Shown piece after piece: positions 1 to 64,000 of a stretch of DNA of 64,000 bases. A model generated the notes under the pieces. The model was given only the letters and a program-made list of their open reading frames with translations. It made no database searches and had not been told where the DNA came from. The DNA lies in the NCBI GenBank assembly GCA_039801245.1, contig JBDRUF010000001.1, positions 170-64,169 on the forward strand, written 5' to 3'. The translations under genes were made by a program, and so were the position numbers. Source of the DNA: a candidate division WOR-3 bacterium (GTDB taxonomy: Bacteria > Hydrothermota > Tepidihabitantia > Tepidihabitantales > Tepidihabitantaceae). Numbering within the stretch: the stretch's first letter is position 1; each line of letters begins with the position of its first letter.

Positions 1-479
1 TGGAAGAGGTAAAAAGGGAGGGTTCGCCATTTTTCCCGAAACTAAATCGTGCTCTCGGAATGATAGAGGAAAAGATGGGAACGGTAGGGGCGGTGGCAAT
101 AGACCGTAATGGACACCTTGCTGCAGCAACATCAAGTGGTGGAATTGCAGGTAGAATGACAGGGAGAGTAGGGGACTCCTGTTTACCTGGGTGCGGGACA
201 TATGCCTCTGCATATGGCGCGGTTTCCTGTACCGGACACGGTGAGGGGATAATCAAACTGTTTTTAGCAAAAGATATTGTTGAGCGGATGAAGACATTGC
301 CCGCACCAACCGCATTGACCTTGGCCCTCTCCGAGGCGAAAAGGAAAAAGGTCTTATGCGGAGCTGTGGGCTTTGATGCCCGTGGTGGCATCTGTTACGG
401 TCATACAACACCAGATATGGCTTGGGGTTATAAAGTGGCGGACCGGCTGTTTTTATTTACCGATAACAAAAGGAAGTAG
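1..479 (+). CDS. Isoaspartyl peptidase / L-asparaginase (Ntn-hydrolase family), 5'-truncated at window edge
   Basis: Reading frame is open from nt 3 to the stop at 479 with no upstream stop. GTVGAVAIDRNGHLAAATSSGGI and GDSCLPGCGTYA match the beta-subunit nucleophile region of plant-type asparaginases. Only the C-terminal ~158 aa lie in the window. Confidence 0.75.
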   Translation, partial: EEVKREGSPFFPKLNRALGMIEEKMGTVGAVAIDRNGHLAAATSSGGIAGRMTGRVGDSCLPGCGTYASAYGAVSCTGHGEGIIKLFLAKDIVERMKTLPAPTALTLALSEAKRKKVLCGAVGFDARGGICYGHTTPDMAWGYKVADRLFLFTDNKRK

Positions 480-526
480 AAGAAGCTGGGTGAGGAGATC
501 GTAAGGATTTGCAGCTCTAAAGATAT

Positions 527-3364
527 ATGATAATCTTTAAACTCGTCATCCACCTTCCATCTTCCTTCCTCCGTGGGTTTTTATTTATTTTTATAGTTTT
601 GGCCGATATTTCCTTAGGACAGTTTTCTTATTTTGGCAAAAACAAAGTCCAAACCAGGGACTATCAGTTTTTTTCTTACGATACAGAACATTTTAAGGTG
701 CTTTACTATCCTGGGGGGGAAGCGGTAGCCGAATTTGCCGCAGATGCTCTTGAGCGGTTTTATGAGAAGAACAAAGAGGACCTTAATATGGAACTGGAAG
801 GGAAGACCCCCGTAATAATCTATCTTTCGCCAAGTCAATTCCAGGAGACCAATGTCATCACCGACCTGATTGAAGAGGGGGTTGGCGGCTTTGCTGAGTT
901 GATTAAGAATCGGATTGTTGTTCCGTTCAATGGTTCATATAATGACCTCTACCATATTATCGGTCACGAACTTACCCATATTTTTGAGTTTCAGATGTTT
1001 TACCGGTCAAGGTTGTCTGCGCTCTTGGGCGCGATCGGTGAGTTTCAGGTTCCACTCTGGGTCATTGAAGGCTTTGCCGAGTTCCAGAGCGGTTGGGTAA
1101 CGGTCCGTTCAGAAATTTTCATGCGCGATTTGGTGTTAAACAATCGTTTAGTTTCGCTCACCGACCTGAATGACAACTACGGTTATCTTGCCTATCGCGA
1201 GGGTGAATCCTTCTTTAATTATGTGGCAGAGCGTTATGGTCCCAAGAAGGTTTATGAGTTTATGAATACCCTGAGGGCAAAACGCAACCTTGAGGCAACA
1301 TTTCAGGCGGTTTTCGGTATGAGTCAGAAGAGAATTGGTGAAGAATGGGAAAAATGGTTAAGGCTAAAATACCTCCCTCAAATTACCAAGATGCCAAACT
1401 TTGAAACGGTAGCGCAAAAACTCACTGACCACACTCAGGACGGCTCAATATACAACACCGCGCCCGCCATCTCGCCATCGGGAACAAAGATTGCTATGAT
1501 TTCCGACCGGAGCGAATATGTTGACTGCTACCTGATATCGGCACTATCCGGAAATCTCCTGAAAAGGGTGGTACGTGGAGCCAGATCAGGTGGATTTGAA
1601 GGTTTACATCTTCTGCGACCGGGAATAACCTGGTCACCAGATGAAAGGTCTATTGCGCTCGTTACCACCACTGCCGGGCGGGACAACATTGCTTTGATCG
1701 ATATCAACACCGGCAGGGTTAGGCGCAGAATTTTTGCCAATCTTGATGCCATCTATAGCCCGAAGTTCTCTCCTGACGGTAATAAACTGGTATTCGTCGG
1801 CTTGAAAAACGGCTACAGTGATATCTACATTATTGGGCTTGATGAGAAAGAGCCAAGGCGGCTAACCTATGACATCTATGAGGAACGGGACCCTGACTTT
1901 TCTCCTACCGGCGAATCAATTGTTTTTGTCTCTGACCGACCCAACCCTGGCGAGGAATGGGTTCCTGGTAACTACGCCGTGTTTTTACGAGATGAGAAAG
2001 GGGAGATTCAACCTCTTTCTGAGCGGGGACAGTTCTTTGGCTATCCGGTATGGGCTCACTCAGGTTCGCATATTTTCTGGGTTTGCGCGGACTCCCATTC
2101 CCAGAACATTGCCGTATATTCTCTCGAGGAACAAAGAATAGTTCACCGTACCGATTTTCTTGGTGAGGTTTCCCATCTGAGCCTTTCAAAGGATGACAAA
2201 AAACTTGCCTTTGCCTATTTTAACAATGTTGGCTGGGATGTGGCGGTGGTTTTTAACCCTTTGGAAAAGATTCCTTTAGACACGATGGCGCGTCCGTTGG
2301 CGATGGATACCATTCCGTTCAACAGGGCAGGTCTGGACATTGAAAGGGTGAAACCGGTTGGTTTTGCCCTTTCCCTTGATTATGTTGCCGGTGCAGCATC
2401 GTATTCGCCTGGAGCCGCTGGTTTTGCCGGCACGGTTGATATTGCCTTTTCCGACATTATGGGCAACCACCGGTTTGAGGTTTATACCGACCTTTATGGC
2501 AACATCCTCAACTCCAATGCAATCTTTCTCTACTGGCTGCTCCCCTACCGGATTGACTACGGCTTTGCCCTTTTCCAACTTTACGGCATTCCGTTTTACC
2601 ATCCTGGGGAGATTCTCGCCCAGAGTATTGACCGCGGGGGAGAGGCGATTGTCAGTTATCCCTTTGATAAGTTCACCAGGGTTGAGGCAGGTTTGAGCGC
2701 AATTTCCAGTGAAATTGGCATCTATCTCTATGAGGGCGGTTGGTATCTTGCCGACCGTTATTTTGAGCACCTTTTTTACTCAAGCGGTGCCTTTGTTTTT
2801 GACAACACCTTCTGGCCTGACCAACTGGCACCGGTGCGGGGAACAAGATTAAGGCTTGAGGCGGGAAGTTCCTTTCTCTCCAGCCGCCAGTTTGAGATTG
2901 TTTACGCGGATGTCAGAAACTACCAGCGTCTGGGCAGGCGATTCGTTTTTGCCAGCCGGCTCCTTAATGCGGTCAACTTTGGCAATGTCAGCGGTTATTA
3001 CATCGGCGGTGAATATGTTCGCGGTTATAATTGGGGTGAGTTTTATGATGAACAAGGGCAGGGCATCACCCTTTTTAATTTTGAACTCCGCTATCCCTTT
3101 ATTGACCAGTTAAAGATTGCCTTTCCTTTGCCATTAAATATTCAGGGTCTCAGGGGTGTTTTATTTCTTGACGGTGGTATGGTCTGGCGTGAGGGGATGA
3201 GCATCTGGAATGGTCAGCAGTTTGACGCCCTAAAACTTGGTGCGGGTGCAGGCTTAAGGATTCCCTTTACCTTCTTTACCATCAAACTTGACTTTGCCAA
3301 ACCACTATCGGTAACCCAGGACCGGTCCTGGAAGGTCATATTTGAATTGGGCTATGACTTCTGA
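527..3364 (+). CDS. Outer-membrane multidomain protein: HExxH zinc-peptidase domain + TolB-like (PD40) beta-propeller + C-terminal Omp85/Bac_surface_Ag-type beta-barrel
   Basis: HELTHIFEF zinc-binding motif in the N-terminal ~250 aa. Repeated SPxG..(I/L)(A/V)F.SDR blades: SPSGTKIAMISDR, SPDGNKLVFVG, SPTGESIVFVSDR. C-terminal ~400 aa is Gly/aromatic-rich with a YIGGEYVRGYNWGEF (VRGY) motif and ends ...FELGYDF, a terminal aromatic typical of OM barrels. Hydrophobic N-terminus; exact start uncertain. Confidence 0.6.
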   Translation: MIIFKLVIHLPSSFLRGFLFIFIVLADISLGQFSYFGKNKVQTRDYQFFSYDTEHFKVLYYPGGEAVAEFAADALERFYEKNKEDLNMELEGKTPVIIYLSPSQFQETNVITDLIEEGVGGFAELIKNRIVVPFNGSYNDLYHIIGHELTHIFEFQMFYRSRLSALLGAIGEFQVPLWVIEGFAEFQSGWVTVRSEIFMRDLVLNNRLVSLTDLNDNYGYLAYREGESFFNYVAERYGPKKVYEFMNTLRAKRNLEATFQAVFGMSQKRIGEEWEKWLRLKYLPQITKMPNFETVAQKLTDHTQDGSIYNTAPAISPSGTKIAMISDRSEYVDCYLISALSGNLLKRVVRGARSGGFEGLHLLRPGITWSPDERSIALVTTTAGRDNIALIDINTGRVRRRIFANLDAIYSPKFSPDGNKLVFVGLKNGYSDIYIIGLDEKEPRRLTYDIYEERDPDFSPTGESIVFVSDRPNPGEEWVPGNYAVFLRDEKGEIQPLSERGQFFGYPVWAHSGSHIFWVCADSHSQNIAVYSLEEQRIVHRTDFLGEVSHLSLSKDDKKLAFAYFNNVGWDVAVVFNPLEKIPLDTMARPLAMDTIPFNRAGLDIERVKPVGFALSLDYVAGAASYSPGAAGFAGTVDIAFSDIMGNHRFEVYTDLYGNILNSNAIFLYWLLPYRIDYGFALFQLYGIPFYHPGEILAQSIDRGGEAIVSYPFDKFTRVEAGLSAISSEIGIYLYEGGWYLADRYFEHLFYSSGAFVFDNTFWPDQLAPVRGTRLRLEAGSSFLSSRQFEIVYADVRNYQRLGRRFVFASRLLNAVNFGNVSGYYIGGEYVRGYNWGEFYDEQGQGITLFNFELRYPFIDQLKIAFPLPLNIQGLRGVLFLDGGMVWREGMSIWNGQQFDALKLGAGAGLRIPFTFFTIKLDFAKPLSVTQDRSWKVIFELGYDF

Positions 3365-3375
3365 CGCAGTGCAAA

Positions 3376-4650
3376 ATGCAAAGTGCAAAATGTAAAAATC
3401 AAAATTTTGCATTGTTAGTTTTCCATTTTGCCTTTTGCGTCGCATTCTGCATAATAGCCCCCTCTTGTGCGCTTCCAGCGCGGCTTTCACATAAGCCAAT
3501 AGAGCAAAACCTTGAGCCGCAGGAGGTTCTGAGAAGGCTATCGGAGTTAAAGTCATTCAGGTTTTATCTGCAATACTTTACCGATGTGCCGGTGAGAATC
3601 AGGGCGCAGTTTTCCGGCATTTTCAATCAACCTGACATTGAATCCTGGGATGGTTTCTATGTTAAAAATGGTAAAAAGGTTAGGGCGGTTTTGCGGGCAA
3701 GGGCAGATGTTCAGATGCAACTCAGTGATGCCGGCTGGCAGACCCAGCCAAGGGGTCTGGAGACAATGATAGTGAAACAGATTGAGCAGGTTCTCACAGG
3801 AGCCAAGCTTGAGTTCTTGCAGGAGGAAAAGGGGCGGGTTCTTTATCAGTTTGAGCCGCAAATGAGTCTGATTGACCCATTAAGGGTGAAAAGGCTTAAG
3901 GGCGTCGTTGAACTGGACGGGGTTTCTGGTCTGCCGGTCAGGCTCTTTTGTTTTGATGAGAATGGCGCTGCTAAATGGGAGGTTCGGATTGACCGTTATA
4001 ATCGCGCGGGCAGGGTGGAAATGCCCTTTGTGCCGGTGATGAGGCTGAGCCTTGTGCCTCAGAGTCGTTCCTTGCTAAAGGGGCAAAGGCAAGAGGTGAT
4101 GAGGATTCTTAAGGAGCGGTTTAAAGATTTTGGTCTTGAGCATCGGCTGAAATGGATGGGTTCAGCGCTTAGCCTTGAGATTGACCGGGCAATGACCATT
4201 CAGGCATTAAGGCTCTTGACATCGAAGGGCAGGATTGAAATCTATCAAGGGTCCTGGGTAAGGCAAGGTCAAGATTCCTCAATCTATCCTGTGGTGCCGG
4301 TTGCCGGTGATGCCGCAAGGATGATTCACCTTGATACCCTTCTTGCCGATAACAGTTTGATAGATGCCGAGGTTGATTGCACCCTGCCGGTCCAGCCAAA
4401 ACTGATAATCAAACTACAAAACACGGACGAGGGAAGACGGGAGACGGAGGTCATCGGTCTTCGCTCCTCGCTCCTCGGTCAGTTTGCGCTTGTTGTTGAT
4501 GGCGCGGTTGTGGATGTTACTGAAGAGATTACTGAGAATAGATTGGTTTTTGCTGATTTGGGGAACGAGGAGACTGTGCGTATCCTTGCTGCCCTTGCAA
4601 ACAATCCGCCCTTGCCGGTTGATTTAGGGTTGGTTGTTAAAGAGAGATAA
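3376..4650 (+). CDS. Hypothetical protein; predicted ATG lies inside the upstream terminator, so the true start is probably downstream
   Basis: Long ORF with consistent coding statistics. Hydrophobic segment ALLVFHFAFCVAFCIIAPSCA near the N-terminus. C-terminal FALVVDGAVVDV...LAALANNPPLPVDL loosely resembles the SecD-type periplasmic LDG..V...G.LP motif. No confident family. Confidence 0.35.
   Translation: MQSAKCKNQNFALLVFHFAFCVAFCIIAPSCALPARLSHKPIEQNLEPQEVLRRLSELKSFRFYLQYFTDVPVRIRAQFSGIFNQPDIESWDGFYVKNGKKVRAVLRARADVQMQLSDAGWQTQPRGLETMIVKQIEQVLTGAKLEFLQEEKGRVLYQFEPQMSLIDPLRVKRLKGVVELDGVSGLPVRLFCFDENGAAKWEVRIDRYNRAGRVEMPFVPVMRLSLVPQSRSLLKGQRQEVMRILKERFKDFGLEHRLKWMGSALSLEIDRAMTIQALRLLTSKGRIEIYQGSWVRQGQDSSIYPVVPVAGDAARMIHLDTLLADNSLIDAEVDCTLPVQPKLIIKLQNTDEGRRETEVIGLRSSLLGQFALVVDGAVVDVTEEITENRLVFADLGNEETVRILAALANNPPLPVDLGLVVKER
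3382..3420 (+). terminator. Rho-independent terminator after the 945-aa OM protein gene
   Basis: tgcaaaat (3384-3391) pairs with attttgca (3404-3411) around a 12-nt loop, followed by the T-rich ttgttagttttcc. Preceded by the tandem repeat gtgcaaaatgcaaa / gtgcaaaatgtaaa. Confidence 0.5.
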
Positions 4651-4756
4651 TTACCAAAGAATGCGGGAAAGCATTTCGAGCGATTGTTCCGATGCATTTT
4701 TTCAAGTTATCTGCCGATGTTGACCTATAATAGATTGTTGGTAAAATTTTTTCTTC

Positions 4757-5542
4757 ATGCCCAGCGACATTAAAGTGAATAATCCGGTTGAAAAAAGGGC
4801 GCTTAAGCGCTGGTTTAATGCGGATGGGTTTTTGTCCAGTCTGCGCCGGGTGAACATCTTTTGTGGCGGCTACGGCTCGGGCAAAAGCGAGATAGCGGTC
4901 AATTTTGCCATCAGCCTCAGGGAAGAGGGGAAAGGGGTAAGTATCGCTGACCTTGATGTTGTTAACCCCTATTTCCGCTCCCGGGAGGCGCGCAAACTCC
5001 TGGAGGGTTTGGGCATCAATGTTTTGGTCCCGCCTGAGGAGGTGATGGCGAGCGATTTGCCGATGTTGCAGCCAGAGATAAAAGGTGCGCTTTTTGCCGG
5101 TGAAGGTTTTGTTGTGCTTGACCTTGGTGGTGACCCGGTGGGCGCGCGGGTGATGGCAACCATTGCCTCTGGCATAGAGCCCTTTGATTTTAACTGCTTT
5201 TTTGTCCTAAACTCAAGGCGACCCTTTACCCGCACGGTGAAAGAGGTTGTTGAGTTGATAAAGGAGATTGAGAACTCTTCGGGTCTGCAGATTACCCATA
5301 TTGTTGTCAATTCCCATCTGATTGAGGAAACAACTTCCCTTGTGATTGAAGAGGGAATTGAACTTGCCGAGATGGTCGGTGTCAAGACCGCCAAACCGAT
5401 TGGGTTTGTTGCGCTGGAACAAAGGGTGCTTGAAGATTTTGCCTTTGAAATGTGCCCTTACCCGGTTTTGGTGATTGAGCGGCTGCTCTTGAAGCCCTGG
5501 GAAAAGGGTGAGGGATTGGGACCGCAGCGGTTCAGGATTTAA
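4757..5542 (+). CDS. P-loop NTPase (Walker A GGYGSGKSE, Walker B VVLDLGGD), function unknown
   Basis: Walker A and B motifs present; about 260 aa. Sits immediately upstream of the ferredoxin/2-oxoacid oxidoreductase operon. A TTGACC...TAAAAT promoter-like sequence lies at 4722-4750. Confidence 0.45.
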   Translation: MPSDIKVNNPVEKRALKRWFNADGFLSSLRRVNIFCGGYGSGKSEIAVNFAISLREEGKGVSIADLDVVNPYFRSREARKLLEGLGINVLVPPEEVMASDLPMLQPEIKGALFAGEGFVVLDLGGDPVGARVMATIASGIEPFDFNCFFVLNSRRPFTRTVKEVVELIKEIENSSGLQITHIVVNSHLIEETTSLVIEEGIELAEMVGVKTAKPIGFVALEQRVLEDFAFEMCPYPVLVIERLLLKPWEKGEGLGPQRFRI

Positions 5543-5551
5543 GGAGCGCAA

Positions 5552-5794
5552 GTGGCAAAAAAGGCAAAGGTAACGATTGACAGAAACCGGTGCAAGGGGT
5601 GTGAGTTGTGTGTCAACTACTGCCCGAAACAGGTCCTGGCGATGTCAAAGGAGATTAATGACAAGGGCTACTTCTTTGCCCAGGTGGTTAATCAGGATGC
5701 CTGTATCGCCTGCAGGTTCTGCGGGATGATGTGTCCCGACTGTGCGATTGAGATTGCGGTTGATGAGCCTGAGGCGCAGGAGGTTAAGGGGTAA
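5552..5794 (+). CDS. 2-oxoacid:ferredoxin oxidoreductase delta subunit (2x[4Fe-4S] ferredoxin)
   Basis: Two CxxCxxCxxxCP motifs: CKGCELCVNYCP and CIACRFCGMMCPDC. 80 aa. First gene of a four-gene cluster. Confidence 0.8.
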   Translation: MAKKAKVTIDRNRCKGCELCVNYCPKQVLAMSKEINDKGYFFAQVVNQDACIACRFCGMMCPDCAIEIAVDEPEAQEVKG

Positions 5795-6855
5795 TGGCTA
5801 AGATTCTGATGAAGGGTAATGAGGCGATTGCCGAGTCGGCAATAAGGGCGGGTGGTCTTTGCTATTTTGGCTATCCCATCACCCCGCAGTCCGAAATTGC
5901 CGAGTATCTGGCGCACCGGATGCCTGAGGTTGGGGGTGTTTTTCTCCAGATTGAGAGTGAGGTGGCGGTTGCCAATTGCCTTTATGGTGCTGCTGGCGCT
6001 GGTGCCCGTGCCTGGACATCATCATCAAGCCCGGGAATAAGTCTGATGATGGAGGGCGTTTCCTATATTGCCGCATCAGAACTGCCCTGTGTGATTGTCA
6101 ATATTGTCCGTTGCGGTCCTGGTCTTGGTGGGATTCTGCCATCACAGGGTGACTATTTCCAGGCGGTTAAGGGTGGTGGTCATGGCGATTACCGCTGCCT
6201 GGTGTTGGCACCATCATCGGTCCAGGAGGCGGTTGATTTGATGCCACTTGCCTTTGACCGGGCAGACAGGTATCGGAACCCGGTTATCGTTATCGGCGAT
6301 GGGATGATTGGTCAGATGATGGAGCCGGTTGAGTTCAAGGAGCAAAATTTTCCACCGCTGCCGCCAAAGGACTGGGCAACAACCGGCTGCAAGGGGAGAA
6401 GGCCGAATGTTATCAACTCACTCTACCTTGACCCGGTGATTGAGGAGAAACTCAACTTCAAACTGGCGGCAAAGTATGAGGAGATGAAGAAAAAGGAAAT
6501 CAGGTTTGAGGAGTATCGGACCGACCGTGATATGGACTGCCTTCTTGTTGCTTACGGCACCACCGCTCGGGTGTGCAAGACCGCTATTCAGCGCCTTGAT
6601 GAGGAGAAAATCAGGGTTGGGCTTTTGCGTCCGATTACCCTTTTCCCGTTTCCTGAGGATAAGGTTTTTGAACTCTCCGAGAGGGCAGGGTTTGTGATGA
6701 GTATCGAGATGAGCACCGGTCAGATGGTTGAGGATGTGAGGCTTGCGGTTGGCAGGACAAAGCCGGTCTATTTCTTTGGCAGGGCAGGTGGAATGGTCCC
6801 AAGTCCAGAGGAGGTTATGGAGGCGGTAAAAAGCCATCTTGGAGGCAAGAGATGA
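5794..6855 (+). CDS. 2-oxoacid:ferredoxin oxidoreductase alpha subunit
   Basis: MAKILMKGNEAIAESAIRAGGLCYFGYPITPQSEI N-terminus is typical of KorA/PorA/VorA. Start overlaps the delta-subunit stop. Confidence 0.85.
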   Translation: MAKILMKGNEAIAESAIRAGGLCYFGYPITPQSEIAEYLAHRMPEVGGVFLQIESEVAVANCLYGAAGAGARAWTSSSSPGISLMMEGVSYIAASELPCVIVNIVRCGPGLGGILPSQGDYFQAVKGGGHGDYRCLVLAPSSVQEAVDLMPLAFDRADRYRNPVIVIGDGMIGQMMEPVEFKEQNFPPLPPKDWATTGCKGRRPNVINSLYLDPVIEEKLNFKLAAKYEEMKKKEIRFEEYRTDRDMDCLLVAYGTTARVCKTAIQRLDEEKIRVGLLRPITLFPFPEDKVFELSERAGFVMSIEMSTGQMVEDVRLAVGRTKPVYFFGRAGGMVPSPEEVMEAVKSHLGGKR

Positions 6856-7613
6856 GGGTGATATTTAAACGCCCGGAATCTTTAACACCCACCCCGACCC
6901 ATTACTGCCCTGGCTGCACCCATGGCATCATCCACCGCTTGATTGCTGAGGTGATTGATGAGTTGAATTTAAGGGAAAGGGCAGTGGGAATTGCACCGGT
7001 TGGCTGTTCGGTCCTTGCCTTTAACTACTTCAACTTTGACTTTCAGCAGGCGGCTCATGGCAGGGCGCCCGCGGTTGCAACCGGGATAAAAAGGGCAAGA
7101 CCTGATTTGATTGTGTTTACCTATCAGGGTGATGGTGACCTTGCCTCAATCGGGATGAGCGAAATCATCCATGCGGCAAACCGCGGCGAGAAGTTCACGG
7201 TGGTTTTTATCAACAACGCCATCTATGGGATGACCGGCGGTCAGATGGCACCAACAACAATGCCCGGACAGGTTACAACCACATCACCAAGGGGAAGGGA
7301 TGTTAATGATGTTGGCTATCCTGTCAGGATGTGCGAACTCATCTCCAGCCTGCGCACCCCCAGTTTTGTTGAGCGGGTTACGGTTCACAACCCCAAGGGT
7401 GTTACCAACGCCCGGCGCGCGCTCAAGCAGGCTTTTATTTATCAGAGGGACAATGTCTGCTTCACATTCGTTGAGTTCCTTTCAACCTGTCCGACAAACT
7501 GGGGTCTTGCACCGATTCAGGCGGCAAGGTGGCTGGAGGAGAATATGATTCCCTATTATCCGGTAAGGAACTTCAAGACACCGGAAAAACCAGAGGCAAA
7601 AGATGCAGATTGA
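6852..7613 (+). CDS. 2-oxoacid:ferredoxin oxidoreductase beta subunit (TPP-binding)
   Basis: HYCPGCTHG and GDGD..SIGM TPP-binding motifs. 4-nt overlap with the alpha subunit. Confidence 0.85.
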   Translation: MRVIFKRPESLTPTPTHYCPGCTHGIIHRLIAEVIDELNLRERAVGIAPVGCSVLAFNYFNFDFQQAAHGRAPAVATGIKRARPDLIVFTYQGDGDLASIGMSEIIHAANRGEKFTVVFINNAIYGMTGGQMAPTTMPGQVTTTSPRGRDVNDVGYPVRMCELISSLRTPSFVERVTVHNPKGVTNARRALKQAFIYQRDNVCFTFVEFLSTCPTNWGLAPIQAARWLEENMIPYYPVRNFKTPEKPEAKDAD

Positions 7614-8157
7614 GACGGTATTTGCCGGTTTTGGAGGACAGGGGGTGATGCTTGCCGGCAGGGTCCTGGCTGAGGTGGGGATGAAACTTGGCAAGGAGGT
7701 TGTCTGGCTTCCATCGTATGGACCGGAGATGAGGGGAGGGACAGCAAACTGTGTTGTCATCATCGCTGATGAGCCCATCGCATCACCGATTATCGCCCAT
7801 CCGAGGGATGCTGTTGTTATGAACCGCCCCTCACTTGAGAAGTTCTGCCCGGCGCAGAAGCCAGGGGGATTTGCCATCGTCAACAGTTCACTGATAAACA
7901 TCAGACCAGAAAGAAATGACCTTAAGGTTGTTGAGGTGCCGGCGAATGAGATAGCGATTGAGGCTGGGAGTGGCAGGGCGGCAAATATGGTGATGCTTGG
8001 TGCCTATGTTGGTGCCACCGGGATTGTGCCGCTTGAGGCGCTTCTTGAGCAGGTTAAGGAGGAGTTTGAAGCCAAAGCAAAACTGATACCATTAAACATC
8101 AAATGCGTTGAACAGGGCTTTAGAATCGGGCAGGAGGCTTTAAAAACCTCAAAATAG
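7603..8157 (+). CDS. 2-oxoacid:ferredoxin oxidoreductase gamma subunit
   Basis: VFAGFGGQGVMLAG...LPSYGPEMRGGTANC gamma-subunit signature. Overlaps the beta subunit. The delta-alpha-beta-gamma order is Kor/Vor-like. Confidence 0.85.
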   Translation: MQIETVFAGFGGQGVMLAGRVLAEVGMKLGKEVVWLPSYGPEMRGGTANCVVIIADEPIASPIIAHPRDAVVMNRPSLEKFCPAQKPGGFAIVNSSLINIRPERNDLKVVEVPANEIAIEAGSGRAANMVMLGAYVGATGIVPLEALLEQVKEEFEAKAKLIPLNIKCVEQGFRIGQEALKTSK

Positions 8158-8159
8158 AA

Positions 8160-8612
8160 AAATCCATATAAATTACAACCAAGGATACCATATAGGATAT
8201 TATTCGGTGACTCACTCAGGGATTTAGTCACCGAGTGACTCGGTATTTCACTTGGTAAGTGAATCAGGGTTTCAATCCTTGAGTCAACCCTTTATTCATT
8301 GGGTAAATCATTCTCTGTCTTATTCAGTGTTTGATACCCTGATTCTATCTCCCTGTAATTCAGAGAGTTAAATAGTGAATGATTCAGGGATTAAATTACC
8401 CTGTGATTCTGGGTGTGACTCAGGGGGTGACCCCCCGGGTCACCCCCTGAGTGATTCCCTGGGTGGTATCATATGCAATTAAGGGTTAAGAATGATTTAG
8501 ACCGTTCATCAGCGCAGGGTATAAGAGATTGGCTGGGGAGCAGGTTAATGGTGAGCTCTTTTTCTATCACATTGATTTTGAATCGGATAGGTAAAAAGGA
8601 GAGTCTAATCTA
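8160..8612. promoter_or_regulatory. Unusual ~450-bp leader/regulatory region upstream of grpE-dnaK-dnaJ with repeated TCAGGG/CCCTGA motifs and perfect palindromes
   Basis: At least 4 copies of (A/C/T)TCAGGG at ~8216, 8264, 8384 and 8430. At least 4 reverse-orientation CCCTG(A/T) at ~8337, 8351, 8399 and 8445. A 13-bp perfect inverted repeat ctcagggggtgac / gtcaccccctgag at ~8428-8460. ttcactt-ggt-aagtgaa at 8248-8264. ccgagtgactcgg at 8231-8243. No canonical CIRCE and no hrcA. Confidence 0.5.
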
Positions 8613-9176
8613 TTGATGTGTGAAGTTGAAAGACAACCTCTGGAAACAAAGGCCAAAAAGGGTCCGGTAACTTTGTTGACCGAAAGGGTGGCAGAGCTTG
8701 AGGCTGGTGTGAAGAGCCTGAAGAATGATTATCTGCGCGCTTTGGCAGATTTTGACAACTTTCGGAAGCGGACCGAGCGGGATATTGAGATGAAAAGGCA
8801 GGCGGGTGTGGAGGCGCTTTTTGCCGATTTGTTGCCGGTCCTTGATAATTTTGAACGGGCGCTTGGTGCACCGAGTGATAATATTGATGGTATTAAGAAG
8901 GGCATTGAGCTGATACATAAGGAGTTATGCGCGGTGCTCAAGAGGCACGGGCTTAATGAGTTTTCCTGTCAGGGTCAGGTTTTTGACCCGAAGCGGGCAG
9001 AGGCGATTGGCTTTGTTGAGTGCGAAGAAAAGGATGCCAATCTGGTGGTTGAGGAGTTGTGCAAGGGTTATGAGTTCTCGGGCAGGGTGATAAGACCGGC
9101 GCGGGTGAAGGTGGGGAGAGCCAAGTTAGAGTCGGGTGAGGATAAGGCAGGGAAAGAAGGGGAAATCGCCCAGTAG
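8613..9176 (+). CDS. grpE: Nucleotide exchange factor GrpE
   Basis: LRALADFDNFRKRTERD GrpE signature. The ORF table uses TTG at 8613; the next codon, ATG at 8616, is the likely start. SD-like aaaggagag sits upstream. Confidence 0.9.
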   Translation: MMCEVERQPLETKAKKGPVTLLTERVAELEAGVKSLKNDYLRALADFDNFRKRTERDIEMKRQAGVEALFADLLPVLDNFERALGAPSDNIDGIKKGIELIHKELCAVLKRHGLNEFSCQGQVFDPKRAEAIGFVECEEKDANLVVEELCKGYEFSGRVIRPARVKVGRAKLESGEDKAGKEGEIAQ

Positions 9177-9241
9177 GTAAAAGGAGTCTAATAGGGTGAT
9201 AAAGATTTGGAAATTCACCTTCTTTATGAAAGGAGGAAAAT

Positions 9242-11128
9242 GTGAGTAAGGTTATTGGTATTGATCTGGGAACGACATTCTCCTGTGTGGCGGTGATGGA
9301 GCGTGGTCAGCCGGTTGTTATACCCAATCCTGAGGGTGGCAGGACCACGCCTTCGGTTGTTGCCTTGGGCAAGGAGCGGCTTGTTGGCACCCTTGCCAAG
9401 CGCCAGGCGGTGATTAATCCGGAGTCAACCATCTATTCAATCAAGCGTTTTATGGGCAGGCGGTATTCTGAGGTCAGTGAGGAGATTAAGCGGGTGCCCT
9501 TCCGGGTGGTTGAGTCGGCAAACGGTGATGCCTGGGTTGAGGTTGATGGCAAGCGCTATTCACCCCCTGAGATTTCCGCGATGATTCTCTCCTATCTGAA
9601 AAAGGCGGCAGAGGCATATTTAGGTGAGGCGGTGACCAAGGCGGTTATTACCGTTCCTGCCTATTTTAACGACTCCCAGCGTCAGGCAACCAAGGATGCC
9701 GGTAAGATTGCCGGGCTTGATGTGTTAAGAATCATCAATGAGCCCACCGCAGCCTCACTGGCTTATGGTCTGGACAAGAAGCGCTCAGAGCGGATTGCGG
9801 TGTACGACCTTGGCGGCGGCACATTTGACATCTCTATCCTTGAGATTGGTGAGGGTGTTTTTGAGGTGCGTTCAACCAATGGTGATACCCATTTGGGTGG
9901 GGATGATTTTGACCAGCGGGTGATGGACTGGATTATCAGCGAGTTCAGAAAGGAGCACGGGATAGACCTTTCCAAGGACAAGACCGCATTGCAGCGGATT
10001 AAGGAGGCGGCAGAGAAGGCGAAGTGTGAGCTTTCCACCTCTATGGAGACCACCATCAGTCTGCCGTTTATCTATGCCGATGAGAAAAGGGGCCCCCTCC
10101 ACATTGACTATCGGCTGACAAGGGCAAAACTGGAGGCGCTGGTTGAGGACCTAATCCAGCGCACATTCGGGCCGGTCAAGCAGGCGCTTGAGGATGCCAA
10201 GCTGACACCAAGGGATATTGATGAGGTGATTTTGGTTGGCGGTCAGACGAGGATGCCGCGGGTTCAGCAGCTGGTGCGGGACTTCTTTGGCAAGGAGCCG
10301 CACAAAGGGATAAATCCAGATGAGGTGGTGGCGATAGGTGCGGCGATTCAGGGTGCGGTTCTTGCCGGTGAGGTCAAGGATGTGGTTCTTTTGGATGTGA
10401 CACCGCTTTCACTTGGGATTGAGACTGCGGGCGGGGTATTTACCAAAATCATTGAGCGCAACACCACCATTCCCACAAGGAAGAGTCAGATTTTCACCAC
10501 GGTTGAGGACAATCAGACCACCGTCCGGATACATGTGCTTCAGGGCGAGCGGGAGATGGCGGCAGACAATCGCACATTAGGGATGTTTGACCTGGTGGGA
10601 ATCACACCGGCACCAAGAGGGATTCCCCAGATTGAGGTGACATTTGACATTGATGCCGATGGTATTCTCCATGTTACCGCCAAGGACAAGCTGACCGGGA
10701 AGGAGCAGAGCATCAGGATTACCGCATCATCCGGTCTTTCCAAAGAGGAGATTGACCGGATGGTGAGCGAGGCGCAGGCGCACGCTGCAGAGGACCGCAG
10801 GCGCAGGGAGCTTGTTGACAGCCGCAATCGTGCCGATACCATTATCTATCAAACTGAGCGCACCCTGAAGGATTTGGGTGAGCGGGTGCCGGCTGATGAT
10901 AGAAGGCAGATTGAGGCGGCGATTGCTAAGTTAAAAGAGGTGATGAAGGGCGAGGACAAAGGTGCGATTGATGCGGCTATTGCTGATTTGCAGAGGGTGA
11001 CCGCAAGTATGGGTGAGCGGCTTTATCGTCAGCAGGCAGGAGCTGGTGGTGAAGAGAAGGGTGGCTCAGGTCAGGATAAAAAGGTAGAGGCTGATTACAC
11101 GGTAATTGACGACGAAGGTAAGAAATAA
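9242..11128 (+). CDS. dnaK: Chaperone DnaK (Hsp70)
   Basis: GTG start giving [18 protein letters not shown], plus [12 protein letters not shown] and full-length Hsp70. aggagg RBS upstream. Confidence 0.97.
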
Positions 11129-11174
11129 AAGGAGGCTGGTTTAGAACTGAAGGTTTTAAGGAGGTGTGTTCTTA

Positions 11175-11196
11175 AAGCCGATTGAAATGTCGGCTT
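11175..11196 (+). other. Intercistronic stem-loop between dnaK and dnaJ
   Basis: aagccga-ttgaaatg-tcggctt gives a 7-bp stem. No T-tract follows, so this looks like an attenuator or processing hairpin rather than a full terminator. Confidence 0.35.
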
Positions 11197-11204
11197 AGTT
11201 AATA

Positions 11205-12347
11205 ATGCCTCAGACAAAAAGGGACTATTATGAGGTCCTGGGCGTTTCCCGTAATGCCACACAGGAGGAGATAAAGAGCGCCTACCGCCGGCTCGCAAAA
11301 GAGTATCACCCTGACCGCAACCCGGAAAACAGAAAAGAGGCTGAGGAGAAGTTTAAGGAGCTCTCTGAGGCTTATGAGGTTCTGGCTGACCCAGAAAAGC
11401 GCCGGATTTATGACACCTATGGACATGAAGGGGTTTCTTCTCAGTTTGGTCCTGGTGGCTTTGATTTCCGGCGTCACTTTACCCACGAGGAGGACCTTGA
11501 GGATATCTTTGGTGATATCTTGCGCGGGTTTGGCGGGGGGGCAGGGAGCCTGTTTGATTTGCTCTTTGGTTCTGAAGAAAGAAGGGCAACCAGGCGCCAG
11601 ACTCGGGGAAGGGATATTATCATCAGGATGCGTTTGAGCCTGGAGGAGATTGCGAGCGGTGTGACTAAAGAGGTAAGGTTTTCCCGTTACGAGGTGTGTC
11701 CTGACTGTCGGGGTGCTGGCGGCTCAGGTCGGGTTAATTGCGGGACTTGCGGTGGTACCGGCAGGATCAGGCGGCAGACCAGTTCGATATTCGGGCAGTT
11801 TGTTCAGGTATCAACCTGTCCAGATTGTGGGGGGACTGGTGAACGGGTGAAAAGTTTGTGCCCGCGCTGCAATGGGGAAGGCAGGATAAGGCAGAGTAGA
11901 ACCTTAAAGGTAAGAATTCCCGCTGGAGTAATGCCAGGAATGCCGATTGTCCTTCACAATGAAGGGCATTGGGGTCCGGGTGGGAGTGGTGATGTGGTGA
12001 TAGAGGTGGAGGAGAAGGAGCATCCGCTTTTTGTTCGGGATGGGGACAATGTGATTGTGGAGGTGCCGATTTCAATTCCGGTTGCGGTGTTGGGAGGTAG
12101 GATTAGGGTGCCAACATTGAACGGGATTAAAGAGGTGGAGATACCGGCAGGGACAAATTCAGGGACAGTTTTTAGGTTGCGGGGACAGGGGATAAAGAGG
12201 ATGGAGGGTGGTAGCGGTGACCTGTTGGTGAGGGTGGTGGTTCATATCCCCAAACATCTCAGCCAGAAGGAGCGGGCGCTTTACAAGCAACTGACTGAGA
12301 TTCAGTCAGAACCGGTGCCCGAGCCAAGAAAGCCTGTGGGTTCATAA
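11205..12347 (+). CDS. dnaJ: Chaperone DnaJ
   Basis: J-domain [36 protein letters not shown]-rich region. Four CxxCxGxG zinc-finger repeats. Confidence 0.95.
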
Positions 12348-13069
12348 TGGAGTATTTCTATCTTCAAGAGGTGAGTTTTGAAAAAGGGGAGGCGGTGATC
12401 ACTGGACAGGAGGCAAGGCATATCGCCAAGGTTTTACGACATAAACCCGGTGACGAGATTTTTGGCACAAATGGTAGAGGGGATGAGTTCAGGATGGTAA
12501 TTAAGGGTATCAAACCGGACAGGGTTTTGGTGCAGGTGCTCGAGAGAAGAAATGGGCAAAGGGAACCGGCACATAGGTTGACACTGGCTCCAGCGGTTTT
12601 GAAAGGGGATAAACTTAGTTTCGTGGTTGAGGCGGTGACTGAATTAGGGGTTAGTGAAATAGTTCCCTTTTTCAGTTCACGGGTGATTGGCAGGATGGGC
12701 GAGAGGAAGTTGCAGCGGCTTCGGACGGTAGCAATAAGCGGGATGAAGACCGCCTTAAGGACATTTCTGCCCGAGGTAAGACCGGCAGTTGAGTTTGAAT
12801 CCCTTGTCAGGAGATTTAAGGATTTTGACAGGGTTCTTGTTGCCTATGAAGAGGAGCATGCCACAAGTTTAACGGCGGTTTTAGATTCTAAGGTCAAGTC
12901 GCTCCTTTTGGTTATCGGTCCTGAAGGTGGGTTTACAGAGGAAGAGGTGACTGGTATGCGGGAGGCAGGGGCAGCCCTTTTCACCCTTGGTCCAAGGAGA
13001 CTTCGGGCTGAGACCGCAGCGGTTGCGGCAACGGCACTATGTCTGGGGCTTTTGGGTGATTTAAAATGA
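12347..13069 (+). CDS. rsmE: 16S rRNA (uracil1498-N3)-methyltransferase RsmE
   Basis: N-terminal PUA-like region (GEEARHIAKVLRHKPGDEI) and C-terminal SPOUT motif LLVIGPEGGFTEEEV. Overlaps the dnaJ stop (TAATGG). Confidence 0.75.
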   Translation: MEYFYLQEVSFEKGEAVITGQEARHIAKVLRHKPGDEIFGTNGRGDEFRMVIKGIKPDRVLVQVLERRNGQREPAHRLTLAPAVLKGDKLSFVVEAVTELGVSEIVPFFSSRVIGRMGERKLQRLRTVAISGMKTALRTFLPEVRPAVEFESLVRRFKDFDRVLVAYEEEHATSLTAVLDSKVKSLLLVIGPEGGFTEEEVTGMREAGAALFTLGPRRLRAETAAVAATALCLGLLGDLK

Positions 13070-13087
13070 TGAGCCTAAAGAAAGGAG

Positions 13088-13294
13088 GTGGAGCGTTTAA
13101 TGGTAAGTATTACCGTAAGAGAGGGCGAGCCGTATGAGAGTTTTATCAGGCGGTTTCGCCGGGCGTGTGAACAGGCCGGGATCCTGCGCGAATTCAAACG
13201 CCGGGAGTATTATGAGAAGCCCAGCGAGCGGCGTAAGCGCAAGATGGCTGAGGCGAGACGCCGGCTCTATCGTAAGCAGATGAGCGAAAGATAA
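13088..13294 (+). CDS. rpsU: 30S ribosomal protein S21
   Basis: ESFIRRFRRACEQAGILREFKRREYYEKPSERRKRK is the S21 signature. The internal ATG giving MVSITV, 12 nt downstream, is the more likely start. aaggagg RBS. Confidence 0.85.
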   Translation: MERLMVSITVREGEPYESFIRRFRRACEQAGILREFKRREYYEKPSERRKRKMAEARRRLYRKQMSER

Positions 13295-13318
13295 ATTATA
13301 AGATGTTCGGTAAAGAGG

Positions 13319-15631
13319 TTGCTGAAATTGGATGAGAAAACGCTAAAGGCGTTAGACTTCTTTCGCATCCGAGAGGAGCTTGTGAGCCTTTGTGAGAGTG
13401 AATTGGGAAGGGAGCGGGCGCGAGTATTGGAGCCGGTGCTAACGGAGTTGGAGGTTAAGACTGAGTTTGAGCGAATGGAAGAGTTGATGGCACTTGAGAC
13501 GGAACCACCTCTGTCAGGAGTGGGCGATGTTCGGGGACTATTGCGAAGGGTGGAGGCAGGAGGTGTTCTTACACCTACTGAACTGTGGCAGGTGCGAAAG
13601 GTGTGCGAGCAGTTTGAGTTGTGCGAGCAGTTTTTCCGGCGTCACCAAGAAAGAATCACTGCACTTAAACCAATCGTTAATGAAATAGTGGGGCTATATC
13701 AGTTAAAAAAGGCAATTGACCAGGCGATTGATGAGTCTGGTGCGGTCAAAGACAATGCGAGCCCAAGATTGAAGGAAATAAGAGCGGAGTTGCGGGAACG
13801 GCGCAATCAACTGGTGGAGCGTCTGGAGCGAATGATGGAGAGAAATCCCGAGAGATTCGAAGGACCGGTGATGGTGCGAAGAGAAAGATTTGTTCTGCCG
13901 GTAAAACTGGAGGCAAAAAACCAAGTGCCAGGTGTTGTCCATTCATTATCTGCCAGCGGTCAGACGGTGTTTGTGGAACCATTGGAGAGCATTGATGAGC
14001 AGAATAGGTTGCAGGAGTTGCGGGATGCTGAGACTGAGGAGGTTGAGCGGATTCGGCGGGAACTTTCGGCATTCGTCTTCAATTATCGAGAGGAGATCGA
14101 CACCGGTCTAATGGCGATGGCAGCTCTGGATTTGCTTTTGGCGAAGTGCCGATTTGCAAAGAGGTTTGGTTGTCTCCGCCCGATAATTGATAATGCCCGA
14201 CTGGAGATTGTTCGGGCAAAACATCCATTGTTGGTTCTCCATAAGACCAATGTGGTGCCGCTTGATTTCATCTTACCAGACCGAACAAAGGTTGTGCTTG
14301 TTTCCGGACCAAACGCCGGTGGCAAAACGGTGGTGTTAAAGACGATAGGGTTATGCAGCGTGCTTTTGAAATGCGGAATGTTTGTGCCGGCAGCCGTGGG
14401 GACGAGGTTGCCGCTTTTTGAAAGGATTTATGCGGATATCGGTGATGAGCAGTCCTTGGAGGCGGATATATCGTCGTTTACTGCCCATCTCATTAGACTG
14501 AATGAGGTCTTGGCGAGTGCTGATGCGCGCACCTTAGTTTTAATCGATGAGATTGGGGCGGCAACCGCGCCGGAGGAAGGTTCGGCGCTGGCGTTTGCTA
14601 TTCTCGAGGAACTACGCGACCGGGGTGTATGCACAATTGCTACAACCCATTTTAACAGTCTAAAGGTTTTTGTGCAGAATGAAGCGGGGATGGCTAACGC
14701 AGGAATGGAGTTCAGGAACGGTCCGACCTATCGGTTGATAATGGGTATACCGGGTGAGTCAAGTGCCTTTGAGATTGCTGAACGTTCGGGTTTGCCCCTA
14801 AGAATAATTATACGGGCAAAGGAGCGGATGGGAAAGGAATGGGTGGATTTCAAGGTTAAGCTGCAACAACTGGATGAGGAACTTAGGGAGATGGCAAAGG
14901 AGAGACAAGAGATAGATAGGAATAAGACGAAGGTGAACGAAATGGTTCAGGTTTACGAAAAAAGGTTGAGGGAGTTTGAGGAGTGGCAGGCGCGAGAGCG
15001 AAATAGGTTTATAACCGAGCAGGAACGGCTGTTGAAGGAGATGAGACGGCAGGTTGAAAATCTGGTGAGGGAGTTGCGTGAGCGCCAGGCAGACCATGAA
15101 AGTATTGTCCGGGCAAAACGGTTCATTGAGGAGAAACTTGATAAAATAGAGTCCGAGAGACAGGAGATATTACCAGTGCAAACCGTGTCTGCGTTTGGTG
15201 TTGGTGATATTGTCGAGTCCCTCCTTTTTCATCGTCGGGGGAAAGTGGTCGCAGTGAATGGTGAACGGGCGGTCGTGGAGTTTGGAAACATCAAACTTGA
15301 GGTTGAGACCGGCATTCTGAGATTGGCTGCTGAAAAGGATTCAAGGCAGACAGAGGTCAGGGTTGAGGAGTTTGAGTTTGTTCCGAGGTTGAATATCCGG
15401 GGTATGACAAAGGAAGAGGCGGAGATGGCGGTGAGTAAATTCTTAGATGAGGCAATGAATGTAGGGGCCACAGAGTTAGCGATTCTCCACGGGAAAGGGA
15501 CGGGTGCTCTTAGGCAGATGCTCTGGCGGCGATTGCGTAAGGATGCCCGGGTAGCGGAAATCAGGTTTGCTGAACCATCAGCAGGTGGAACTGGGGTAAC
15601 GGTTCTAAGACTCCGAGGTGAAAGTGATTAA
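13319..15631 (+). CDS. mutS2: Endonuclease MutS2 (MutS domain + C-terminal Smr domain)
   Basis: Walker A GPNAGGKTVVLKT. DEIGAATAPEEG. C-terminal Smr NIRGMTKEEAE...ILHGKGTGALR. 770 aa. Confidence 0.9.
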   Translation: MLKLDEKTLKALDFFRIREELVSLCESELGRERARVLEPVLTELEVKTEFERMEELMALETEPPLSGVGDVRGLLRRVEAGGVLTPTELWQVRKVCEQFELCEQFFRRHQERITALKPIVNEIVGLYQLKKAIDQAIDESGAVKDNASPRLKEIRAELRERRNQLVERLERMMERNPERFEGPVMVRRERFVLPVKLEAKNQVPGVVHSLSASGQTVFVEPLESIDEQNRLQELRDAETEEVERIRRELSAFVFNYREEIDTGLMAMAALDLLLAKCRFAKRFGCLRPIIDNARLEIVRAKHPLLVLHKTNVVPLDFILPDRTKVVLVSGPNAGGKTVVLKTIGLCSVLLKCGMFVPAAVGTRLPLFERIYADIGDEQSLEADISSFTAHLIRLNEVLASADARTLVLIDEIGAATAPEEGSALAFAILEELRDRGVCTIATTHFNSLKVFVQNEAGMANAGMEFRNGPTYRLIMGIPGESSAFEIAERSGLPLRIIIRAKERMGKEWVDFKVKLQQLDEELREMAKERQEIDRNKTKVNEMVQVYEKRLREFEEWQARERNRFITEQERLLKEMRRQVENLVRELRERQADHESIVRAKRFIEEKLDKIESERQEILPVQTVSAFGVGDIVESLLFHRRGKVVAVNGERAVVEFGNIKLEVETGILRLAAEKDSRQTEVRVEEFEFVPRLNIRGMTKEEAEMAVSKFLDEAMNVGATELAILHGKGTGALRQMLWRRLRKDARVAEIRFAEPSAGGTGVTVLRLRGESD

Positions 15632-17300
15632 ACCCGAGGTAATTGAGCGGATTCGCCAAGAGACAGATATCGTGGAACTAATCGGCAGCTATTTGCCATT
15701 GAAGAAGGTGGGGAGAAATTACCGAGGGCTTTGTCCATTTCATTCTGAACGCTCGCCTTCATTCTATGTTAGTCCTGAACGCCAGGCTTATCATTGCTTT
15801 GGATGTGGGGCTGGGGGAACGGTAATTACCTTTGTTATGCAGTTTGAAAAATTGGATTTTCCTGATGCTGTGCGGTTACTTGCGAAAAGGCTGGGGCTAA
15901 AGGTTGAGGAGGAAACGGTTAGCGGTGAAAAACAAATACTATACGAGACTTGCGAAAAGGCGGCAAGGTTCTTTGAGCAAATGCTTAAAAAATCAGATGT
16001 TGCCCAAAGGTATCTTGAGAAACGGGGTTTGAAGGAGACGACGGTAAAGCGGTTTCGGATTGGCTTTGCTCCTGGAGGCAATGCTTTGCGCGGGACGGGG
16101 AGCAAATTAGGATTAGGAGAAAAGGCTTTGTTAGAAGCCGGGCTGCTTATAAAACGGGATAATGGCTTGATAGATTATTTTCGGGAACGAATAATCTTTC
16201 CGATATTTTCCCTTTCCGGTAAGGTGATAGGTTTCGGTGGAAGGGTATTGGATAATAGTGAACCCAAATATCTTAATTCTCCAGACAGCCGAATATTCCG
16301 CAAGGGGGAAATTCTCTATGGAATTTTTCAAGCCAAGGGATACATCCGCGAGGCCGTGCCGATTCTTGTTGAGGGCAATTTCGACCTCCTTTCTTTAGTT
16401 GACAAGGGAATAAACAATTGTGTTGCTAGCCTCGGGACCGCGCTGACGCAAGAGCAGGCGTTGCTGATTGGTCGCTATAACCGACAGGTGGTGTTGTGCT
16501 ATGACGGCGATGAGGCCGGGGAGAAGGCGTGTCGTCGCTCAATTGAGACGCTCCTGCGGGCAGGGGTGGATCCCCAGATTATGGTTTTACCTCGAGGCGA
16601 TGACCCAGATAGTTATATCCAAAAATTTGGTAAAGATGCATTTCTTCGGCAAGTCGATAATGTCATTGACTTTGTTGACTTTGTTATTAGAGGGAGAAGA
16701 TTGGATACGGTTGCCCAAAAGCGGTCTGCTATTAGTGAACTGGGCGCCATTGTGGAGGCGATTGCTGATGATGTTACCCGAGAGTTGTACGCCAACCTTA
16801 TTGCGAAAAAATTTGGAATAAGTCAATCACAACTCCTCCCGCGGAGTGAGGGGCGTCAAAGTGCAAGAATCGTCAATCCCACGGTATCAGGTGATTCGAT
16901 TTTGGCAGAGAACCTGGTGGCGGCAGCGGTCCAGGATAAACACCTCGCCAGTATCGCTCAAGAGTTTTCTTTATACGAAATGGTTGAGGATGAAGTTCTA
17001 AGAGGGGTAGCTCGGTTAGTGGGGGAGCATTGGCGAAGCGATTCTTATAAGCCGGCACTCTTGATGGATATTGTGGATGATGAAAGGGCGAGGAGGAAGA
17101 TTGCAAGATGGCTTTTTGATGGACCGGAGCCGCCAACCGCAGAGAAGTTTCGGGAGCAGATATGCCGCTTACGGGCACGTTGGCTTCAAAGACAGATTGA
17201 ACTGGCTCATGCAGAAGGAGATGAGGAAAGAGCAGAAATTTTAATTAGGGAAAAGGATCTCTTATTAAGAGAAAAAAGACCCGTTTCGAGAAAGGGGTGA
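15618..17300 (+). CDS. dnaG: DNA primase DnaG
   Basis: CHC2 zinc finger CPFHSERSPSFYVSPERQAYHCFGCGAGG. TOPRIM ILVEGNFDLLSL..CYDGDEAG. Confidence 0.9.
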   Translation: MKVIKPEVIERIRQETDIVELIGSYLPLKKVGRNYRGLCPFHSERSPSFYVSPERQAYHCFGCGAGGTVITFVMQFEKLDFPDAVRLLAKRLGLKVEEETVSGEKQILYETCEKAARFFEQMLKKSDVAQRYLEKRGLKETTVKRFRIGFAPGGNALRGTGSKLGLGEKALLEAGLLIKRDNGLIDYFRERIIFPIFSLSGKVIGFGGRVLDNSEPKYLNSPDSRIFRKGEILYGIFQAKGYIREAVPILVEGNFDLLSLVDKGINNCVASLGTALTQEQALLIGRYNRQVVLCYDGDEAGEKACRRSIETLLRAGVDPQIMVLPRGDDPDSYIQKFGKDAFLRQVDNVIDFVDFVIRGRRLDTVAQKRSAISELGAIVEAIADDVTRELYANLIAKKFGISQSQLLPRSEGRQSARIVNPTVSGDSILAENLVAAAVQDKHLASIAQEFSLYEMVEDEVLRGVARLVGEHWRSDSYKPALLMDIVDDERARRKIARWLFDGPEPPTAEKFREQICRLRARWLQRQIELAHAEGDEERAEILIREKDLLLREKRPVSRKG

Positions 17301-17306
17301 TATGGA

Positions 17307-19007
17307 ATGAGAGAAAAGAACAACCAGCGAAAAGAGCAAATTCGAGATAAAAAGAAGACAAAAGGGTTAAAAAAGAACGCAGGCTTTGGAGGGGATACGG
17401 CTCAAGTTGAGAGTGGTCAACAGCCGGAGTGGTTAGATAATATTTTAAAAAAAGCAGCGGGCGACCGACGGATTACTTACGAAGAACTTGAGGAGGCGCT
17501 GCCTGACGAGGTCTTAATGGCACCTGAAAGGTTAGAGGAGGTGATCGCTTGTCTCGACCGGGAGGGAATCCAGATGGCGGAGAGGCATGTGGATGAGGAG
17601 GAGGTGCTTCTTCCTCGTCGTGGACCTAAGCCAGTAGTTCAGCGCACAGATGATCCTACCAAGGCTTATTTCCGCGAACTGGCAAAATTACCCCTTCTCA
17701 CCCGTGAGGAAGAGGTAAAGTACTCCCGGGAGATGGAAGACGGATACAGGAATCTGATTCAGTATTTATTTGATCCGGTGCCGATGATGATTAGATTGGT
17801 TGAGGAGTGCAAGCCTGTTGAGGATGGAACAAGGGCATTGGACCAGATCGCCCGGGTGGAGTTCGAATGTCTTTTTGACAAGAAGGCTTTAGCAAGGGAA
17901 CGGACGCGATTTATACGGTGTTTGCGGGATATTCGCCGTGCAGCTGAGCGGTTAAAAGAATTACAGGAGAAAAAACTTACTAACAAGATAAAGAAGGAAA
18001 TCGCTACGCTCAAACACCATGTCTTCAATCGGATTCAGGCACTTTCACTTCAGCACCACATCATTAATAATTTCCTTAACGAATTCAAAGCGGTTGCCAA
18101 TAAGGCGTTAGAATATCAGGAAAGGTTGGAAAAATTAGAGAAGGAGGGGAGAACCCGGACTCAAGAGGCAAAGGAATTGCGAAAGAAAATCCGAGAGGCA
18201 AGGCAGTTTCTTGGCAAAGGTCCTTCCCAACTGAAACGCATATTGACGGAGATGGCTGCCTGTGAAGAAAAAATTCTTGCTGCCCGCGACCGGATGATTG
18301 AAGGTAATGTGCGGCTGGTGATATCAATTGCCAAACGTTATATCAATCGGGGACTGGAGTTTGCTGACCTTTTAGAGGAAGGTAATGTCGGTCTGATAAA
18401 GGCGGTAGAGAAGTTCAACTATCGGAAAGGCTTTAAGTTTTCAACCTATGCCACTTGGTGGATTAAACAGGCGATTACGCGGGCGATTGCTGATCAATCT
18501 CGGACCGTAAGGGTTCCGGCACATATTATCGATGCCATTAACAAAGTAGCGAAGATACAACGTCGCTTCCTCCAGTCCTGTGGTCGGGAGGCGACCACTG
18601 CCGAACTGGCGCAGCGTCTTTCAACGCCAAAGGAAAAACTGGAGCAACTGGGCAAGATTGCCCAGTTCGGCATATCAATTGACAAACCGATTGATGAAGA
18701 AGGCTCCAGTTTTATCGGCGATTTCATCTACGATGATAAAACAGTCTCCCCTTCACACGATGCTGCAGTAAAGCTCTTGAGGGAAAAGTTAAATGAAGGC
18801 TTGAAAACATTGACGCGGCGAGAGGAGAAGGTGCTGAGATTGCGTTTTGGTCTTGGCGACAACTGCCCGCGGACGCTCGAGGAGGTCGGGCAGATTTTCA
18901 ACATTACCCGAGAGAGGGTTAGGCAGATTGAAGCGAAGGCTTTGCGCAAACTGCGCCACCCGATGCGGCTGAAGGAACTTGAGGAGCTAACTAAGTTACT
19001 CCGCTGA
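17307..19007 (+). CDS. rpoD: RNA polymerase sigma factor RpoD (sigma-70)
   Basis: Region 2 [26 protein letters not shown]. Region 4 [30 protein letters not shown]. Region 1.1/1.2 present. Confidence 0.9.
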
Positions 19008-19477
19008 TGCAATTGGGAATTATTGCTGATACGCATGACAATCTTGATAAGGTCCGTCAAGCGGTAGCACTGTTCAACCGAATTGGAATTAATCAGCTAA
19101 TCCACTGCGGGGACATTGTTGCCCCATTTGTTCTTAAGGAATTTGGACAGCTAAGATCACCACTGGTACTTATATATGGTAACTGTGACGGTGACCGCAA
19201 TGCGCTGGCAGAGGTGGCGAATAAACTCGGCTTCAGGATTCAGCTATCCCCTCTTTCCTTGCAGTTTGGCAGTAAGACGGTGGTGGTTACCCATGAACCG
19301 ACTGATGACTTACCTGATTGCGATTTTTATATTCACGGACACACCCATCGGGTCAGATATGAGCCCGGTAAACCAGTAATTATCAACCCAGGTGAGGCAT
19401 GTGGGTGGCTTACTGGGAGAAGCACTGCGGCAGTTCTCGATATCGAGAAAACCAAGGTTGAATTTTTTGACCTGTAA
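19007..19477 (+). CDS. Metallophosphoesterase, YfcE/MJ0936 family
   Basis: IADTHDN, GDIV and HGHTH motifs in the calcineurin-like order. 156 aa. Confidence 0.75.
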   Translation: MQLGIIADTHDNLDKVRQAVALFNRIGINQLIHCGDIVAPFVLKEFGQLRSPLVLIYGNCDGDRNALAEVANKLGFRIQLSPLSLQFGSKTVVVTHEPTDDLPDCDFYIHGHTHRVRYEPGKPVIINPGEACGWLTGRSTAAVLDIEKTKVEFFDL

Positions 19478-19482
19478 ATAGA

Positions 19483-20172
19483 GTGAAACCTGCACCTGGT
19501 CTCTATATCGTTTCCACTCCCATAGGTAATCTTGGGGATATCACGCAGCGGGCTTTGGAAACCCTTGCCAATGTTGACGGCATCGTCTGTGAAGATACCC
19601 GTCGTACCGGTCTGCTTTTGAGACATTTCCGAATTCAAAACCGCTTGATTTCCTATCACGAATACAACAAGCTCCGTCGGACTCCGGAGATTCTTGAACT
19701 TTTGTCAAGAGGTCAGGCAATTGCGCTGGTAAGTGATGCGGGAACACCTGGTATCTCTGACCCCGGTTTTTATCTGATCAGGGCAGCAATTGAGAAGGGA
19801 TTCAGAATAATACCGGTTCCCGGTGCATCGGCGTTATTGGCAGCACTGGTAGTTTCAGGACTGCCTTCGGACAGGTTCGCTTTTGAAGGATTTTTACCCA
19901 AGCGCGCAGGTAGAAGGCGAAAGCGCTTGTTGGCGCTTGCCCAAGAGGAAAGGACGATGGTTTTCTGTGAATCGGCGCGGCGGGTTAAGCGCTTCCTCAG
20001 CGAGGCAAAAGAACTGTGGGGAGACCGAAAGGCGGTTGTTTGTCGGGAGTTAACGAAGAAATTTGAGGAGGTGTTGCGCGGTTCGGTGTCGCAATTACTT
20101 GAGCAGCTGGCAGAAAGAGAATTGAAGGGTGAGGTGATGGTGGTTATCGCTGGGTATGAGAAAAGAGACTAA
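19483..20172 (+). CDS. rsmI: 16S rRNA (cytidine1402-2'-O)-methyltransferase RsmI
   Basis: GLYIVSTPIGNLGDITQRALETL...VCEDTRRTG tetrapyrrole-methylase-like fold, typical of RsmI. Confidence 0.85.
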   Translation: MKPAPGLYIVSTPIGNLGDITQRALETLANVDGIVCEDTRRTGLLLRHFRIQNRLISYHEYNKLRRTPEILELLSRGQAIALVSDAGTPGISDPGFYLIRAAIEKGFRIIPVPGASALLAALVVSGLPSDRFAFEGFLPKRAGRRRKRLLALAQEERTMVFCESARRVKRFLSEAKELWGDRKAVVCRELTKKFEEVLRGSVSQLLEQLAERELKGEVMVVIAGYEKRD

Positions 20173-20734
20173 GGACAAAGGTAGAAGGATTTTGAGGCCG
20201 GTTGTCTTGTTGTTTGCTCGTTTGGGAATTAGCCCGAGTAGCGTGACGCTTGCAGCTATTCCTTTAAGCCTCGGCGCCGCATTTCTTTTTAAGTATGGTT
20301 TCTTTCCCTGGGCAGGGATTATTACCGGTCTAGTGGGTTTGTGTGATACGATTGATGGAGAGTTGTCCCGGTTAACTGGTAAGACCTCCTCAGCAGGAGC
20401 GATTCTGGATTCCACAATTGACCGCTTGAGCGAGGGGATTATTTTTATCGGCATCGCTTGGTATTATCTGGAGATTAACCACATTTTTGTGTTAATGACC
20501 CTCTTGGCGTCACTTTTTTCATTTATGGTGAGCTATGTTCGGGCGCGGTCAGAAGGGGTCGGCAGAGATTGCCAGGTAGGGTTTTTTGAACGACCGGTGC
20601 GGGTGGTGGTTCTGATGTTCAGCGCTATTGTTCTTGGTAAGCGGTATTTCCCCTTCGGGGTGGGGCTCATTTTTGCCGGCACGCTCTTTACCTTCGTTTA
20701 CCGACTCTTGTATGTATTGAGACCAAAGGCGTGA
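20156..20734 (+). CDS. CDP-alcohol phosphatidyltransferase family membrane protein
   Basis: D(x)2DG(x)2(A/S)R(x)8G(x)3D(x)3D motif present as CDTIDGELSRLTGKTSSAGAILDSTIDR. Multiple transmembrane segments. Confidence 0.65.
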   Translation: MRKETKDKGRRILRPVVLLFARLGISPSSVTLAAIPLSLGAAFLFKYGFFPWAGIITGLVGLCDTIDGELSRLTGKTSSAGAILDSTIDRLSEGIIFIGIAWYYLEINHIFVLMTLLASLFSFMVSYVRARSEGVGRDCQVGFFERPVRVVVLMFSAIVLGKRYFPFGVGLIFAGTLFTFVYRLLYVLRPKA

Positions 20735-21984
20735 TGAGTTCCCGAGTCTTACTTGTTGGCGTTGTGCGAGTATCGCGCCACCGCTGGGCAAAGGCGGATG
20801 CCCTCACAGAACTGGCAGCATTGGTCAAGACCGCTGGAGGAACTGTCGTGGAAAAGTTGATTCAGGTTCGAAGTCGTCTCGAACCGGCGACATTGATTGG
20901 GAAAGGCAAAGCCGAGGAGATAAAAGAGCTTTGCCGCAAATATGCAATCGACCTCGTAGTGTTTGAGGATGAACTTACTCCCACCCAACTGCGGAACCTT
21001 GAAGATATTATCGGCGTCCGGGTGATTGACCGGGCGGCGGTAATTCTTGATATATTTGCTATTCATGCCCGAACCGCCGAGGCAAAGGCACAGGTTGAAC
21101 TTGCCCAGTTGGAGTATATTAAGACCAGGCTTACCGGGCTCGGAGTCGAGATGTCCAGGTTGGGCGGCGGTATTGGCACAAGGGGTCCTGGTGAAACAAA
21201 ACTTGAGGTTGACCGACGGCGGATTGAGCAGCGGATAACGGTGTTGCGCCGGGAGTTAGCACGGATTGAAAGGGAGCGGCAGTTACAGCGCCGGCGCCGG
21301 AGTTCCATTTGGCAGATTGCCCTTGTCGGTTATACCAACGCAGGCAAGACAACCCTTTTTAACCGCCTTACTGGTGCCGATGCCAAGGTTTCGGACCAAC
21401 TTTTCGCTACACTTGATGCGACCACCAGATTATTTCCCCTGCACCCGGAGTTTGAGGCAGTTTTAACCGACACAGTTGGGTTTATCCGTAACCTGCCTTT
21501 ACAACTTGTCGCTTCATTTCGTTCAACGCTGGCAGAAATTAATGAGGCGGACTTGATCCTCCATGTCGCCGATGTCACCGAGCCTCAGGTTGAATCTCAG
21601 ATAGATACCGTGAAAGAAACACTGACCGCAATTGGGGCAGGTGAAAAACCCACTATCTTGGTCTTTAACAAAATTGATCGAGCGGTTGACGAGACCACGA
21701 TTTTTCGACTCAAAGAGCGTTATCCGGCTGGTGTGTTTGTTTCGGCATTAACCGGTGACGGGGTGAAAGAGCTCAAGGATGTAATCTGGGATTATGTTGA
21801 GAGGCGGATGGTTGTTAGGACGTTTACCATTCCGGAAAATCGCTGGGATTTGGTTGTTAAGATTAAAAGGAGCGGTCTTTTAGTTTCTGAGCGGGTGTTT
21901 GACGGCAGGCGGCAAGTTAAGCTAAAAGGTTTCCCCGCTCACTTGGGAAGGTTACGCAAAGAGCTGAAGCGGGTGTTAATCTAA
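20731..21984 (+). CDS. hflX: GTPase HflX
   Basis: HflX N-domain GTRGPGETKLEVDRRRI. G-domain GYTNAGKTTLFNRLTG, DTVGF, NKID. Confidence 0.9.
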   Translation: MMSSRVLLVGVVRVSRHRWAKADALTELAALVKTAGGTVVEKLIQVRSRLEPATLIGKGKAEEIKELCRKYAIDLVVFEDELTPTQLRNLEDIIGVRVIDRAAVILDIFAIHARTAEAKAQVELAQLEYIKTRLTGLGVEMSRLGGGIGTRGPGETKLEVDRRRIEQRITVLRRELARIERERQLQRRRRSSIWQIALVGYTNAGKTTLFNRLTGADAKVSDQLFATLDATTRLFPLHPEFEAVLTDTVGFIRNLPLQLVASFRSTLAEINEADLILHVADVTEPQVESQIDTVKETLTAIGAGEKPTILVFNKIDRAVDETTIFRLKERYPAGVFVSALTGDGVKELKDVIWDYVERRMVVRTFTIPENRWDLVVKIKRSGLLVSERVFDGRRQVKLKGFPAHLGRLRKELKRVLI

Positions 21985-22004
21985 CGAGAGAGCTAACTTA
22001 GCCT

Positions 22005-22190
22005 TTACTCGACTTTTATCGCACTTGCCGGGCAGTCTTCAGCTGCCTGTTGAACACATTCTTCAGCGGCCTCAGGCACAATATCCACCTTGACCCGGGC
22101 AACGTCGCCGTTGAGTTCAAAAATGTCCGGGCAGGTGTCTGCACACAAACCGCAACCGGTGCAAAGTTCTGTGTCAATCGATGCCTTCAC
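22005..22190 (-). CDS. Small [4Fe-4S] ferredoxin (GTG start giving MKASIDTELCTGCGLC)
   Basis: CTGCGLCADTCP ... CPASAI matches the single-cluster Thermotoga/Pyrococcus ferredoxin type. aaggagg RBS sits 5 nt before the GTG. The ORF-table ATG at 22235 is probably too far upstream. Confidence 0.7.
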   Translation of the reverse strand: MKASIDTELCTGCGLCADTCPDIFELNGDVARVKVDIVPEAAEECVQQAAEDCPASAIKVE

Positions 22191-22248
22191 GATGCCTCCT
22201 TTTTTATTATATTTTCCATTAAATCTTTTACCCAAAACTCTGCTGATG

Positions 22249-23332
22249 TCAAGAAATTTTTTGTGTCAGATAGGCGTGGACAAAGCCTTCGATATGGCCG
22301 CTAAGAACCGACTCCACATCTCGGGTCTCATAGCCGGTGCGATGATCCTTCACCAATTGGTAAGGGAAAAGGATGTAGGAGCGAATCTGATGCCCCCAAG
22401 CGATATCGGTTTTTGACTCCTCAAATTTTTTCAGTTCGCTTTCTTGCTCGCGCCGGTAATACTCATAAAGGCGGGAGCGAAGGACCTTGAGGGCGTTCTG
22501 CTTGTTCTGAAACTGGGAGCGTTCGTTCTGGCAGGTAACGACGATGCCAGTGGGGATATGGGTAATCCGCACTGCGGAACTGACCTTGTTGACATTCTGT
22601 CCACCATGCCCGCCCGCACGAAAGGTATCGATCTTTAAGTCATTGGGGTTGATTTCAACCTCAATCTCATCTACCACCGGCAGGACCGAAACAGCGGCAA
22701 AACTGGTATGGCGTCTGCGATTGGCATCAAATGGTGATATCCGAACCAGCCGATGCACCCCCATTTCTGATTTCAACAGACCGAAGGCATATGGTCCGGT
22801 AACTTCAAGTGTTACATCCTTGATGCCTGCCTCCTCATTGGGCTGAAAGTCAAGGATTTCATACTTCAACCCCTGATTTTCAATATATCGGGTGTAGAGG
22901 CGAAAAAGCATCTCTGCCCAGTCACAGGATTCGGTGCCGCCAGCACCAGGATGAATGGAGAGGATTGCACTGCGATTGTCCTCTGGCGAGTTGAAAAGGG
23001 CGCGCTCCTCAAGCGCTTCGAGGTCATGCTCAATTTTATTTAAGTGTTCGGTTAGCTCCTGCAGGGTATTCGCCTCGGTCTCATCCGCAAAGAGGGTGGT
23101 AAGTTCCTTCGTTTCGTTTATCTCTTTAGTAAGCTTATCAACACGGTTAACCAGGTCGTTGAGCATGGCGATGCGACGCATTACCACCTGCGCCTCGCGC
23201 GGTGAGTTCCAGAATTCCGGTCGGGTAGATTCGGTGTTGAGTCTTATCAGTTCGGCACGGAGGGCATTAATGTCAAAGAAACTCCGCAAGTTTCTGCAAA
23301 CGCTCGCTCAGGGCGGTGAGTCTTTCGGTCAC
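22249..23332 (-). CDS. prfB: Peptide chain release factor 2, with programmed +1 ribosomal frameshift
   Basis: SPF and GGQ motifs. Frame 0 from GTG at 23332 encodes [19 protein letters not shown] and then in-frame TGA at 23275-23273, in the context GGAG TTT CTT TGA C. A +1 shift continues as [12 protein letters not shown].... The annotated TTG at 23289 is an artefact of this. Confidence 0.9.
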
Positions 23333-23341
23333 GGCTGGGGT

Positions 23342-23563
23342 TTATTTCGTTTCCTTTTCAGCAGCGCCTTTGCGATAGCGGCGGCGGAACTTCTCAACCC
23401 GTCCGGCGGTATCAACGATCTTCTGTTTGCCGGTAAAGAAGGGATGACAGGCAGAGCAGATTTCCACATGGAGTTTGGGTCGGGTTGAGCGGGTCTTGAA
23501 GGTGTTACCACAGGCACAGGTAACGATACATTCGCCATAGGGTGGGTGAATCTTTGGTTTCAT
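23342..23563 (-). CDS. rpmE: 50S ribosomal protein L31
   Basis: MKPKIHPPY...[13 protein letters not shown] signature. 73 aa. Confidence 0.9.
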
Positions 23564-23575
23564 TTTAATTCTCCT

Positions 23576-24847
23576 TTAGCCTTCACTCATTGACTCTAAG
23601 AACTCCTTATTGTGCCGGGTGAGGCGCATCTTGTCAAGAACGAACTCCATCATCTCCACCGGATTGAGTTCGGCAAGGAGTTTGCGCAAAACCCAGATGC
23701 GGTTGAGTTCAAATTCGGTTAACAGGAGTTCCTCCTTGCGGGTGCCTGAACGCTGCAGATCAATTGCCGGAAAGATTCTGCGGTCAGCGAGCCGGCGGTC
23801 AAGGATGAGTTCCATATTCCCGGTTCCCTTGAACTCCTCAAAGATGACCTCATCCATCCTTGAGCCGGTTTCAATTAGGGCGGTGGCAATCACGGTGAGG
23901 CTACCACCCTCCTCAATGTTGCGGGCAGAGCCAAAGAACTTCTTCGGCTTCTGCAGGGCATTGGAGTCCAGTCCGCCAGAAAGGGTGCGACCAGAATGGG
24001 GAACAACCAGGTTGTGGGCGCGGGCGAGTCTGGTAATGGAGTCAAGGAGGATAACGACATCCTGCTTGCTCTCGACCAGGCGTTTTGCCTTTTCCAAGAC
24101 CATATCCGCTACCTGGACATGCCTTTCCGGCACCTCATCAAAGGTGGAACTTATCACCTCTGCTTTAACCGACCGTTCCATATCGGTCACCTCTTCGGGA
24201 CGTTCGTCAATCAAGAGGATGATGAGTTTGATCTCCGGATGGTTGATGGTAATGGAGTTGGCGATTTTCTGGAGTAGTACTGTCTTGCCAGCACGGGGTG
24301 GCGAGACGATGAGTCCGCGCTGTCCTTTGCCGATCGGCGTGAAGAGGTCAACAACCCGCATTGACAGGTCGTTACGCTCCGGGACTTCAAGATGGATGCG
24401 TTCCTGCGGATATAAGGGGGTGAGGGCATCAAAGGGTATGCGCGGTCTTTCACCAGTAAGTGGTGAGCCGTTCACGGTCTCAATCTTCAAAAGGGCAAAG
24501 TAGCGCTCGCTGTTCTTTGGTGGTCGGGCAACACCGGTAATGGTATCACCGGTGCGCAGCCCGAAACGCTTTATCTGGGAGGGGGAGACGTAGATGTCAT
24601 CAGATGAGGGCAGATAACTGTATTCGGGTGAGCGGAGAAAGCCGAACCCCTCCTCAAGGATTTCAAGGACACCGTCAACCTGGACACCACCTTCGCCACC
24701 TTCGGTTGCCCGCTGCCGGGCTTCGGCTTCAAGGATTGCCATAATCAATCCGGGCTTCCTTTTTTCCCGGTAGTCCGGGATGTTCAAGGATTCGGCAATT
24801 TCGTACAGTTCGGTTATCTTTTTGTTTTTAAGTTCTTCCTGAGTCAT
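23576..24847 (-). CDS. rho: Transcription termination factor Rho
   Basis: N-terminal [17 protein letters not shown]-binding domain, and P-loop [12 protein letters not shown]. Confidence 0.95.
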
Positions 24848-24959
24848 AGTTGCTCCTTTAGATAAGCCTGATTTCTCATCTCCCTGATTGGAGGTTATGC
24901 CAATAACCGGGAGCAGTTCCTTAGAATTTCGCCAAGGATGACATCAGATTACCTGGTTA

Positions 24960-24987
24960 ATTATATCACCCCTGATATTTTTGTCAA
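24960..24987 (-). promoter_or_regulatory. Consensus sigma-70 promoter for rho (TTGACA-16-TATAAT on the minus strand)
   Basis: Plus-strand attata at 24960-24965 and tgtcaa at 24982-24987. Perfect -35 and -10 hexamers. A second TTGACA-17-ATAATT lies ~60 nt further upstream (~25015-25045). Leader of ~105 nt. Confidence 0.55.
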
Positions 24988-25060
24988 GAAAATTTAGTGG
25001 CAAATAAATTATCCCCGGTATAGAGACGGTGTCAAAGACTAATTAGGGAAACTGGTGACC

Positions 25061-26341
25061 TTACCTTATTCTGATCAGCCGCTGGTTATAAACCGCATCA
25101 CCTATCTGCAACCGACAGATGAAGACGTCACCACAACCCGTTTCAGGGACAAAAACCGTTTGGTAATCACCCGGCAGCAGTACCGAATTAATCAGGCAGG
25201 CGACGCTTCTGCCACTTACATCATACACCTTCAAGACCACCTGATTCCTTTGCTTTAACTGAAAACCGAGTAGTAATACATCTCGGAAATATGTCCTTAC
25301 TCCGGTAAAAGGAGTGTCCAACCGTGCCCGGGCTTCCATTTCTGAAGTCCCGTGCGGACCCGTGTACAAGAGATACGCTTCATCCCTCCCTGTGGCAGCA
25401 TTATAACCTCTGCCGGCAATAAATCTGCCGTCGGGCGAAATCGCCATCGCATCACGGAGAACCGACCCTGGTGTTAATAGCTCTGAATAGGTAACATTCA
25501 GATCCTCCATTCCGCCCGACTCGGTCCAACGGAAAGCGCCCCAGTTGCCCTCAGATCTTTCTGACCAGCCCACTGCAATTGAACCGTCATAATTTGCCGC
25601 CCAGGCTTCTCCCCATTCACCCCCAAGTGTTCCAAGGTCATGCATACCGGTGGTTTGGGTCCAACGGAAAGGTCGGCACGGCGTCATTGACTGGGGACCC
25701 CAGGCGCCCACAGCCACCTGCCCGTCACCTGATACCCCAATCCCTTCGCTCTGGTCAAAGCTGGGATTATGAATGTCCACCATCTGCCCGTTTTCCCAGC
25801 GGAAAGCATGGTGAATCATATTTTCAAACCCGGACCAGCCCACCACTACACCACCGTCAAGGGATATAGCCCGACCGACACTCCGCAGCGCTCCCGGCAG
25901 CACGCCCAGGTCCTGCATTCCAGAATCAGGGGTCCAGCGGAACGCATGGTTGTAATCAGAGGAATGTTCGGCGCTACCAGCAACTGCAGAACCATCCTTG
26001 GATGCGGCATAAGCCCAGCTCACTCTGCCGCCGAGAGTGCCCAATATAATCAATGAATCACCCCGGCGCCAGAAACCACGGTAATCATTGTTTCCGTCAA
26101 CAAAACCCGTGCCCACAACTACACTGCCGTCCCCGGACAGACCCCAGACTTCACAGTCCCGGCCGGACACCAGTGGTGGCAAGGCAACCATTCCCGAATC
26201 CGCTGTCCAGCGCCACGCATAATGCGGGCTGTAAACACCAGCCCAGCCCGCAACTACACCGCCATCCGCCGAAACACCATGGCACTCAGCATAAGGGGTG
26301 CCGAGCGAACCGAGCCAAGTAAGACTGGCTGCGGAACACAT
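25061..26341 (-). CDS. HAF-family extracellular repeat protein with T9SS-type C-terminal sorting domain; N-terminal signal peptide out of frame
   Basis: About seven repeats of the form A.RWT.DSGMQDLG.LPG...S.A.AIS.DG.VVVG.S. C-terminal VLKVYDVSGRSV...LPGDYQTVF...YNQRLIRI resembles the T9SS CTD. See the finding on the frameshift at 26363-26368. Confidence 0.55.
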   Translation of the reverse strand: MCSAASLTWLGSLGTPYAECHGVSADGGVVAGWAGVYSPHYAWRWTADSGMVALPPLVSGRDCEVWGLSGDGSVVVGTGFVDGNNDYRGFWRRGDSLIILGTLGGRVSWAYAASKDGSAVAGSAEHSSDYNHAFRWTPDSGMQDLGVLPGALRSVGRAISLDGGVVVGWSGFENMIHHAFRWENGQMVDIHNPSFDQSEGIGVSGDGQVAVGAWGPQSMTPCRPFRWTQTTGMHDLGTLGGEWGEAWAANYDGSIAVGWSERSEGNWGAFRWTESGGMEDLNVTYSELLTPGSVLRDAMAISPDGRFIAGRGYNAATGRDEAYLLYTGPHGTSEMEARARLDTPFTGVRTYFRDVLLLGFQLKQRNQVVLKVYDVSGRSVACLINSVLLPGDYQTVFVPETGCGDVFICRLQIGDAVYNQRLIRIR

Positions 26342-26395
26342 CGCAACTATGACCAGCCAAGCAAAAAAGTCCTTTTCATGATACCTACTGTTTTA

Positions 26396-26890
26396 TCACA
26401 ACCTGCCCAGCTCCACCAAAAGACCGAGGCCGGGTGAAAGTCCAGTTGGGACAAACATCATCCCGGGGTCAAAGTGATATTTCAGTTCACCGCTCAAACA
26501 TAGCCTGACCTGCTCACTGCCGGCAATTCGCATCTTGCCCCCAAAATCAATAAACAGTGGTACACTACCCCGTTGCACCGGGTCATAAACCCCGCTCTTC
26601 ATGCCAACGGCAAAGTTTCCGCCCAGAAAAACAAAAAAGGTGCTTCCTTCCGGCTGATAACCCACAAGCAACCCGAATACACCTTTGTTATAACGGCTGG
26701 TAACAAGTGCCCGGTCATAGGAGACCCCGACAATCCCCGAAAAAACCGACCTGATACCGGCAAATGTATAACCTGCAGACTGGGTCAAGCCGGTTTGAAA
26801 ATTAATCGCCATCAGCGACTTGGCGCTGACCCCTGCCGGCAGGAGTAGCACCGCCAGCACCCCGGCAACAAGCAGCCTTCCCTTTCTCAT
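26396..26890 (-). CDS. Hypothetical secreted protein, possible small OM beta-barrel
   Basis: Signal peptide MRKGRLLVAGVLAVLLLPAGVSA. Gly/aromatic-rich alternating pattern. 4-nt overlap with the upstream lipoprotein gene. Confidence 0.35.
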   Translation of the reverse strand: MRKGRLLVAGVLAVLLLPAGVSAKSLMAINFQTGLTQSAGYTFAGIRSVFSGIVGVSYDRALVTSRYNKGVFGLLVGYQPEGSTFFVFLGGNFAVGMKSGVYDPVQRGSVPLFIDFGGKMRIAGSEQVRLCLSGELKYHFDPGMMFVPTGLSPGLGLLVELGRL

Positions 26891-27564
26891 TTCCCGCCTC
26901 CGCCATCCACAAATAAATTAACCGACTCCAAGTCCTTATACTTCGGTATATAGGAATCATACTCCCGGACAATCCCGTAACCCTCGGCAAACCAGCGCAC
27001 CAGTTTCCAGTAAAGTCGCTTCTGCTTATTAATATACCACTCGTAATAGTCATAAAAGTTCAGCTCCACCTTCACCGCCTTAAACTCGCCGGCAGGCACC
27101 CGCACCGTATCCAGTGAAGTCTCTGCCTCCAGCCGGGTGTCAACCGGCCATCCATTGCCATCCATGAGCGCCACCTTCTCCACCACCCAACCCTTGCCCG
27201 GTTCAACCGGAAAAAGCAGTGTCGGATAAAACTCATAACCGGTATAATCATAAACCCCGCTCGCATCAACATAAAAATAGGTCCACCACGAGCCCGAAGA
27301 GCCCGGGTAAAAGTTAAGGGTCCTGATCACCTCAATCTCAATCTCCTTGCCGGAACTGTTCTCATATCTCATCCGCTCCCAGTCCTGCTGAACCCGGCTA
27401 TAGGACCAGCGGAAATTCGGTGACCGCGTCTCATACATCTGATAAATCCACTGCCCCCGCTCGGGGAAATACTCCGGACCTTTCAACTTTGCTACCGGAT
27501 TTAAATTCTTGCAACCGGTAAAGGAGATTAACAGTACTGCAGACCAGATTATAACTTTTCTCAC
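26887..27564 (-). CDS. Hypothetical lipoprotein
   Basis: Signal peptide with lipobox LISFTGC. Confidence 0.4.
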   Translation of the reverse strand: MRKVIIWSAVLLISFTGCKNLNPVAKLKGPEYFPERGQWIYQMYETRSPNFRWSYSRVQQDWERMRYENSSGKEIEIEVIRTLNFYPGSSGSWWTYFYVDASGVYDYTGYEFYPTLLFPVEPGKGWVVEKVALMDGNGWPVDTRLEAETSLDTVRVPAGEFKAVKVELNFYDYYEWYINKQKRLYWKLVRWFAEGYGIVREYDSYIPKYKDLESVNLFVDGGGGK

Positions 27565-27992
27565 TTTTACCTCCGATCCGATTTGAATGGATGCTCATAT
27601 TGTGCACAATGAAAATTAGGGTTATCTTTGATTATAACCGCCAAGTTTTGCATTTTGGAGGATATTAACATACTTATTTAAACTGTCAAATTTTTACTAA
27701 GTCAATAATCTATTTATTTCCCCTGTGTGGTCAATTCCCCATTATTATATCTCCGCTATGGATACGCCAAGTGTCAGAACACCTTGGACATTTCCCTTTT
27801 CTCATAGCCACATTTTACCCTTTTAAGGTGGCTGTTTTCAGAGACCACCATAATTATACTTATAGGTATACAAAATGGCTGGGGAGATTGGCATAGTGCC
27901 TTGAATTTCAAAATTTTAGGGATAAATATCATAGAATTTTAGCACGCGTCCCCTCCACCCTCCCCCTAACCATTTTTCCCAGTGTCTTTTGA

Positions 27993-29168
<1,176 letters not shown>

Positions 29169-29171
29169 GGG

Positions 29172-30353
29172 ATGCCCAAACTTTCGGTGAAGGCGCTTGA
29201 CACACTCGGGAGAAGGGTTTTTGTGCGGGTGGATTTCAATTGCCCTTTGAATGAGCGGGGTGAGATTACCGATGACAGTCGAATTCGCGCGTCAGTGCCA
29301 ACGATTGAGCTTCTACTAAATAAGGGGGCGACGGTTGTTTTGGGCTCACATTTGGGCAAACCAAAAGGCAAGCCTGACAAAAAATTCAGCCTTAAAGTGG
29401 TGGCGGAGCGTCTTGAACAACTTTTGGGCAAAAGGGTCTATTTTGCGCCGGACTGCGTTGGGTTTGAGGTGGTGAGGTTCCTCAAGGATGTGCCCGCTAA
29501 GGGTCTTGTCCTTTTAGAGAACCTGCGGTTTCATCCGGGTGAGGAAAGGAACAGCCCGGAATTTGCCAAGGCGCTGGCTTCACTGGTTGACCTCTATGTC
29601 AACGATGCCTTTGGAACTGCCCATCGGGCACATGCATCCACCGTTGGAATGGCAAGGTTTTTTTCGCAACCGGCTGCCGGTCTTCTCCTGGAAAAGGAGC
29701 TTTATTATCTTTCGCCTTTGCTTGGTAATCCTACTAGACCTTTTGTGGTGGTAATCGGGGGTGCCAAGGTTTCAGACAAGGCAGGGGTGATAAGGAATCT
29801 TTTACCTAAGGTGGACAGACTTTTGCTTGGTGGGGGTGTTGCCTTTAACTTTCTTTTAGCGCAGGGGGTTTCAATCGGCAGGTCAATATGTGAGCCCGAT
29901 TTATTAAAAGATATTAGTGATCTGAAGGATGACCCGCGGCTGGTTGTACCGGTGGATGTGGTGGTGGCAAAAAATGCCGGTGTTTTGGAAGGCAAAAATG
30001 TGAGGGTGGAGGAGATTGGACCAGAGGATATTGGGCTGGATATTGGCAAGGAGACCGCTGGCATCTTCAGTGAGATAATTACGGGGGCAAAGACGGTTGT
30101 TTGGGCAGGACCTATGGGTATGTTTGAGAAAGAGCCGTTTGCCCAGGGGACATTTGCTGTTGCTGAAGCGATGGCAAGGGCGACAGCATTAGGGGCAACA
30201 ACGATTGTCGGTGGCGGCGATACCGGGGCGGCGGTGAGAAGGGCGGGATTGGACAATAGGATGAGCCACATCTCAACCGGTGGTGGAGCAACACTTGAGT
30301 TTCTTGAGGGGAAGGTACTGCCGGGTGTTGCCGTTTTGGCTGAGGCGGAGTGA
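29172..30353 (+). CDS. pgk: Phosphoglycerate kinase
   Basis: RVDFNCPL, GGGVAFNFL and GGGDT motifs; full length. Confidence 0.95.
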   Translation: MPKLSVKALDTLGRRVFVRVDFNCPLNERGEITDDSRIRASVPTIELLLNKGATVVLGSHLGKPKGKPDKKFSLKVVAERLEQLLGKRVYFAPDCVGFEVVRFLKDVPAKGLVLLENLRFHPGEERNSPEFAKALASLVDLYVNDAFGTAHRAHASTVGMARFFSQPAAGLLLEKELYYLSPLLGNPTRPFVVVIGGAKVSDKAGVIRNLLPKVDRLLLGGGVAFNFLLAQGVSIGRSICEPDLLKDISDLKDDPRLVVPVDVVVAKNAGVLEGKNVRVEEIGPEDIGLDIGKETAGIFSEIITGAKTVVWAGPMGMFEKEPFAQGTFAVAEAMARATALGATTIVGGGDTGAAVRRAGLDNRMSHISTGGGATLEFLEGKVLPGVAVLAEAE

Positions 30354-31114
30354 TGCAGAGGCGCCTACTTATTGCCGGTAACTGGAAGATGAACAAGGGT
30401 GTGAATGAGGCAAGGTTGTTTGTTCAGGAGTTGGTGAAGAGGGTGGGCGATTCTTTGAATTGCGAGGTGGCGGTTTTTCCCCCTTTTACCTCAATTCCGG
30501 CGGTGGCTGATGTTTTGCGGGAAAGTCATATTACCTATGGTGCGCAGAATATGCACTGGGAGGAGAAGGGTGCTTTTACCGGTGAGGTTTCTCCGGTTTT
30601 TTTGAAGGAGCTTGGGTGCACCTACTGTATTATCGGTCATTCGGAAAGGCGCCACTTTTTCGGTGAGGGTGATGAGGCGTGTAACCTCAAGGTGCGGGCA
30701 GCCATTGCTTATGGTCTGAGACCGATTCTCTGCTGCGGTGAGACCCTGCAGGAGCGGCAGGGTGGTGAGACTATCAGCGTCATCAGGCGCCAACTGGAAA
30801 AAGGCTTAAAGGGGATTGCCCAGCCAGAATTTGAAATTGCCTATGAGCCGGTATGGGCGATTGGCACAGGTCAGAATGCCACTCCAGAGCAGGCACAGGA
30901 GGTTCATTCCTATATAAGGCGTTGGCTTGAAGATAACCTGCCCCTTGGGGCAAAGGATGTGCGAATTATCTATGGAGGGAGTGTAAAACCTGAAAATGTT
31001 AGGGATCTCCTGCAGGAACCTGAAATTGACGGTGTTTTGGTGGGGGGCGCCAGTCTCGACCTGGATGATTTTGTGGCGATTGTCAATGCTTGCACTGGTC
31101 AAAAAGGGAAATGA
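30350..31114 (+). CDS. tpiA: Triosephosphate isomerase
   Basis: IAGNWKMN, AYEPVWAIGTG and IIYGGSV motifs. Confidence 0.95.
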   Translation: MMQRRLLIAGNWKMNKGVNEARLFVQELVKRVGDSLNCEVAVFPPFTSIPAVADVLRESHITYGAQNMHWEEKGAFTGEVSPVFLKELGCTYCIIGHSERRHFFGEGDEACNLKVRAAIAYGLRPILCCGETLQERQGGETISVIRRQLEKGLKGIAQPEFEIAYEPVWAIGTGQNATPEQAQEVHSYIRRWLEDNLPLGAKDVRIIYGGSVKPENVRDLLQEPEIDGVLVGGASLDLDDFVAIVNACTGQKGK

Positions 31115-31172
31115 CAACTCTTGACTTCTGTTTTGAAGGAGTTAAAATTTAATTTGTAAAGGAGAAGATGAT

Positions 31173-31511
31173 ATGTATGCGGTACTGATATTTCTGCATC
31201 TGTTAGTGGCAATCCTTTTGGTGCTGGTTGTGTTAATACAGCAACCCCAAAAGGGTGGCTTAGGTACAATATTCGGCGGTGGTGAATCGATTTTTGGCGG
31301 CGGCGGCGCGGCCCCATTTATGGCGAAGATTACAAGCGCGCTGGCGGTGGCTTTTATGCTCACCTCGCTTGGTTTGGTTTTGCTTTCTGCCCGTCGCATT
31401 CAGCCAAGGAGCAGCACATCGCTTTTAAGAACAAGGTCGGTAAATGTTGTTGAGATGGAGCGGGAAGATGTACGCAGTTGTGAAAATTGGTGGTTTTCAA
31501 TACCTGGTTAA
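31173..31511 (+). CDS. secG: Preprotein translocase subunit SecG (C-terminal extent uncertain; overlaps rplU by 44 nt)
   Basis: Two TM helices with a Gly-rich loop LGTIFGGGESIFGGGGAAPF. Canonical position after tpiA. Own TTGACT-16-TAAAAT promoter at 31118-31145. Confidence 0.7.
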   Translation: MYAVLIFLHLLVAILLVLVVLIQQPQKGGLGTIFGGGESIFGGGGAAPFMAKITSALAVAFMLTSLGLVLLSARRIQPRSSTSLLRTRSVNVVEMEREDVRSCENWWFSIPG

Positions 31512-31785
31512 GCCTGGCGAGGTGGTGACCGTTCCGAAACTCCCAGGGGATGTGGGGAGTACGGTCAGGTTTGAGGATGTCCTTCTAGTCCGGACCGATG
31601 ACAGAGCAATTATCGGTAATCCGGTTGTTGCCAACTCTTATGTGGAGGCGAGTATAGTTGACCATATCCGCAAGGAAAAGGTGACGGTTTATAAGTTCAT
31701 CCGCAGGGAAAACTACCGCCGGAAAAAGGGGCACCGGCAGCCCATGACCAGAATCAAAATAACGAAAATCAATTATGAAGGATAA
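31468..31785 (+). CDS. rplU: 50S ribosomal protein L21
   Basis: MYAVVKIGGFQYLVKPGE. The ORF-table start at 31444 is 8 codons too long. Confidence 0.9.
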   Translation: MYAVVKIGGFQYLVKPGEVVTVPKLPGDVGSTVRFEDVLLVRTDDRAIIGNPVVANSYVEASIVDHIRKEKVTVYKFIRRENYRRKKGHRQPMTRIKITKINYEG

Positions 31786-31868
31786 GGGTTTAATAGCCGG
31801 TGTCCGAGTAAATCAAAATGGCAAGATAAAAAGGCTGTTTACCAATCATTGAAGGGAGGAAAAAGGTT

Positions 31869-32246
31869 ATGAAGCAGACCAAACAGACTCAGGGAAAGAG
31901 TGCGGGTTTGACCGCAATCCAGAAAATCGAGAAGCTGGGTAAGAAGGTTGCGAGTATGACCCAGGCGGAATTGGCGCGAGCGGTTGGTGTTTCCCGCGAG
32001 CGGATTCGTCAGTTGGTTCCAAGGATGAAAATCAAGCCGGGACAGCGGATAGTTGCCTGGCATCGAACGGTTTCGCGGGCAGAGCGGCTGGTAATGTTGA
32101 AGATGCAGGAGGATGGGGTTCCGCTCAGCGACATTGCCAAGAAGTACGGTGTGAGCGAATACCATGTTCGTGAGGCAATCCGGCTCACGAGAGAGGAACT
32201 GAATATTAAGAGGGGACGGGGCAGGCCACGGAAGAAGGTGCAATAA
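31869..32246 (+). CDS. Small DNA-binding protein with two HTH-like segments and a C-terminal AT-hook-like RGRGRPRKK
   Basis: MTQAELARAVGVSRERIRQL (sigma region-4-like HTH) and PLSDIAKKYGVSEYHVREAI. 125 aa. Occupies the position where rpmA usually follows rplU. Confidence 0.45.
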   Translation: MKQTKQTQGKSAGLTAIQKIEKLGKKVASMTQAELARAVGVSRERIRQLVPRMKIKPGQRIVAWHRTVSRAERLVMLKMQEDGVPLSDIAKKYGVSEYHVREAIRLTREELNIKRGRGRPRKKVQ

Positions 32247-32252
32247 AAACAC

Positions 32253-32326
32253 TGGGCGATACACGATTTGAACGTGTGACCTCTGGTATGTGAGACCAGC
32301 GCTCTAACCAACTGAGCTAATCGCCC
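32253..32326 (-). tRNA. tRNA-Val (anticodon CAC)
   Basis: The minus strand reads GGGCGAT-TA-GCTC-AGTTGGTTA-GAGC-G-CTGGT-CTCACAT-ACCAG-AGGTC-ACACG-TTCAAAT-CGTGT-ATCGCCC-A. 7-bp acceptor stem, canonical D, anticodon and T arms, U33/A37. CCA is not encoded. Confidence 0.85.
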
Positions 32327-32337
32327 TTTACGGAATT

Positions 32338-32365
32338 AATATATAGATTCTGGTTTTCAAGTCAA
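32338..32365 (-). promoter_or_regulatory. Promoter for tRNA-Val (TTGACT-16-TATATT on the minus strand)
   Basis: The -10 ends about 11 nt upstream of the tRNA 5' end. Confidence 0.5.
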
Positions 32366-34323
32366 GCACCGGTGATGAATTGAACACCAGTAGGAGGAAG
32401 TGGTAGTTTCTCTAAAAGGGCTTTAGCGGTGGCTGTGCCGTTCTTGTCGTTAAGACGCTGGTAAAGCCTTAAAGCCTGTTCGAGATTCATCCGGGCCTCC
32501 TCAACAAGGTTACACGCCAACAGATGTGAGCCTAATTTCAGAAGGCATTTCGCCTCGCCCCACTGGTTATTGATACTGCGAAATAGATTCAGCGCTTGGC
32601 TAAAATTTTCCCTGGCAAGTGCTTTTTCTCCTAATGATTGATATACCTCTCCCAGTGCGGAATGGAGCCGCGCGGTTAAGCCAAAGTCAGCAATCTTTTG
32701 AGCGACATTTAAACCCTCTTCCAGTGGGGCTTTTGCCTCTTTTGGTTTTCCTTGTGATAAGTGGAGTAAGCCGATATTGAGCAAGTCGTAGGCAGTCTCA
32801 CGGTTCATTTCCATTTCCCTGTGTTGTCTTAATGCCCGATGGAGCATTGCCAGTGCCTGATCCCATTCCTTATCCAATGCCAGGATTAATCCCTGTTCGG
32901 TGTCGGCATCAGCATTTATTCTTTTGTCAATAAGATTGCGGCTGGTCTTTCGCAACTGGTCGAGGGTACGCCGGGCGTTATCGGTGTCGCCACCGTTACG
33001 ATAAGCCCGTGATAGTTCCAAGAGCGCCTTTGACTGGTGGTAGCGGTCTTTGTTTTTGCGAGCGGATTCCAATCCTTCCTTTATTGTGGCAATGGCTTTA
33101 TCATTGTTGCCCTGAATGAGGTGGAGTCGTCCCAGATTTATCAGGGAGGAGGTGAGTTCGGTTAGGTTCCCAGATTGCTTGCTGAGGTTCAGCGCCTCGG
33201 TTAAGAGGGCTTCAGCATCGAAAAGGGAGTGATGAAGAATGTGGTTGACCGCCAGACCAATGAGGTTGCGGGCTATGAGTTTGGTGTCGTTGACGCGCCG
33301 GGCGAGGGCGAGCCCTTGGGCAAAAAACTCCCGGGCAATGTCAATGGCGTTGCTGCGTTCATGGGCAATCGCCAGTTCGTGTAGTACCTGTGCCTGACCC
33401 CGCAGGAAGTTGATATCACGGTAGATATGCAATGCCCTCTCAAAAACATCTATCGCCCTTTTATAATCATTCTGGGTGCGATGAATTGTGCCGATGGCAG
33501 TGAGGTTCTGAGCCTCGCTGAGCCGGTTACGGGTCTCACGGGCAAGGTGGAGTCCATCCTCATAAGCGGCGCGGGCTTTATCAATTTCACCCTGAGAGAA
33601 AAGGATATCGCCGATAGCGGTATAAAGGGTAGCGGCAGTATGGTAATTGCCAGTTTCTTCAAGGAGTCTGATGGCAATTCGATACTGGTCGATTGCTCTA
33701 TTAAACTGCCCTTCCTTTTCAAGGACCTCTGCCAGTCTGACGAGCGCTTTTACTTGGAAATCCCGATTTTTGATTTTTTGTGTTAATTGAACAGTCTGGC
33801 ATAAGAGAAGTTTTGACCTTTTGAGCTCGCCGTTATCCTTTGCGATGCCGGCAAGGAGATAAGATGCAGCCGCAAGGCCGGTTTTGTTTTTTGTTTTTTT
33901 GGCAAGGGCAATTGCCCGGGTCAATTCCGCTTGTGCCTCATTTTGGCGTCGAGTGATAATGAAACAGCCGGCACAGAGGATATGGAGGGCAAGCAGTTCA
34001 TCCCGTTTTGCCTTTGATTTTGCCTCCTGCCAGCGGTTTAACGCCTTGTCCCAGGCGTTGTGCTCGGCAAACCTCAGCCCTGATTCAAACAAATTTGCCA
34101 GCGTGCGGTCCTGGGTGGTGGGTAACCGGTTTAGGTAAACAATGCCCACCCGGCGCTGAAACTGATTCAGACGGGCATAATGTTTGGCAAAGGCAAGGGG
34201 TTCTAACCGCGCAAGTTCAGCCTCAATGTGGAGCAGCCGCTTATCACCCTCCCTTTTCTCAAAAATGAGAAGAATGAGGGCGCTCAAAGAGGCGGAGAAT
34301 AAAACTAAAATCAGATAAATCAC
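32362..34323 (-). CDS. Membrane-anchored tetratricopeptide-repeat (TPR) protein
   Basis: N-terminal TM helix MIYLILVLFSASLSALILLIF, followed by more than 12 TPR-like repeats. Confidence 0.6.
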   Translation of the reverse strand: MIYLILVLFSASLSALILLIFEKREGDKRLLHIEAELARLEPLAFAKHYARLNQFQRRVGIVYLNRLPTTQDRTLANLFESGLRFAEHNAWDKALNRWQEAKSKAKRDELLALHILCAGCFIITRRQNEAQAELTRAIALAKKTKNKTGLAAASYLLAGIAKDNGELKRSKLLLCQTVQLTQKIKNRDFQVKALVRLAEVLEKEGQFNRAIDQYRIAIRLLEETGNYHTAATLYTAIGDILFSQGEIDKARAAYEDGLHLARETRNRLSEAQNLTAIGTIHRTQNDYKRAIDVFERALHIYRDINFLRGQAQVLHELAIAHERSNAIDIAREFFAQGLALARRVNDTKLIARNLIGLAVNHILHHSLFDAEALLTEALNLSKQSGNLTELTSSLINLGRLHLIQGNNDKAIATIKEGLESARKNKDRYHQSKALLELSRAYRNGGDTDNARRTLDQLRKTSRNLIDKRINADADTEQGLILALDKEWDQALAMLHRALRQHREMEMNRETAYDLLNIGLLHLSQGKPKEAKAPLEEGLNVAQKIADFGLTARLHSALGEVYQSLGEKALARENFSQALNLFRSINNQWGEAKCLLKLGSHLLACNLVEEARMNLEQALRLYQRLNDKNGTATAKALLEKLPLPPTGVQFITGA

Positions 34324-34419
34324 CCTTTATAATAATGGCAAAAAGGGATTGGGCAAATTTTTCATCAGGAGGTTTTGGGATTTTCTTGACTGTTAGCGTT
34401 AAAGGTTTACGATTGCCCG

Positions 34420-35187
34420 ATGTTGCCAGTGCTTTTAAGGGTCGGCAGTCTGCAGCTCTATTCCTATGGGGTGATGCTTTTTATCTCCTTCGCCTTAGGG
34501 ATATGGATTGTGGAAACCCGGGCAAGGCGATTGGGAATAGAATCGAAGAAGATTACCGACCTGGCGTTGTGGGTGCTCTTGGCAGTGGTGTTAGGTTCCA
34601 GGCTTTTTTATGTGGCGTTTCACTGGGGTGATTTCAAAAACGACCTGGTTGGTATTATCAGGTTCTGGGGAAATCCGCCCGGTCTTTCCGGCTTGATGTT
34701 TTATGGCGGGTTTATCGGTGCATTCATTGCCGGGCTCGTCTTTGTCTGGGTTAATAGGCTGCCGTTGGTCAAACTGCTTGATGCGGTCGCACCAGCACTG
34801 GTTTTGGGTGAAGGGTTTACCAGAATTGGCTGTTTTCTTAACGGCTGCTGTTTTGGCAAACCTGCAAATTCTTTCCTTGGCGTTGTCTTTCCGCCTGGTT
34901 CTGCTGCCGGTGCCCAGTTTCCCAATCAGCCGCTTCATCCCACCCAGCTCTATTCATCCCTTGCCGGTTTTCTCCTTTTTGGTCTGGCGCTGATTCTTGA
35001 AAGGAAAAGGCTGAAGCCCGGTGTTCTTTTTGCCATCATTCTCATCCTTTACTCCCTTTTCCGGTTCGGGATTGATTTTGTCCGCTTCTACGAAAATGCG
35101 GCAAACTTCTGGGGAAACCAGGTGGTTGCACTTTTCCTCACGCTCGTAGGGATTGTTATTTTGTTTATCTTCCTGCGCAGAAAATGA
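34420..35187 (+). CDS. lgt: Prolipoprotein diacylglyceryl transferase
   Basis: Lgt signature GFTRIGCFLNGCCFGKP and conserved YGLM-like N-terminus. Confidence 0.9.
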   Translation: MLPVLLRVGSLQLYSYGVMLFISFALGIWIVETRARRLGIESKKITDLALWVLLAVVLGSRLFYVAFHWGDFKNDLVGIIRFWGNPPGLSGLMFYGGFIGAFIAGLVFVWVNRLPLVKLLDAVAPALVLGEGFTRIGCFLNGCCFGKPANSFLGVVFPPGSAAGAQFPNQPLHPTQLYSSLAGFLLFGLALILERKRLKPGVLFAIILILYSLFRFGIDFVRFYENAANFWGNQVVALFLTLVGIVILFIFLRRK

Positions 35188-35933
35188 GTTCAAGCGGCTC
35201 AATTTTGAGCCGGGTCGGTTTTCTCTTTCGCTCCCTTGCCGATTTTCTTTTTCCGCCAGTCTGTTTTGGGTGCGATGAGGAGATAGAAGAGGGGCTCATC
35301 TGCGACTCCTGCCGGCTTTTACTCTTTACCAGTGAACTTGATGTGTGCTGTCGTTGCGGTCGCCCCTGTCTGCCCGATGCGGGTGTTTGCGGCAGGTGCA
35401 AGTTGCCATTGAGTTTGAGCAGGGTCAGGGCGGTGGGTGTTTATCAGCCGCCTTTTCAGGGTCTGATTCAGGCATTAAAGTATTTGGAAAAGACCGCGCT
35501 TGTGCCAGTTCTTGGCGGTGCGCTCGCGCTCCTTTTTGAGCAGGACAGTCAGTTGAAAAGGGCGGATGGAATCTGCTCAGTGCCTTTGCATCCGGCAAGG
35601 TTAAGGGAGCGTGGGTTTAATCAGGCATATCTTCTGGCAAAGGAGGTTTCAAATATCACCGGGCTTCCACTTCTTGACCCTTTGATAAGAAAAAGGAATA
35701 CCGAGAGTCAGACAAAGATGAAAGATGATGCTGAAAGAATGGAGAATGTCCAGGATGCGTTTATGGTAAAACCAGGGGTGAAATTCCAAGGTGAGAGGTT
35801 GATTTTAGTTGATGATGTGATGACCACCGGGGCAACAATTTCAGCCGCAGCAAATGAGCTGTTAAAAGCGGGTGCGGCAGATGTTATGGGACTGGTCCTG
35901 GCTGCGGCGATTTGCCCGAAAGATAGGGGTTGA
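35184..35933 (+). CDS. ComF-family protein (ComFC-like phosphoribosyltransferase with N-terminal Cys4 zinc ribbon)
   Basis: CFGC...CDSC and CCRCGRPC...CGRC Cys clusters. PRTase motif ILVDDVMTTGATI. Confidence 0.7.
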   Translation: MSSSGSILSRVGFLFRSLADFLFPPVCFGCDEEIEEGLICDSCRLLLFTSELDVCCRCGRPCLPDAGVCGRCKLPLSLSRVRAVGVYQPPFQGLIQALKYLEKTALVPVLGGALALLFEQDSQLKRADGICSVPLHPARLRERGFNQAYLLAKEVSNITGLPLLDPLIRKRNTESQTKMKDDAERMENVQDAFMVKPGVKFQGERLILVDDVMTTGATISAAANELLKAGAADVMGLVLAAAICPKDRG

Positions 35934-37176
35934 GGCTGTCCCGCAAAGCCTTAAAAAGCGGGAGATGGGCAAGTTTAATCGCACCGGCGCGGGGAGGGTT
36001 GAGACGCAAAGGGTTGACCGGTGAGCCGTATTTGCGCACCTCGTAGTGAAGATGGGGTCCGGTGGAGAGTCCGGTTGAACCAACATAGCCGATTATCTGA
36101 CCCTGAGTTACCGGCATCCCTGCCTTTATTCCTCTGGCAAAGCCGCTTAAATGTCCGTAACGGGTTTCATAACCGTCACGATGACCAATACTGATTAGCC
36201 GTCCATAACCACCAGACCAGCCCGCAGAGATGACCCTGCCATCAGCAACACAGGAGACTGGTGTCCCTTTTGGTGCGGCATAGTCAATCCCCTGATGCCT
36301 TGCCGGGATGCGCCGAATCGGATGGAAGCGTCTGCCAAAGAATGATGAGATGCGGGAGAAGCGCAAAGGCGACTTGAGGAATGTCTTGCGCATTGAAAGA
36401 CCTTCAGGGTTGTAATAGTCGGTTATGCCTTCTGGGTCGGTGAACCTGAACGCCGAGAAGTCGCCGACAAGACCCTTGTAACGGGCAGCGATTATGGGCG
36501 CATAGCCCAGAAATACCGAGTCGGCATACCTCTTTTCGACGAGAATCATAAAGGAGTCGCCCTCCTGGGTTTCAGAAAAGAAGTCAATCTCCCAGTCAAA
36601 GATTTCGGTATAAGAGGCGATCAGCCCGGGCTTTTCACCTAAGTCAATCAGCGCTTGGTAAAGTGAGGTTTTAATTTCACCTTTAATGAGCGCGGGCAGA
36701 AGTTGAACTTCCCTGGTGATGAGCGCCACGCGATAGGGGAAGGATTCTATCGCGACTGAATAGATGGTGTCATAACTGCGCCAGTAATGGAGTTGGAACA
36801 GGGTGTCGTTGCGATAAAGAAGGATAAGGCTGTCACCAGGGCGCATCAGGCGGAAGTTGAAGCCAAAGTCACGCAGGGCGATGATGGTGCTGTCGGCAAC
36901 CTTTGCCGGAACACCGGCGCGGTTCAAAACAAAGGGCAGGATTTCACCTGCCTGGACTGCAAAGGATTTGCTGGTGATTTCTAATGGAGGTGTTTCTTTT
37001 AAAATGGGTGCCATTTTTTTAGGACGATTGAAGATGACAAAGTAGATAAGGGCAAAAAGGGCTATTGGTAAAATGACAAATATCAGCCTTTTCTTTGCTT
37101 TGGGCTTTTTCTTGGGTGCGGGCACAAGCAGGGGTCTGGTTTGAAGCATAATGGGTATCTTACTGATAAATGGCAA
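35884..37176 (-). CDS. M23 family metallopeptidase (LytM domain) with N-terminal TM anchor
   Basis: HQGIDYAAPKGTPV...GYGRLISIGH...GSTGLSTGPHLHYEV. Confidence 0.8.
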   Translation of the reverse strand: MPFISKIPIMLQTRPLLVPAPKKKPKAKKRLIFVILPIALFALIYFVIFNRPKKMAPILKETPPLEITSKSFAVQAGEILPFVLNRAGVPAKVADSTIIALRDFGFNFRLMRPGDSLILLYRNDTLFQLHYWRSYDTIYSVAIESFPYRVALITREVQLLPALIKGEIKTSLYQALIDLGEKPGLIASYTEIFDWEIDFFSETQEGDSFMILVEKRYADSVFLGYAPIIAARYKGLVGDFSAFRFTDPEGITDYYNPEGLSMRKTFLKSPLRFSRISSFFGRRFHPIRRIPARHQGIDYAAPKGTPVSCVADGRVISAGWSGGYGRLISIGHRDGYETRYGHLSGFARGIKAGMPVTQGQIIGYVGSTGLSTGPHLHYEVRKYGSPVNPLRLNPPRAGAIKLAHLPLFKALRDSLNPYLSGKSPQPGPVP

Positions 37177-37386
37177 TCTGGCAATAAATTTATCAGGGTG
37201 TTTTGGATTTAATGCCGGTTTTCAGCCGCCTTTTTGGGCAGAAAACAAATTTACCCAGGGGATCACCCCCGGGGTAAAAGGTGGATTTTAGATAAGGCAC
37301 GAAGATGCGAGATTTAGAAAAATATCTCCTCTGATAAATTGTTTAAATATATTTAAACTTATGGATTTATTTCTTGATTTCAGGGA

Positions 37387-38355
37387 TTGGGCGCTTATAT
37401 TATAGCGATGAGACGGCTGATTTTTTGCGTGGCGATGCTTTTTTTCATTTCCTGCAAACCGCGGCTGATTGAGGTGGAGAAGAGCGGGATGGTTTTTGGC
37501 AGTTATGTGCGAATCAAGGTGATAGGGGAGAGTAAGGAGGGGTTGGATAAAGCGGTTGATAAGGCGCTGCAGGAGATGGGGAGGCTGGATTCCTTATGGT
37601 CGCTCTTTTCTGATAAGAGCGAGGTCGTGAGGCTGAATAGGAATAAGAAGGGTTTTGTTTCAGAAGAGACCAGGGATTTGCTTAAAAGGGCGCATGATTT
37701 TGGAGAGAGGACCGGCGGGGTTTTTGATATTACGGTTGAGCCGCTTTTGAGGGTTTGGGGTTTTTATGATGGTAATTATCAGGTTCCGGAAAGCGCGGTT
37801 ATTGCCGGATTGCTGGAAAGGGTTGATTGCAGGGGGGTAGTGGTTAAGGGGGAATCGGTTGTTTTGGGTAATAATGTCAATATTGACCTTGGAGGGATTG
37901 CGGTTGGTTATGCGGTTGACAGGGTTGTGGAACTTTTGCAGGCGTCAGGGGTAAAGCAGGGGTTGATTGATGCTGGTGGTGATATCAGGGTTTTTGGTAA
38001 TAGAGATTGGCGAGTCGGGGTTCAGCACCCAAGGAAGCAAGGTGTGGTAAAAGTTTTGCAGTTAAGGGAGAGGGCGGTTTCAACATCCGGTGATTATGAG
38101 CAGTTCTTTGAAAGGGAGGGTAAAAGGTTCTGCCATATCATTGACCCAAGAACCGGCTATCCGGCACAAAGTTGTGCGGCGGTTACGGTGATAGCACCAA
38201 ATGCGCTCGAGGCTGATGTTTATGCCACGACCCTTTTTGTCTTAGGTGTGGATGAGGGGAGGGAAATGTTAAAAAGTCTGCCGGGTGTGGAGGCGTATTT
38301 CTTTGAGGCGAGGGGTGATTCAGTTATTATAATAAGGACAGGTGGAGATGAATAA
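37387..38355 (+). CDS. apbE: FAD:protein FMN transferase ApbE (lipoprotein)
   Basis: Lipobox FISC. ApbE motifs FDITVEPLL and DLGGIAVGYAVD. Confidence 0.8.
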   Translation: MGAYIIAMRRLIFCVAMLFFISCKPRLIEVEKSGMVFGSYVRIKVIGESKEGLDKAVDKALQEMGRLDSLWSLFSDKSEVVRLNRNKKGFVSEETRDLLKRAHDFGERTGGVFDITVEPLLRVWGFYDGNYQVPESAVIAGLLERVDCRGVVVKGESVVLGNNVNIDLGGIAVGYAVDRVVELLQASGVKQGLIDAGGDIRVFGNRDWRVGVQHPRKQGVVKVLQLRERAVSTSGDYEQFFEREGKRFCHIIDPRTGYPAQSCAAVTVIAPNALEADVYATTLFVLGVDEGREMLKSLPGVEAYFFEARGDSVIIIRTGGDE

Positions 38356-39334
38356 AAGGGCGCTGTGGACAGAGAAAGAGAATGGCAGGGTGAGATGCCT
38401 TTTGTGTCCTAACAGGTGTCTGGTTGCACCGGGAAAAACCGGCAGGTGTCTGGGCAGGAAGAACATTGATGGTGAACTTTTTGCGGTCAATTATGGCGAG
38501 GTGGTTTCAATGGCGGTTGACCCGATTGAGAAAAAGCCGCTTTACCACTTTTATCCGGGGGAGGAGATTTTTTCTGTTGCCACCTACGGTTGTAACCTTC
38601 TGTGTCCATTCTGCCAGAACTGGGAGATTTCCCAGAACCGGGCACCGAGCAAATACATAGCGCCTGAGGAACTGGTAAGGATTGTCAAGGATTATGGGCT
38701 TAAACTCATCGCCTATACCTATAGCGAACCCTTGGTCTGGTATGAGTATCTTCTGGATGCGGGCAGGCTGATGCATAATGCCGGGATTAAAAATGTGCTG
38801 GTGACAAACGGGATGATTAATCCTGAGCCGTTAAACGAACTTCTGCCATTGATCGATGCGATGAACATTGACCTGAAGTCAATCAGGGAGGGGTTTTACC
38901 GTGATTATGTGAAGGGGGATTTGGGTGCGGTTCTTGAAACGATAAAGACAGCAAAAGGACGATGCCATATTGAGTTGACCACACTTTTGATTCCGGGAAG
39001 GAACGATTCTGATGAGGAGTTAGAGGAGCTGACCGATTTTGTCTCTCAACTGGGCAAAGATACGGTTTTGCACTTCTCGAGGTTTTTCCCAAGGCATAAG
39101 GCAGAGGAGCCGATGACACCTTTGGCAACACTTGAGCGGGCTGCTGAGATTGCCAAAAGGAAACTTTATTATGTTTATCTGGGAAATGTCCAGGCACCTC
39201 CGAAATATCGGGATACATTCTGCCCTGAATGCGGAACGGTTCTGGTTGAGCGCAGCGGTTATCAGGGAAGGGTGGTGAATGTTAAAGAAGGGAGATGTGG
39301 TGTTTGCGGCAGAAGGGCTGACCTTGTAATATGA
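38342..39334 (+). CDS. Radical SAM enzyme, PFL-activating-enzyme-like (AmmeMemoRadiSam AmrS-like)
   Basis: N-terminal CLLCPNRC...GRC cluster. CNLLCPFCQNW (Cx3Cx2C). C-terminal CPECG...CGVCG. No AMMECR1 or MEMO1 genes nearby. Confidence 0.65.
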   Translation: MEMNKRALWTEKENGRVRCLLCPNRCLVAPGKTGRCLGRKNIDGELFAVNYGEVVSMAVDPIEKKPLYHFYPGEEIFSVATYGCNLLCPFCQNWEISQNRAPSKYIAPEELVRIVKDYGLKLIAYTYSEPLVWYEYLLDAGRLMHNAGIKNVLVTNGMINPEPLNELLPLIDAMNIDLKSIREGFYRDYVKGDLGAVLETIKTAKGRCHIELTTLLIPGRNDSDEELEELTDFVSQLGKDTVLHFSRFFPRHKAEEPMTPLATLERAAEIAKRKLYYVYLGNVQAPPKYRDTFCPECGTVLVERSGYQGRVVNVKEGRCGVCGRRADLVI

Positions 39335-39699
39335 GGTCGGGTTTGATAAAAACCGGTGACTGGCTTTTGATAATATTTTTTTTGTTTCTCAGCGGTTTTT
39401 GGCTCTGGTCCACTTGGAGAAAAAAGGAGAGCCCCGAGGAGTGTGTTGTGCAGTGGCAGGAAGGGACATTGACATTTACCCTGCCCAAGGATACTGTTTT
39501 AATTCTTACCGGTCCGATAGGAAAGACGGTAGTGGAGATAAAGGGGCGGGGTGCAAGGATAAGGGATTCAGACTGCCCGCATAAGGTGTGCGTTAAGATG
39601 GGCAGGGCTGAGATGGGCGGACAGATGGTTGTGTGCGCGCCCAACAGGGTGGTGGTAATGCTCAAGGGCAGAGGCGGAGTTGATGCCATCACGAGATAA
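39331..39699 (+). CDS. NusG domain II-like small membrane-anchored protein
   Basis: N-terminal TM. CPHKVC...VVCAPN. This family typically partners with Gx transporter proteins; the assignment is from memory and is low-confidence. Confidence 0.45.
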   Translation: MRSGLIKTGDWLLIIFFLFLSGFWLWSTWRKKESPEECVVQWQEGTLTFTLPKDTVLILTGPIGKTVVEIKGRGARIRDSDCPHKVCVKMGRAEMGGQMVVCAPNRVVVMLKGRGGVDAITR

Positions 39700-40201
39700 A
39701 CTGGTGCGGATTGCGGTTTATGCGGCGCTGGCAATTGGTCTTTATACAGTTGACAATTTGCTGCCATTACCATTACCCTGGCTGCGTCTGGGTGTTGGCA
39801 ATTTGGGGATTGTTCTCGCGCTGATGGATGTCGGTGCTCTCGGCGCAATTGCGGTATTTTTCCTGAAACTTCTTTTGGGCTCAATCGTTGCTGGCAGGTT
39901 TCTGACCCCATTTTTCTTTTTTGCTCTTGCGGGTGGCGTCCTTGGTCTCGGGGCAATGATTGCGATTAAAACACTTGGCAGGGGTTTTTTCAGTGCGGTG
40001 GGAATCAGTTGTGCCGGTGGTGTTTTTCACAATATTGGTCAGTTGCTGGTCGCAAGGTTTTTACTTATTCCCAGTTCAGGTTTGTGGCTATTGGCACCGA
40101 TTGTTGTCCTTTTTGGGGTCATCAGCGGGACATTTATTGGCATCCTTGCCCGGCTGGTGCAGTTACGGCTGAGGGGTATGGAAGCGGTTGGACTTGATTA
40201 G
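39680..40201 (+). CDS. Gx transporter family protein (heptaprenyl diphosphate synthase component I-like membrane protein)
   Basis: Five TM helices with Gly-rich motifs LGSIVAGRF and GISCAGGVFHNIGQL. Overlaps the upstream gene. Confidence 0.55.
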   Translation: MMPSRDKLVRIAVYAALAIGLYTVDNLLPLPLPWLRLGVGNLGIVLALMDVGALGAIAVFFLKLLLGSIVAGRFLTPFFFFALAGGVLGLGAMIAIKTLGRGFFSAVGISCAGGVFHNIGQLLVARFLLIPSSGLWLLAPIVVLFGVISGTFIGILARLVQLRLRGMEAVGLD

Positions 40202-40237
40202 TGTTAACCAGATGGTTATAGTTGACCTAAGAAGATA

Positions 40238-40519
40238 ATGAGAAACAGACCAGTTTATGCGGGTGGACGCTCAATCGGACTTTTAATCATTGCGCTTGTT
40301 GTTGCTGGCGTTGCCGGTTCGGTCCTTTCCCATTTCCTCAGCGGGCTTTTTCCTGCCGGACCGGTCAGGGATTTCTTCTTCAAGTCGGTGCAGTTTGGTG
40401 TGCCCACATTTATCTTAAACCTTGGTTTTGCCTCAATTACCTTCGGGCTTTCGTTTGCCATTACCACCTTTGCAGTAATCCTGCTGCTCTTGGCAATTTA
40501 TCTCTGGTACCGCTTTTAA
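40238..40519 (+). CDS. Small membrane protein (DUF4321-like)
   Basis: 93 aa, two TM helices, last gene before the terminator. The family call is tentative. Confidence 0.35.
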   Translation: MRNRPVYAGGRSIGLLIIALVVAGVAGSVLSHFLSGLFPAGPVRDFFFKSVQFGVPTFILNLGFASITFGLSFAITTFAVILLLLAIYLWYRF

Positions 40520-40525
40520 AAATAA

Positions 40526-40556
40526 AGGGGGTCCGGTTGGACCCCCGATTTGTTTT
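40526..40556. terminator. Bidirectional rho-independent terminator between convergent genes
   Basis: gggggtcc-ggtt-ggaccccc is a perfect 8-bp GC stem. It is followed by gatttgttttt on the plus strand and by a T-rich run on the minus strand. Confidence 0.8.
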
Positions 40557-40565
40557 TCGCTCTTT

Positions 40566-43500
40566 TCAGTCTTGGATTATTACCTTTTCTGAGAGGATGT
40601 TCTTGCCGCTTCTCATTTTGACGAAGTAGACACCCGCTGGTGCGACCCTGCCTTTGTTTGTCCGCCGGTCCCAAATGATGTTGTGCCTGCCAGAGGCAAT
40701 CGTCCCATCAATAAGGGTGCGAATTAGGGTGCCGGTGGCGTCATAGACCTTTATCTGCACCTGACCGGAAGATGGCAGGGTGTAGGATATTTGCAGATTA
40801 CCACGGCTCGTGGGATTGGGATAAACGGTGAGTGTGAGTTCATTTGGCAGTTTGGTGTTTTCCGCCATTACACCTTCACGAGGAGGCACAGAACCGGTCA
40901 AAAGGAAGGAGTCGGTTTCCGGGCGGTATTCCCAGAACTCATACACCATTGAGCCTTTGAGACAGAAGATGGCGTCTGATGTTGCTGCGAGTGCGGCTCC
41001 CCGCTTGGGTTTACGGCGCTTGCCGGTGATCGAGAAGGGGATATCAGACCGCTGCACCCAGACATTGCCGCCACCAATCTGATAGCTCCAGAACTCCTGA
41101 CAGTTGCCTCCTTTTAGAACATAGAGGTTGTTGTCAAGGAAGGTGATGGCGCCACCATTTTTCACCCGGCGGTTACGGGTGCCTATCAGGGTGACCTCAT
41201 CCAACGGAATGGTGTGCCAGACATCAAGGGCAGGACGATATTTCCACACCTCGGTGGAGTTTGAACCTTTCAGGAGATAGATGATGCTATCGCCGTCATA
41301 GACCATATCGGTTCCAAAACGGCAGGTTTTTCTGTTGCCTGGATTATACGGCACATCAGGGCAGCGGAACCAGCTGTCCCTGGCGACATCAAACCTGAGG
41401 AAGGTGAGGGTGTTGCTACCGGTGGCGCAATAGACCGTTCCATTAGCACCTTGGGTCGGCACATAGGCGAGTGCGGCTCCCCGTTTGGGCGGACGGAAAC
41501 TAAAACCTTCAACCCTTACATTGGGCTTGATAATCCAGGAGTCAAGGGCAATGTCATAGAGATAGAAGTCGCCCGTTCCACCACCCTTGATTGCCCAGAT
41601 GCCGCCATTAGTTCCCTGGAATGGGTCAAATACCAGGTCGCAACCATCCTTGGGCTTTTTACCAGATGGGGCAAGGGGCATCCGTGAGAGCGAGTCCCAG
41701 GTGCCGGTGGCAGGGTCATAGCAGTAAAACTCGTTGCTATTGCCACCCTTGAGTGCGTAGAGTTTATTCGTGGTTGAGGCGTAGACCAGAGAGGCGTCTT
41801 TTACCTTCTTTCGCTGCGGACCAATCGGGATGTCCTCGCGCTGAACCCACGCAGATGCGAAGATGTTCTTGATGACAAAATTGTTTGCCGGATTGATATC
41901 GCCCGTCATCGCCACCGAGCAGACTGCCGTGAAGTTCCCTCTACCAGACCAAGGCGCGGGGAAGGTTAAGAGAGTCTCCCGTTCAGGTCTGAGCCCGGTA
42001 ACAAGGAGTGATTCGAGATACGTTCCAGGGGTGATTGAGAGATACACCATAATTGAGTCGCCAACAGTGCCGTAATTCTGAATCCTGACCTCCGGGTTTA
42101 AGGGCACAGGGAAGACATTGTATTCCGGTTTGACAATCTCAAGGGCAGCGGCATCGCGGAATTCACGATAGAGTTTTATCGCCCGACCTGATGTGAGCCG
42201 GTTGGCAGGGTCGTTGACCGCCAGGGACATCGGCGGTAAGGAGTAAAGGTAGTTGAGGCCAGCGGTGCCTTCCTTATTTTCCACACCGATTGAGGCGTTC
42301 TTCCCCTGGTCATATACCAGGCTGCCAGTTTCCACATCCTTGTACTGGAAGACGATGGTGCCGTTCTCGTTGAGGATTGCCTCAAAACTGACCAGGTTGG
42401 TCGTGTCCGTTCCCTTGACATTGACATTGTGCCAGATGACAACGAATTTCCGATTGGGCATTTCGCCGATCGTTTTGTAATAAACCCTGCTCGCCGAGGT
42501 GAGGACAAAGTCGCACCACCAGGGGTAGATGCCGGCGTTGGGGAGGCTGTCAATGGGCAGCCGTTTGGGATTGGGCGTGGCGGTATGGGGGTCAGGACCG
42601 AGCGAGAGCCAGCCGTTGGTGGTGACATAGCAGTTGTCATAGGTGGTGTCAGACCAACGGAATTTGAAACCGAGCGGGACGAAGAGGCGGTCATCATCAC
42701 CACGGGAGAAGACCACATTGAAGCCGGTGGTGTCAATCCAGTCATATACCGGACCATCGGTGGTGTCGGAGTCAATCCAGGCGTAGCCCGCAGGATGCCT
42801 GCCGGTATAGGCGCCTTTGAGGACATCAACGGTAAAGCGCTTGTCGTCGTTCTGGGGAACATCATCTGGAGATGCCAGGGTGCGCACGATGATTGAGCAG
42901 GTCTGACCGACAATTGGCACCCAGGTGTTGAAACTTACCCCAATCTCTTCGTTCGGGTTTATCTGGGCGATGTTGACACTGTCGTAATAGAGGAGGGCAT
43001 TTGCCGGGTCAAAGACCGAGCAGACAACCGGGACATAGTAAAGGGTGTTGGTGCCGAAGTTGTGGATATGGGCGGTGATTGGACAGGGGGCATCAAACGG
43101 TCGCTGGATAAACTCATAAAGGGGCTGTTCAATAAAGGTGACCCGCACATCATTGGCGCTCGGGGTAAGTGTTGAGTGATTGACTATCGCCCGCAGCATC
43201 AAGTCCCCAGGGGGTGTGTAGGGTGTAACCGTGCCACCACGGTGAAACTCCCAGTAGGCGCTTGGGTTGTTAAGGGAGTTGTCCGCACCAAGTTGAGGGC
43301 ATTCAGGCGGCTCGCCCACCTGCAGGTAAAAGAGATAAAATTCGTTGGGAACAACAATGTATTCCCCAATATCGGCAAGAAAGACCGAGTTCCAGCCTGA
43401 GGTGCCAGGGGTGGCATAAAGGACCGGGCTCTTATAGATAAATGGACCGGGGTTGCCGGCGCCATCATCAAGCGCAACCGCCAGTTGATAGCGGCAGTGG

Positions 43501-44552
43501 TTAGGGTTTGTGGGCGCATTCAAAAACACCCTGACCGATTCAATGTAAACCGGTCCCGTAGTAGAAAACTTGGCAGCCCAGCCGTAATGTCCAACCGGAT
43601 AGGAAAGATAGCGTGCGGGTGTGCCATCGTCATTAGCAATTTCCTCAAGGTTGGAAACGGTGAAGTTGCGCTCAAGGGTGTCGTTGCTCCGAATGTAGTC
43701 AGAGTCAGCAGCGGACCAGTACCTGATGGTGTAGTCGCCCGGGGTGAGTAAAATGGAGATGGAGTCAAAGTATACCAGTTGCTCACCGCCGTAAGAGGGG
43801 AGGTTGGGGATGGTGTCTATCCAACCCTGCACCGGATTACCGACATTGTCAAACAAACTGCAGACCACCGGGACATTGACCTGGTCCAAAAGACCGATGT
43901 TCTGGAAACGGGCATGGGGGACAAAGCCACCCGGCAGTTCGTAAAGGTGAGGCTCAACAATCTCAGAGCATTCAATGTCGTACTTCGGGATGGACTCACC
44001 GGTGACAACGACATCGTCAAAGAACCACCAGTTGATGTCAAACAGGTTGCCGTCATAAATCCACATAATCACGACGCTGTCCTGCCTTGCCGCATAGGTC
44101 AGTTCCAGCGACTCTAAGACACCGGGTCCAACATTCTGACCGTGGTAGTCACGCAAGAGATAGGGAAAGGTGTTGCCGCCGTCAATTGAATAGCGAATCT
44201 GGGCAACATAGGGGTTGTCAAGTTTGTGATAGAAATAGGTGCTGCAGTAGAGGACAACATTGCGGAAGTTTGAGCAGTCAATCATCGGCGAGACAAAGGC
44301 ATCAGGCGCCTGGTTCGGGTTTGGCTGCCAGAAGATTGCCGGATAAGGGCTGGGATGGTCGCTCCAGGGTGCGGCATTTGCCCCTTCCCGGTGCCAGTCA
44401 CAATAGCCCTTCGGGTTTAAGGTGTCATAGATTATCGTCCACCCTGCTGGTGGTGATTGGGGTGTCCAGGGCGAGTCAAATGTCTCCATCAAGAGGATGT
44501 CGGCAAAACCCAAGGTGGCGAAAACTGCCAGGCAGACAACCAAGGTTCTCAT
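40566..44552 (-). CDS. Large (1328 aa) secreted surface protein with Kelch-like beta-propeller repeats and T9SS C-terminal sorting domain
   Basis: Signal peptide MRTLVVCLAVFATLGFA. Repeats Y.LKGG.S.EF..Y.P..D.W. C-terminal YPNPTSRGNLQISYTLPSSGQVQIKVYDATGTLIRTL...GVYFVKM..G...EKVIIQD matches the T9SS CTD. Confidence 0.6.
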   Translation of the reverse strand: MRTLVVCLAVFATLGFADILLMETFDSPWTPQSPPAGWTIIYDTLNPKGYCDWHREGANAAPWSDHPSPYPAIFWQPNPNQAPDAFVSPMIDCSNFRNVVLYCSTYFYHKLDNPYVAQIRYSIDGGNTFPYLLRDYHGQNVGPGVLESLELTYAARQDSVVIMWIYDGNLFDINWWFFDDVVVTGESIPKYDIECSEIVEPHLYELPGGFVPHARFQNIGLLDQVNVPVVCSLFDNVGNPVQGWIDTIPNLPSYGGEQLVYFDSISILLTPGDYTIRYWSAADSDYIRSNDTLERNFTVSNLEEIANDDGTPARYLSYPVGHYGWAAKFSTTGPVYIESVRVFLNAPTNPNHCRYQLAVALDDGAGNPGPFIYKSPVLYATPGTSGWNSVFLADIGEYIVVPNEFYLFYLQVGEPPECPQLGADNSLNNPSAYWEFHRGGTVTPYTPPGDLMLRAIVNHSTLTPSANDVRVTFIEQPLYEFIQRPFDAPCPITAHIHNFGTNTLYYVPVVCSVFDPANALLYYDSVNIAQINPNEEIGVSFNTWVPIVGQTCSIIVRTLASPDDVPQNDDKRFTVDVLKGAYTGRHPAGYAWIDSDTTDGPVYDWIDTTGFNVVFSRGDDDRLFVPLGFKFRWSDTTYDNCYVTTNGWLSLGPDPHTATPNPKRLPIDSLPNAGIYPWWCDFVLTSASRVYYKTIGEMPNRKFVVIWHNVNVKGTDTTNLVSFEAILNENGTIVFQYKDVETGSLVYDQGKNASIGVENKEGTAGLNYLYSLPPMSLAVNDPANRLTSGRAIKLYREFRDAAALEIVKPEYNVFPVPLNPEVRIQNYGTVGDSIMVYLSITPGTYLESLLVTGLRPERETLLTFPAPWSGRGNFTAVCSVAMTGDINPANNFVIKNIFASAWVQREDIPIGPQRKKVKDASLVYASTTNKLYALKGGNSNEFYCYDPATGTWDSLSRMPLAPSGKKPKDGCDLVFDPFQGTNGGIWAIKGGGTGDFYLYDIALDSWIIKPNVRVEGFSFRPPKRGAALAYVPTQGANGTVYCATGSNTLTFLRFDVARDSWFRCPDVPYNPGNRKTCRFGTDMVYDGDSIIYLLKGSNSTEVWKYRPALDVWHTIPLDEVTLIGTRNRRVKNGGAITFLDNNLYVLKGGNCQEFWSYQIGGGNVWVQRSDIPFSITGKRRKPKRGAALAATSDAIFCLKGSMVYEFWEYRPETDSFLLTGSVPPREGVMAENTKLPNELTLTVYPNPTSRGNLQISYTLPSSGQVQIKVYDATGTLIRTLIDGTIASGRHNIIWDRRTNKGRVAPAGVYFVKMRSGKNILSEKVIIQD

Positions 44553-44653
44553 CTTAGCCTCCTTTTAAAATTTAAGGCCTTACTCCTTTAAATTTGTAAC
44601 CCAATGGTTGAGGAGTTGTTCCTCAACCCTGACCGTCTTCTACTTGCAACTGA

Positions 44654-44681
44654 ATTATACCGTTTGGTGATTCTTTGTCAA
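44654..44681 (-). promoter_or_regulatory. Consensus sigma-70 promoter (TTGACA-16-TATAAT) driving the 1328-aa protein gene
   Basis: Perfect hexamers on the minus strand. About 95-nt leader with ggaggctaag-ATG RBS. Confidence 0.6.
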
Positions 44682-45112
44682 TGATTTAATTGCAACAGTT
44701 CCGTCCGTTCCCACCGCTGTTCCCTGACCAGGGCAACGAGGGGTTCTGCCCGAAGGATAGCCCTGGTTACTCTGAGGTAAGGGGTTAGGTAGTTTATCTG
44801 CGAGGCAATCTGCAAAATAGCAGTGACGGGGAAATAAGGGGCAGGTTTCAGGGCGCTCTTCAGGAGAGCCGGCATCACCGCCCTTAATCCTCAATCCCAG
44901 TGAGCCTTATAAGCCGTCTCTAACACCGCAATGGGAATGGTCGGGCAAATCACCCTGGTTGCCGCTATCAAGACCCAATTCCGGGCCGTGTCCAAAACCG
45001 CTTAGGGGACGGTCTCCCAGCAAAATTTGTTTTTGTGTTAAGTTGCGAAATTGCGATGGATAGGTTAAAATATCAGGGTTGTAATTTGTTTATGTTTATA
45101 TAAACTTAGCCA

Positions 45113-46120
45113 ATGGCACTTGCCCGTGACATCTTTGCCCAGTTGCGGAGTCTGCGGCTCAAGGCAAATCTTACCCAGGAGCAGGTTGCCGGTGCGCTTG
45201 GTCTCAAAGGGAAAAACAGAAGGAGTTTTATCTGCCAGTTGGAGAGAGGGGATATTGCCAATCCATCCTTGAAACTCATCCTTGACTATCTGCGTGCCTG
45301 TAGAGCAACGCCTGAAGACCTAAAAAACATCTTTGCAAACTACCTTTCCGAGCCTTTGCCGGTTCCGGAGAAGAAGGGCCGGGGACCAAGACCGAAAGAA
45401 AAGGATTTGCAGGTTGAGAGGATGCGACAGGCTGCGGCAATGGTGGGTTTAATCCAGAAACTTGAGATGGCGATTCACAATGAACTTAACCGGCTAAAAG
45501 TCGCTCCGTTCAGTTCTGTGCGCAGGAATGCGGTCAGGTTCTGCCGGGGTTTACTGCGCATCCTTGTCCAGGAGGAAAAGGGGCAGGGAACCAGTCTTGA
45601 AAAGAGGGTGGAGAGGCTAAAGAAAAGGCAGAGGGAAAAGGGTGTGCCCGAGGAGCTTTTAGAGCACCTGCAGGGTGTTGTTGCCCAGGTTTTTATCGGT
45701 CTGAAAAAGGCGGGGGAACTTGACAGGTTGCCGACGATAGAGGAGGCGGAAAGGGTATTGGTGCGCCCGGCAAGGAAAAGGGTTGTCAGTGATGAGTGGC
45801 TGTGCCGTTATGAGATGCAACAGGAGCGGTTAAAGGAGCTAAAGGAGTTTGAGAGGCGTTCGGCACCGATAATTGCGGGTGCGCTCAGGTTTTTGAGTCA
45901 GCAGGGTGTTTCTGGTTCAGATTTGGCTAACTACCGGGGGTTTATCAACAGTTTCTTAAACCTGGCGCGGCTCTATCCGCCCGATTCTGAGGAGCGGAGA
46001 AAAAGGGTTGAGTATAACCTAAAGACCTGTGCCCGCCCCAAACACAACCCCATCCTTCTCCGCAAACTCGCCCGGTTCATATTTGAGAAGTGGGATGGGG
46101 AAAAGCATTTTGCCGGTTGA
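45113..46120 (+). CDS. XRE-type HTH domain protein of unknown function; 3' end remodelled by a cassette insertion
   Basis: N-terminal LKANLTQEQVAGALGL...SFICQLERGD HTH. The C-terminus ...LARFIFEKWDGEKHFAG lies inside direct repeat 1. Confidence 0.5.
   Translation: MALARDIFAQLRSLRLKANLTQEQVAGALGLKGKNRRSFICQLERGDIANPSLKLILDYLRACRATPEDLKNIFANYLSEPLPVPEKKGRGPRPKEKDLQVERMRQAAAMVGLIQKLEMAIHNELNRLKVAPFSSVRRNAVRFCRGLLRILVQEEKGQGTSLEKRVERLKKRQREKGVPEELLEHLQGVVAQVFIGLKKAGELDRLPTIEEAERVLVRPARKRVVSDEWLCRYEMQQERLKELKEFERRSAPIIAGALRFLSQQGVSGSDLANYRGFINSFLNLARLYPPDSEERRKRVEYNLKTCARPKHNPILLRKLARFIFEKWDGEKHFAG
46067..46099. repeat. 33-bp perfect direct repeat, copy 1 (ctcgcccggttcatatttgagaagtgggatggg)
   Basis: Identical to copy 2 at 46799-46831. 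The two copies flank the MNT/HEPN pair. Confidence 0.85.
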
Positions 46121-46150
46121 CATTATAGCCCATCCCCGTATTATTAGATA

Positions 46151-46441
46151 ATGGATGTCAAATCACTGGTATTCGCCCGGCGCAAGGAGATTCTTGCCAT
46201 CTGCGAGCGGTATGGTGCACGCAATGTCCGTATTTTTGGCTCGGTTGCCCGTGGGGATGCGAGACCGGAAAGCGATGTTGACATCATCGTCCAATTTGAG
46301 CCGGGGAGAACCCTGCTTGACCATGCCGCGCTACTTTTGGAGTTGCGCAACCTCCTGGGGATAAATGTTGATGTCATCACCGAGCGCGGTCTGCGCCCCC
46401 GTATCCGCGAACGGGTTCTGCAGGAAGCAGTAGCCCTGTGA
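46151..46441 (+). CDS. Nucleotidyltransferase antitoxin (MntA-type)
   Basis: GSVARGDARPESDVDIIV Pol-beta-type NTase motif. 96 aa. Confidence 0.8.
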   Translation: MDVKSLVFARRKEILAICERYGARNVRIFGSVARGDARPESDVDIIVQFEPGRTLLDHAALLLELRNLLGINVDVITERGLRPRIRERVLQEAVAL

Positions 46442-46779
46442 GAAGCGACCGCGAACGGCTCCTTGATATCCTTGAGGCAATTGACAGCATTGAGCGCTAT
46501 ACCATTCAGGGCAGATCTGAGTTTGACCGCAGTGAACTCATCCAGACCTGGGTTGTTCATCATCTGCAGATAATCGGAGAGGCCGCGGCAAAACTCTCAT
46601 CGGCGTTCAGAAATGAACACCCAGAAATTCCCTGGACAGCAATTATCGCTATGCGCAATATCTTGATTCACGACTATTTCGGTATTGATACTGAAGAGGT
46701 ATGGGCAACGGTTGAGCGCGACCTGCCCGACCTCAAATCAAAGGTCAAAGCCATTCTTGAAACTCTACCCCGAGACTGA
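46438..46779 (+). CDS. HEPN-domain toxin (HepT/DUF86-type)
   Basis: R-x4-H-x-Y motif MRNILIHDY. GTGA overlap with the antitoxin gene. Confidence 0.8.
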   Translation: MRSDRERLLDILEAIDSIERYTIQGRSEFDRSELIQTWVVHHLQIIGEAAAKLSSAFRNEHPEIPWTAIIAMRNILIHDYFGIDTEEVWATVERDLPDLKSKVKAILETLPRD

Positions 46780-46798
46780 TAGTCTCCTTCACCAACAC

Positions 46799-46831
46799 CT
46801 CGCCCGGTTCATATTTGAGAAGTGGGATGGG
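46799..46831. repeat. 33-bp perfect direct repeat, copy 2
   Basis: Also encodes ...LARFIFEKWDGQRQG* in frame, i.e. the displaced original 3' end of the HTH gene. Confidence 0.85.
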
Positions 46832-46896
46832 CAAAGACAAGGGTAAAATTTGAGATGCCAGTTTTTTCTGAGAGCGAAAAAGGAGTGCGTGATAGA

Positions 46897-46925
46897 TTGA
46901 CAGTCAGGGTCGTTTGGGGATAATT
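46897..46925 (+). promoter_or_regulatory. Putative promoter for prfA-prmC (TTGACA-17-ATAATT)
   Basis: Located about 65 nt upstream of the prfA ATG. Confidence 0.45.
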
Positions 46926-46989
46926 AAGTGTGAAAGTATTGGTCTGGCAGGATTTTTGTAGCCCCCTTTAGGTTCAATTAATATAATCT

Positions 46990-48060
46990 ATGGCTTTGGC
47001 TTTTAAGGAACTTAAGAGTAGGTTTGAGCCTTTGCGGCAGCGGCAGGCTGAACTGGAGAAAATGCTGCAGGAGCCCGGGCTCCTTTCTGATGTCAATCGG
47101 CTCCAGGAGATAACCCGCGAGCACCGAAGGTTGAGCGCCCTTCTTAACAGGTTGCAGGAGTATGAGCGGCTGGAGAAGGAGTTGCAGGATTTAGAGGAGA
47201 TGGCGCGGAGTGCGACAGAGCCAGAGTTAAGGGTGATGGCAGAGGAGGAGGCAAAAACAGTCAAAGAGCGACTGGTGAGGTTGTCTCGGGAACTGGAGGA
47301 GGCGACGCTTCCGAAACCGCCGGAATGGGAAAAGGGGTGCATCGTTGAGATAAGGGCGGCTGCAGGTGGCGAGGAGGCGGCGCTCTTTGCCGCTGACCTT
47401 TTCAAGATGTACTCAAAGTTTGCCGAGCGGCAGGGTCTCCAGATAGAGGTGCTTTCCTCGCGACCGAGCGACCTGGGTGGATTCAAGGAGATTATCTTTG
47501 CGGTTGAGGGGCAGTTGCCATACCGGTATTTCCGGTTTGAGAGCGGTGTTCACCGGGTGCAGAGGGTGCCCAAAACCGAGGCATCAGGCAGGGTTCATAC
47601 TTCAACCGTAACCGTGGCGGTTCTCTTGGAGCAGGAGGAGTATGAGCTGAAGGTAAATCCGGATGAGATTCAGATGGAGACATTTCGGGCGGGCGGTCAT
47701 GGCGGGCAGAATGTTAATAAGGTCAGTTCCGCGGTGCGTTTGACCCATCTGCCAACCGGAATTACAGTGGTGTGTCAGGATGAAAGGTCTCAGGCACGGA
47801 ACCGGGCAAAGGCGATGAAGGTGTTGCTGGCGAGGCTGGGGGAGATGAAAAGGCAGGAGGAGATGGCAAGGACAACCGCGACCAGAAGGAAGCAGATTGG
47901 GACCGGGGAGCGGAGCGAGAAGATTAGGACATACAACTTTCCCCAGAATCGGGTTACCGACCACCGGATTGGATTTTCTCTTTATAATCTGGATGCGGTG
48001 CTTGAGGGTGAGATGGAGCCATTGTTTGCGGCGTTAGAGAAGGCGGAGGCGGCTTTGTGA
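46990..48060 (+). CDS. prfA: Peptide chain release factor 1
   Basis: GGQ ([13 protein letters not shown]) and the RF1 PxT tripeptide region ([20 protein letters not shown]). Confidence 0.93.
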
Positions 48061-48902
48061 GCGGGTGTCTGGTTAAGAGGGGAGGTTTGACCATAAGGGA
48101 GGTTTTGCAAGAGGCGCGGTTGATAATTCCTCTCGCTGAGGCGGAGTATCTGGCGATGGGGCTTTTCGGTTTGAGCCGTGTCGAACTGTATCTTTCCGAG
48201 CGGCGGTTAACACCAAAAGAGGAGAGGAGGTTTTTCTCTCTTGTAGGAAAGGCAAGGGAGGGGATGCCGGTTCAGTATCTGGTCAATTCAGCACCTTTTC
48301 TTGATTTGGACATATATGTTGACAGGCGGGTTTTTATCCCCAGACCGGAAACCGAGGAGCTGGTCTTGCGGGCGAGCGCCAGGGTGAGGGAACCGAAAGT
48401 GATTTTGGATTACGGGACCGGTTCAGGTTGTATTGCCATTGCCTTGGCGCGGTTGTTTCCTGATGCTACTGTTTTCGGGGTTGACGCATCAGGGTCGGCA
48501 TTGCAGGTTGCGAAGATTAACATCCGGCGTTATCATTTAGAGAATCGGGTTCGTTTGCTATGGGCAACCAGTTTGCGCTCGGAGTTGTTCAGGGCTTTTC
48601 ATAACCGGGTTGACCTCTTAATCTCCAATCCACCATATATTCCTAAAGCGAGATTGGCAAGGTTGCCTTTGACGGTGCGCGAGTATGAGCCGCGGATTGC
48701 CCTGGATGGCGGCGAGGATGGAATCGAGGTGATAACTATGATTTGGGAGTGCGGGCAGGAGTTGCTCAAGCCTGGTGGGCTCTTGGCGGTTGAGATTGAT
48801 GCCAGCCAGGGTGAATATGTTCAGGAGAGATTTGCCAAAGCAGAGGTGGAATTTGATGTCTATGGCAGGGTGCGGTATCTGTTCTGGCAGAAGGGAGGGT
48901 AG
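48057..48902 (+). CDS. prmC: Release factor glutamine methyltransferase PrmC/HemK
   Basis: NPPY motif ([10 protein letters not shown]) and SAM-binding [12 protein letters not shown]. Overlaps the prfA stop. Confidence 0.85.
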
Positions 48903-48903
48903 G

Positions 48904-49740
48904 ATGAAAATCGGCTTGGTGATTAACTGGAATAAAAAGCGGGCAGAGGTTTTTGTCCCGAAGTTGGTGAGGTGGTTGGAGGGGCAAGGGGCAGAGTTGA
49001 TTGTCCTTGACTTGCCCGCAAAAGGGTTAGGAGCCAAGCCGGCTGATAAGGAGAGGATAAAAGCTGCCGATTTGGTTGTGGCGTTGGGTGGAGATGGAAC
49101 CCTCTTGCGTGCTGTAAGGATGATTGGCAAGGCAGAGAAGCCGATAATGGGGGTTAATCTTGGTGGGCTGGGTTTTCTGACCGCATTTTCTATCAATGCC
49201 GCCAGAGCCGGGATAAAGGGGTTCATCCGCGGGGATTATGCTGAAGAGCGGCGGATGCTATTGTCCGCCCGTCTGGGCAGGAGGGTTGGGTATGCCTTGA
49301 ATGATTGTGCGGTGAATATGGGTCCTTCAGGCAGGGTGGTGGAGATATCGGTTTACTGGAAGGAGCGGTTCGTGAACAAGTTTAGTGGCGATGGGATTGT
49401 GGTGGCAACCCCTACCGGTTCAACCGCCTATTCCCTCGCCGCAGGTGGTCCGGTGGTATTTCCGACAATGTCCGCATTTGTATTAACACCGCTCTGCCCG
49501 CATGCCCTCGCTGCCCGTCCGGTTGTGCTACCTGCAGATGAGCCGGTGGTGATGGAGCTCACCGGTAAATCGCAGAAGGCAATCGTTACCCTGGATGGGC
49601 AGAATCGGTGGTTAATAAGGTTAGGTGAGCACCTGACAATCAGGAGAGCAGATTTCGCGGTGCGATTGGTTGTGCCCAAGGGTGAATGTTACTTTGATAT
49701 CCTGCGTAACAAACTTAAATGGTCAGGGAGCCAGCGTTGA
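48904..49740 (+). CDS. nadK: NAD kinase
   Basis: GGDGTLLRAV and NDCAVN motifs. Internal ATG at 48904 (MKIGLVINWN); the longer ORF from 48775 overlaps prmC. Confidence 0.85.
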   Translation: MKIGLVINWNKKRAEVFVPKLVRWLEGQGAELIVLDLPAKGLGAKPADKERIKAADLVVALGGDGTLLRAVRMIGKAEKPIMGVNLGGLGFLTAFSINAARAGIKGFIRGDYAEERRMLLSARLGRRVGYALNDCAVNMGPSGRVVEISVYWKERFVNKFSGDGIVVATPTGSTAYSLAAGGPVVFPTMSAFVLTPLCPHALAARPVVLPADEPVVMELTGKSQKAIVTLDGQNRWLIRLGEHLTIRRADFAVRLVVPKGECYFDILRNKLKWSGSQR

Positions 49741-50351
49741 GCCAGGAAAAGGGTGGATTAAACAGCGCAAGGATTTTAACCATTCCCAATATCTTAAGTG
49801 TTTCCCGGCTGATTTTTTTGCCTTTGGTGCTTTTCTTCCTGTTCCGGCATCAGAGTGTCGCAGCGATAGTTGTGATGATAATCTCTTGGTCAACCGATGC
49901 GCTTGACGGTTTTCTCGCACGGCGTTTAAATCAGGTCTCGGACACGGGCAGGGTGCTTGACCATTTGGTGGATAAAATCTGGGTAGCCGCAGTGCTGGTA
50001 ACATTAGTTTTTATCAGCGATTTGCCGTTGTACCTTGCCGGCGCGGTCATTGCCCGGGATATTTTAATACTTGCCGGTAGCGCAATTGTGATGAAGGTGC
50101 GCGGCTCTTTGATCTCTTCCGATGTAGTGGGCAAGATAACAGGTTGTGCCTTTGCCCTGTTAATTCTTTTTTATACACTTTATGCCGATACCGGCAATTC
50201 CGCGGTTGGTCAAATTCTGCCCTATCTTACTCAATTGAAACCGTTTGCTGATTACACCGTCCTGATTCTGATTGTGGTTTCGTTCTTGAACTATCTTGTT
50301 CTCTTCCTCCGGATAATGGTCAGATTCCATCTTCCGGGGGAATCAAATTAA
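49719..50351 (+). CDS. pgsA: CDP-diacylglycerol--glycerol-3-phosphate 3-phosphatidyltransferase-like (PgsA family)
   Basis: DALDGFLARRLNQVSDTGRVLDHLVDK matches D(x)2DG(x)2AR...G(x)3D(x)3D. Confidence 0.7.
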   Translation: MVREPALSQEKGGLNSARILTIPNILSVSRLIFLPLVLFFLFRHQSVAAIVVMIISWSTDALDGFLARRLNQVSDTGRVLDHLVDKIWVAAVLVTLVFISDLPLYLAGAVIARDILILAGSAIVMKVRGSLISSDVVGKITGCAFALLILFYTLYADTGNSAVGQILPYLTQLKPFADYTVLILIVVSFLNYLVLFLRIMVRFHLPGESN

Positions 50352-50360
50352 GAGGTTTAT

Positions 50361-51458
50361 TTAAGCAGAGCCGCGGCTGATTTTCTTGTAGGCTTCAGCA
50401 AAATATCCTAATACCCTTCGCATCTCCGCTTTTGTTACCGGTGCCATATGACCAATTCGCACAACCTTCCCGCGCAATTCTGCCTGGCCATTTGCCAGCA
50501 GAATTTTGTGCCGTTTTTTGCAGTATTCAACAATTTTAGTGCCGTCAACCTTTTCCGGCAGGCGGATAACGGTCAGGGCGTTAGATGGACGCTGGGGAAA
50601 GATGCTTAAACCCAGTTTCTGAACCTCCTGGCGGACAAAACTGGCAATCTGTTCCTTTTCCCGCCAGTTGGTTTTAATCCCTTTGCGGTTAAGTTTTTGC
50701 AGAGCGAAATTTAGGGCATAAAGAATTGATATTGCCGGTGTCCAGGGTGTCTGACCCTTTTCGGCAAAGTTTTTGTACTGACGGAGGTCAAAGTAGAAGC
50801 GGGCGTTGCGATTTTTCTCCACAACCTCCCAGGCACGTTCGCTCAGGGCGATGAAGGATAGCCCTGGTGGAACCGCGAGGCATTTCTGGGAGCCACCAAG
50901 GACGACATCAACACGCCAGGCATCCATCTGTAACTCATCAATACCAAGACCGGCAATGGCATCAACAATGAGAATGCGGTTCAATCGGTGACAGATTTCG
51001 GCAAAGGACTTTATGTCGTGAACGACCCCGGTTGAGGTTTCGGTGAGGGTGGTGAAGACGCAGCGGGCAGCGTCGTTGCCTTTCAATTTCCTCTCCAGTT
51101 CATCAGGGGGGATCGTTTCTCCATAAGGACGGGAGAGCTCATCAACATAACCACCAAAGCGGATGGCAAGTTCCCGCCAGCGCTCGCCGAACTTGCCGGC
51201 ATGCGCCACGATTACCCTTTCATTGGGATTTATCAGATTGGCGACCGCTGCTTCCATCGCGCCGGTGCCTGATGCGGTTAAGATGTAAACCGGTCTTGAG
51301 GTCAGAAATACCTGCTGCAGGCCTTTTACGACCGAATTGAGCAGTTTGCCAAACGACTCCTCTCGGTGATATATTAGGTCATTGGCAAGGGCTTTCAGAT
51401 ACTCTTTAGGGACCGCTACCGGTCCGGGCGTATAAAGTTTGTATTGCGGTTTAATCAT
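50361..51458 (-). CDS. Class V (AGXT/serine-pyruvate type) PLP-dependent aminotransferase
   Basis: MIKPQYKLYTPGPV start with an aaggagac RBS. The ORF-table start at 51581 is over-extended. Overlaps the upstream gene by 8 nt (ATGATTAA). Confidence 0.75.
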   Translation of the reverse strand: MIKPQYKLYTPGPVAVPKEYLKALANDLIYHREESFGKLLNSVVKGLQQVFLTSRPVYILTASGTGAMEAAVANLINPNERVIVAHAGKFGERWRELAIRFGGYVDELSRPYGETIPPDELERKLKGNDAARCVFTTLTETSTGVVHDIKSFAEICHRLNRILIVDAIAGLGIDELQMDAWRVDVVLGGSQKCLAVPPGLSFIALSERAWEVVEKNRNARFYFDLRQYKNFAEKGQTPWTPAISILYALNFALQKLNRKGIKTNWREKEQIASFVRQEVQKLGLSIFPQRPSNALTVIRLPEKVDGTKIVEYCKKRHKILLANGQAELRGKVVRIGHMAPVTKAEMRRVLGYFAEAYKKISRGSA

Positions 51459-52701
51459 ATAATGTCTCCTTGCTTTTCTTAACGGCACAAAACTCGCCAC
51501 ACATTGTGCAGGCATTCTCGGTATGGGAACGCTGCACGGCAAAGATTGTTTTTGCCCGTTCAGGGTCGATACTCTTGGCAAGCATTTTTTTCCACTGGAG
51601 GGCGGCGCGATAACGGGAAAGGTCTTTGTCCCATTTCAGCGCCTTGGGATGGTGCCGGGCAATATCGGCAGCGTGAGCGGCAATGCGAGCGGCAATTACC
51701 CCTTCCCGAACATCCTCAATATCCGGCAGACCAAGGTGTTCCGATGGGGTAACGTAGCAGAGAAAATCGGCACCAAGCCAACCTGCGACTGCGCCCCCGA
51801 TTGCACCGGCAATGTGGTCGTAACCACAGGCGACATCGGTCACGAGTGGACCGAGGACATAAAACGGGGCACCGTTACATATGGTCTTTTCGAGCCGAAC
51901 ATTGGCTTCAACCTGGTCAAGGGGAATGTGTCCGGGTCCCTCCACCATTACCTGCACACCAGTGGCTCGTGCCCGCTGGACAAGTTCGCCGATGGTAATT
52001 AGCTCTCGGATCTGGGCTTCGTCAGTGGCATCTGCTATGGCACCTGGGCGAAGACCGTCACCAAGAGAAAGGGTGGCGTGATACTCCTTTGCCAACTGGA
52101 GAAGTTCGTCGTAATATTCGTAAAGTGGGTTTTCCTTTCGATTGTAACGCATCCATTCAATCATCATCACACCACCCCGGCTGACAACACCGCAGAGTCT
52201 GGGTCGGGACAAGAGCGGTTTGATATTTTCTTTAGTAATCCCACAATGCACGGTGATGAAGTCCACGCCATCCTCGAGATGCTTTTCGATTACTTTGAAT
52301 ATTTCTTTGACAGTGGCTTGGGGAAACGATCGGTGGTGTTTCCTCGCTTCCAAAGCCACTTGATATATCGGTACCGTTCCCACCGGCACCGAGGCTGAGT
52401 TCAGGATGGTTTGACGCAGTTCGTCAACATCCCCACCTACCGATAGGTCCATTACCGTATCAGCGCCAGCCGCAATTGCTGTGCGGAGTTTTTCCAGTTC
52501 CATTTCGATGTCGATTCTGTCTGGTGATGTCCCGAGATTGGCATTTACTTTAACCCGCATCTTTTCACCAACCGCTACAGGTGCTATCCGTCTCTTTTTA
52601 TTCTTCATTATCACCACCCGTCCAGACTCAACCAATTTCATTAACTCTGTAGGTTTCACACCCTCTGTGCGAGCGATGAGTTCAATCGTTTTTCTGTCCA
52701 T
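51451..52701 (-). CDS. thiC: ThiC-family radical SAM enzyme (phosphomethylpyrimidine synthase ThiC or BzaF-like paralogue)
   Basis: GADTVMDLSVGGD, PFYVLGPLVTDVACGYDHI and the C-terminal CTMCGEFCAVK (Cx2Cx4C) cluster. Confidence 0.8.
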   Translation of the reverse strand: MDRKTIELIARTEGVKPTELMKLVESGRVVIMKNKKRRIAPVAVGEKMRVKVNANLGTSPDRIDIEMELEKLRTAIAAGADTVMDLSVGGDVDELRQTILNSASVPVGTVPIYQVALEARKHHRSFPQATVKEIFKVIEKHLEDGVDFITVHCGITKENIKPLLSRPRLCGVVSRGGVMMIEWMRYNRKENPLYEYYDELLQLAKEYHATLSLGDGLRPGAIADATDEAQIRELITIGELVQRARATGVQVMVEGPGHIPLDQVEANVRLEKTICNGAPFYVLGPLVTDVACGYDHIAGAIGGAVAGWLGADFLCYVTPSEHLGLPDIEDVREGVIAARIAAHAADIARHHPKALKWDKDLSRYRAALQWKKMLAKSIDPERAKTIFAVQRSHTENACTMCGEFCAVKKSKETLYD

Positions 52702-53515
52702 TTTTCAGTTCCTCTACCGTCACGGTCTGTTCGGTGCTGTCACCATAACGCAATGTTACTTGTTTGGTCAAATGATTGACCGCGATTACCGTAGCGATGC
52801 CATAGGTGGTTTCGACCTGTGAACCCACAGATGGATAACTAGCAACTTGATAATCACTTTTTTCAAAACTGAGACAACAGAGCAGTTTTCCGCATAATCC
52901 GGAGATCTTGGTTGGTTCCACAAAGAGGTTCTGCTGTCGCGCCATCCGCAGCGTAATTGGTTTAAACTCCTTGAGAAACTGTTTGCAGCAGACAACCCGA
53001 CCACAGATACCCAAACCACCAAGCAAACGGGTGTGGTCACGGACACCAATCTGTTTTATTGCCACTCTCATATTGAGCGCTGAGGCGATGGCTTTATGAA
53101 GTATCCGGAAGTTCAATCTTTCCTCGGCAACAAAATAGAAGCAGATTTTTCTCTTGTCCAGTCGCAAGTGAGCGCCCACGACTTGCATATCGAGTTTATA
53201 CTCATCACGTAACTGGCGGAAAAGTTCAATCGCCTGTGCTACCTTGGCATCAAGGGCTGCACGGTTGTGGAGGTCCGTTTCTGTTGCCCGGCGCTGGATA
53301 ACACCCTCAACCGGTCTTATACCGGCAGGGGCGAGCGCAACCAGTCTGCCCATATCTTCGCCATCATCGTCCCCGACCACAACCCAATCCCCCGGTTTCA
53401 CTTCGAGTTCTGGTGGTAAGGCACACCAGTCTGCTTTAAAAAGATTGAACTGAACAAGACCTATCTGTTTGCCCTGAGGATGGAGGTGCGATTCTGAACC
53501 AATCGTTGCTTCCAT
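52682..53515 (-). CDS. PSP1 C-terminal domain protein (YaaT/RicT-like)
   Basis: GICGRVVCCKQF...ISGLCGKLLCCLSFE paired Cys motifs. 20-nt overlap with the thiC start. Confidence 0.6.
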   Translation of the reverse strand: MEATIGSESHLHPQGKQIGLVQFNLFKADWCALPPELEVKPGDWVVVGDDDGEDMGRLVALAPAGIRPVEGVIQRRATETDLHNRAALDAKVAQAIELFRQLRDEYKLDMQVVGAHLRLDKRKICFYFVAEERLNFRILHKAIASALNMRVAIKQIGVRDHTRLLGGLGICGRVVCCKQFLKEFKPITLRMARQQNLFVEPTKISGLCGKLLCCLSFEKSDYQVASYPSVGSQVETTYGIATVIAVNHLTKQVTLRYGDSTEQTVTVEELKNGQKND

Positions 53516-53525
53516 AAAATTTAAT

Positions 53526-54800
53526 TTAATGAAATTCCTCCTGTTCCTGAGGTGTCAAGAGGTGTTCCAACCCGGTTGATGGTTCATCAGGACTATTGCT
53601 CCAGACAAGCCGGTAGTTCCCATCCCCGCGCAGGTCAATAAAGATGAATTTAAGTCCCTCTTGGTAATAAAACCAGTACTCTCGTGGTTTAATTTCCATT
53701 TCGATGGTCTTTCTCTCCACTGCGTCCGGTTCACCATATTTGACATATATTCTGCCCCGGTCGGTTTTAACACCGGGGGTCCGGGCAGTTTTAAAGCGGT
53801 TTTCCGCTGTTTCCATTCTGCGCACAAATTCGGTTAAATTATGCCTTGACCAGAACCAGGCGAGGTATGCCTCCTTGCCAGAGTCAGAAAGGGTTTGATA
53901 GTAGGCAAGTTCACCAGGGGTGGCGATATATTGGAGTTCACGATAATAGCGTTCCTCTCTCGGAGTGATGGTAAACTGGTAAGGTTGGTGATCACCTGTG
54001 GCTCTGATTGTAGAGGCAATCGTCAGTTCCCTTTCACCGTGCAGGGTCTGGTTAGAACTGGCGTCAGAGACATCGATGACCAAGAGGTAGGAATCTGGCA
54101 TTAGGCTATCAATGGTGAGCTCCACACAAACAGCACCTTTCCAGGCGGTTTTCCTGCGGGGGATGGGGGCGGAGCTGAGAAGGGTGTCTCTCCTATTGGT
54201 TTTAATGAGATGGTACCGAACCTGATAGTCCTGAGAATCGGGCTTCAAACCATAGGTCTCGAAATAGGCATAGATTTTTCTTCTCTCGCCAGAGAGAAAA
54301 CGTCTGCCGGGATTAGGGATGACCGCAAACCCGCCGGTTGTGCTGTCGGTAAAGATACCGCTCCCGAGTTGAATTGAACTCAAAGCCCCCCCTTCATTAA
54401 AGTTCGGGACTCTTATTGTATCGATTACCATGCCACTATGGACGGAGTCAAAAACAGTTATCTTGACCTCATACAAGCCAGGTGAAGCGATGACGCTGAA
54501 CTGGTCGATGAAGGTCCTCTGGGTAGCCGCTGCCTCCTGAAAGCTTCTTATGCGAGCGCGCTTTTGAATTGTGCCCGATTCCCGAAATTGGTTGTCCAAC
54601 CCATTCATTTCAAAACTGACATTAAAAAAGGCTGTCAAATAGTCTTCTATCTCTTGGAAGTTTAACTGGTCATAGGCGATCCCGTAATAAAACTCGACTC
54701 GGGCTGAATCACCCTGATGGTGAAATAGCGCCCAGTCAAAGTCAAACCTGAGGGAGTCGAAGGCGGCAAATACGAGAAGGGGAATCAAAACAGGAGGCAT
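53526..54800 (-). CDS. GWxTD-domain protein (paralogue A)
   Basis: C-terminal GVKTDRGRIYVKYGEPD. Signal-like N-terminus. Paralogous to the upstream gene. Confidence 0.5.
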   Translation of the reverse strand: MPPVLIPLLVFAAFDSLRFDFDWALFHHQGDSARVEFYYGIAYDQLNFQEIEDYLTAFFNVSFEMNGLDNQFRESGTIQKRARIRSFQEAAATQRTFIDQFSVIASPGLYEVKITVFDSVHSGMVIDTIRVPNFNEGGALSSIQLGSGIFTDSTTGGFAVIPNPGRRFLSGERRKIYAYFETYGLKPDSQDYQVRYHLIKTNRRDTLLSSAPIPRRKTAWKGAVCVELTIDSLMPDSYLLVIDVSDASSNQTLHGERELTIASTIRATGDHQPYQFTITPREERYYRELQYIATPGELAYYQTLSDSGKEAYLAWFWSRHNLTEFVRRMETAENRFKTARTPGVKTDRGRIYVKYGEPDAVERKTIEMEIKPREYWFYYQEGLKFIFIDLRGDGNYRLVWSNSPDEPSTGLEHLLTPQEQEEFH

Positions 54801-55969
54801 TAATTTCCTCCCTGTACGAGGACAAACTGCCCTGACCCGTATCGGTCGACAAAGATAAAGGTTCGGTTCTCTCGATAATAATGCCAGATTTCCTCAGCCG
54901 GACGGTCAATTTCAAACGGTCGGTATTCAATTTGGTCAGGTGGTCCGTAGGTAATATAAATCCTCGCCCGATCACTTCTATATCCCCGGTCACCTTTGCT
55001 ATACCGCTGTTCACAATAATTAATGCGTTCAAAATACTCCTCTTCTCTTTCATTGAGTTCGGTCGATGGGTTGGGGTCCTTGTTCTGCCAGAATTCATCC
55101 CACGCCTCTTTTCGGAATTCCTTTTTAGTCTTTTTAAGTTTTTTCATCTCCTCGTAGGTGGCAATATAAAGCAACTGGTCTACCCTTGCTGACCAAAGAC
55201 TGTCATCAAAATAGAAGGGTAAATCAACCTTAAACTCAACCGTGCCTTGAGGAGTAGCTTGAGAAAACGGTGACACCTCCACAAGATAAACCCCGGAACT
55301 TAACCGATAGCGGCTTGAGGTATCAACTACCGGCAAGCGAAACTCCGCCTTTTTTACCCCCGCTGATTCTACCACCATGAGTTTCTCCTGGATGATATTT
55401 CTGCCCCCGCTTTTGATGGTGAGTCGCAGACTATCAAAATGATATTCAGGAGGAATTTGGGCAAGGATTTGGATAGTGTCGTTAAGATTGTAGGTGCGAC
55501 TGGGATTTGGTTGGCTTGATTTTAACAGCCGCAAGAGGAAAGTACTTGATTGCTTTTCCAAGGGAAATTGGGCAACTGCCCGGCGTTCGCTCCTTAAATC
55601 AGACAGGGTTATCACTGCGGCCACAGCGGTTTTGGGAATCGGCACTCTGATGATATCGCTTGTAGAGGAGTCGCGACTTATGGTCAAATTGTAGTCAAAA
55701 ACCTGAACACGGCGTTCGAATACCTCAGCGCTAAGGATATTTTTATGCCGGTCAAATAGTTCGAGTGTCAGGCGGTAATTGGCACTAAACCCGGTGGTAT
55801 CCCTTATAAAGGAAAGGGAGGAATAAGGGATTTCATAGAAGATTTCCAGCGAATAGTTATTGCCCGTATCGGGATAGAGCAAATAATCCAGGTTCAGCCT
55901 CAAATTGCCTTGGAATACGGGCTGAAGGAAGATAAGGAGGGGTAACGGTATGCCGATAAAGGTATTCAT
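54800..55969 (-). CDS. GWxTD-domain protein (paralogue B)
   Basis: C-terminal GYRSDRARIYITYGPPD. Same architecture as paralogue A. 1-nt overlap. Confidence 0.5.
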   Translation of the reverse strand: MNTFIGIPLPLLIFLQPVFQGNLRLNLDYLLYPDTGNNYSLEIFYEIPYSSLSFIRDTTGFSANYRLTLELFDRHKNILSAEVFERRVQVFDYNLTISRDSSTSDIIRVPIPKTAVAAVITLSDLRSERRAVAQFPLEKQSSTFLLRLLKSSQPNPSRTYNLNDTIQILAQIPPEYHFDSLRLTIKSGGRNIIQEKLMVVESAGVKKAEFRLPVVDTSSRYRLSSGVYLVEVSPFSQATPQGTVEFKVDLPFYFDDSLWSARVDQLLYIATYEEMKKLKKTKKEFRKEAWDEFWQNKDPNPSTELNEREEEYFERINYCEQRYSKGDRGYRSDRARIYITYGPPDQIEYRPFEIDRPAEEIWHYYRENRTFIFVDRYGSGQFVLVQGGN

Positions 55970-56029
55970 CGTCCAGTCTTATAGTTTAAACTATCCATTA
56001 GTAAAGTCAAGGAGGAAAGGTTTTGAGCC

Positions 56030-56692
56030 TCACTGCCGAAATTGCCGGAGGAGGTGTTTTATCCTGTTCAGTTGCTCCTCGTAACCCCTGCCACTCAATG
56101 CCTCTGCTGCCGCCTCTTCGGTTGCCGGGTCTGGACTTTGAACCCTGCGGGCGATTGCCTCAAGTCCCCGTGGGTCGCCGATGCGTCTTAAAGCGATGAT
56201 TGCCGCCCTGCGGACATTAAAGTCAGGGTCGTCAAGATGCCGGATTAAGGGCTCAACCGCCTGATGTCCGCCGATTCTTCCCAACCCTTGGCAAGCAGCC
56301 TTTCTCACCAGAGGGTTTAAAGAGTTGGTGAGTTCAATCAGCGGTGCGATACCGCCTTGACCAAAATCAGCGAGCGCTCGGACCATCGCCATTCTTACCT
56401 CATCTTGGGGCTCTTTTTCTGCTCGCTGGGCAAGATGGGGAAGCGCCGTCTCATCCTTGATTTTAGCCAATGCGAGCGCGGCGTTAAGCCGGACAAGAGG
56501 TATAGTGTCGGCAAGTAGTTCTATTAACAGGGGCACGGCATTCTTATCTTTTAGTTGCCCGAGCCTTTCACAGGCTTTTGCCCGCTTCATCGGGTCAGGA
56601 GATTTCAAATCTCTACGAAGGCGGTCAGATGGAGATGAACAGCCTGAGAGTAAAAGGAGAATCGCGGTTAACGCCGGTAATCTCCAAGCCAC
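56030..56692 (-). CDS. HEAT-repeat (PBS-lyase-like) lipoprotein
   Basis: Lipobox LLLLSGCSS. About five HEAT repeats of the form ...VR..A..ALG.IG....V..L...L.D. Confidence 0.6.
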   Translation of the reverse strand: MAWRLPALTAILLLLSGCSSPSDRLRRDLKSPDPMKRAKACERLGQLKDKNAVPLLIELLADTIPLVRLNAALALAKIKDETALPHLAQRAEKEPQDEVRMAMVRALADFGQGGIAPLIELTNSLNPLVRKAACQGLGRIGGHQAVEPLIRHLDDPDFNVRRAAIIALRRIGDPRGLEAIARRVQSPDPATEEAAAEALSGRGYEEQLNRIKHLLRQFRQ

Positions 56693-56780
56693 TGTTATAT
56701 TTTAAAACAGCATTTTTAATGGTCAAATGGAGAGATGTTCTTTACCTTGACATCGGAATTTAAGATTATATTATCCATAC

Positions 56781-58841
56781 GTGGAAAGTTTTTTATTGGA
56801 AATCGGCACCGAGGAGCTGCCGCCCGGGGTGATCCCGGGCACCGCTGAAGAACTTAAGCGCCGGGTTGTCAATATTCTCCAAGAGAATGGCATTGGGTTT
56901 GGTGTCAGCGCGGCGCTTTTTTCACCACGGCGGCTGGCTGTTTACATTAAAGCGGTGGCAAAGGAAAAGCCAAGTGCTGTGGTTGAGGTGCAGGGTCCGC
57001 CCAAAAGGGTCTCTTTTGACAGTGATGGTAAACCGACAAAGACAGCGATGGGTTTTGCTGCGGCTCAAGGGAAGAGGGTGGAGGATTTGTTTGTCAAGGA
57101 GACGGCAAAGGGTGATTATGTGTTTGTTAAAAAGGAAATCCCGGCGGTGCCAACAGCGAAAATCCTTGCCGACCGCCTTCCCGAGGTCATTGCCACCCTG
57201 CCTTTTCCCAAACTGATGCGTTGGAATGAAGGGAACTTCCGTTTTTCCCGGCCGGTCCGCTGGATTTTATGTCTCTTGGGAAGCGAGGTGGTGCCATTTT
57301 CAATTGAGGGTGTCGTTGCTGGGAATGTGACCTTCGGTCACCGCAACTTTAGTGAGCAGCCGGTAGCTATTTCTAAGGCGGATGATTATGAGCAACTGCT
57401 TGAAAGTTATAAGGTTGTCGTTAATCCCTACCGACGGAGGTCACTCCTTCTTGAGCGGCTGACAGAACTGGCTGCAGAGGTTAATGGTTTGATTGTGAAG
57501 GACGAGGAGTTGATTGAGGAGACGGTCAACATCACCGAGTTCCCTGTGCCGATTCTTGGCAGATTCGAGCCCCAGTACCTCAAACTGCCCCCGGAGGTGT
57601 TAACAACCGCACTGAGGATGCATCAGCGCTGTTTTTCGGTGGCTGACCGTGATGGCGGGCTTTTGCCCTACTTTATTGCGGTGGCGAATACGCCGAATTG
57701 TGACCAGGGTTTGGTCCGCAGAGGGTATGAGCGGGCGATTGAGTCGAGGCTCAGGGATGCGCTGTTTTTTGTTGAGAACGATTTAAAGACCGGGCTGGAA
57801 TCTTTGGTTGAAGAGGAGCGCCGGGTGGTCTGGATTGAGGGGTTGAGCAGTTATTATGAAAAGACGATACGGCTGCGGCAACTTGCCTCATTTATTGCTG
57901 AATCTGTGCCTGATGCGGACAAGGCTCTCCTTGACAGAGCGGCGTATCTTTGCAAGGCGGACCTTTTGACCCAACTGGTAAGGGAAAAGGAGTTTACCTC
58001 CCTGCAGGGTGTTATGGGTGGTATTTACGCCCGGCTCCTGGGTGAAAATGAAATGGTTGCCCAGGCAATTGGTGAGCACTATCAGCCCAAAGGTCCTGAT
58101 GATGGGTTGCCAAAGACGGTCTTAGGGGGAATTTTAAGTATTGCGGACAAGGTTGATAATATCATCGGCACCTACCTTACTGGCAACATCCCCACCGGTT
58201 CAGAGGACCCATTTGCGGTGCGCAGGCAGGCAAGCGGTTTGTTGTTGATAATCCTTGAGAATGGGTGGCAAATCGCTGTTGACGAGTTGGTACAGAAGGG
58301 GTTGGAGTTATTTGGGCGCGGGGATGAAAAGGTCCGGGATATGGTTTTGCAACTCCTGCAGGAGCGGCTCGCCGCTATTCTCTCAGAGAAGGGGGTCAGG
58401 TACGATGTTGCCAATGCGGTTTTGAAAACGGTCTGGCATACCCCTTCAGAGGCGCTTGCCCGGGCACGGGCTCTTCAAAACCTCCGCACGAGCCCGGAAT
58501 TTTCTATGCTGGTGATAGGTCAGAAAAGGGTTGCCAATATTCTCCGCGGGCAGGAGGTTAGTGGATTGCCTGAGCCGAAGTGGTTTGCTGAGGAGGCGGA
58601 GAAGCGGCTCTGGGAAAAGGCGAGAGAGGTTGAGCCCGAACTTGAAAGGATGTTGAGAAAAAGGGATTATGATGCCGCCCTGAAGATTCTCCTTTCATTA
58701 CGGGAGTCAATTGACCGGTTTTTTGATGATGTCCTGGTGATGTGTGAGGATGAAAATTTGCGGCTGAACCGGCTCAGGCTTTTAAACCTTGTGCGGGGTT
58801 TGTTTGCAAGGGTTGCTGACCTTTCAGAAATTGTTCTCTGA
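56781..58841 (+). CDS. glyS: Glycine--tRNA ligase beta subunit
   Basis: MESFLLEIGTEELPP N-terminus. Full-length GlyS with the anticodon-binding C-terminal domain. glyQ is not adjacent. Confidence 0.9.
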   Translation: MESFLLEIGTEELPPGVIPGTAEELKRRVVNILQENGIGFGVSAALFSPRRLAVYIKAVAKEKPSAVVEVQGPPKRVSFDSDGKPTKTAMGFAAAQGKRVEDLFVKETAKGDYVFVKKEIPAVPTAKILADRLPEVIATLPFPKLMRWNEGNFRFSRPVRWILCLLGSEVVPFSIEGVVAGNVTFGHRNFSEQPVAISKADDYEQLLESYKVVVNPYRRRSLLLERLTELAAEVNGLIVKDEELIEETVNITEFPVPILGRFEPQYLKLPPEVLTTALRMHQRCFSVADRDGGLLPYFIAVANTPNCDQGLVRRGYERAIESRLRDALFFVENDLKTGLESLVEEERRVVWIEGLSSYYEKTIRLRQLASFIAESVPDADKALLDRAAYLCKADLLTQLVREKEFTSLQGVMGGIYARLLGENEMVAQAIGEHYQPKGPDDGLPKTVLGGILSIADKVDNIIGTYLTGNIPTGSEDPFAVRRQASGLLLIILENGWQIAVDELVQKGLELFGRGDEKVRDMVLQLLQERLAAILSEKGVRYDVANAVLKTVWHTPSEALARARALQNLRTSPEFSMLVIGQKRVANILRGQEVSGLPEPKWFAEEAEKRLWEKAREVEPELERMLRKRDYDAALKILLSLRESIDRFFDDVLVMCEDENLRLNRLRLLNLVRGLFARVADLSEIVL

Positions 58842-58842
58842 A

Positions 58843-59310
58843 GTGATATTAAAGGCGCATAACGTTCTTATCTATCTCGTGGTATTTTTGTTAGTTTCAC
58901 TAAGCGGCTGTGGCGGAAAAAAGGAAAGGCGCTTGCCCTCAAAGGAGAAAAAGGAGGTTTTGGGTCTTGATATCAAAGGGAATAGAATCTGGGCAGAGGT
59001 TGTGAGGAAGGAGGAGGAGAGGATCCAGGGTTTGATGTTTCGGACCCATCTCGGCTCGGATTCGGGGATGCTTTTTGTTTTCGAAAATGATGAGACCTTA
59101 AGTTTCTGGATGAAGAACACCTATATCCCACTTGCCATCGCCTTTATTGATTCAACGGGCATCATCACCGACATCCTTGAGATGCAACCGCTTGATACTT
59201 TAAGCCGTTACCGTTCATCAAGGCCGGTGCGTTATGCCCTTGAGGTAAATTCGGGCTGGTTTTTCTCTCGCAATATTAAACCCGGTGACACCGTTTGTGG
59301 GATAAAGTGA
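58843..59310 (+). CDS. DUF192 (ACR/COG1430) lipoprotein
   Basis: GTG start; lipobox LVSLSGCG. Conserved GMLFVF...FWMKNTYIPLAIAFID and PGDTV. The ORF-table start overlaps glyS. Confidence 0.5.
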   Translation: MILKAHNVLIYLVVFLLVSLSGCGGKKERRLPSKEKKEVLGLDIKGNRIWAEVVRKEEERIQGLMFRTHLGSDSGMLFVFENDETLSFWMKNTYIPLAIAFIDSTGIITDILEMQPLDTLSRYRSSRPVRYALEVNSGWFFSRNIKPGDTVCGIK

Positions 59311-59542
59311 TTTCAGCCGCCAATAGATAAGGCTGAGGATAAGATTTGCTGGCTGAAATCTTTAAGCCTTTATTTAACAATATGTTAGCAAAATGGCAAT
59401 TTGGGGATGGGGTAGGTCCACTCCACCATCCCGGGGTTGGTTATGGCCAGAGGCTGAATTGGAGGGGTGATTGGCGATTTGCAGATGGTATCTTTGCTTG
59501 ACATAGGGTGGTAATCAGGTTATGTTAATAGGAGAGGAAAGA

Positions 59543-60862
59543 TTGAAGGCTCGCTCAGTTCTTTATCATCTTTCGGCACTGGTGCTCTTTGCCGGCTGCG
59601 CCTATTTCAATACCTTTTACAATGCCCAGGTATATTACCGTGAGGGGATGATGTTAAAGGAGAGGGGGCAGGCGGGTCTGGCAAAGCCAAAGTTTGACAA
59701 GGCGATTGAAAAGTCGGCACTGGTGATTTCCCGGTGGCCTAAGTCAAGATGGGTTGATGATGCCCTTTTTCTGATCGGTAGGGGTTATTATGAAAAGGGG
59801 GAGTTTGGCAGGGCTGCCAGGTCTTTTGAGCAGTTGGAACTGGCTTTTCCCAATTCCCCATTTTTGCCCGAGGCAACCTTTTACCGCGGGATTGCCCTGA
59901 TAAAGGATGGGAATACTGGCACTGGCAGGCTGGTTTTGGAGCGGGTGAAGCAGGCTTATCCTAAGTTCCGGGACGCAGCCAGTTTTCACCTTGCCATGAT
60001 TGCCCTGGAGCGGGGTGATGACCAGGAGGCGGTTGATTCTCTTAAAAATTTTGTCCAGCGTTTTCCGAAATCAAGATATTACCGGGAGGCGGTAAGGCAG
60101 CTTGCTGAGGGCTGTTTACGGCTCGGTAACTATGCCCTTGCCGAGGTCTGGTTTAACCGCTATGCCCAGATTGAGACCGATGCCCGCAAAAGGGCAGAGG
60201 CAAAACTGAAGATTGCCCTCTGTCGGCTTGCCGAGGAAAGATATGATGATGTCTTGAAGATGGTTCGTGATGTTTTGGGCAGATATTCGGAACTTGATGG
60301 TGAGTTCAACCTGTTGGCGGGCAAGGCGTATACGGGAATGGGAAGGCACAATGAGGCACTCGCAGCCTTTGCCCAGGTGCGCAGTAACAATGCAAACGGT
60401 GCTGAGGCGGCATTTATGATTGGCAAATATTACGAGGAAAACAAGGATTTCGAAAGGGCAATGGTTTATTATGACAGTGCTAAGCAAAGGCGGGCGGAGT
60501 CTGAGTACGGGGTTCTGGCAACCAAGCGGCTCGCACTTTTGGAGGCAATTATCAGGGACACGCTGCGCAGCCGTACGCCTGCGGAGACGAGGTTTCTTCT
60601 TGCTGAGGTGCATGCTCTAAATCTGGGTGAATATGACAACGCGATGGCGATTTATCAACAGGTCTACGACTCGTTTCCCAATACTGAATGGGCACCAAAG
60701 GCGCTGTTTGCCAAGGCATGGATTTTAATGCGGATAAAGCAGGACTCTCTTGCTGGCGCCGAGGTGCTGAAAAAGATTGTTGCCGAATACCCAAAAACCG
60801 AATATGCGGATGAGTCCAGGCGGCTTCTGGGTTTGATGTCCTCTGAGGAAAAAAAGAGGTGA
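59543..60862 (+). CDS. TPR-repeat outer-membrane lipoprotein (BamD-like)
   Basis: TTG start after aggagagg. Lipobox LFAGC followed by AYFNTFYNAQ and multiple TPRs. The ORF-table ATG at 59522 coincides with a promoter-like TTGACA-17-TATGTT. Confidence 0.5.
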   Translation: MKARSVLYHLSALVLFAGCAYFNTFYNAQVYYREGMMLKERGQAGLAKPKFDKAIEKSALVISRWPKSRWVDDALFLIGRGYYEKGEFGRAARSFEQLELAFPNSPFLPEATFYRGIALIKDGNTGTGRLVLERVKQAYPKFRDAASFHLAMIALERGDDQEAVDSLKNFVQRFPKSRYYREAVRQLAEGCLRLGNYALAEVWFNRYAQIETDARKRAEAKLKIALCRLAEERYDDVLKMVRDVLGRYSELDGEFNLLAGKAYTGMGRHNEALAAFAQVRSNNANGAEAAFMIGKYYEENKDFERAMVYYDSAKQRRAESEYGVLATKRLALLEAIIRDTLRSRTPAETRFLLAEVHALNLGEYDNAMAIYQQVYDSFPNTEWAPKALFAKAWILMRIKQDSLAGAEVLKKIVAEYPKTEYADESRRLLGLMSSEEKKR

Positions 60863-60869
60863 GCCCGGG

Positions 60870-61622
60870 GTGAACTTCAAGGTAAGGGTAGCAGAGGTAA
60901 GCTGGTTGACACAGGAGGTTGTTTCGGTGTGGGTGGAGGCACCAGATGTAACAGGAAAGACAAAGCCGGGTCAGTTTTTTGGGGTGAAGGTAAACAAAAG
61001 AGGGGATTTGCTCTTGCGGCGTCCGCTATCTGTTGCGGATGTGAGGGGCGATTTTTTGCGGTTTATTTTTAAGGTTGTGGGGAAGGGGACCGTCGAATTG
61101 AGCAGAACAAAACCGGGTGATGGATGGGATGTTCTTGGTCCCTTGGGCAAGCCGGCACCCATATTTAAAGGAAGGGATGTGGTGGTTTGTGGTGGTGGTG
61201 TTGGTGCTGCCCCACTTCTGTTTTTAACAAGGGTCCTAAAAGAAAAAAACCGGGTGAATGTAATTTTAGGAGCAAAAACAGCCTCGGAGTTGATTTTGGT
61301 CAATGATTTTCGGCGGCTGAAGGTAAAGGTCATACTCGCAACCGATGATGGCAGTGCTGGTGAAAAAGGGTTCGTTACCCAACCGGCTATGAGGGCAATC
61401 AAAACCTTATTAAAGCCGGTTGTCTTTGCCTGCGGTCCGAGATCAATGCTTAAGTTTCTGATGGAGAATGTTGACCAGGTGCCGGTATGGGGGTTTCTTG
61501 AGGAAAGGATGGGGTGCGGGGTTGGGATTTGCTACTGTTGTGCGGTTGAGAGGAGGGAAGGAGGCTATCTCAGGCTTTGTAAGGATGGTCCGGTGGTGTT
61601 CTTGAACGAGGTGAGATTATGA
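60870..61622 (+). CDS. pyrK: Dihydroorotate dehydrogenase electron transfer subunit
   Basis: FAD/NAD-binding fold and the C-terminal 2Fe-2S cluster CGVGICYCC. Confidence 0.8.
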   Translation: MNFKVRVAEVSWLTQEVVSVWVEAPDVTGKTKPGQFFGVKVNKRGDLLLRRPLSVADVRGDFLRFIFKVVGKGTVELSRTKPGDGWDVLGPLGKPAPIFKGRDVVVCGGGVGAAPLLFLTRVLKEKNRVNVILGAKTASELILVNDFRRLKVKVILATDDGSAGEKGFVTQPAMRAIKTLLKPVVFACGPRSMLKFLMENVDQVPVWGFLEERMGCGVGICYCCAVERREGGYLRLCKDGPVVFLNEVRL

Positions 61623-62518
61623 AGGGTGAGGTGGTTGTTGGGGGTGTAAGGTTTGCCAATCCGGTTCTTGCCGCATCCGGGACATTCGGTTATGGAGTTG
61701 AGTTTAAGGGCATTGCCAACCGCTTGGGTGGAATTGTGACCAAGGGGGTGACATTAGAAGAGAGGGCGGGGAATCCACCACCAAGGATTGCTGAGGTTCC
61801 GAGCGGGATAGTGAATTCGGTAGGGCTGGAGAACCCCGGGCTTATCAAATTTAAAAGGCAAATCCTGCCGAAACTGAAAAAAATTAAGACCCGGATTCTG
61901 GTGAATGTTGCCGGGTTCGAGGTGGATGAGTTCATCCGTTTGGCTGAAGGGCTGGAGGAGGAAAATATTGATGGCTTGGAGTTGAACCTTTCCTGTCCGA
62001 ATGTAAGTGAGGGTGGAGCGGTTTTTGGCCAAACTCCCCAGAAGGTTGAGGAGATAACGAGAGCGGTGAGAAAAAGGACAAAGAAACTCCTTGTGGTGAA
62101 ATTGACCGCCAATTTTGTCGACCCAAGAGAGACGGCAAAGGCAGCAGAGGCTGCAGGTGCAGATGCGGTAACGGTGATCAACACATTGTACGGATTGATT
62201 CTTGATGATAATGGCAGACCCTTCTTGGGAGGTAGAACCGGGGGGATTTCCGGTCCGGCGATAAAACCTTTTGCCCTGTTTTGCGTTGACCGGGTTGCCG
62301 CGGCAGTTAAAATACCGGTGATCGGGTGTGGCGGAATAATAAGCGGCAGGGATGCATTTGATTTTCTTTGTGCCGGTGCCAGGCTGGTTCAGGTTGGTTC
62401 TGCCAATCTGACTGCACCGAACGGAGCACTGCGGGTCTTGCAGGAGTTAAAAATTATTATCTCGGAAAAGAGGATTAAGGGATGGGAAAGTATTGTGGGA
62501 ACAGCAAGGAGAGGGTGA
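61619..62518 (+). CDS. pyrD: Dihydroorotate dehydrogenase (class 1B) catalytic subunit
   Basis: NPVLAASGTFGYG, NLSCPN and GCGGI motifs. Confidence 0.9.
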   Translation: MKGEVVVGGVRFANPVLAASGTFGYGVEFKGIANRLGGIVTKGVTLEERAGNPPPRIAEVPSGIVNSVGLENPGLIKFKRQILPKLKKIKTRILVNVAGFEVDEFIRLAEGLEEENIDGLELNLSCPNVSEGGAVFGQTPQKVEEITRAVRKRTKKLLVVKLTANFVDPRETAKAAEAAGADAVTVINTLYGLILDDNGRPFLGGRTGGISGPAIKPFALFCVDRVAAAVKIPVIGCGGIISGRDAFDFLCAGARLVQVGSANLTAPNGALRVLQELKIIISEKRIKGWESIVGTARRG

Positions 62519-63231
62519 TGACAAAACTGATTTTGGCTTTAAATGTAGAAGATGCACAACAGGCGCTGGGATTGTTAGGAGAGATTGGTAATCAGGTTGA
62601 TTTTTACAAGATTGGTATCGACCTCTGGGCAAAAACTGGTCCGGGGTTGATTAAAGAGTTTGTTTCCCAGGGGGCAAAGGTTTTTCTGGATTTAAAGTTT
62701 GCCGATATTCCTTCGGTTGTTGCCAAGGCGGTGGCGGCGGTAACCGAACTTGGGGTCAAGATGCTAACCGTTCATGCAATGGGAGGCGCGGAGATGCTAT
62801 ACGCCGCCAATAAAGCGGCAAAGGAAACCGCTGAAATGAAGGGGGTAGAGAAACCGGTTGTTCTTGGGGTAACAGTTTTAACAAGCCTTGACCGGGCAGG
62901 TTTGACTCAGATTACTGGCTGTTCCCAGGAGGTTGAGACTCGGGTTCTGGCACTGGCGGAACTGGCACAGAGTATGGGCTGTGATGGGGTTGTTGCCTCA
63001 CCGATGGAAATCAGGCAGATTAAGAAAAGGTGCGGTTCGAGGTTTATTGTAGTCACACCCGGTATTAGGTTAGGAGGGGCCAGATTAGGCGATGACCAGC
63101 AGCGTGTTATGACGCCTGCCCAGGCGGCAGAGGCTGGTGCCGATTACATTGTTGTTGGTAGACCGATATACGAAGCCCCCGATCCACTTGCGGCAATCAG
63201 AGAGATTAGAGAAAGGTTAGGTGGTAAATGA
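62518..63231 (+). CDS. pyrF: Orotidine 5'-phosphate decarboxylase
   Basis: LILALNV and VFLDLKFADIP motifs. ATGA overlap with the pyrD stop. Confidence 0.85.
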   Translation: MTKLILALNVEDAQQALGLLGEIGNQVDFYKIGIDLWAKTGPGLIKEFVSQGAKVFLDLKFADIPSVVAKAVAAVTELGVKMLTVHAMGGAEMLYAANKAAKETAEMKGVEKPVVLGVTVLTSLDRAGLTQITGCSQEVETRVLALAELAQSMGCDGVVASPMEIRQIKKRCGSRFIVVTPGIRLGGARLGDDQQRVMTPAQAAEAGADYIVVGRPIYEAPDPLAAIREIRERLGGK

Positions 63232-63809
63232 TGGAAGCGGAATTGGGTGATTTGCTAAAGAGATATCAGGTGCTACGGGAGGGGCATTTTCTTTTAACAT
63301 CAGGAATGCACTCCGACCGTTATTTTGAGAAATTTAGGATTCTGGAACAGCCAAAACTTTGTGAGCGGTTTGCCCAGGCTCTTGCCACGCATTTCCAGTC
63401 GCAGGGGATAACGGTAGTTTGTGGACCAACTACTGGGGGGGTGATTGTTGCTTATGAGGTGGCAAGGCAGTTAGAATGTCGGTGCATAATCGCTGAAAAA
63501 GGAGAAAGGGGAAGGAAAATTGGGAGGGGGTTTGTTGTTGAGGAGACGGACCGGGTGTTGGTGGTGGATGATGTGATGACTACCGGTGGTTCAATAAGGG
63601 AGACGCTTGCAGCACTGGAGGAAATACAGGCTAAGATTGTGGGTATTGGCGTTTTTATAGACCGCAGTGTCGGGGTTGACTTTTCAGTTCCGTTTTATAG
63701 CGTCTATAAAGAGCCGGTTAGAAATTACGAGTCCGATAAATGTCCGCTTTGCAAAAAAGGGGTTCCTCTTGAGGTACCGGGCAGAAGCGGTAAGAAAGTT
63801 GGTGGCTAA
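63228..63809 (+). CDS. pyrE: Orotate phosphoribosyltransferase
   Basis: PRTase motif VLVVDDVMTTGGSI. 4-nt overlap with pyrF. Confidence 0.8.
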   Translation: MMEAELGDLLKRYQVLREGHFLLTSGMHSDRYFEKFRILEQPKLCERFAQALATHFQSQGITVVCGPTTGGVIVAYEVARQLECRCIIAEKGERGRKIGRGFVVEETDRVLVVDDVMTTGGSIRETLAALEEIQAKIVGIGVFIDRSVGVDFSVPFYSVYKEPVRNYESDKCPLCKKGVPLEVPGRSGKKVGG

Positions 63810-63892
63810 AGTTGACAGGAGCGATAGCATGGATATAAATTAATGTTGAAGGCAATTTTAAAAATAAAAAGGAGGAAAGCAGATGAAAGCAG

Positions 63893-64000
63893 CAGTTAAA
63901 ATCACAACCATTTTGATGGGCATTGCTTTTGTGCTCATTCTTGTTGGTTGCCCAAAGAAGTGCGTGAAACCGGTTGCTGAAGAACCGGTGGTGGTGGAGC
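63893..64000 (+). CDS. Putative lipoprotein, 3'-truncated at window edge
   Basis: aaaggagg RBS. MKAAVKITTILMGIAFVLILVGC lipobox. Confidence 0.3.

Follow-up and report, generated by a model that had tools for sequence, protein, structure and literature searches.

Within the window, by which we mean the whole stretch of 64,000 nucleotides analysed here, from a candidate division WOR-3 bacterium, a gap of 455 bp separates the end of an oxidoreductase gene cluster from grpE, the first gene of a grpE-dnaK-dnaJ-rsmE-mutS2 series (Table 1). The gap houses a degenerate tandem array whose 12-bp units run head to tail, with a consensus of about aGT[G/C]AnTCnnnG and a partly palindromic core, TGAnTCA. 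Self-identity of the array is 0.52 at a lag of 12 bp, 0.51 at 24 bp and 0.48 at 36 bp, compared to 0.16-0.38 at other lags. Measured in 240-bp windows, lag-12 identity reaches 0.525 in the array against a 64-kb mean of 0.274 (standard deviation 0.035), and all 25 of the 25 top-scoring 240-bp windows in the 64 kb fall in the array, which makes it unique in the window. Conservation is concentrated in particular columns: T3 is kept in 23 of the 24 units, A5 in 22, T7 and C8 in 18 each and G12 in 17, while the remaining columns are kept in 9-13. The resulting column variance of 19.8, compared with 5.2 expected under uniform decay, was reached in none of 20,000 simulations. Tandem Repeats Finder reports only positions 8403-8465, the best-preserved stretch of the array. 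Its second match, at 42618-42651 (GGTGGTGTCATA), has a similar unit and was rejected as a further copy, since it lies in G+C-rich surroundings with no 12-bp array around it. A test for a dispersed repeat of the REP or MITE type found one copy of the array in the 64 kb and one more, linked to a gene, in the same species. Stop codons are present in all six frames of the array, and no ORF of at least 40 aa lies inside 8232-8472, in agreement with the preliminary description of this region, which had reported a gap free of ORFs. A scan for sigma-70 promoters and terminators returned matches at chance level.

Table 1. Features of the window in and around the gap upstream of grpE (positions are those of the 64,000-nucleotide window)
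Feature	Position	Strand	Basis or remark
2-oxoacid:ferredoxin oxidoreductase (OFOR) cluster, delta-alpha-beta-gamma	5552-8157		gamma gene last before the gap
Degenerate tandem array, 24 units x 12 bp	8198..8485	.	register listing and autocorrelation
Two small palindromes, array units with a palindromic core	8231..8263	.	ccgagtgactcgg at 8231-8243; ttcactt-ggt-aagtgaa at 8247-8263
Perfect palindrome CTCAGGGGGTGACCC-CCC-GGGTCACCCCCTGAG	8419..8451	.	15-bp arms, 3-nt loop; spans ~3 array units
Deletion scar and spacer	8476..8563	+	pairwise alignment with L010
Inverted repeat CTATCACATTGATTTTGAATCGGATAG adjoining grpE	8564..8590	+	outside the array; 25-nt TATCnCATTGATTTnGAATCGGATA at 8565-8589
TCTAAT, -10-like hexamer	8604..8609	+	6 nt before the ATG at 8616; putative promoter role
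grpE	8616..9176	+	Pfam GrpE, E 7e-46; context, outside the element

The preliminary description had counted at least eight copies of a GA(N)TCAGGG-like motif in both orientations. All of them belong to a single degenerate tandem array with 12-bp units, an organising principle that the description missed, and they appear in both orientations because the core TGAnTCA is palindromic. The figure of eight holds for a loose form of the motif and not for the strict form GANTCAGGG, which has four copies in the region (8261+, 8337-, 8381+ and 8417+), compared to 0.06 expected for 453 bp, and nine in the whole window. The relaxed form GANTC(N0-3)GGG occurs 31 times in the window, seven of them in the region; TCAGGG occurs 72 times, six of them here; and five palindromic TGANTCA sites lie in the region. 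Within the 64 kb the motif is nowhere else equally dense, as the 300-bp windows of top motif density all fall in this region. A 13-bp inverted repeat reported earlier was recovered as well, with ctcagggggtgac and gtcaccccctgag at 8419-8431 and 8439-8451, the positions spanned by the perfect palindrome of Table 1. This palindrome sits where GTGAC units meet GTCAC units, and its 3-nt loop is inverted between strains (CCC or GGG). A similar G+C-rich palindrome is found near the gene-proximal end of the arrays at three other loci (L016, L010 and L019). Both of the smaller palindromes described previously were located too, and each coincides with array units.

Relatives of the window point to the gene to which such arrays belong. 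In two of them, L010 and L011, the OFOR gamma gene is followed by an array, then by a strong Shine-Dalgarno site and an ORF of 123 aa (here called orf123), a spacer and grpE; in L010, orf123 is an ORF without Pfam annotation. The window array is the positional homologue of the L010 array, both lying just after the OFOR gamma gene. The well-conserved orf123 family comprises 77 clusters at 90% identity, nearly all of them 121-126 aa in length, and every organism name given by the source is WOR-3. At each fetched orf123 locus, a 12-bp-periodic non-coding array lies just upstream of the gene, in neighbourhoods that are unrelated to one another and that include pyruvate kinase, radical-SAM, LPS, toxin-antitoxin and clpB genes. 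A metagenome scan found 421 relatives of orf123, from which 80 loci were kept; with five loci fetched earlier, these make up the 85 tabulated loci. The strongest period between 5 and 30 bp was determined at the loci with at least 250 nt of upstream sequence (n=72). It is 12 or 24 bp in 72 of 72 (median identity 0.56), compared to 10 of 75 downstream controls and 8 of 48 far-upstream controls, and 0.16% of background windows show an identity of at least 0.45. The arrays contain ~15-50 units, share a unit consensus and are for the most part partly palindromic, and the gene-linked tracks span 180-600 bp. The unit profile of the window array has a similarity of 0.89 to that of L016 and 0.91 to that of L010, both gene-linked. 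Clustering of the genes at the 85 loci revealed no gene family that co-occurs with orf123. Among distant family members, L102 also has an array, the array of L105 is doubtful, and L106 has no clear array but four tandem paralogues adjoining a cluster of DnaA boxes. Loci of the L106 type may represent a mobile or virus-like replicon with this protein family. In WOR-3 bacteria, arrays of this kind go with orf123 and not with chaperone genes.

In the window, this partner gene is missing. A tblastn search of the window found no trace of orf123, and positions ~8490-8612 align with the spacer that follows the orf123 stop codon in L010. Since the alignment resumes past the stop codon, the gene has been removed from the window and the array kept. 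In L008 and L009 the decay went the other way: the array is lost, and orf123 survives as a pseudogene interrupted by four in-frame stops. Identity between the window and L004 (contig CBFGKL010000002.1 of assembly GCA_965649345.1) is 99.79%, and another contig of the same assembly, CBFGKL010000004.1 (L016), carries an intact array with orf123 (protein P0122). The species of the window therefore possesses an intact array and gene elsewhere. Compared with orf123-linked tracks in general, the window copy has the 12-bp non-coding array and the unit, and lacks the gene directly downstream. A first impression that the window, L016 and L010 arrays are orthologous unit by unit was abandoned: the best in-register identity is 0.54-0.58, compared to 0.48-0.52 at other offsets.

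The orf123 protein resembles the capsid proteins of archaeal filamentous viruses. AlphaFold2, supplied with the family alignment, models orf123 confidently as all-helical (pLDDT 92.6), with helices at residues 4-14, 17-55, 60-77, 84-100 and 105-115. In a Foldseek comparison of this model with the PDB, archaeal filamentous-virus capsid proteins rank on top; SIRV2 (3j9x) has a TM score of 0.70, and the other top matches are AFV1 (3fbz), SFV1 (6d5f), 5w7g, 3fbl, 3f2e and PFV2 (6v7b). The model has its C-terminal helices bundled and an extended helical arm at the N terminus, the arrangement of the SIRV2 fold. At the level of sequence, a profile built from 35 close members gives weak PDB matches only. 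An exhaustive HMMER search, however, recovered 952 representatives at 50% identity (E <=1e-3), and a profile of 78 diverse members (A3) matches SSRV1 (6wq0, 7.3e-9), SIRV2 (3j9x, 7.1e-8) and SFV1 (6d5f, 1.5e-5), with alignments that cover nearly the whole protein and take in the N-terminal arm. Pfam PF12193, PF25647 and PF21660 served as test families for the Adnaviria major capsid protein with this fold. Single orf123 sequences score 13.1-22 bits against Pfam, where the gathering cut-offs are 25.2-27 (PF12193, PF25647), and orf123 genes are therefore annotated as hypothetical; PHROGs and NCBIfam hold no family for orf123. Sequence and fold agree that orf123 is a homologue of the Adnaviria major capsid protein (the 'SIRV2 fold'). 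The protein is basic, with 22 K+R compared to 14 D+E in family member P0121. Its gene does not have a viral setting: orf123 is a solitary chromosomal gene with housekeeping genes on either side. A tblastn search of orf123 against deposited virus genomes returned nothing, and IMG/VR yielded no relatives with two WOR-3-clade peptide patterns, which would catch close relatives only.

Structures of the viral relatives suggest what the 12-bp period may mean. In SIRV2, AFV1, SFV1 and PFV2, the asymmetric unit consists of one capsid-protein dimer together with 12 bp of A-form DNA, the duplex being wrapped by the N-terminal helical arm of the capsid protein (PMC5517147, PMC6105669, PMC7189273). Because the arrays have a 12-bp period and two-fold cores, and the gene of a homologue lies alongside, we infer that each unit docks one dimer and that the track is phased accordingly; binding of orf123 to the array, the A-form of the bound DNA and any regulatory effect are likewise predictions. 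The proposed link between protein and array draws on their co-occurrence and on the matching number of 12 bp. The window array is probably an orphan copy of such a 12-bp-phased loading track for orf123.

The following mechanism can be envisaged for this track. One symmetric orf123 dimer would dock on each 12-bp unit, at the partly palindromic core TGAnTCA. Contacts between adjacent dimers would join 15-50 of them into a short, phased filament of protein and DNA. There, the duplex would be wrapped by the helical N-terminal arms of orf123, and the DNA would probably be A-form, as in virions. Gene-linked copies would most likely act as a nucleation or storage site and provide feedback control of the adjacent orf123 promoter. 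In the lineage of the window, a deletion took orf123 but not the array, which now ends 79 bp before the grpE control region and may still be loadable in trans, given that the same species keeps an array and gene elsewhere, or may be a relic yet to erode. The base composition of the tracks hints weakly at A-form DNA. GGG/CCC runs, which favour A-form DNA, are 3.8-fold enriched in the window array, but this enrichment is not general (median across arrays 1.0), whereas depletion of AAA/TTT is general across arrays (0.36). When the SIRV2 genome was scanned for a 12-bp period, no array comparable to these emerged. The viral proteins are therefore not known to load in phase with sequence, and such loading would be confined to the bacterial system.

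Several known systems share parts of this arrangement. In the Adnaviria nucleocapsid (SIRV2, SSRV1, AFV1, SFV1 and PFV2), dimers of the major capsid protein wrap A-form dsDNA. Unlike its viral counterparts, orf123 is bacterial and chromosomal, with no other viral genes alongside, and whereas the viral proteins coat whole genomes of any sequence, orf123 has a dedicated track of 180-600 bp. The origin of assembly of tobacco mosaic virus (TMV) is a nucleation site in which a G recurs at every third base, and each coat-protein subunit binds just as many nucleotides. The periodicity of the site thus equals the footprint of the protein there, as the 12-bp period would for a 12-bp dimer here, although the TMV site is RNA, viral and of 3-nt period, and its coat protein has an unrelated fold. 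The alpha/beta-type small acid-soluble spore proteins of Bacillus coat dsDNA and shift it towards the A-form, and to our knowledge they are the only well-known bacterial precedent for the activity proposed for orf123. They differ from orf123 in their unrelated fold, the lack of any known dedicated sequence-phased loading array and their restriction to spores.

The capsid protein of Adnaviria has been called unique, and these viruses are said to be unconnected to those that infect bacteria or eukaryotes (PMC10848233). In the literature searched on Adnaviria, SIRV2 and Tokiviricetes, we found no report of WOR-3 or other bacterial homologues, and we therefore rate the array and orf123 as a new kind of system; no earlier description of orf123 paired with a 12-bp track was found either. 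For WOR-3 and the wider family of ~950 clusters, we put forward, tentatively and with more reserve than confidence, that a cellular relative of the Adnaviria nucleocapsid forms an A-form filament on its own 12-bp track, as a new chromatin or autoregulatory device in which orphan tracks are extra loading sites that insulate or silence their neighbours. If true, this would be the first link outside archaea to an archaeal-virus capsid protein, the bacterial relative being its ancestor in cells or else a domesticated version of it, and it would define a new class of DNA-organising protein in bacteria. With a conserved bacterial family that has the SIRV2 fold, phylogeny can be used to test how that virus realm arose, and each track offers a ready, sequence-defined substrate for studies of A-form DNA wrapping in vitro. 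For annotation, orf123-linked tracks account for the odd 'empty' intergenic regions of 200-600 bp in WOR-3 genomes.

The most serious competing explanation disputes only that the window copy is active: it would be what is left, not yet eroded, of a module that has lost its gene, with no present function at grpE. The clean deletion of orf123 from the window fits this explanation, as do the converse decay in the sister lineage L008 and the relatives that manage without an array at grpE. Six strains retain the array, and at 98.2-99.8% identity they are too alike to reveal purifying selection. The units themselves argue the other way. Their information content is 7.4 bits in the window, compared to 5.9 in L016 and 5.3 in L010, so that the orphan is no more degenerate than gene-linked arrays, and its conserved columns are the same as theirs. 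Moreover, the species itself encodes a cognate protein whose unit preference is the same. We regard a dead relic as possible but rather unlikely.

An iteron- or centromere-type site, or an operator of another protein with a role at an origin or in partition, would reduce the link with orf123 to the regulation of that gene. Small proteins polymerise on repeats and autoregulate in parC/ParR (10-11-bp iterons) and tubC/TubR (12-bp iterons), and both typically have tandem repeats of 10-12 bp in front of a small gene; the arrays resemble them in placing tandem short repeats directly upstream of the gene for a small protein predicted to bind DNA. The mutually inverted ends of the array (I1, I2) and the varying genomic context would also suit such a site. 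However, no motor NTPase (ParA, ParM, TubZ) or Rep gene co-occurs at the 85 loci, and the P-loop gene at 4757-5542 of the window is of NUBPL type and also heads the OFOR cluster of L008, where there is no array. No GC-skew switch was detected in the window, which speaks against an origin. The predicted fold of orf123 matches neither the ribbon-helix-helix nor the winged-helix type, the arrays, at 15-50 units, far exceed those of the two partition systems in length, and it would have to be a coincidence that the period of 12 bp agrees with what the viral homologues cover. Together with the missing partition motor and the variable chromosomal context, which likewise set orf123 apart from ParR and TubR, these observations make this explanation improbable.

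The array might instead act as RNA, being part of a leader or small RNA in which the 12-nt repeats either fold or, as in CsrB, titrate a protein that binds RNA. The preliminary description had offered a structured leader as one of two possibilities, and the window sequence alone would encourage this idea, with a folding z-score relative to shuffled sequences of -8.4 on the + strand, 18 kcal/mol more stable than the - strand. The - strand nevertheless also folds strongly (z -6.2), and the only Rfam match in the window is a tRNA elsewhere. Across 34 arrays, the median z-score is -2.4 in sense and -3.0 in antisense orientation, with the sense strand folding better in 11 of the 34, and several arrays have z-scores near 0 although all keep the 12-bp period. 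As folding occurs on both strands and is not conserved across arrays, the units are self-complementary because they are palindromic as DNA, not because they form a conserved RNA. The viral homologues, moreover, bind double-stranded DNA. A structured RNA thus finds little place in the comparative data, and we consider it quite improbable.

The other possibility raised earlier, a cooperative operator array for a heat-shock regulator in place of HrcA and CIRCE, captured one aspect of the region correctly: the dense, partly palindromic half-sites do look like a binding array. Its connection with heat shock did not survive. The position upstream of grpE-dnaK-dnaJ, the palindromic elements and the loose likeness of the GAGTGAnTC units to the CIRCE half-site GAGTGCTAA recall the CIRCE/HrcA and HAIR/HspR systems. 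The L010 array is flanked by ATAGCACTC ... GAGTGCTAT, and one orf123 locus (L017) adjoins clpB. CIRCE itself (TTAGCACTC-N9-GAGTGCTAA) has no match with up to three mismatches in the 64 kb (the preliminary description, too, had found no canonical CIRCE), and HrcA is not among the ten ORFs examined around grpE (4757-15631). HAIR (CTTGAGT-N7-ACTCAAG) has three weak matches in the window, with 2.3 expected by chance, none of them near grpE. In contrast to those operators, the array is tied to orf123 and is not conserved at grpE. L010 and L011 (GrpE 64% identical) are the only grpE relatives examined that have an array at this place. No array is found upstream of grpE in L001 (GrpE 79% identical; within 210 nt) or in L008 and L009 (72%), and L012-L015 (61-63%) have other genes upstream of grpE and no array. 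Arrays also accompany orf123 at loci without chaperone genes, with a linkage of 72 in 72, and at L017 clpB is convergent with orf123 rather than downstream of the array. The array was rejected as the grpE heat-shock operator because relatives without it keep a separate inverted repeat next to grpE. This reading appears largely refuted by the comparative data and is very unlikely; the grpE region examined here would hold no novel heat-shock operator.

A remnant or alternative-frame coding tandem repeat (12 nt being four codons) deserves next to no credence: in 35 of 61 arrays a frame stays open across 80% or more of the array, and ORFs are at times predicted there by gene callers, but arrays simulated from the unit profiles are open in 50% compared to the 57% observed, the open frames fall on either strand (17 +, 28 -), the window, L016 and L010 arrays have at least 2-4 stops in every frame, and the conserved columns (3, 4, 5, 7 and 12) show no codon periodicity. 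For annotation, orf123-linked tracks account for the odd 'empty' intergenic regions of 200-600 bp in WOR-3 genomes.

The control of grpE is more plausibly sought in the sequence adjoining the gene. The inverted repeat TATCnCATTGATTTnGAATCGGATA is common to the window, L001, L008 and L010; it occurs once in the window, where none is expected, and the sequence upstream of it is not conserved in L001 and L008. The motif GTCTAA(A/T) lies 5-8 nt before the grpE start in the same four sequences. This inverted repeat and GTCTAA(A/T) appear to be better candidates for the grpE promoter and operator than the array, and because the motif is situated only 5-8 nt from the start codon, grpE may be leaderless.

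The module formed by the 12-bp array and orf123, a gene of about 123 codons that encodes a SIRV2-fold homologue and is missing from the window, has decayed in a more distant relative as well. There, an orf123 pseudogene with four in-frame stops and 43% identity occupies the same position (L008 3414-3785; L009 342-713), the array beside it is gone, and GrpE is 72% identical. This loss of the array together with degradation of the gene mirrors the decay in the window and, from sequence comparison, suggests that the module has been repeatedly lost or relocated. Within the species of the window, an intact copy (L016) lies in an island-like setting, between sugar-modification genes and among HepT/MNT and DUF4258/DUF2283 toxin-antitoxin pairs, a context that would fit a past relocation of the module. 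In L057, another locus with the orf123 family, the array next to the gene is not the only segment of 12-bp period: another (483-874, identity 0.54) begins the locus ~800 nt further upstream, possibly as an additional or orphan array of that genome.

The array retained in the window (8198-8485) has a 4-nt sub-period within its 12-bp unit, in an A-x-T-x pattern, with a self-identity of 0.34-0.38 at lags 4, 8, 16 and 20. The loop of its palindrome (8419-8451) reads CCC in the window and the near-identical strain L005, and GGG in the near-identical strains L002, L003, L004, L006 and L007. These strains are 98.2-99.8% identical. The difference resembles an inversion of the hairpin loop (flip-flop) more than three separate substitutions, and such a flip suggests that the palindrome is extruded or recombines in vivo.

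Features of the window and of related loci
Feature	Location	Remarks
P-loop NTPase, 261 aa	window 4757-5542	weak ParA/NUBPL and CbiA matches
3-nt palindrome loop	window 8434-8436	
Inverted repeat CTATCACATTGATTTTGAATCGGATAG and -10-like TCTAAT	window 8564-8609	upstream of grpE
Intact array and orf123	L016 4526-5846	GCA_965649345.1, same species as window
Four tandem orf123-family paralogues, 132, 124, 124 and 127 aa	L106 940-2972	JGI Ga0172362_10029932

Closer to grpE, the -10-like hexamer lies 6 nt ahead of the ATG, and relatives without the array still keep both it and the inverted repeat. Judged by sequence and position, these elements may be the promoter and operator of a leaderless grpE-dnaK-dnaJ transcript; pattern searches of the window found neither CIRCE nor HAIR at this element. 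In the window, L008 and L010 alike, the P-loop NTPase gene is kept at the head of the 2-oxoacid:ferredoxin oxidoreductase cluster; its product probably serves the oxidoreductase as an Fe-S cluster carrier and is not a partition ATPase.

Unusual members of the orf123 family were also identified. No 12-bp array is present with the L106 paralogues, which are preceded by a cluster of DnaA-box-like 9-mers (TGTGGATAA / TTATCCACA, about 960-1160); L106 may thus belong to a replicon of plasmid-like or virus-like type that encodes several SIRV2-fold proteins. Four proteins from the exhaustive HMMER search (P0276, P0325, P0340 and P0346) are far longer, at 243-488 aa, and one matches the family over two stretches. 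Such lengths may reflect dimer fusions or multidomain forms, which would recall the heterodimeric capsid proteins found in lipothrixviruses.

Follow-up and report, generated by a model that had tools for sequence, protein, structure and literature searches.

A toxin-antitoxin operon flanked by two copies of a gene end, with no recombinase detected, in a candidate division WOR-3 bacterium

How does a lone toxin-antitoxin (TA) operon enter a bacterial chromosome? The route has been called unclear, and arrival on larger elements followed by streamlining has been inferred (Belot et al., 2026; PMC13617665). The question is raised by one locus in a 64-kb stretch of DNA, referred to here as the window, from a candidate division WOR-3 genome. 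An earlier note on this DNA had described two perfect direct repeats around a TA pair and had read them as the mark of an element that integrated into the 3' end of a regulator gene and supplied a replacement end. The features of the locus are as follows.

45113 to 46120, + strand: XRE-family helix-turn-helix (HTH) gene, 335 aa, an open reading frame (ORF) with Pfam matches to HTH_31 (1e-7) and HTH_3 (2.5e-6), ending LARFIFEKWDGEKHFAG and stop
46067 to 46099, + strand: direct repeat copy 1 (attL-like), an exact match, encoding LARFIFEKWDG, the end of the HTH protein's last helix
46100 to 46798, + strand: insert between the repeats, 699 bp, consisting of 17 nt, promoter, MNT, HEPN and 19 nt
46117 to 46144, + strand: sigma-70-like promoter of the TA operon, TTGACA-16 nt-TATTAT, near-consensus (11/12)
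46151 to 46441, + strand: MNT (minimal nucleotidyltransferase) antitoxin, 96 aa, with the motif GSVARGDARPESDVD; Pfam NTP_transf_2, 3.5e-15
46438 to 46779, + strand: HepT-type HEPN toxin, 113 aa, with the motif RNILIHDY (Rx4HxY); Pfam HepT-like, 2.8e-29
46799 to 46831, + strand: direct repeat copy 2 (attR-like), an exact match, a non-functional remnant that is invariant in all strains
46832 to 46846, + strand: displaced original HTH end, QRQG and stop (ERQG and stop in other strains), in the frame of the ORF 46685-46846

The repeats proved to be as the earlier note had described them. The 33-mer CTCGCCCGGTTCATATTTGAGAAGTGGGATGGG matches exactly at both positions, and no further match was found in the 64-kb window with up to three mismatches allowed. 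No match was obtained in 100 shuffled sequences; zero are expected by chance. Both copies are present in seven separate assemblies of the species (the window, L001, L010, L011, L013, L014 and L015), which excludes an assembly artefact. Perfect 33/33 identity is limited to the window strain and L011. In other strains the copies differ at one base (GAAAAG in copy 1, GAGAAG in copy 2) and the repeat is 4 nt longer on the right (GAAA), with one allele also extended by 3 nt on the left (CAC), so that the repeat there spans 37-40 nt. With a repeat finder the pair grows to 51 nt (88% identity). Similarity upstream of the 33-mer was not significant for any allele (anchored alignment, p 0.15-0.55), and the idea of a longer, diverged upstream homology representing a foreign gene end on the insert was rejected.

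The two gene ends were likewise found as claimed. Copy 1 forms the current C-terminus of the HTH protein, in which LARFIFEKWDG is followed by EKHFAG and stop. These last six codons run into the cassette promoter, and the stop codon TGA (46118-46120) sits within its -35 box. The frame through copy 2 reads LARFIFEKWDGQRQG and stop, giving the same LARFIFEKWDG with a different tail. The insertion point follows the Gly codon of WDG directly and is four codons short of the original stop (three in the 37-nt form). An AF2 model of the HTH protein (pLDDT 86) is all-alpha with helix H313-331 as the last, and it predicts that the duplicated segment spares this helix and that only a disordered tail is altered. 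The possibility that the HTH protein is itself a hidden recombinase was rejected on the same model, in which the N-terminal XRE HTH alone matches solved folds. In the 90% protein cluster of the HTH protein, all five of five members are 335 aa long. The HTH gene is a rare accessory gene and not a stable chromosomal landmark.

Judged from its motifs and family profiles, the 699-bp insert is a complete, self-promoted HepT/MntA (HEPN/MNT) toxin-antitoxin operon. The earlier note had named MNT and HEPN as the only genes between the copies; the ORF list and Pfam confirmed this, with no family match for any other insert ORF, and the promoter can now be added. The layout is bicistronic, with MNT (46151-46441, reading-frame sequence FGSVARGDARPESDVD) upstream under the operon's own promoter and the GTG start of HEPN overlapping the MNT stop as GTGA (4 nt). 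The catalytic motif GSx10DxD can be read directly in MNT, which matches PDB 1WOT (1.2e-32) and PADLOC PDC-S09 (4e-37), and the HEPN family profile matches Shewanella HepT (5YEP/6M6U) across the motif. The -10 box ends 6 nt ahead of the MNT ATG, a spacing that probably makes the TA mRNA leaderless. Known HepT/MntA type VII systems (Shewanella oneidensis SO_3165/SO_3166; Thermus 1WOT) share the MNT-HEPN order, the 4-nt overlap and both motifs; set against these pairs, the window proteins appear in no way unusual, and the toxin's next database relative is only 72% identical.

Does the cassette still move? A search for the TA pair in cassette or island contexts, which the earlier note had proposed, returned one context only: the exact MNT and HEPN proteins were found at this single locus, with no second genomic context, and just one viral contig carries a relative (46% identity). 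A single context lends no support to current mobility, and the cassette is probably a fixed, immobile islet now. The TA genes are not outliers in composition (GC skew z -1.1, with 32% of coding pieces lower still), and a local skew dip gives no evidence of foreign origin. A recent sweep of the cassette among strains was also rejected: the TA genes carry 0-6 SNPs per 630 nt, a density like that of the flanks.

The earlier statement that the roughly 700-bp insert holds no integrase was borne out. The insert encodes only MNT and HEPN, with no recombinase, no transposase (Pfam) and no terminal inverted repeats at its ends. No recombinase was found among the called genes within 6 kb on either side (precomputed Pfam families) or in 30 other window ORFs scanned, and the screened window ORFs gave no integrase family match (intI) or attI platform. 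The earlier note had suggested a genome search for the 33-mer and for recombinases that recognize it; in the window the repeat occurs just twice, and no recombinase turned up in the screened ORFs. A wobble-degenerate search for the 33-mer in viral contigs and JGI metagenome contigs gave no match. No free attP-like copy or circle was found in the collections searched, and no ICE or IME with the same att specificity was found in the viral and JGI metagenome contigs scanned; the junction of an excised circle would read as the HEPN stop, 19 nt, one repeat and GAAAAGCATTTTGCC. An attC hairpin is absent from the 3' end of the cassette, where 19 nt separate the HEPN stop from copy 2 (repeat fold z-score -1.2).

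Relatives show what the site may have looked like before. The earlier note had expected a relative lacking the TA pair to hold one copy of the 33-mer, and had named two copies in such relatives as evidence against an insertion. In the closest TA-less relative, a sister species (L002/L003), the HTH protein is 79% identical and the segment is present once (31/33 identical), with no second copy in the 8.9-kb locus. This locus is not syntenic downstream, as the genes there differ from those of the window. The sister HTH protein ends in WDGKRR and stop, with three residues after WDG, compared with four in the remnant and six in the new tail. Its tail weakly resembles the remnant QRQG, with which it shares a similar length and one arginine, and has nothing in common with EKHFAG. 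Seen at a non-syntenic locus, the single copy in the sister species tends to support the proposal of insertion into the HTH 3' end with a replacement end. Among the sampled strains of the same species, no empty site was found. In other WOR-3 genomes, the cargo that follows HTH homologues had no repeats around it.

Two further features describe the surroundings.

44685 to 46846, strand not assigned: block of about 2.2 kb (HTH upstream region, HTH, TA and displaced HTH end), missing at the relatives' syntenic site, with approximate boundaries
46897 to 46924, + strand: native prfA promoter, TTGACA-16 nt-GATAAT, conserved in relatives (by-eye alignment with L123, L124 and L125)

Copy 2 and QRQG are a dead remnant that adjoins this native promoter. 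At the syntenic site, relatives L124 and L125/L126 have a T9SS-tail gene, 315 or 151 nt, and prfA, without the HTH gene and without the TA pair. Two divergent -35 boxes, TTGTCAAT and ATTGACA, stand 11-96 nt apart in relatives; in the window the same boxes lie at 44675-44682 and 46896-46903 with the 2.2-kb block between them. The cassette is nested in a larger accessory block (HTH and TA) that relatives lack. An apparent homology of the TA promoter region to the native spacer of L124 (by eye, TTGCCGG...GCCCATC) was dismissed as chance (BLAST E 6.7 or worse), as was a 12-nt inverted pair around the block (44626/46899), about eight such pairs being expected by chance in the region.

A first survey suggests that a recombinase-free repeat footprint is frequent among related cassettes. 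Direct repeats were found to flank 12 of 42 related metagenomic MNT/HEPN cassettes compared with 0 of 51 pseudo-cassettes used as controls (p 2.7e-5). The repeats are often the ends of ordinary genes (ECH, CAAX protease, SBF transporter), and their sequences are mutually unrelated. The duplication has no fixed length: it measures 33-37 nt in the window, and related loci range from 23 to 369 nt. Unrelated sequences and such a range of lengths speak against both a transposase with a fixed stagger and an att site shared by all loci. Tyrosine or serine recombinases were absent from 25 large ORFs in 11 repeat-positive loci, no end motifs common to the repeat-flanked cassettes were found, and attC-like hairpins in the gene-end repeats of the survey were not significant. 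Arrays were observed at three loci (L063, L074 and L081), in which all fragments begin at the same target-gene residue, and the repeat travels with the cassette in L074 and L081. Three survey positives (L049, L059 and L079) appear palindromic or hairpin-like by eye and may represent another kind of repeat; L059 alone has a weak fold signal (z -2.2) and L049 alone a high inverted-orientation score.

The best reading of the locus is an insertion, now fixed, that came about by recombination and in the process duplicated the gene end or replaced it. In the preferred account, the incoming DNA would have carried the cassette together with its own copy of a short gene-end segment, ancestrally of about 37 bases and encoding the end of the protein's last helix. 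One reciprocal crossover inside this segment (Campbell-type, comparable to attP x attB) would place the cassette between two copies. The crossover would have been made in trans, by host homologous recombination or by the recombinase of a helper element since gone, because neither the cassette nor the screened ORFs of the 64-kb window encode a recombinase. An exchange between the two copies would remove the operon, and the HEPN RNase, being longer-lived, should then poison the cells that have lost it (toxicity and addiction are assumed from membership in the HepT/MntA family, in which AMPylation catalysed by MNT neutralizes HEPN). Such poisoning would explain why the insert is kept in every sampled strain. 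As a whole, from the operon in the HTH end through the crossover in trans and the toxin-based upkeep to a fixed islet, this account is given slightly less than an even chance.

In L063, one of the survey loci, 37 of 45 differences between the copies fall at third codon positions (pS 0.40, pN 0.033). The extra copy thus accumulated its changes within a functioning gene, which is what incoming DNA with a gene end of its own would show. A wider proposal, put forward tentatively and considered rather unlikely, is that MNT/HEPN operons and some neighbouring cargo genes belong to a hitherto unrecognized, recombinase-free class of 'gene-end cassettes', entering by host recombination, forming arrays and bearing a toxin that counter-selects loss. 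Each unit would carry a copy of tens to hundreds of bases from the end (or the beginning) of an ordinary host gene; a crossover in this segment would leave the host gene intact and a remnant behind. Repeated entry would yield integron-like arrays (gene, cassette, fragment, cassette, fragment), of which the window would be the minimal, one-cassette example.

In the window itself, no significant similarity goes past the 33-mer. No sign there points to a foreign insert-side copy, so that plain target duplication fits equally well. By this alternative, the cassette alone was inserted and 33-37 bases of the target were duplicated in situ. The cause would be either a staggered break that was filled in or a replication template switch, in which synthesis moved off the chromosome onto the cassette and came back 33-37 nt behind its exit point. 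The copies, identical or different at one base, and the abrupt loss of similarity at both edges are in its favour. So are the survey repeats, which vary widely in length and are in several cases perfect or nearly so (L074 108/108, L091 23/23, L082 138/140), as in-situ duplication would give; these count against the preferred account. A further feature shows that template switching happened at the same junction.

46048 to 46100, + strand: strain-specific quasi-palindrome, in which the arm 46048-46066 is the reverse complement (15/19) of the arm 46082-46100 within copy 1

In a comparison of alleles, 8 of 10 substitutions create complementarity (p 0.0034), as a templated quasi-palindrome mutation. 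Gene conversion from copy 2 was rejected as the source of the 17-nt patch upstream of copy 1, since the patch reads as the 3' half of copy 1 in reverse complement. To our knowledge, no bacterial transposition system yields duplications of 33 to 369 nt, which speaks against in-situ duplication. To give arrays whose inner boundary is shared, the event would have to recur at a single nucleotide position. Duplication followed by neutral decay does not predict purifying selection on the L063 copies, a pattern that could be imitated if another allele later replaced the working copy. In-situ duplication is judged unlikely.

The second alternative is that the locus is what remains of an integrase-bearing island. 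Such an island would have entered site-specifically at the HTH 3' end, and deletions would then have spared the TA pair and both att sites. TA genes resist deletion. In its architecture the locus also fits the definition of a CIME (cis-mobilizable element), a decayed integrative element that keeps attL and attR without an integrase (PMC5704250): one attL-like repeat completes the gene, one attR-like repeat holds the displaced end, and genes for integration and transfer are absent. Streamlining of islands down to TA-only islets has been proposed (Belot et al., 2026; PMC13617665). The 33-mer contains a weak dyad, CCCGGTTC-N8-GAAGTGGG (8-nt arms, 6/8 complementary, 8-nt spacer), that resembles a recombinase core; by the author's calculation it arises by chance about 12% of the time, and it was rejected as a signal. 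Against an island remnant, the insert keeps only 17 nt ahead of the -35 box and 19 nt past the stop codon, so that two precise deletions sparing the repeats would be required, and the same tight right edge (7-22 nt past the HEPN stop) recurs in L063, L074, L081 and L091. It differs from known CIMEs in being just 699 bp long with a single operon; the collections scanned yielded no cognate element with an integrase, and the repeats across loci are unrelated in sequence, vary in length and lie in ordinary protein genes. The failure to find an integrase in the screened window ORFs or near 11 other repeat-flanked cassettes, or the 33-mer in the viral and metagenome contigs, also weighs against it. 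An island remnant is thus considered quite improbable. Between the two forms left open earlier, a compact cassette or the remnant of a larger island, some evidence favours the compact cassette.

Could the join have been made by homology-facilitated illegitimate recombination? Here a linear fragment from a related donor, in which the TA pair already came straight after an HTH end, would have paired on one side with the resident HTH gene, and an illegitimate join of its far end where the 33-mer begins would have left the end of the resident gene in place. This would account, with no recombinase needed, for a functional gene end with the cassette promoter immediately behind it, for a remnant that starts abruptly and for the third-position divergence in L063. 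A donor of this kind, an HTH homologue adjoining a TA pair, was absent outside the species among 10 family members, and independent joins would not yield the identical inner boundaries of the L063 array. The likelihood of this route is held to be low. It is scarcely credible that the repeat has nothing to do with how the TA pair arrived and reflects, for example, a local gene-end duplication or chance: the missing same-species empty site is all that favours it, against zero chance matches expected, repeats that bracket the cassette exactly, one copy in the TA-less relative and bracketing that recurs in unrelated loci as compared with 0 of 51 controls.

Recombination-mediated insertion at a gene end, the preferred reading, has several partial parallels. 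Many integron gene cassettes carry TA pairs, and they resemble the present cassette as small, recombinase-free cargo units able to form arrays. They differ in that no attC hairpin and no intI or attI were found here and in that the insert supplies its own promoter. Tandem accretion at gene 3' ends is mirrored by the cassette arrays split by gene-end fragments in related loci. Orphan toxin/immunity modules downstream of rhs and cdiA (PMC3967940) also combine a resident-gene fragment with cargo that displaces the old gene end, and form cargo arrays split by gene fragments with homologous recombination between them. In those modules the repeated gene is the toxin gene and its active domain is swapped, whereas here the target is unrelated to the cargo and few terminal residues change. 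One of the TA-only islets of Photorhabdus (Belot et al., 2026; PMC13617665) is likewise a lone chromosomal TA operon with a short duplicated sequence on both sides, absent from close relatives and without a mobility gene. The duplicated 24-bp palindrome of the Photorhabdus islet is Tn3 res-like and derived from the element, whereas the duplicated sequence here is coding sequence of the interrupted gene.

For the hot-spring WOR-3 genome alone, the significance is modest: an accessory insertion, now fixed, within a regulator gene that is itself accessory. As a footprint the locus is clean, with a promoter and two genes exactly bracketed by a duplicated gene end and no recombinase found, and it may help to explain how lone TA genes enter chromosomes. 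If the pattern holds, there is no need to see TA-only islets as what is left of larger islands, and their route of entry becomes testable.

The 33-mer CTCGCCCGGTTCATATTTGAGAAGTGGGATGGG had been claimed to occur twice in the 64-kb window, and both exact copies were recovered on the + strand, copy 1 at 46067-46099 and copy 2 at 46799-46831. No further match was found in the window with up to 3 mismatches allowed, nor in 100 shuffles. The genes that the earlier note assigned to the locus were also confirmed. An XRE-family HTH gene terminates at copy 1 as ...LARFIFEKWDGEKHFAG*. It is followed by an ORF for the MNT antitoxin (46151-46441, GSVARGDARPESDVD, Pfam NTP_transf_2 at 3.5e-15) and, overlapping it by GTGA, an ORF for the HEPN toxin (46438-46779, RNILIHDY, Pfam HepT-like at 2.8e-29). 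The frame through copy 2 ends in the different tail proposed for it, ...LARFIFEKWDGQRQG*.

Features of the window
45113-46120, + strand: XRE-HTH gene (ORF; Pfam HTH_31/HTH_3)
46117-46144, + strand: near-consensus promoter of the TA operon, TTGACA-16-TATTAT (sequence)
46118-46120, + strand: stop codon TGA of the HTH gene, within the TA -35 box (sequence)
46897-46924, + strand: second near-consensus promoter, the native prfA promoter (sequence)

The MNT protein matched the Thermus minimal nucleotidyltransferase 1WOT (1.2e-32), and a HEPN-family profile aligned the Rx4HxY region to Shewanella HepT (5YEP, 6M6U). Judged by sequence, the TA proteins are ordinary HepT/MntA members. The composition of their genes was no outlier against the rest, and the repeat pair can be extended to 51 nt, with no significant similarity outside the 33-mer. 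The 699 bp separating the copies consist of 17 nt, the promoter, MNT, HEPN and 19 nt. Because the HTH stop codon lies inside the cassette's -35 box, the new tail EKHFAG* arises by read-through into cassette DNA and did not evolve as a gene end. Only 6 nt separate the end of the -10 box from the MNT ATG (46139-46153), so that the TA mRNA is probably leaderless; this interval has no Shine-Dalgarno sequence. AlphaFold modeling of the HTH protein (pLDDT 86) places the residues encoded by the repeat at the end of the last helix (H313-331) and leaves the altered tail disordered, thus the insertion is predicted to spare the HTH fold. The predicted fold combines an XRE HTH similar to restriction-modification C-proteins with an unmatched helical domain. 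A recombinase fold in this protein was considered and rejected, as the model matches the XRE HTH only.

Insertion into the HTH 3' end with a replacement end had been proposed, and a test set beforehand was that a TA-less relative carries one copy of the segment. This was the case in the sister species L002/L003 (HTH 79% identical), where a single segment matches at 31/33 and a second copy, which would have spoken against insertion, was not found in the 8.9-kb locus. The sister gene ends ...WDGKRR*, 3 residues past WDG, compared with 4 for the displaced end (QRQG*/ERQG*) and 6 for EKHFAG*. More distant HTH homologues end 0-3 residues past the W[DPG] motif. In a weak comparison, KRR* has one arginine in common with the displaced end and no match to EKHFAG*. 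The single copy and the end lengths support both the insertion and copy 2 with its tail as the probable original HTH gene end. Since the genes downstream of HTH in L002/L003 differ from the window, their locus falls short of a strict empty site.

Seven separate assemblies of this candidate division WOR-3 bacterium (the window, 3 NCBI MAGs and 3 Logan assemblies) carry both repeat copies together with the TA pair, and an eighth, short contig has copy 2. No empty allele is on record among the 90% HTH protein cluster, in which 5/5 members have 335 aa. SNP density in the TA genes is about that of the flanks. Together with the presence of both copies across strains, this indicates that the insertion is older than strain divergence and fixed. 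Most strains have GAAAAG in copy 1 and GAGAAG in copy 2; their repeat is longer by GAAA rightward and, in one allele, by CAC leftward, giving 37-40 nt with one mismatch. In the majority alleles (L001 6928-7013 and L013 3074-3159, equivalent to window 46040-46125), the stretch from the HTH gene end through copy 1 into the TA -35 region forms a fold of -28.9 kcal/mol (z -2.9), stabler than shuffles. With the G-to-A difference in copy 1, the UUCA/UGAA stem of this fold becomes complete. This fold could possibly insulate the TA promoter against HTH read-through.

The window and the conspecific L011 differ from the other strains by 10 substitutions within 17 nt directly upstream of copy 1 (window 46048-46100 compared with L001 6936-6988 and L013 3082-3134).

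Patch beside copy 1
46048-46066: substituted patch, reverse complement of 46082-46100 within copy 1 at 15/19 (repeat search)

Of the ten substitutions, eight give rise to complementarity (p 0.0034), and the patch looks like a templated quasi-palindrome mutation. The hairpin it forms with copy 1 has no unusual stability. Being complementary to the 3' half of copy 1, the patch points to strand or template switching at the junction.

Related cassettes were surveyed at 80 metagenome loci, each with a HEPN relative of 55-69% identity, and 42 of the loci had sufficient flank; the survey is small and its ORF calls crude. The 500 nt upstream of MNT were compared with the 500 nt downstream of HEPN, and a local alignment score of at least 20 was taken as positive. 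A direct repeat was found at 12/42 loci, compared with 0/51 pseudo-cassettes of the same length elsewhere in the same loci and 1/42 inverted-orientation controls (Fisher's exact test, p = 2.7e-5; 1.3e-4 with related contigs collapsed). The repeats are 23-369 nt long and 80-100% identical, unrelated in sequence among loci and at variable distance from the cassette; several coincide with the end of a neighboring ordinary gene.

Repeats in surveyed loci
L063: last 369 nt of an enoyl-CoA hydratase gene
L086: last 70 nt of a CAAX-protease-like gene
L082: 140 nt near the start of an SBF transporter gene
L049 783-840/1531-1587; L059 726-797/1562-1633; L079 2485-2604/3448-3568: intergenic repeats, palindromic or hairpin-like by eye

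The last three may be attC-, REP- or promoter-type repeats instead of gene-end duplications; the measured support for a hairpin is confined to one weak fold signal (L059, z -2.2) and one high inverted-orientation score (L049). The L049 repeat includes a promoter-like TTGACG-17 nt-TATAAT. The P0086 loci, a further context, have an imperfect repeat of 49-57 nt. The Nitrospira pair P0036 (HEPN 65% identical, 23 contigs) has no flanking direct repeat and lies between Y1_Tnp (IS200/IS605 or REP-associated type) and IS66 transposase genes (L102-L111; e.g., L102 1772-4778), which suggests that this TA family also uses another vehicle. No end motif common to the cassettes was found.

Three loci carry three copies of the gene-end segment.

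Segment copies in arrays
L063: 104-468, 2252-2620, 3341-3709
L074: 2420-2648, 3362-3523, 4067-4411
L081: 2117-2228, 2958-3063, 3818-3929

L063 reads hydratase gene, TA pair, 369-nt fragment, D-Ala-D-Ala carboxypeptidase gene and further fragment, and the same hydratase residue starts both fragments. Among its copies 45 sites differ, and 37 of these fall on a single codon position, the third (pS 0.40, pN 0.033), which argues that they diverged within working genes and not via decay after local duplication. L074 holds three MNT/HEPN cassettes (one truncated, one inverted) with pieces of a 148-aa gene's 3' end in between. A repeat-cassette-repeat block is ~97% identical between L081 and L074, and the sequence outside it is unrelated. 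These arrays are similar to tandem accretion at att sites (PMC5704250) and to the arrays of orphan modules behind rhs genes (PMC3967940), from which they differ in their tiny cargo and in having no recombinase in view.

The insert had been said to lack an integrase, and no recombinase was found there. Nor did one appear in the called genes up to 6 kb away on each side, judged by precomputed Pfam families, or in 30 further window ORFs scanned. Five of these had no family match; the others were housekeeping genes (PFOR, DnaJ, HflX, RF2, Rho, glycolysis, Lgt and pyrimidine genes). None of 25 large ORFs from 11 repeat-positive loci encoded a tyrosine or serine recombinase. The exact TA proteins occur in this one context only, the next HEPN relative being 72% identical, and the wobble-degenerate 33-mer had no match in viral or JGI metagenome contigs. 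The locus shows an insertion, a displaced gene end, a self-contained promoter and no detected recombinase in cis. How was this arrangement produced? The varied sequences and lengths of the repeats argue against a transposase of fixed stagger and against one att site common to all. In the route tentatively favored here, at just short of an even chance, incoming DNA would carry its own copy of the gene-end segment with the cassette. A single crossover inside the segment, by host recombination or a helper recombinase in trans, would then insert it, and toxin addiction, as expected of this TA family, could retain it. Such a crossover covers the window, the shared-boundary arrays and the selected divergence in L063. 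Duplication in situ through a staggered break or template switch fits the window alone equally well, with copies essentially identical and similarity abruptly lost at both edges; it is considered rather unlikely. Decay of a larger island is less likely again, as it requires two precise deletions and tight cassette edges recur. One-sided homologous recombination of a linear fragment is less probable still, since no donor with HTH adjoining TA was found.

The locus resembles a CIME, an att-flanked islet without integrase, in miniature and inside a protein-coding gene. It fails as an integron cassette, with neither attC nor intI, and as a transposon, with no transposase, no inverted ends and an oversized duplication. 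The TA proteins and att-flanked architecture are already known; the full-text literature searched yielded no account of TA operons between duplicated host-gene ends. The closest published case comes from Photorhabdus, where a duplicated res-like palindrome flanks a TA; the paper in question calls chromosomal TA integration unclear (PMC13617665). A broader class of recombinase-free gene-end cassettes beyond the window is doubtful.

The HTH gene has a history of its own. Relatives L124 (prfA 82% identical to the window) and L125/L126 (80%) keep the downstream flank of prfA, prmC, NAD kinase, CDP-alcohol phosphatidyltransferase, aminotransferase, ThiC and PSP1. Immediately upstream of prfA they have a divergent Por_Secre_tail (T9SS-tail) gene, separated from it by 315 nt (L124 4686-5000) or 151 nt (L125 5850-6000) with no HTH and no TA. 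The upstream genes of L124 are those of the window (DUF4321, 1334-aa T9SS protein), and those of L125 are different. In these relatives 11-96 nt separate the divergent -35 boxes; in the window the boxes lie far apart (44675-44682 and 46896-46903), with a block between them.

Accessory block and HTH-family neighborhoods
~44685-46846: ~2.2-kb block (HTH and upstream region, TA cassette, displaced end) between the divergent -35 boxes
L020 6214-9268; L005 7400-8926; L002 7078-8421: variable neighborhoods of the HTH family

No repeat flanking this block was found. By comparison with these relatives, the HTH target gene is itself accessory, and the TA insertion took place as one step in the history of a small accessory block. 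With 10 proteins in 5.8 billion, the HTH family is very rare, and its neighborhood differs from one WOR-3 genome to the next. Downstream of HTH, one genome has a type II methyltransferase amid unknown genes, another a TPR-TIR protein and a third two unknown genes. The HTH family may therefore be a regulator with variable defense-like cargo.
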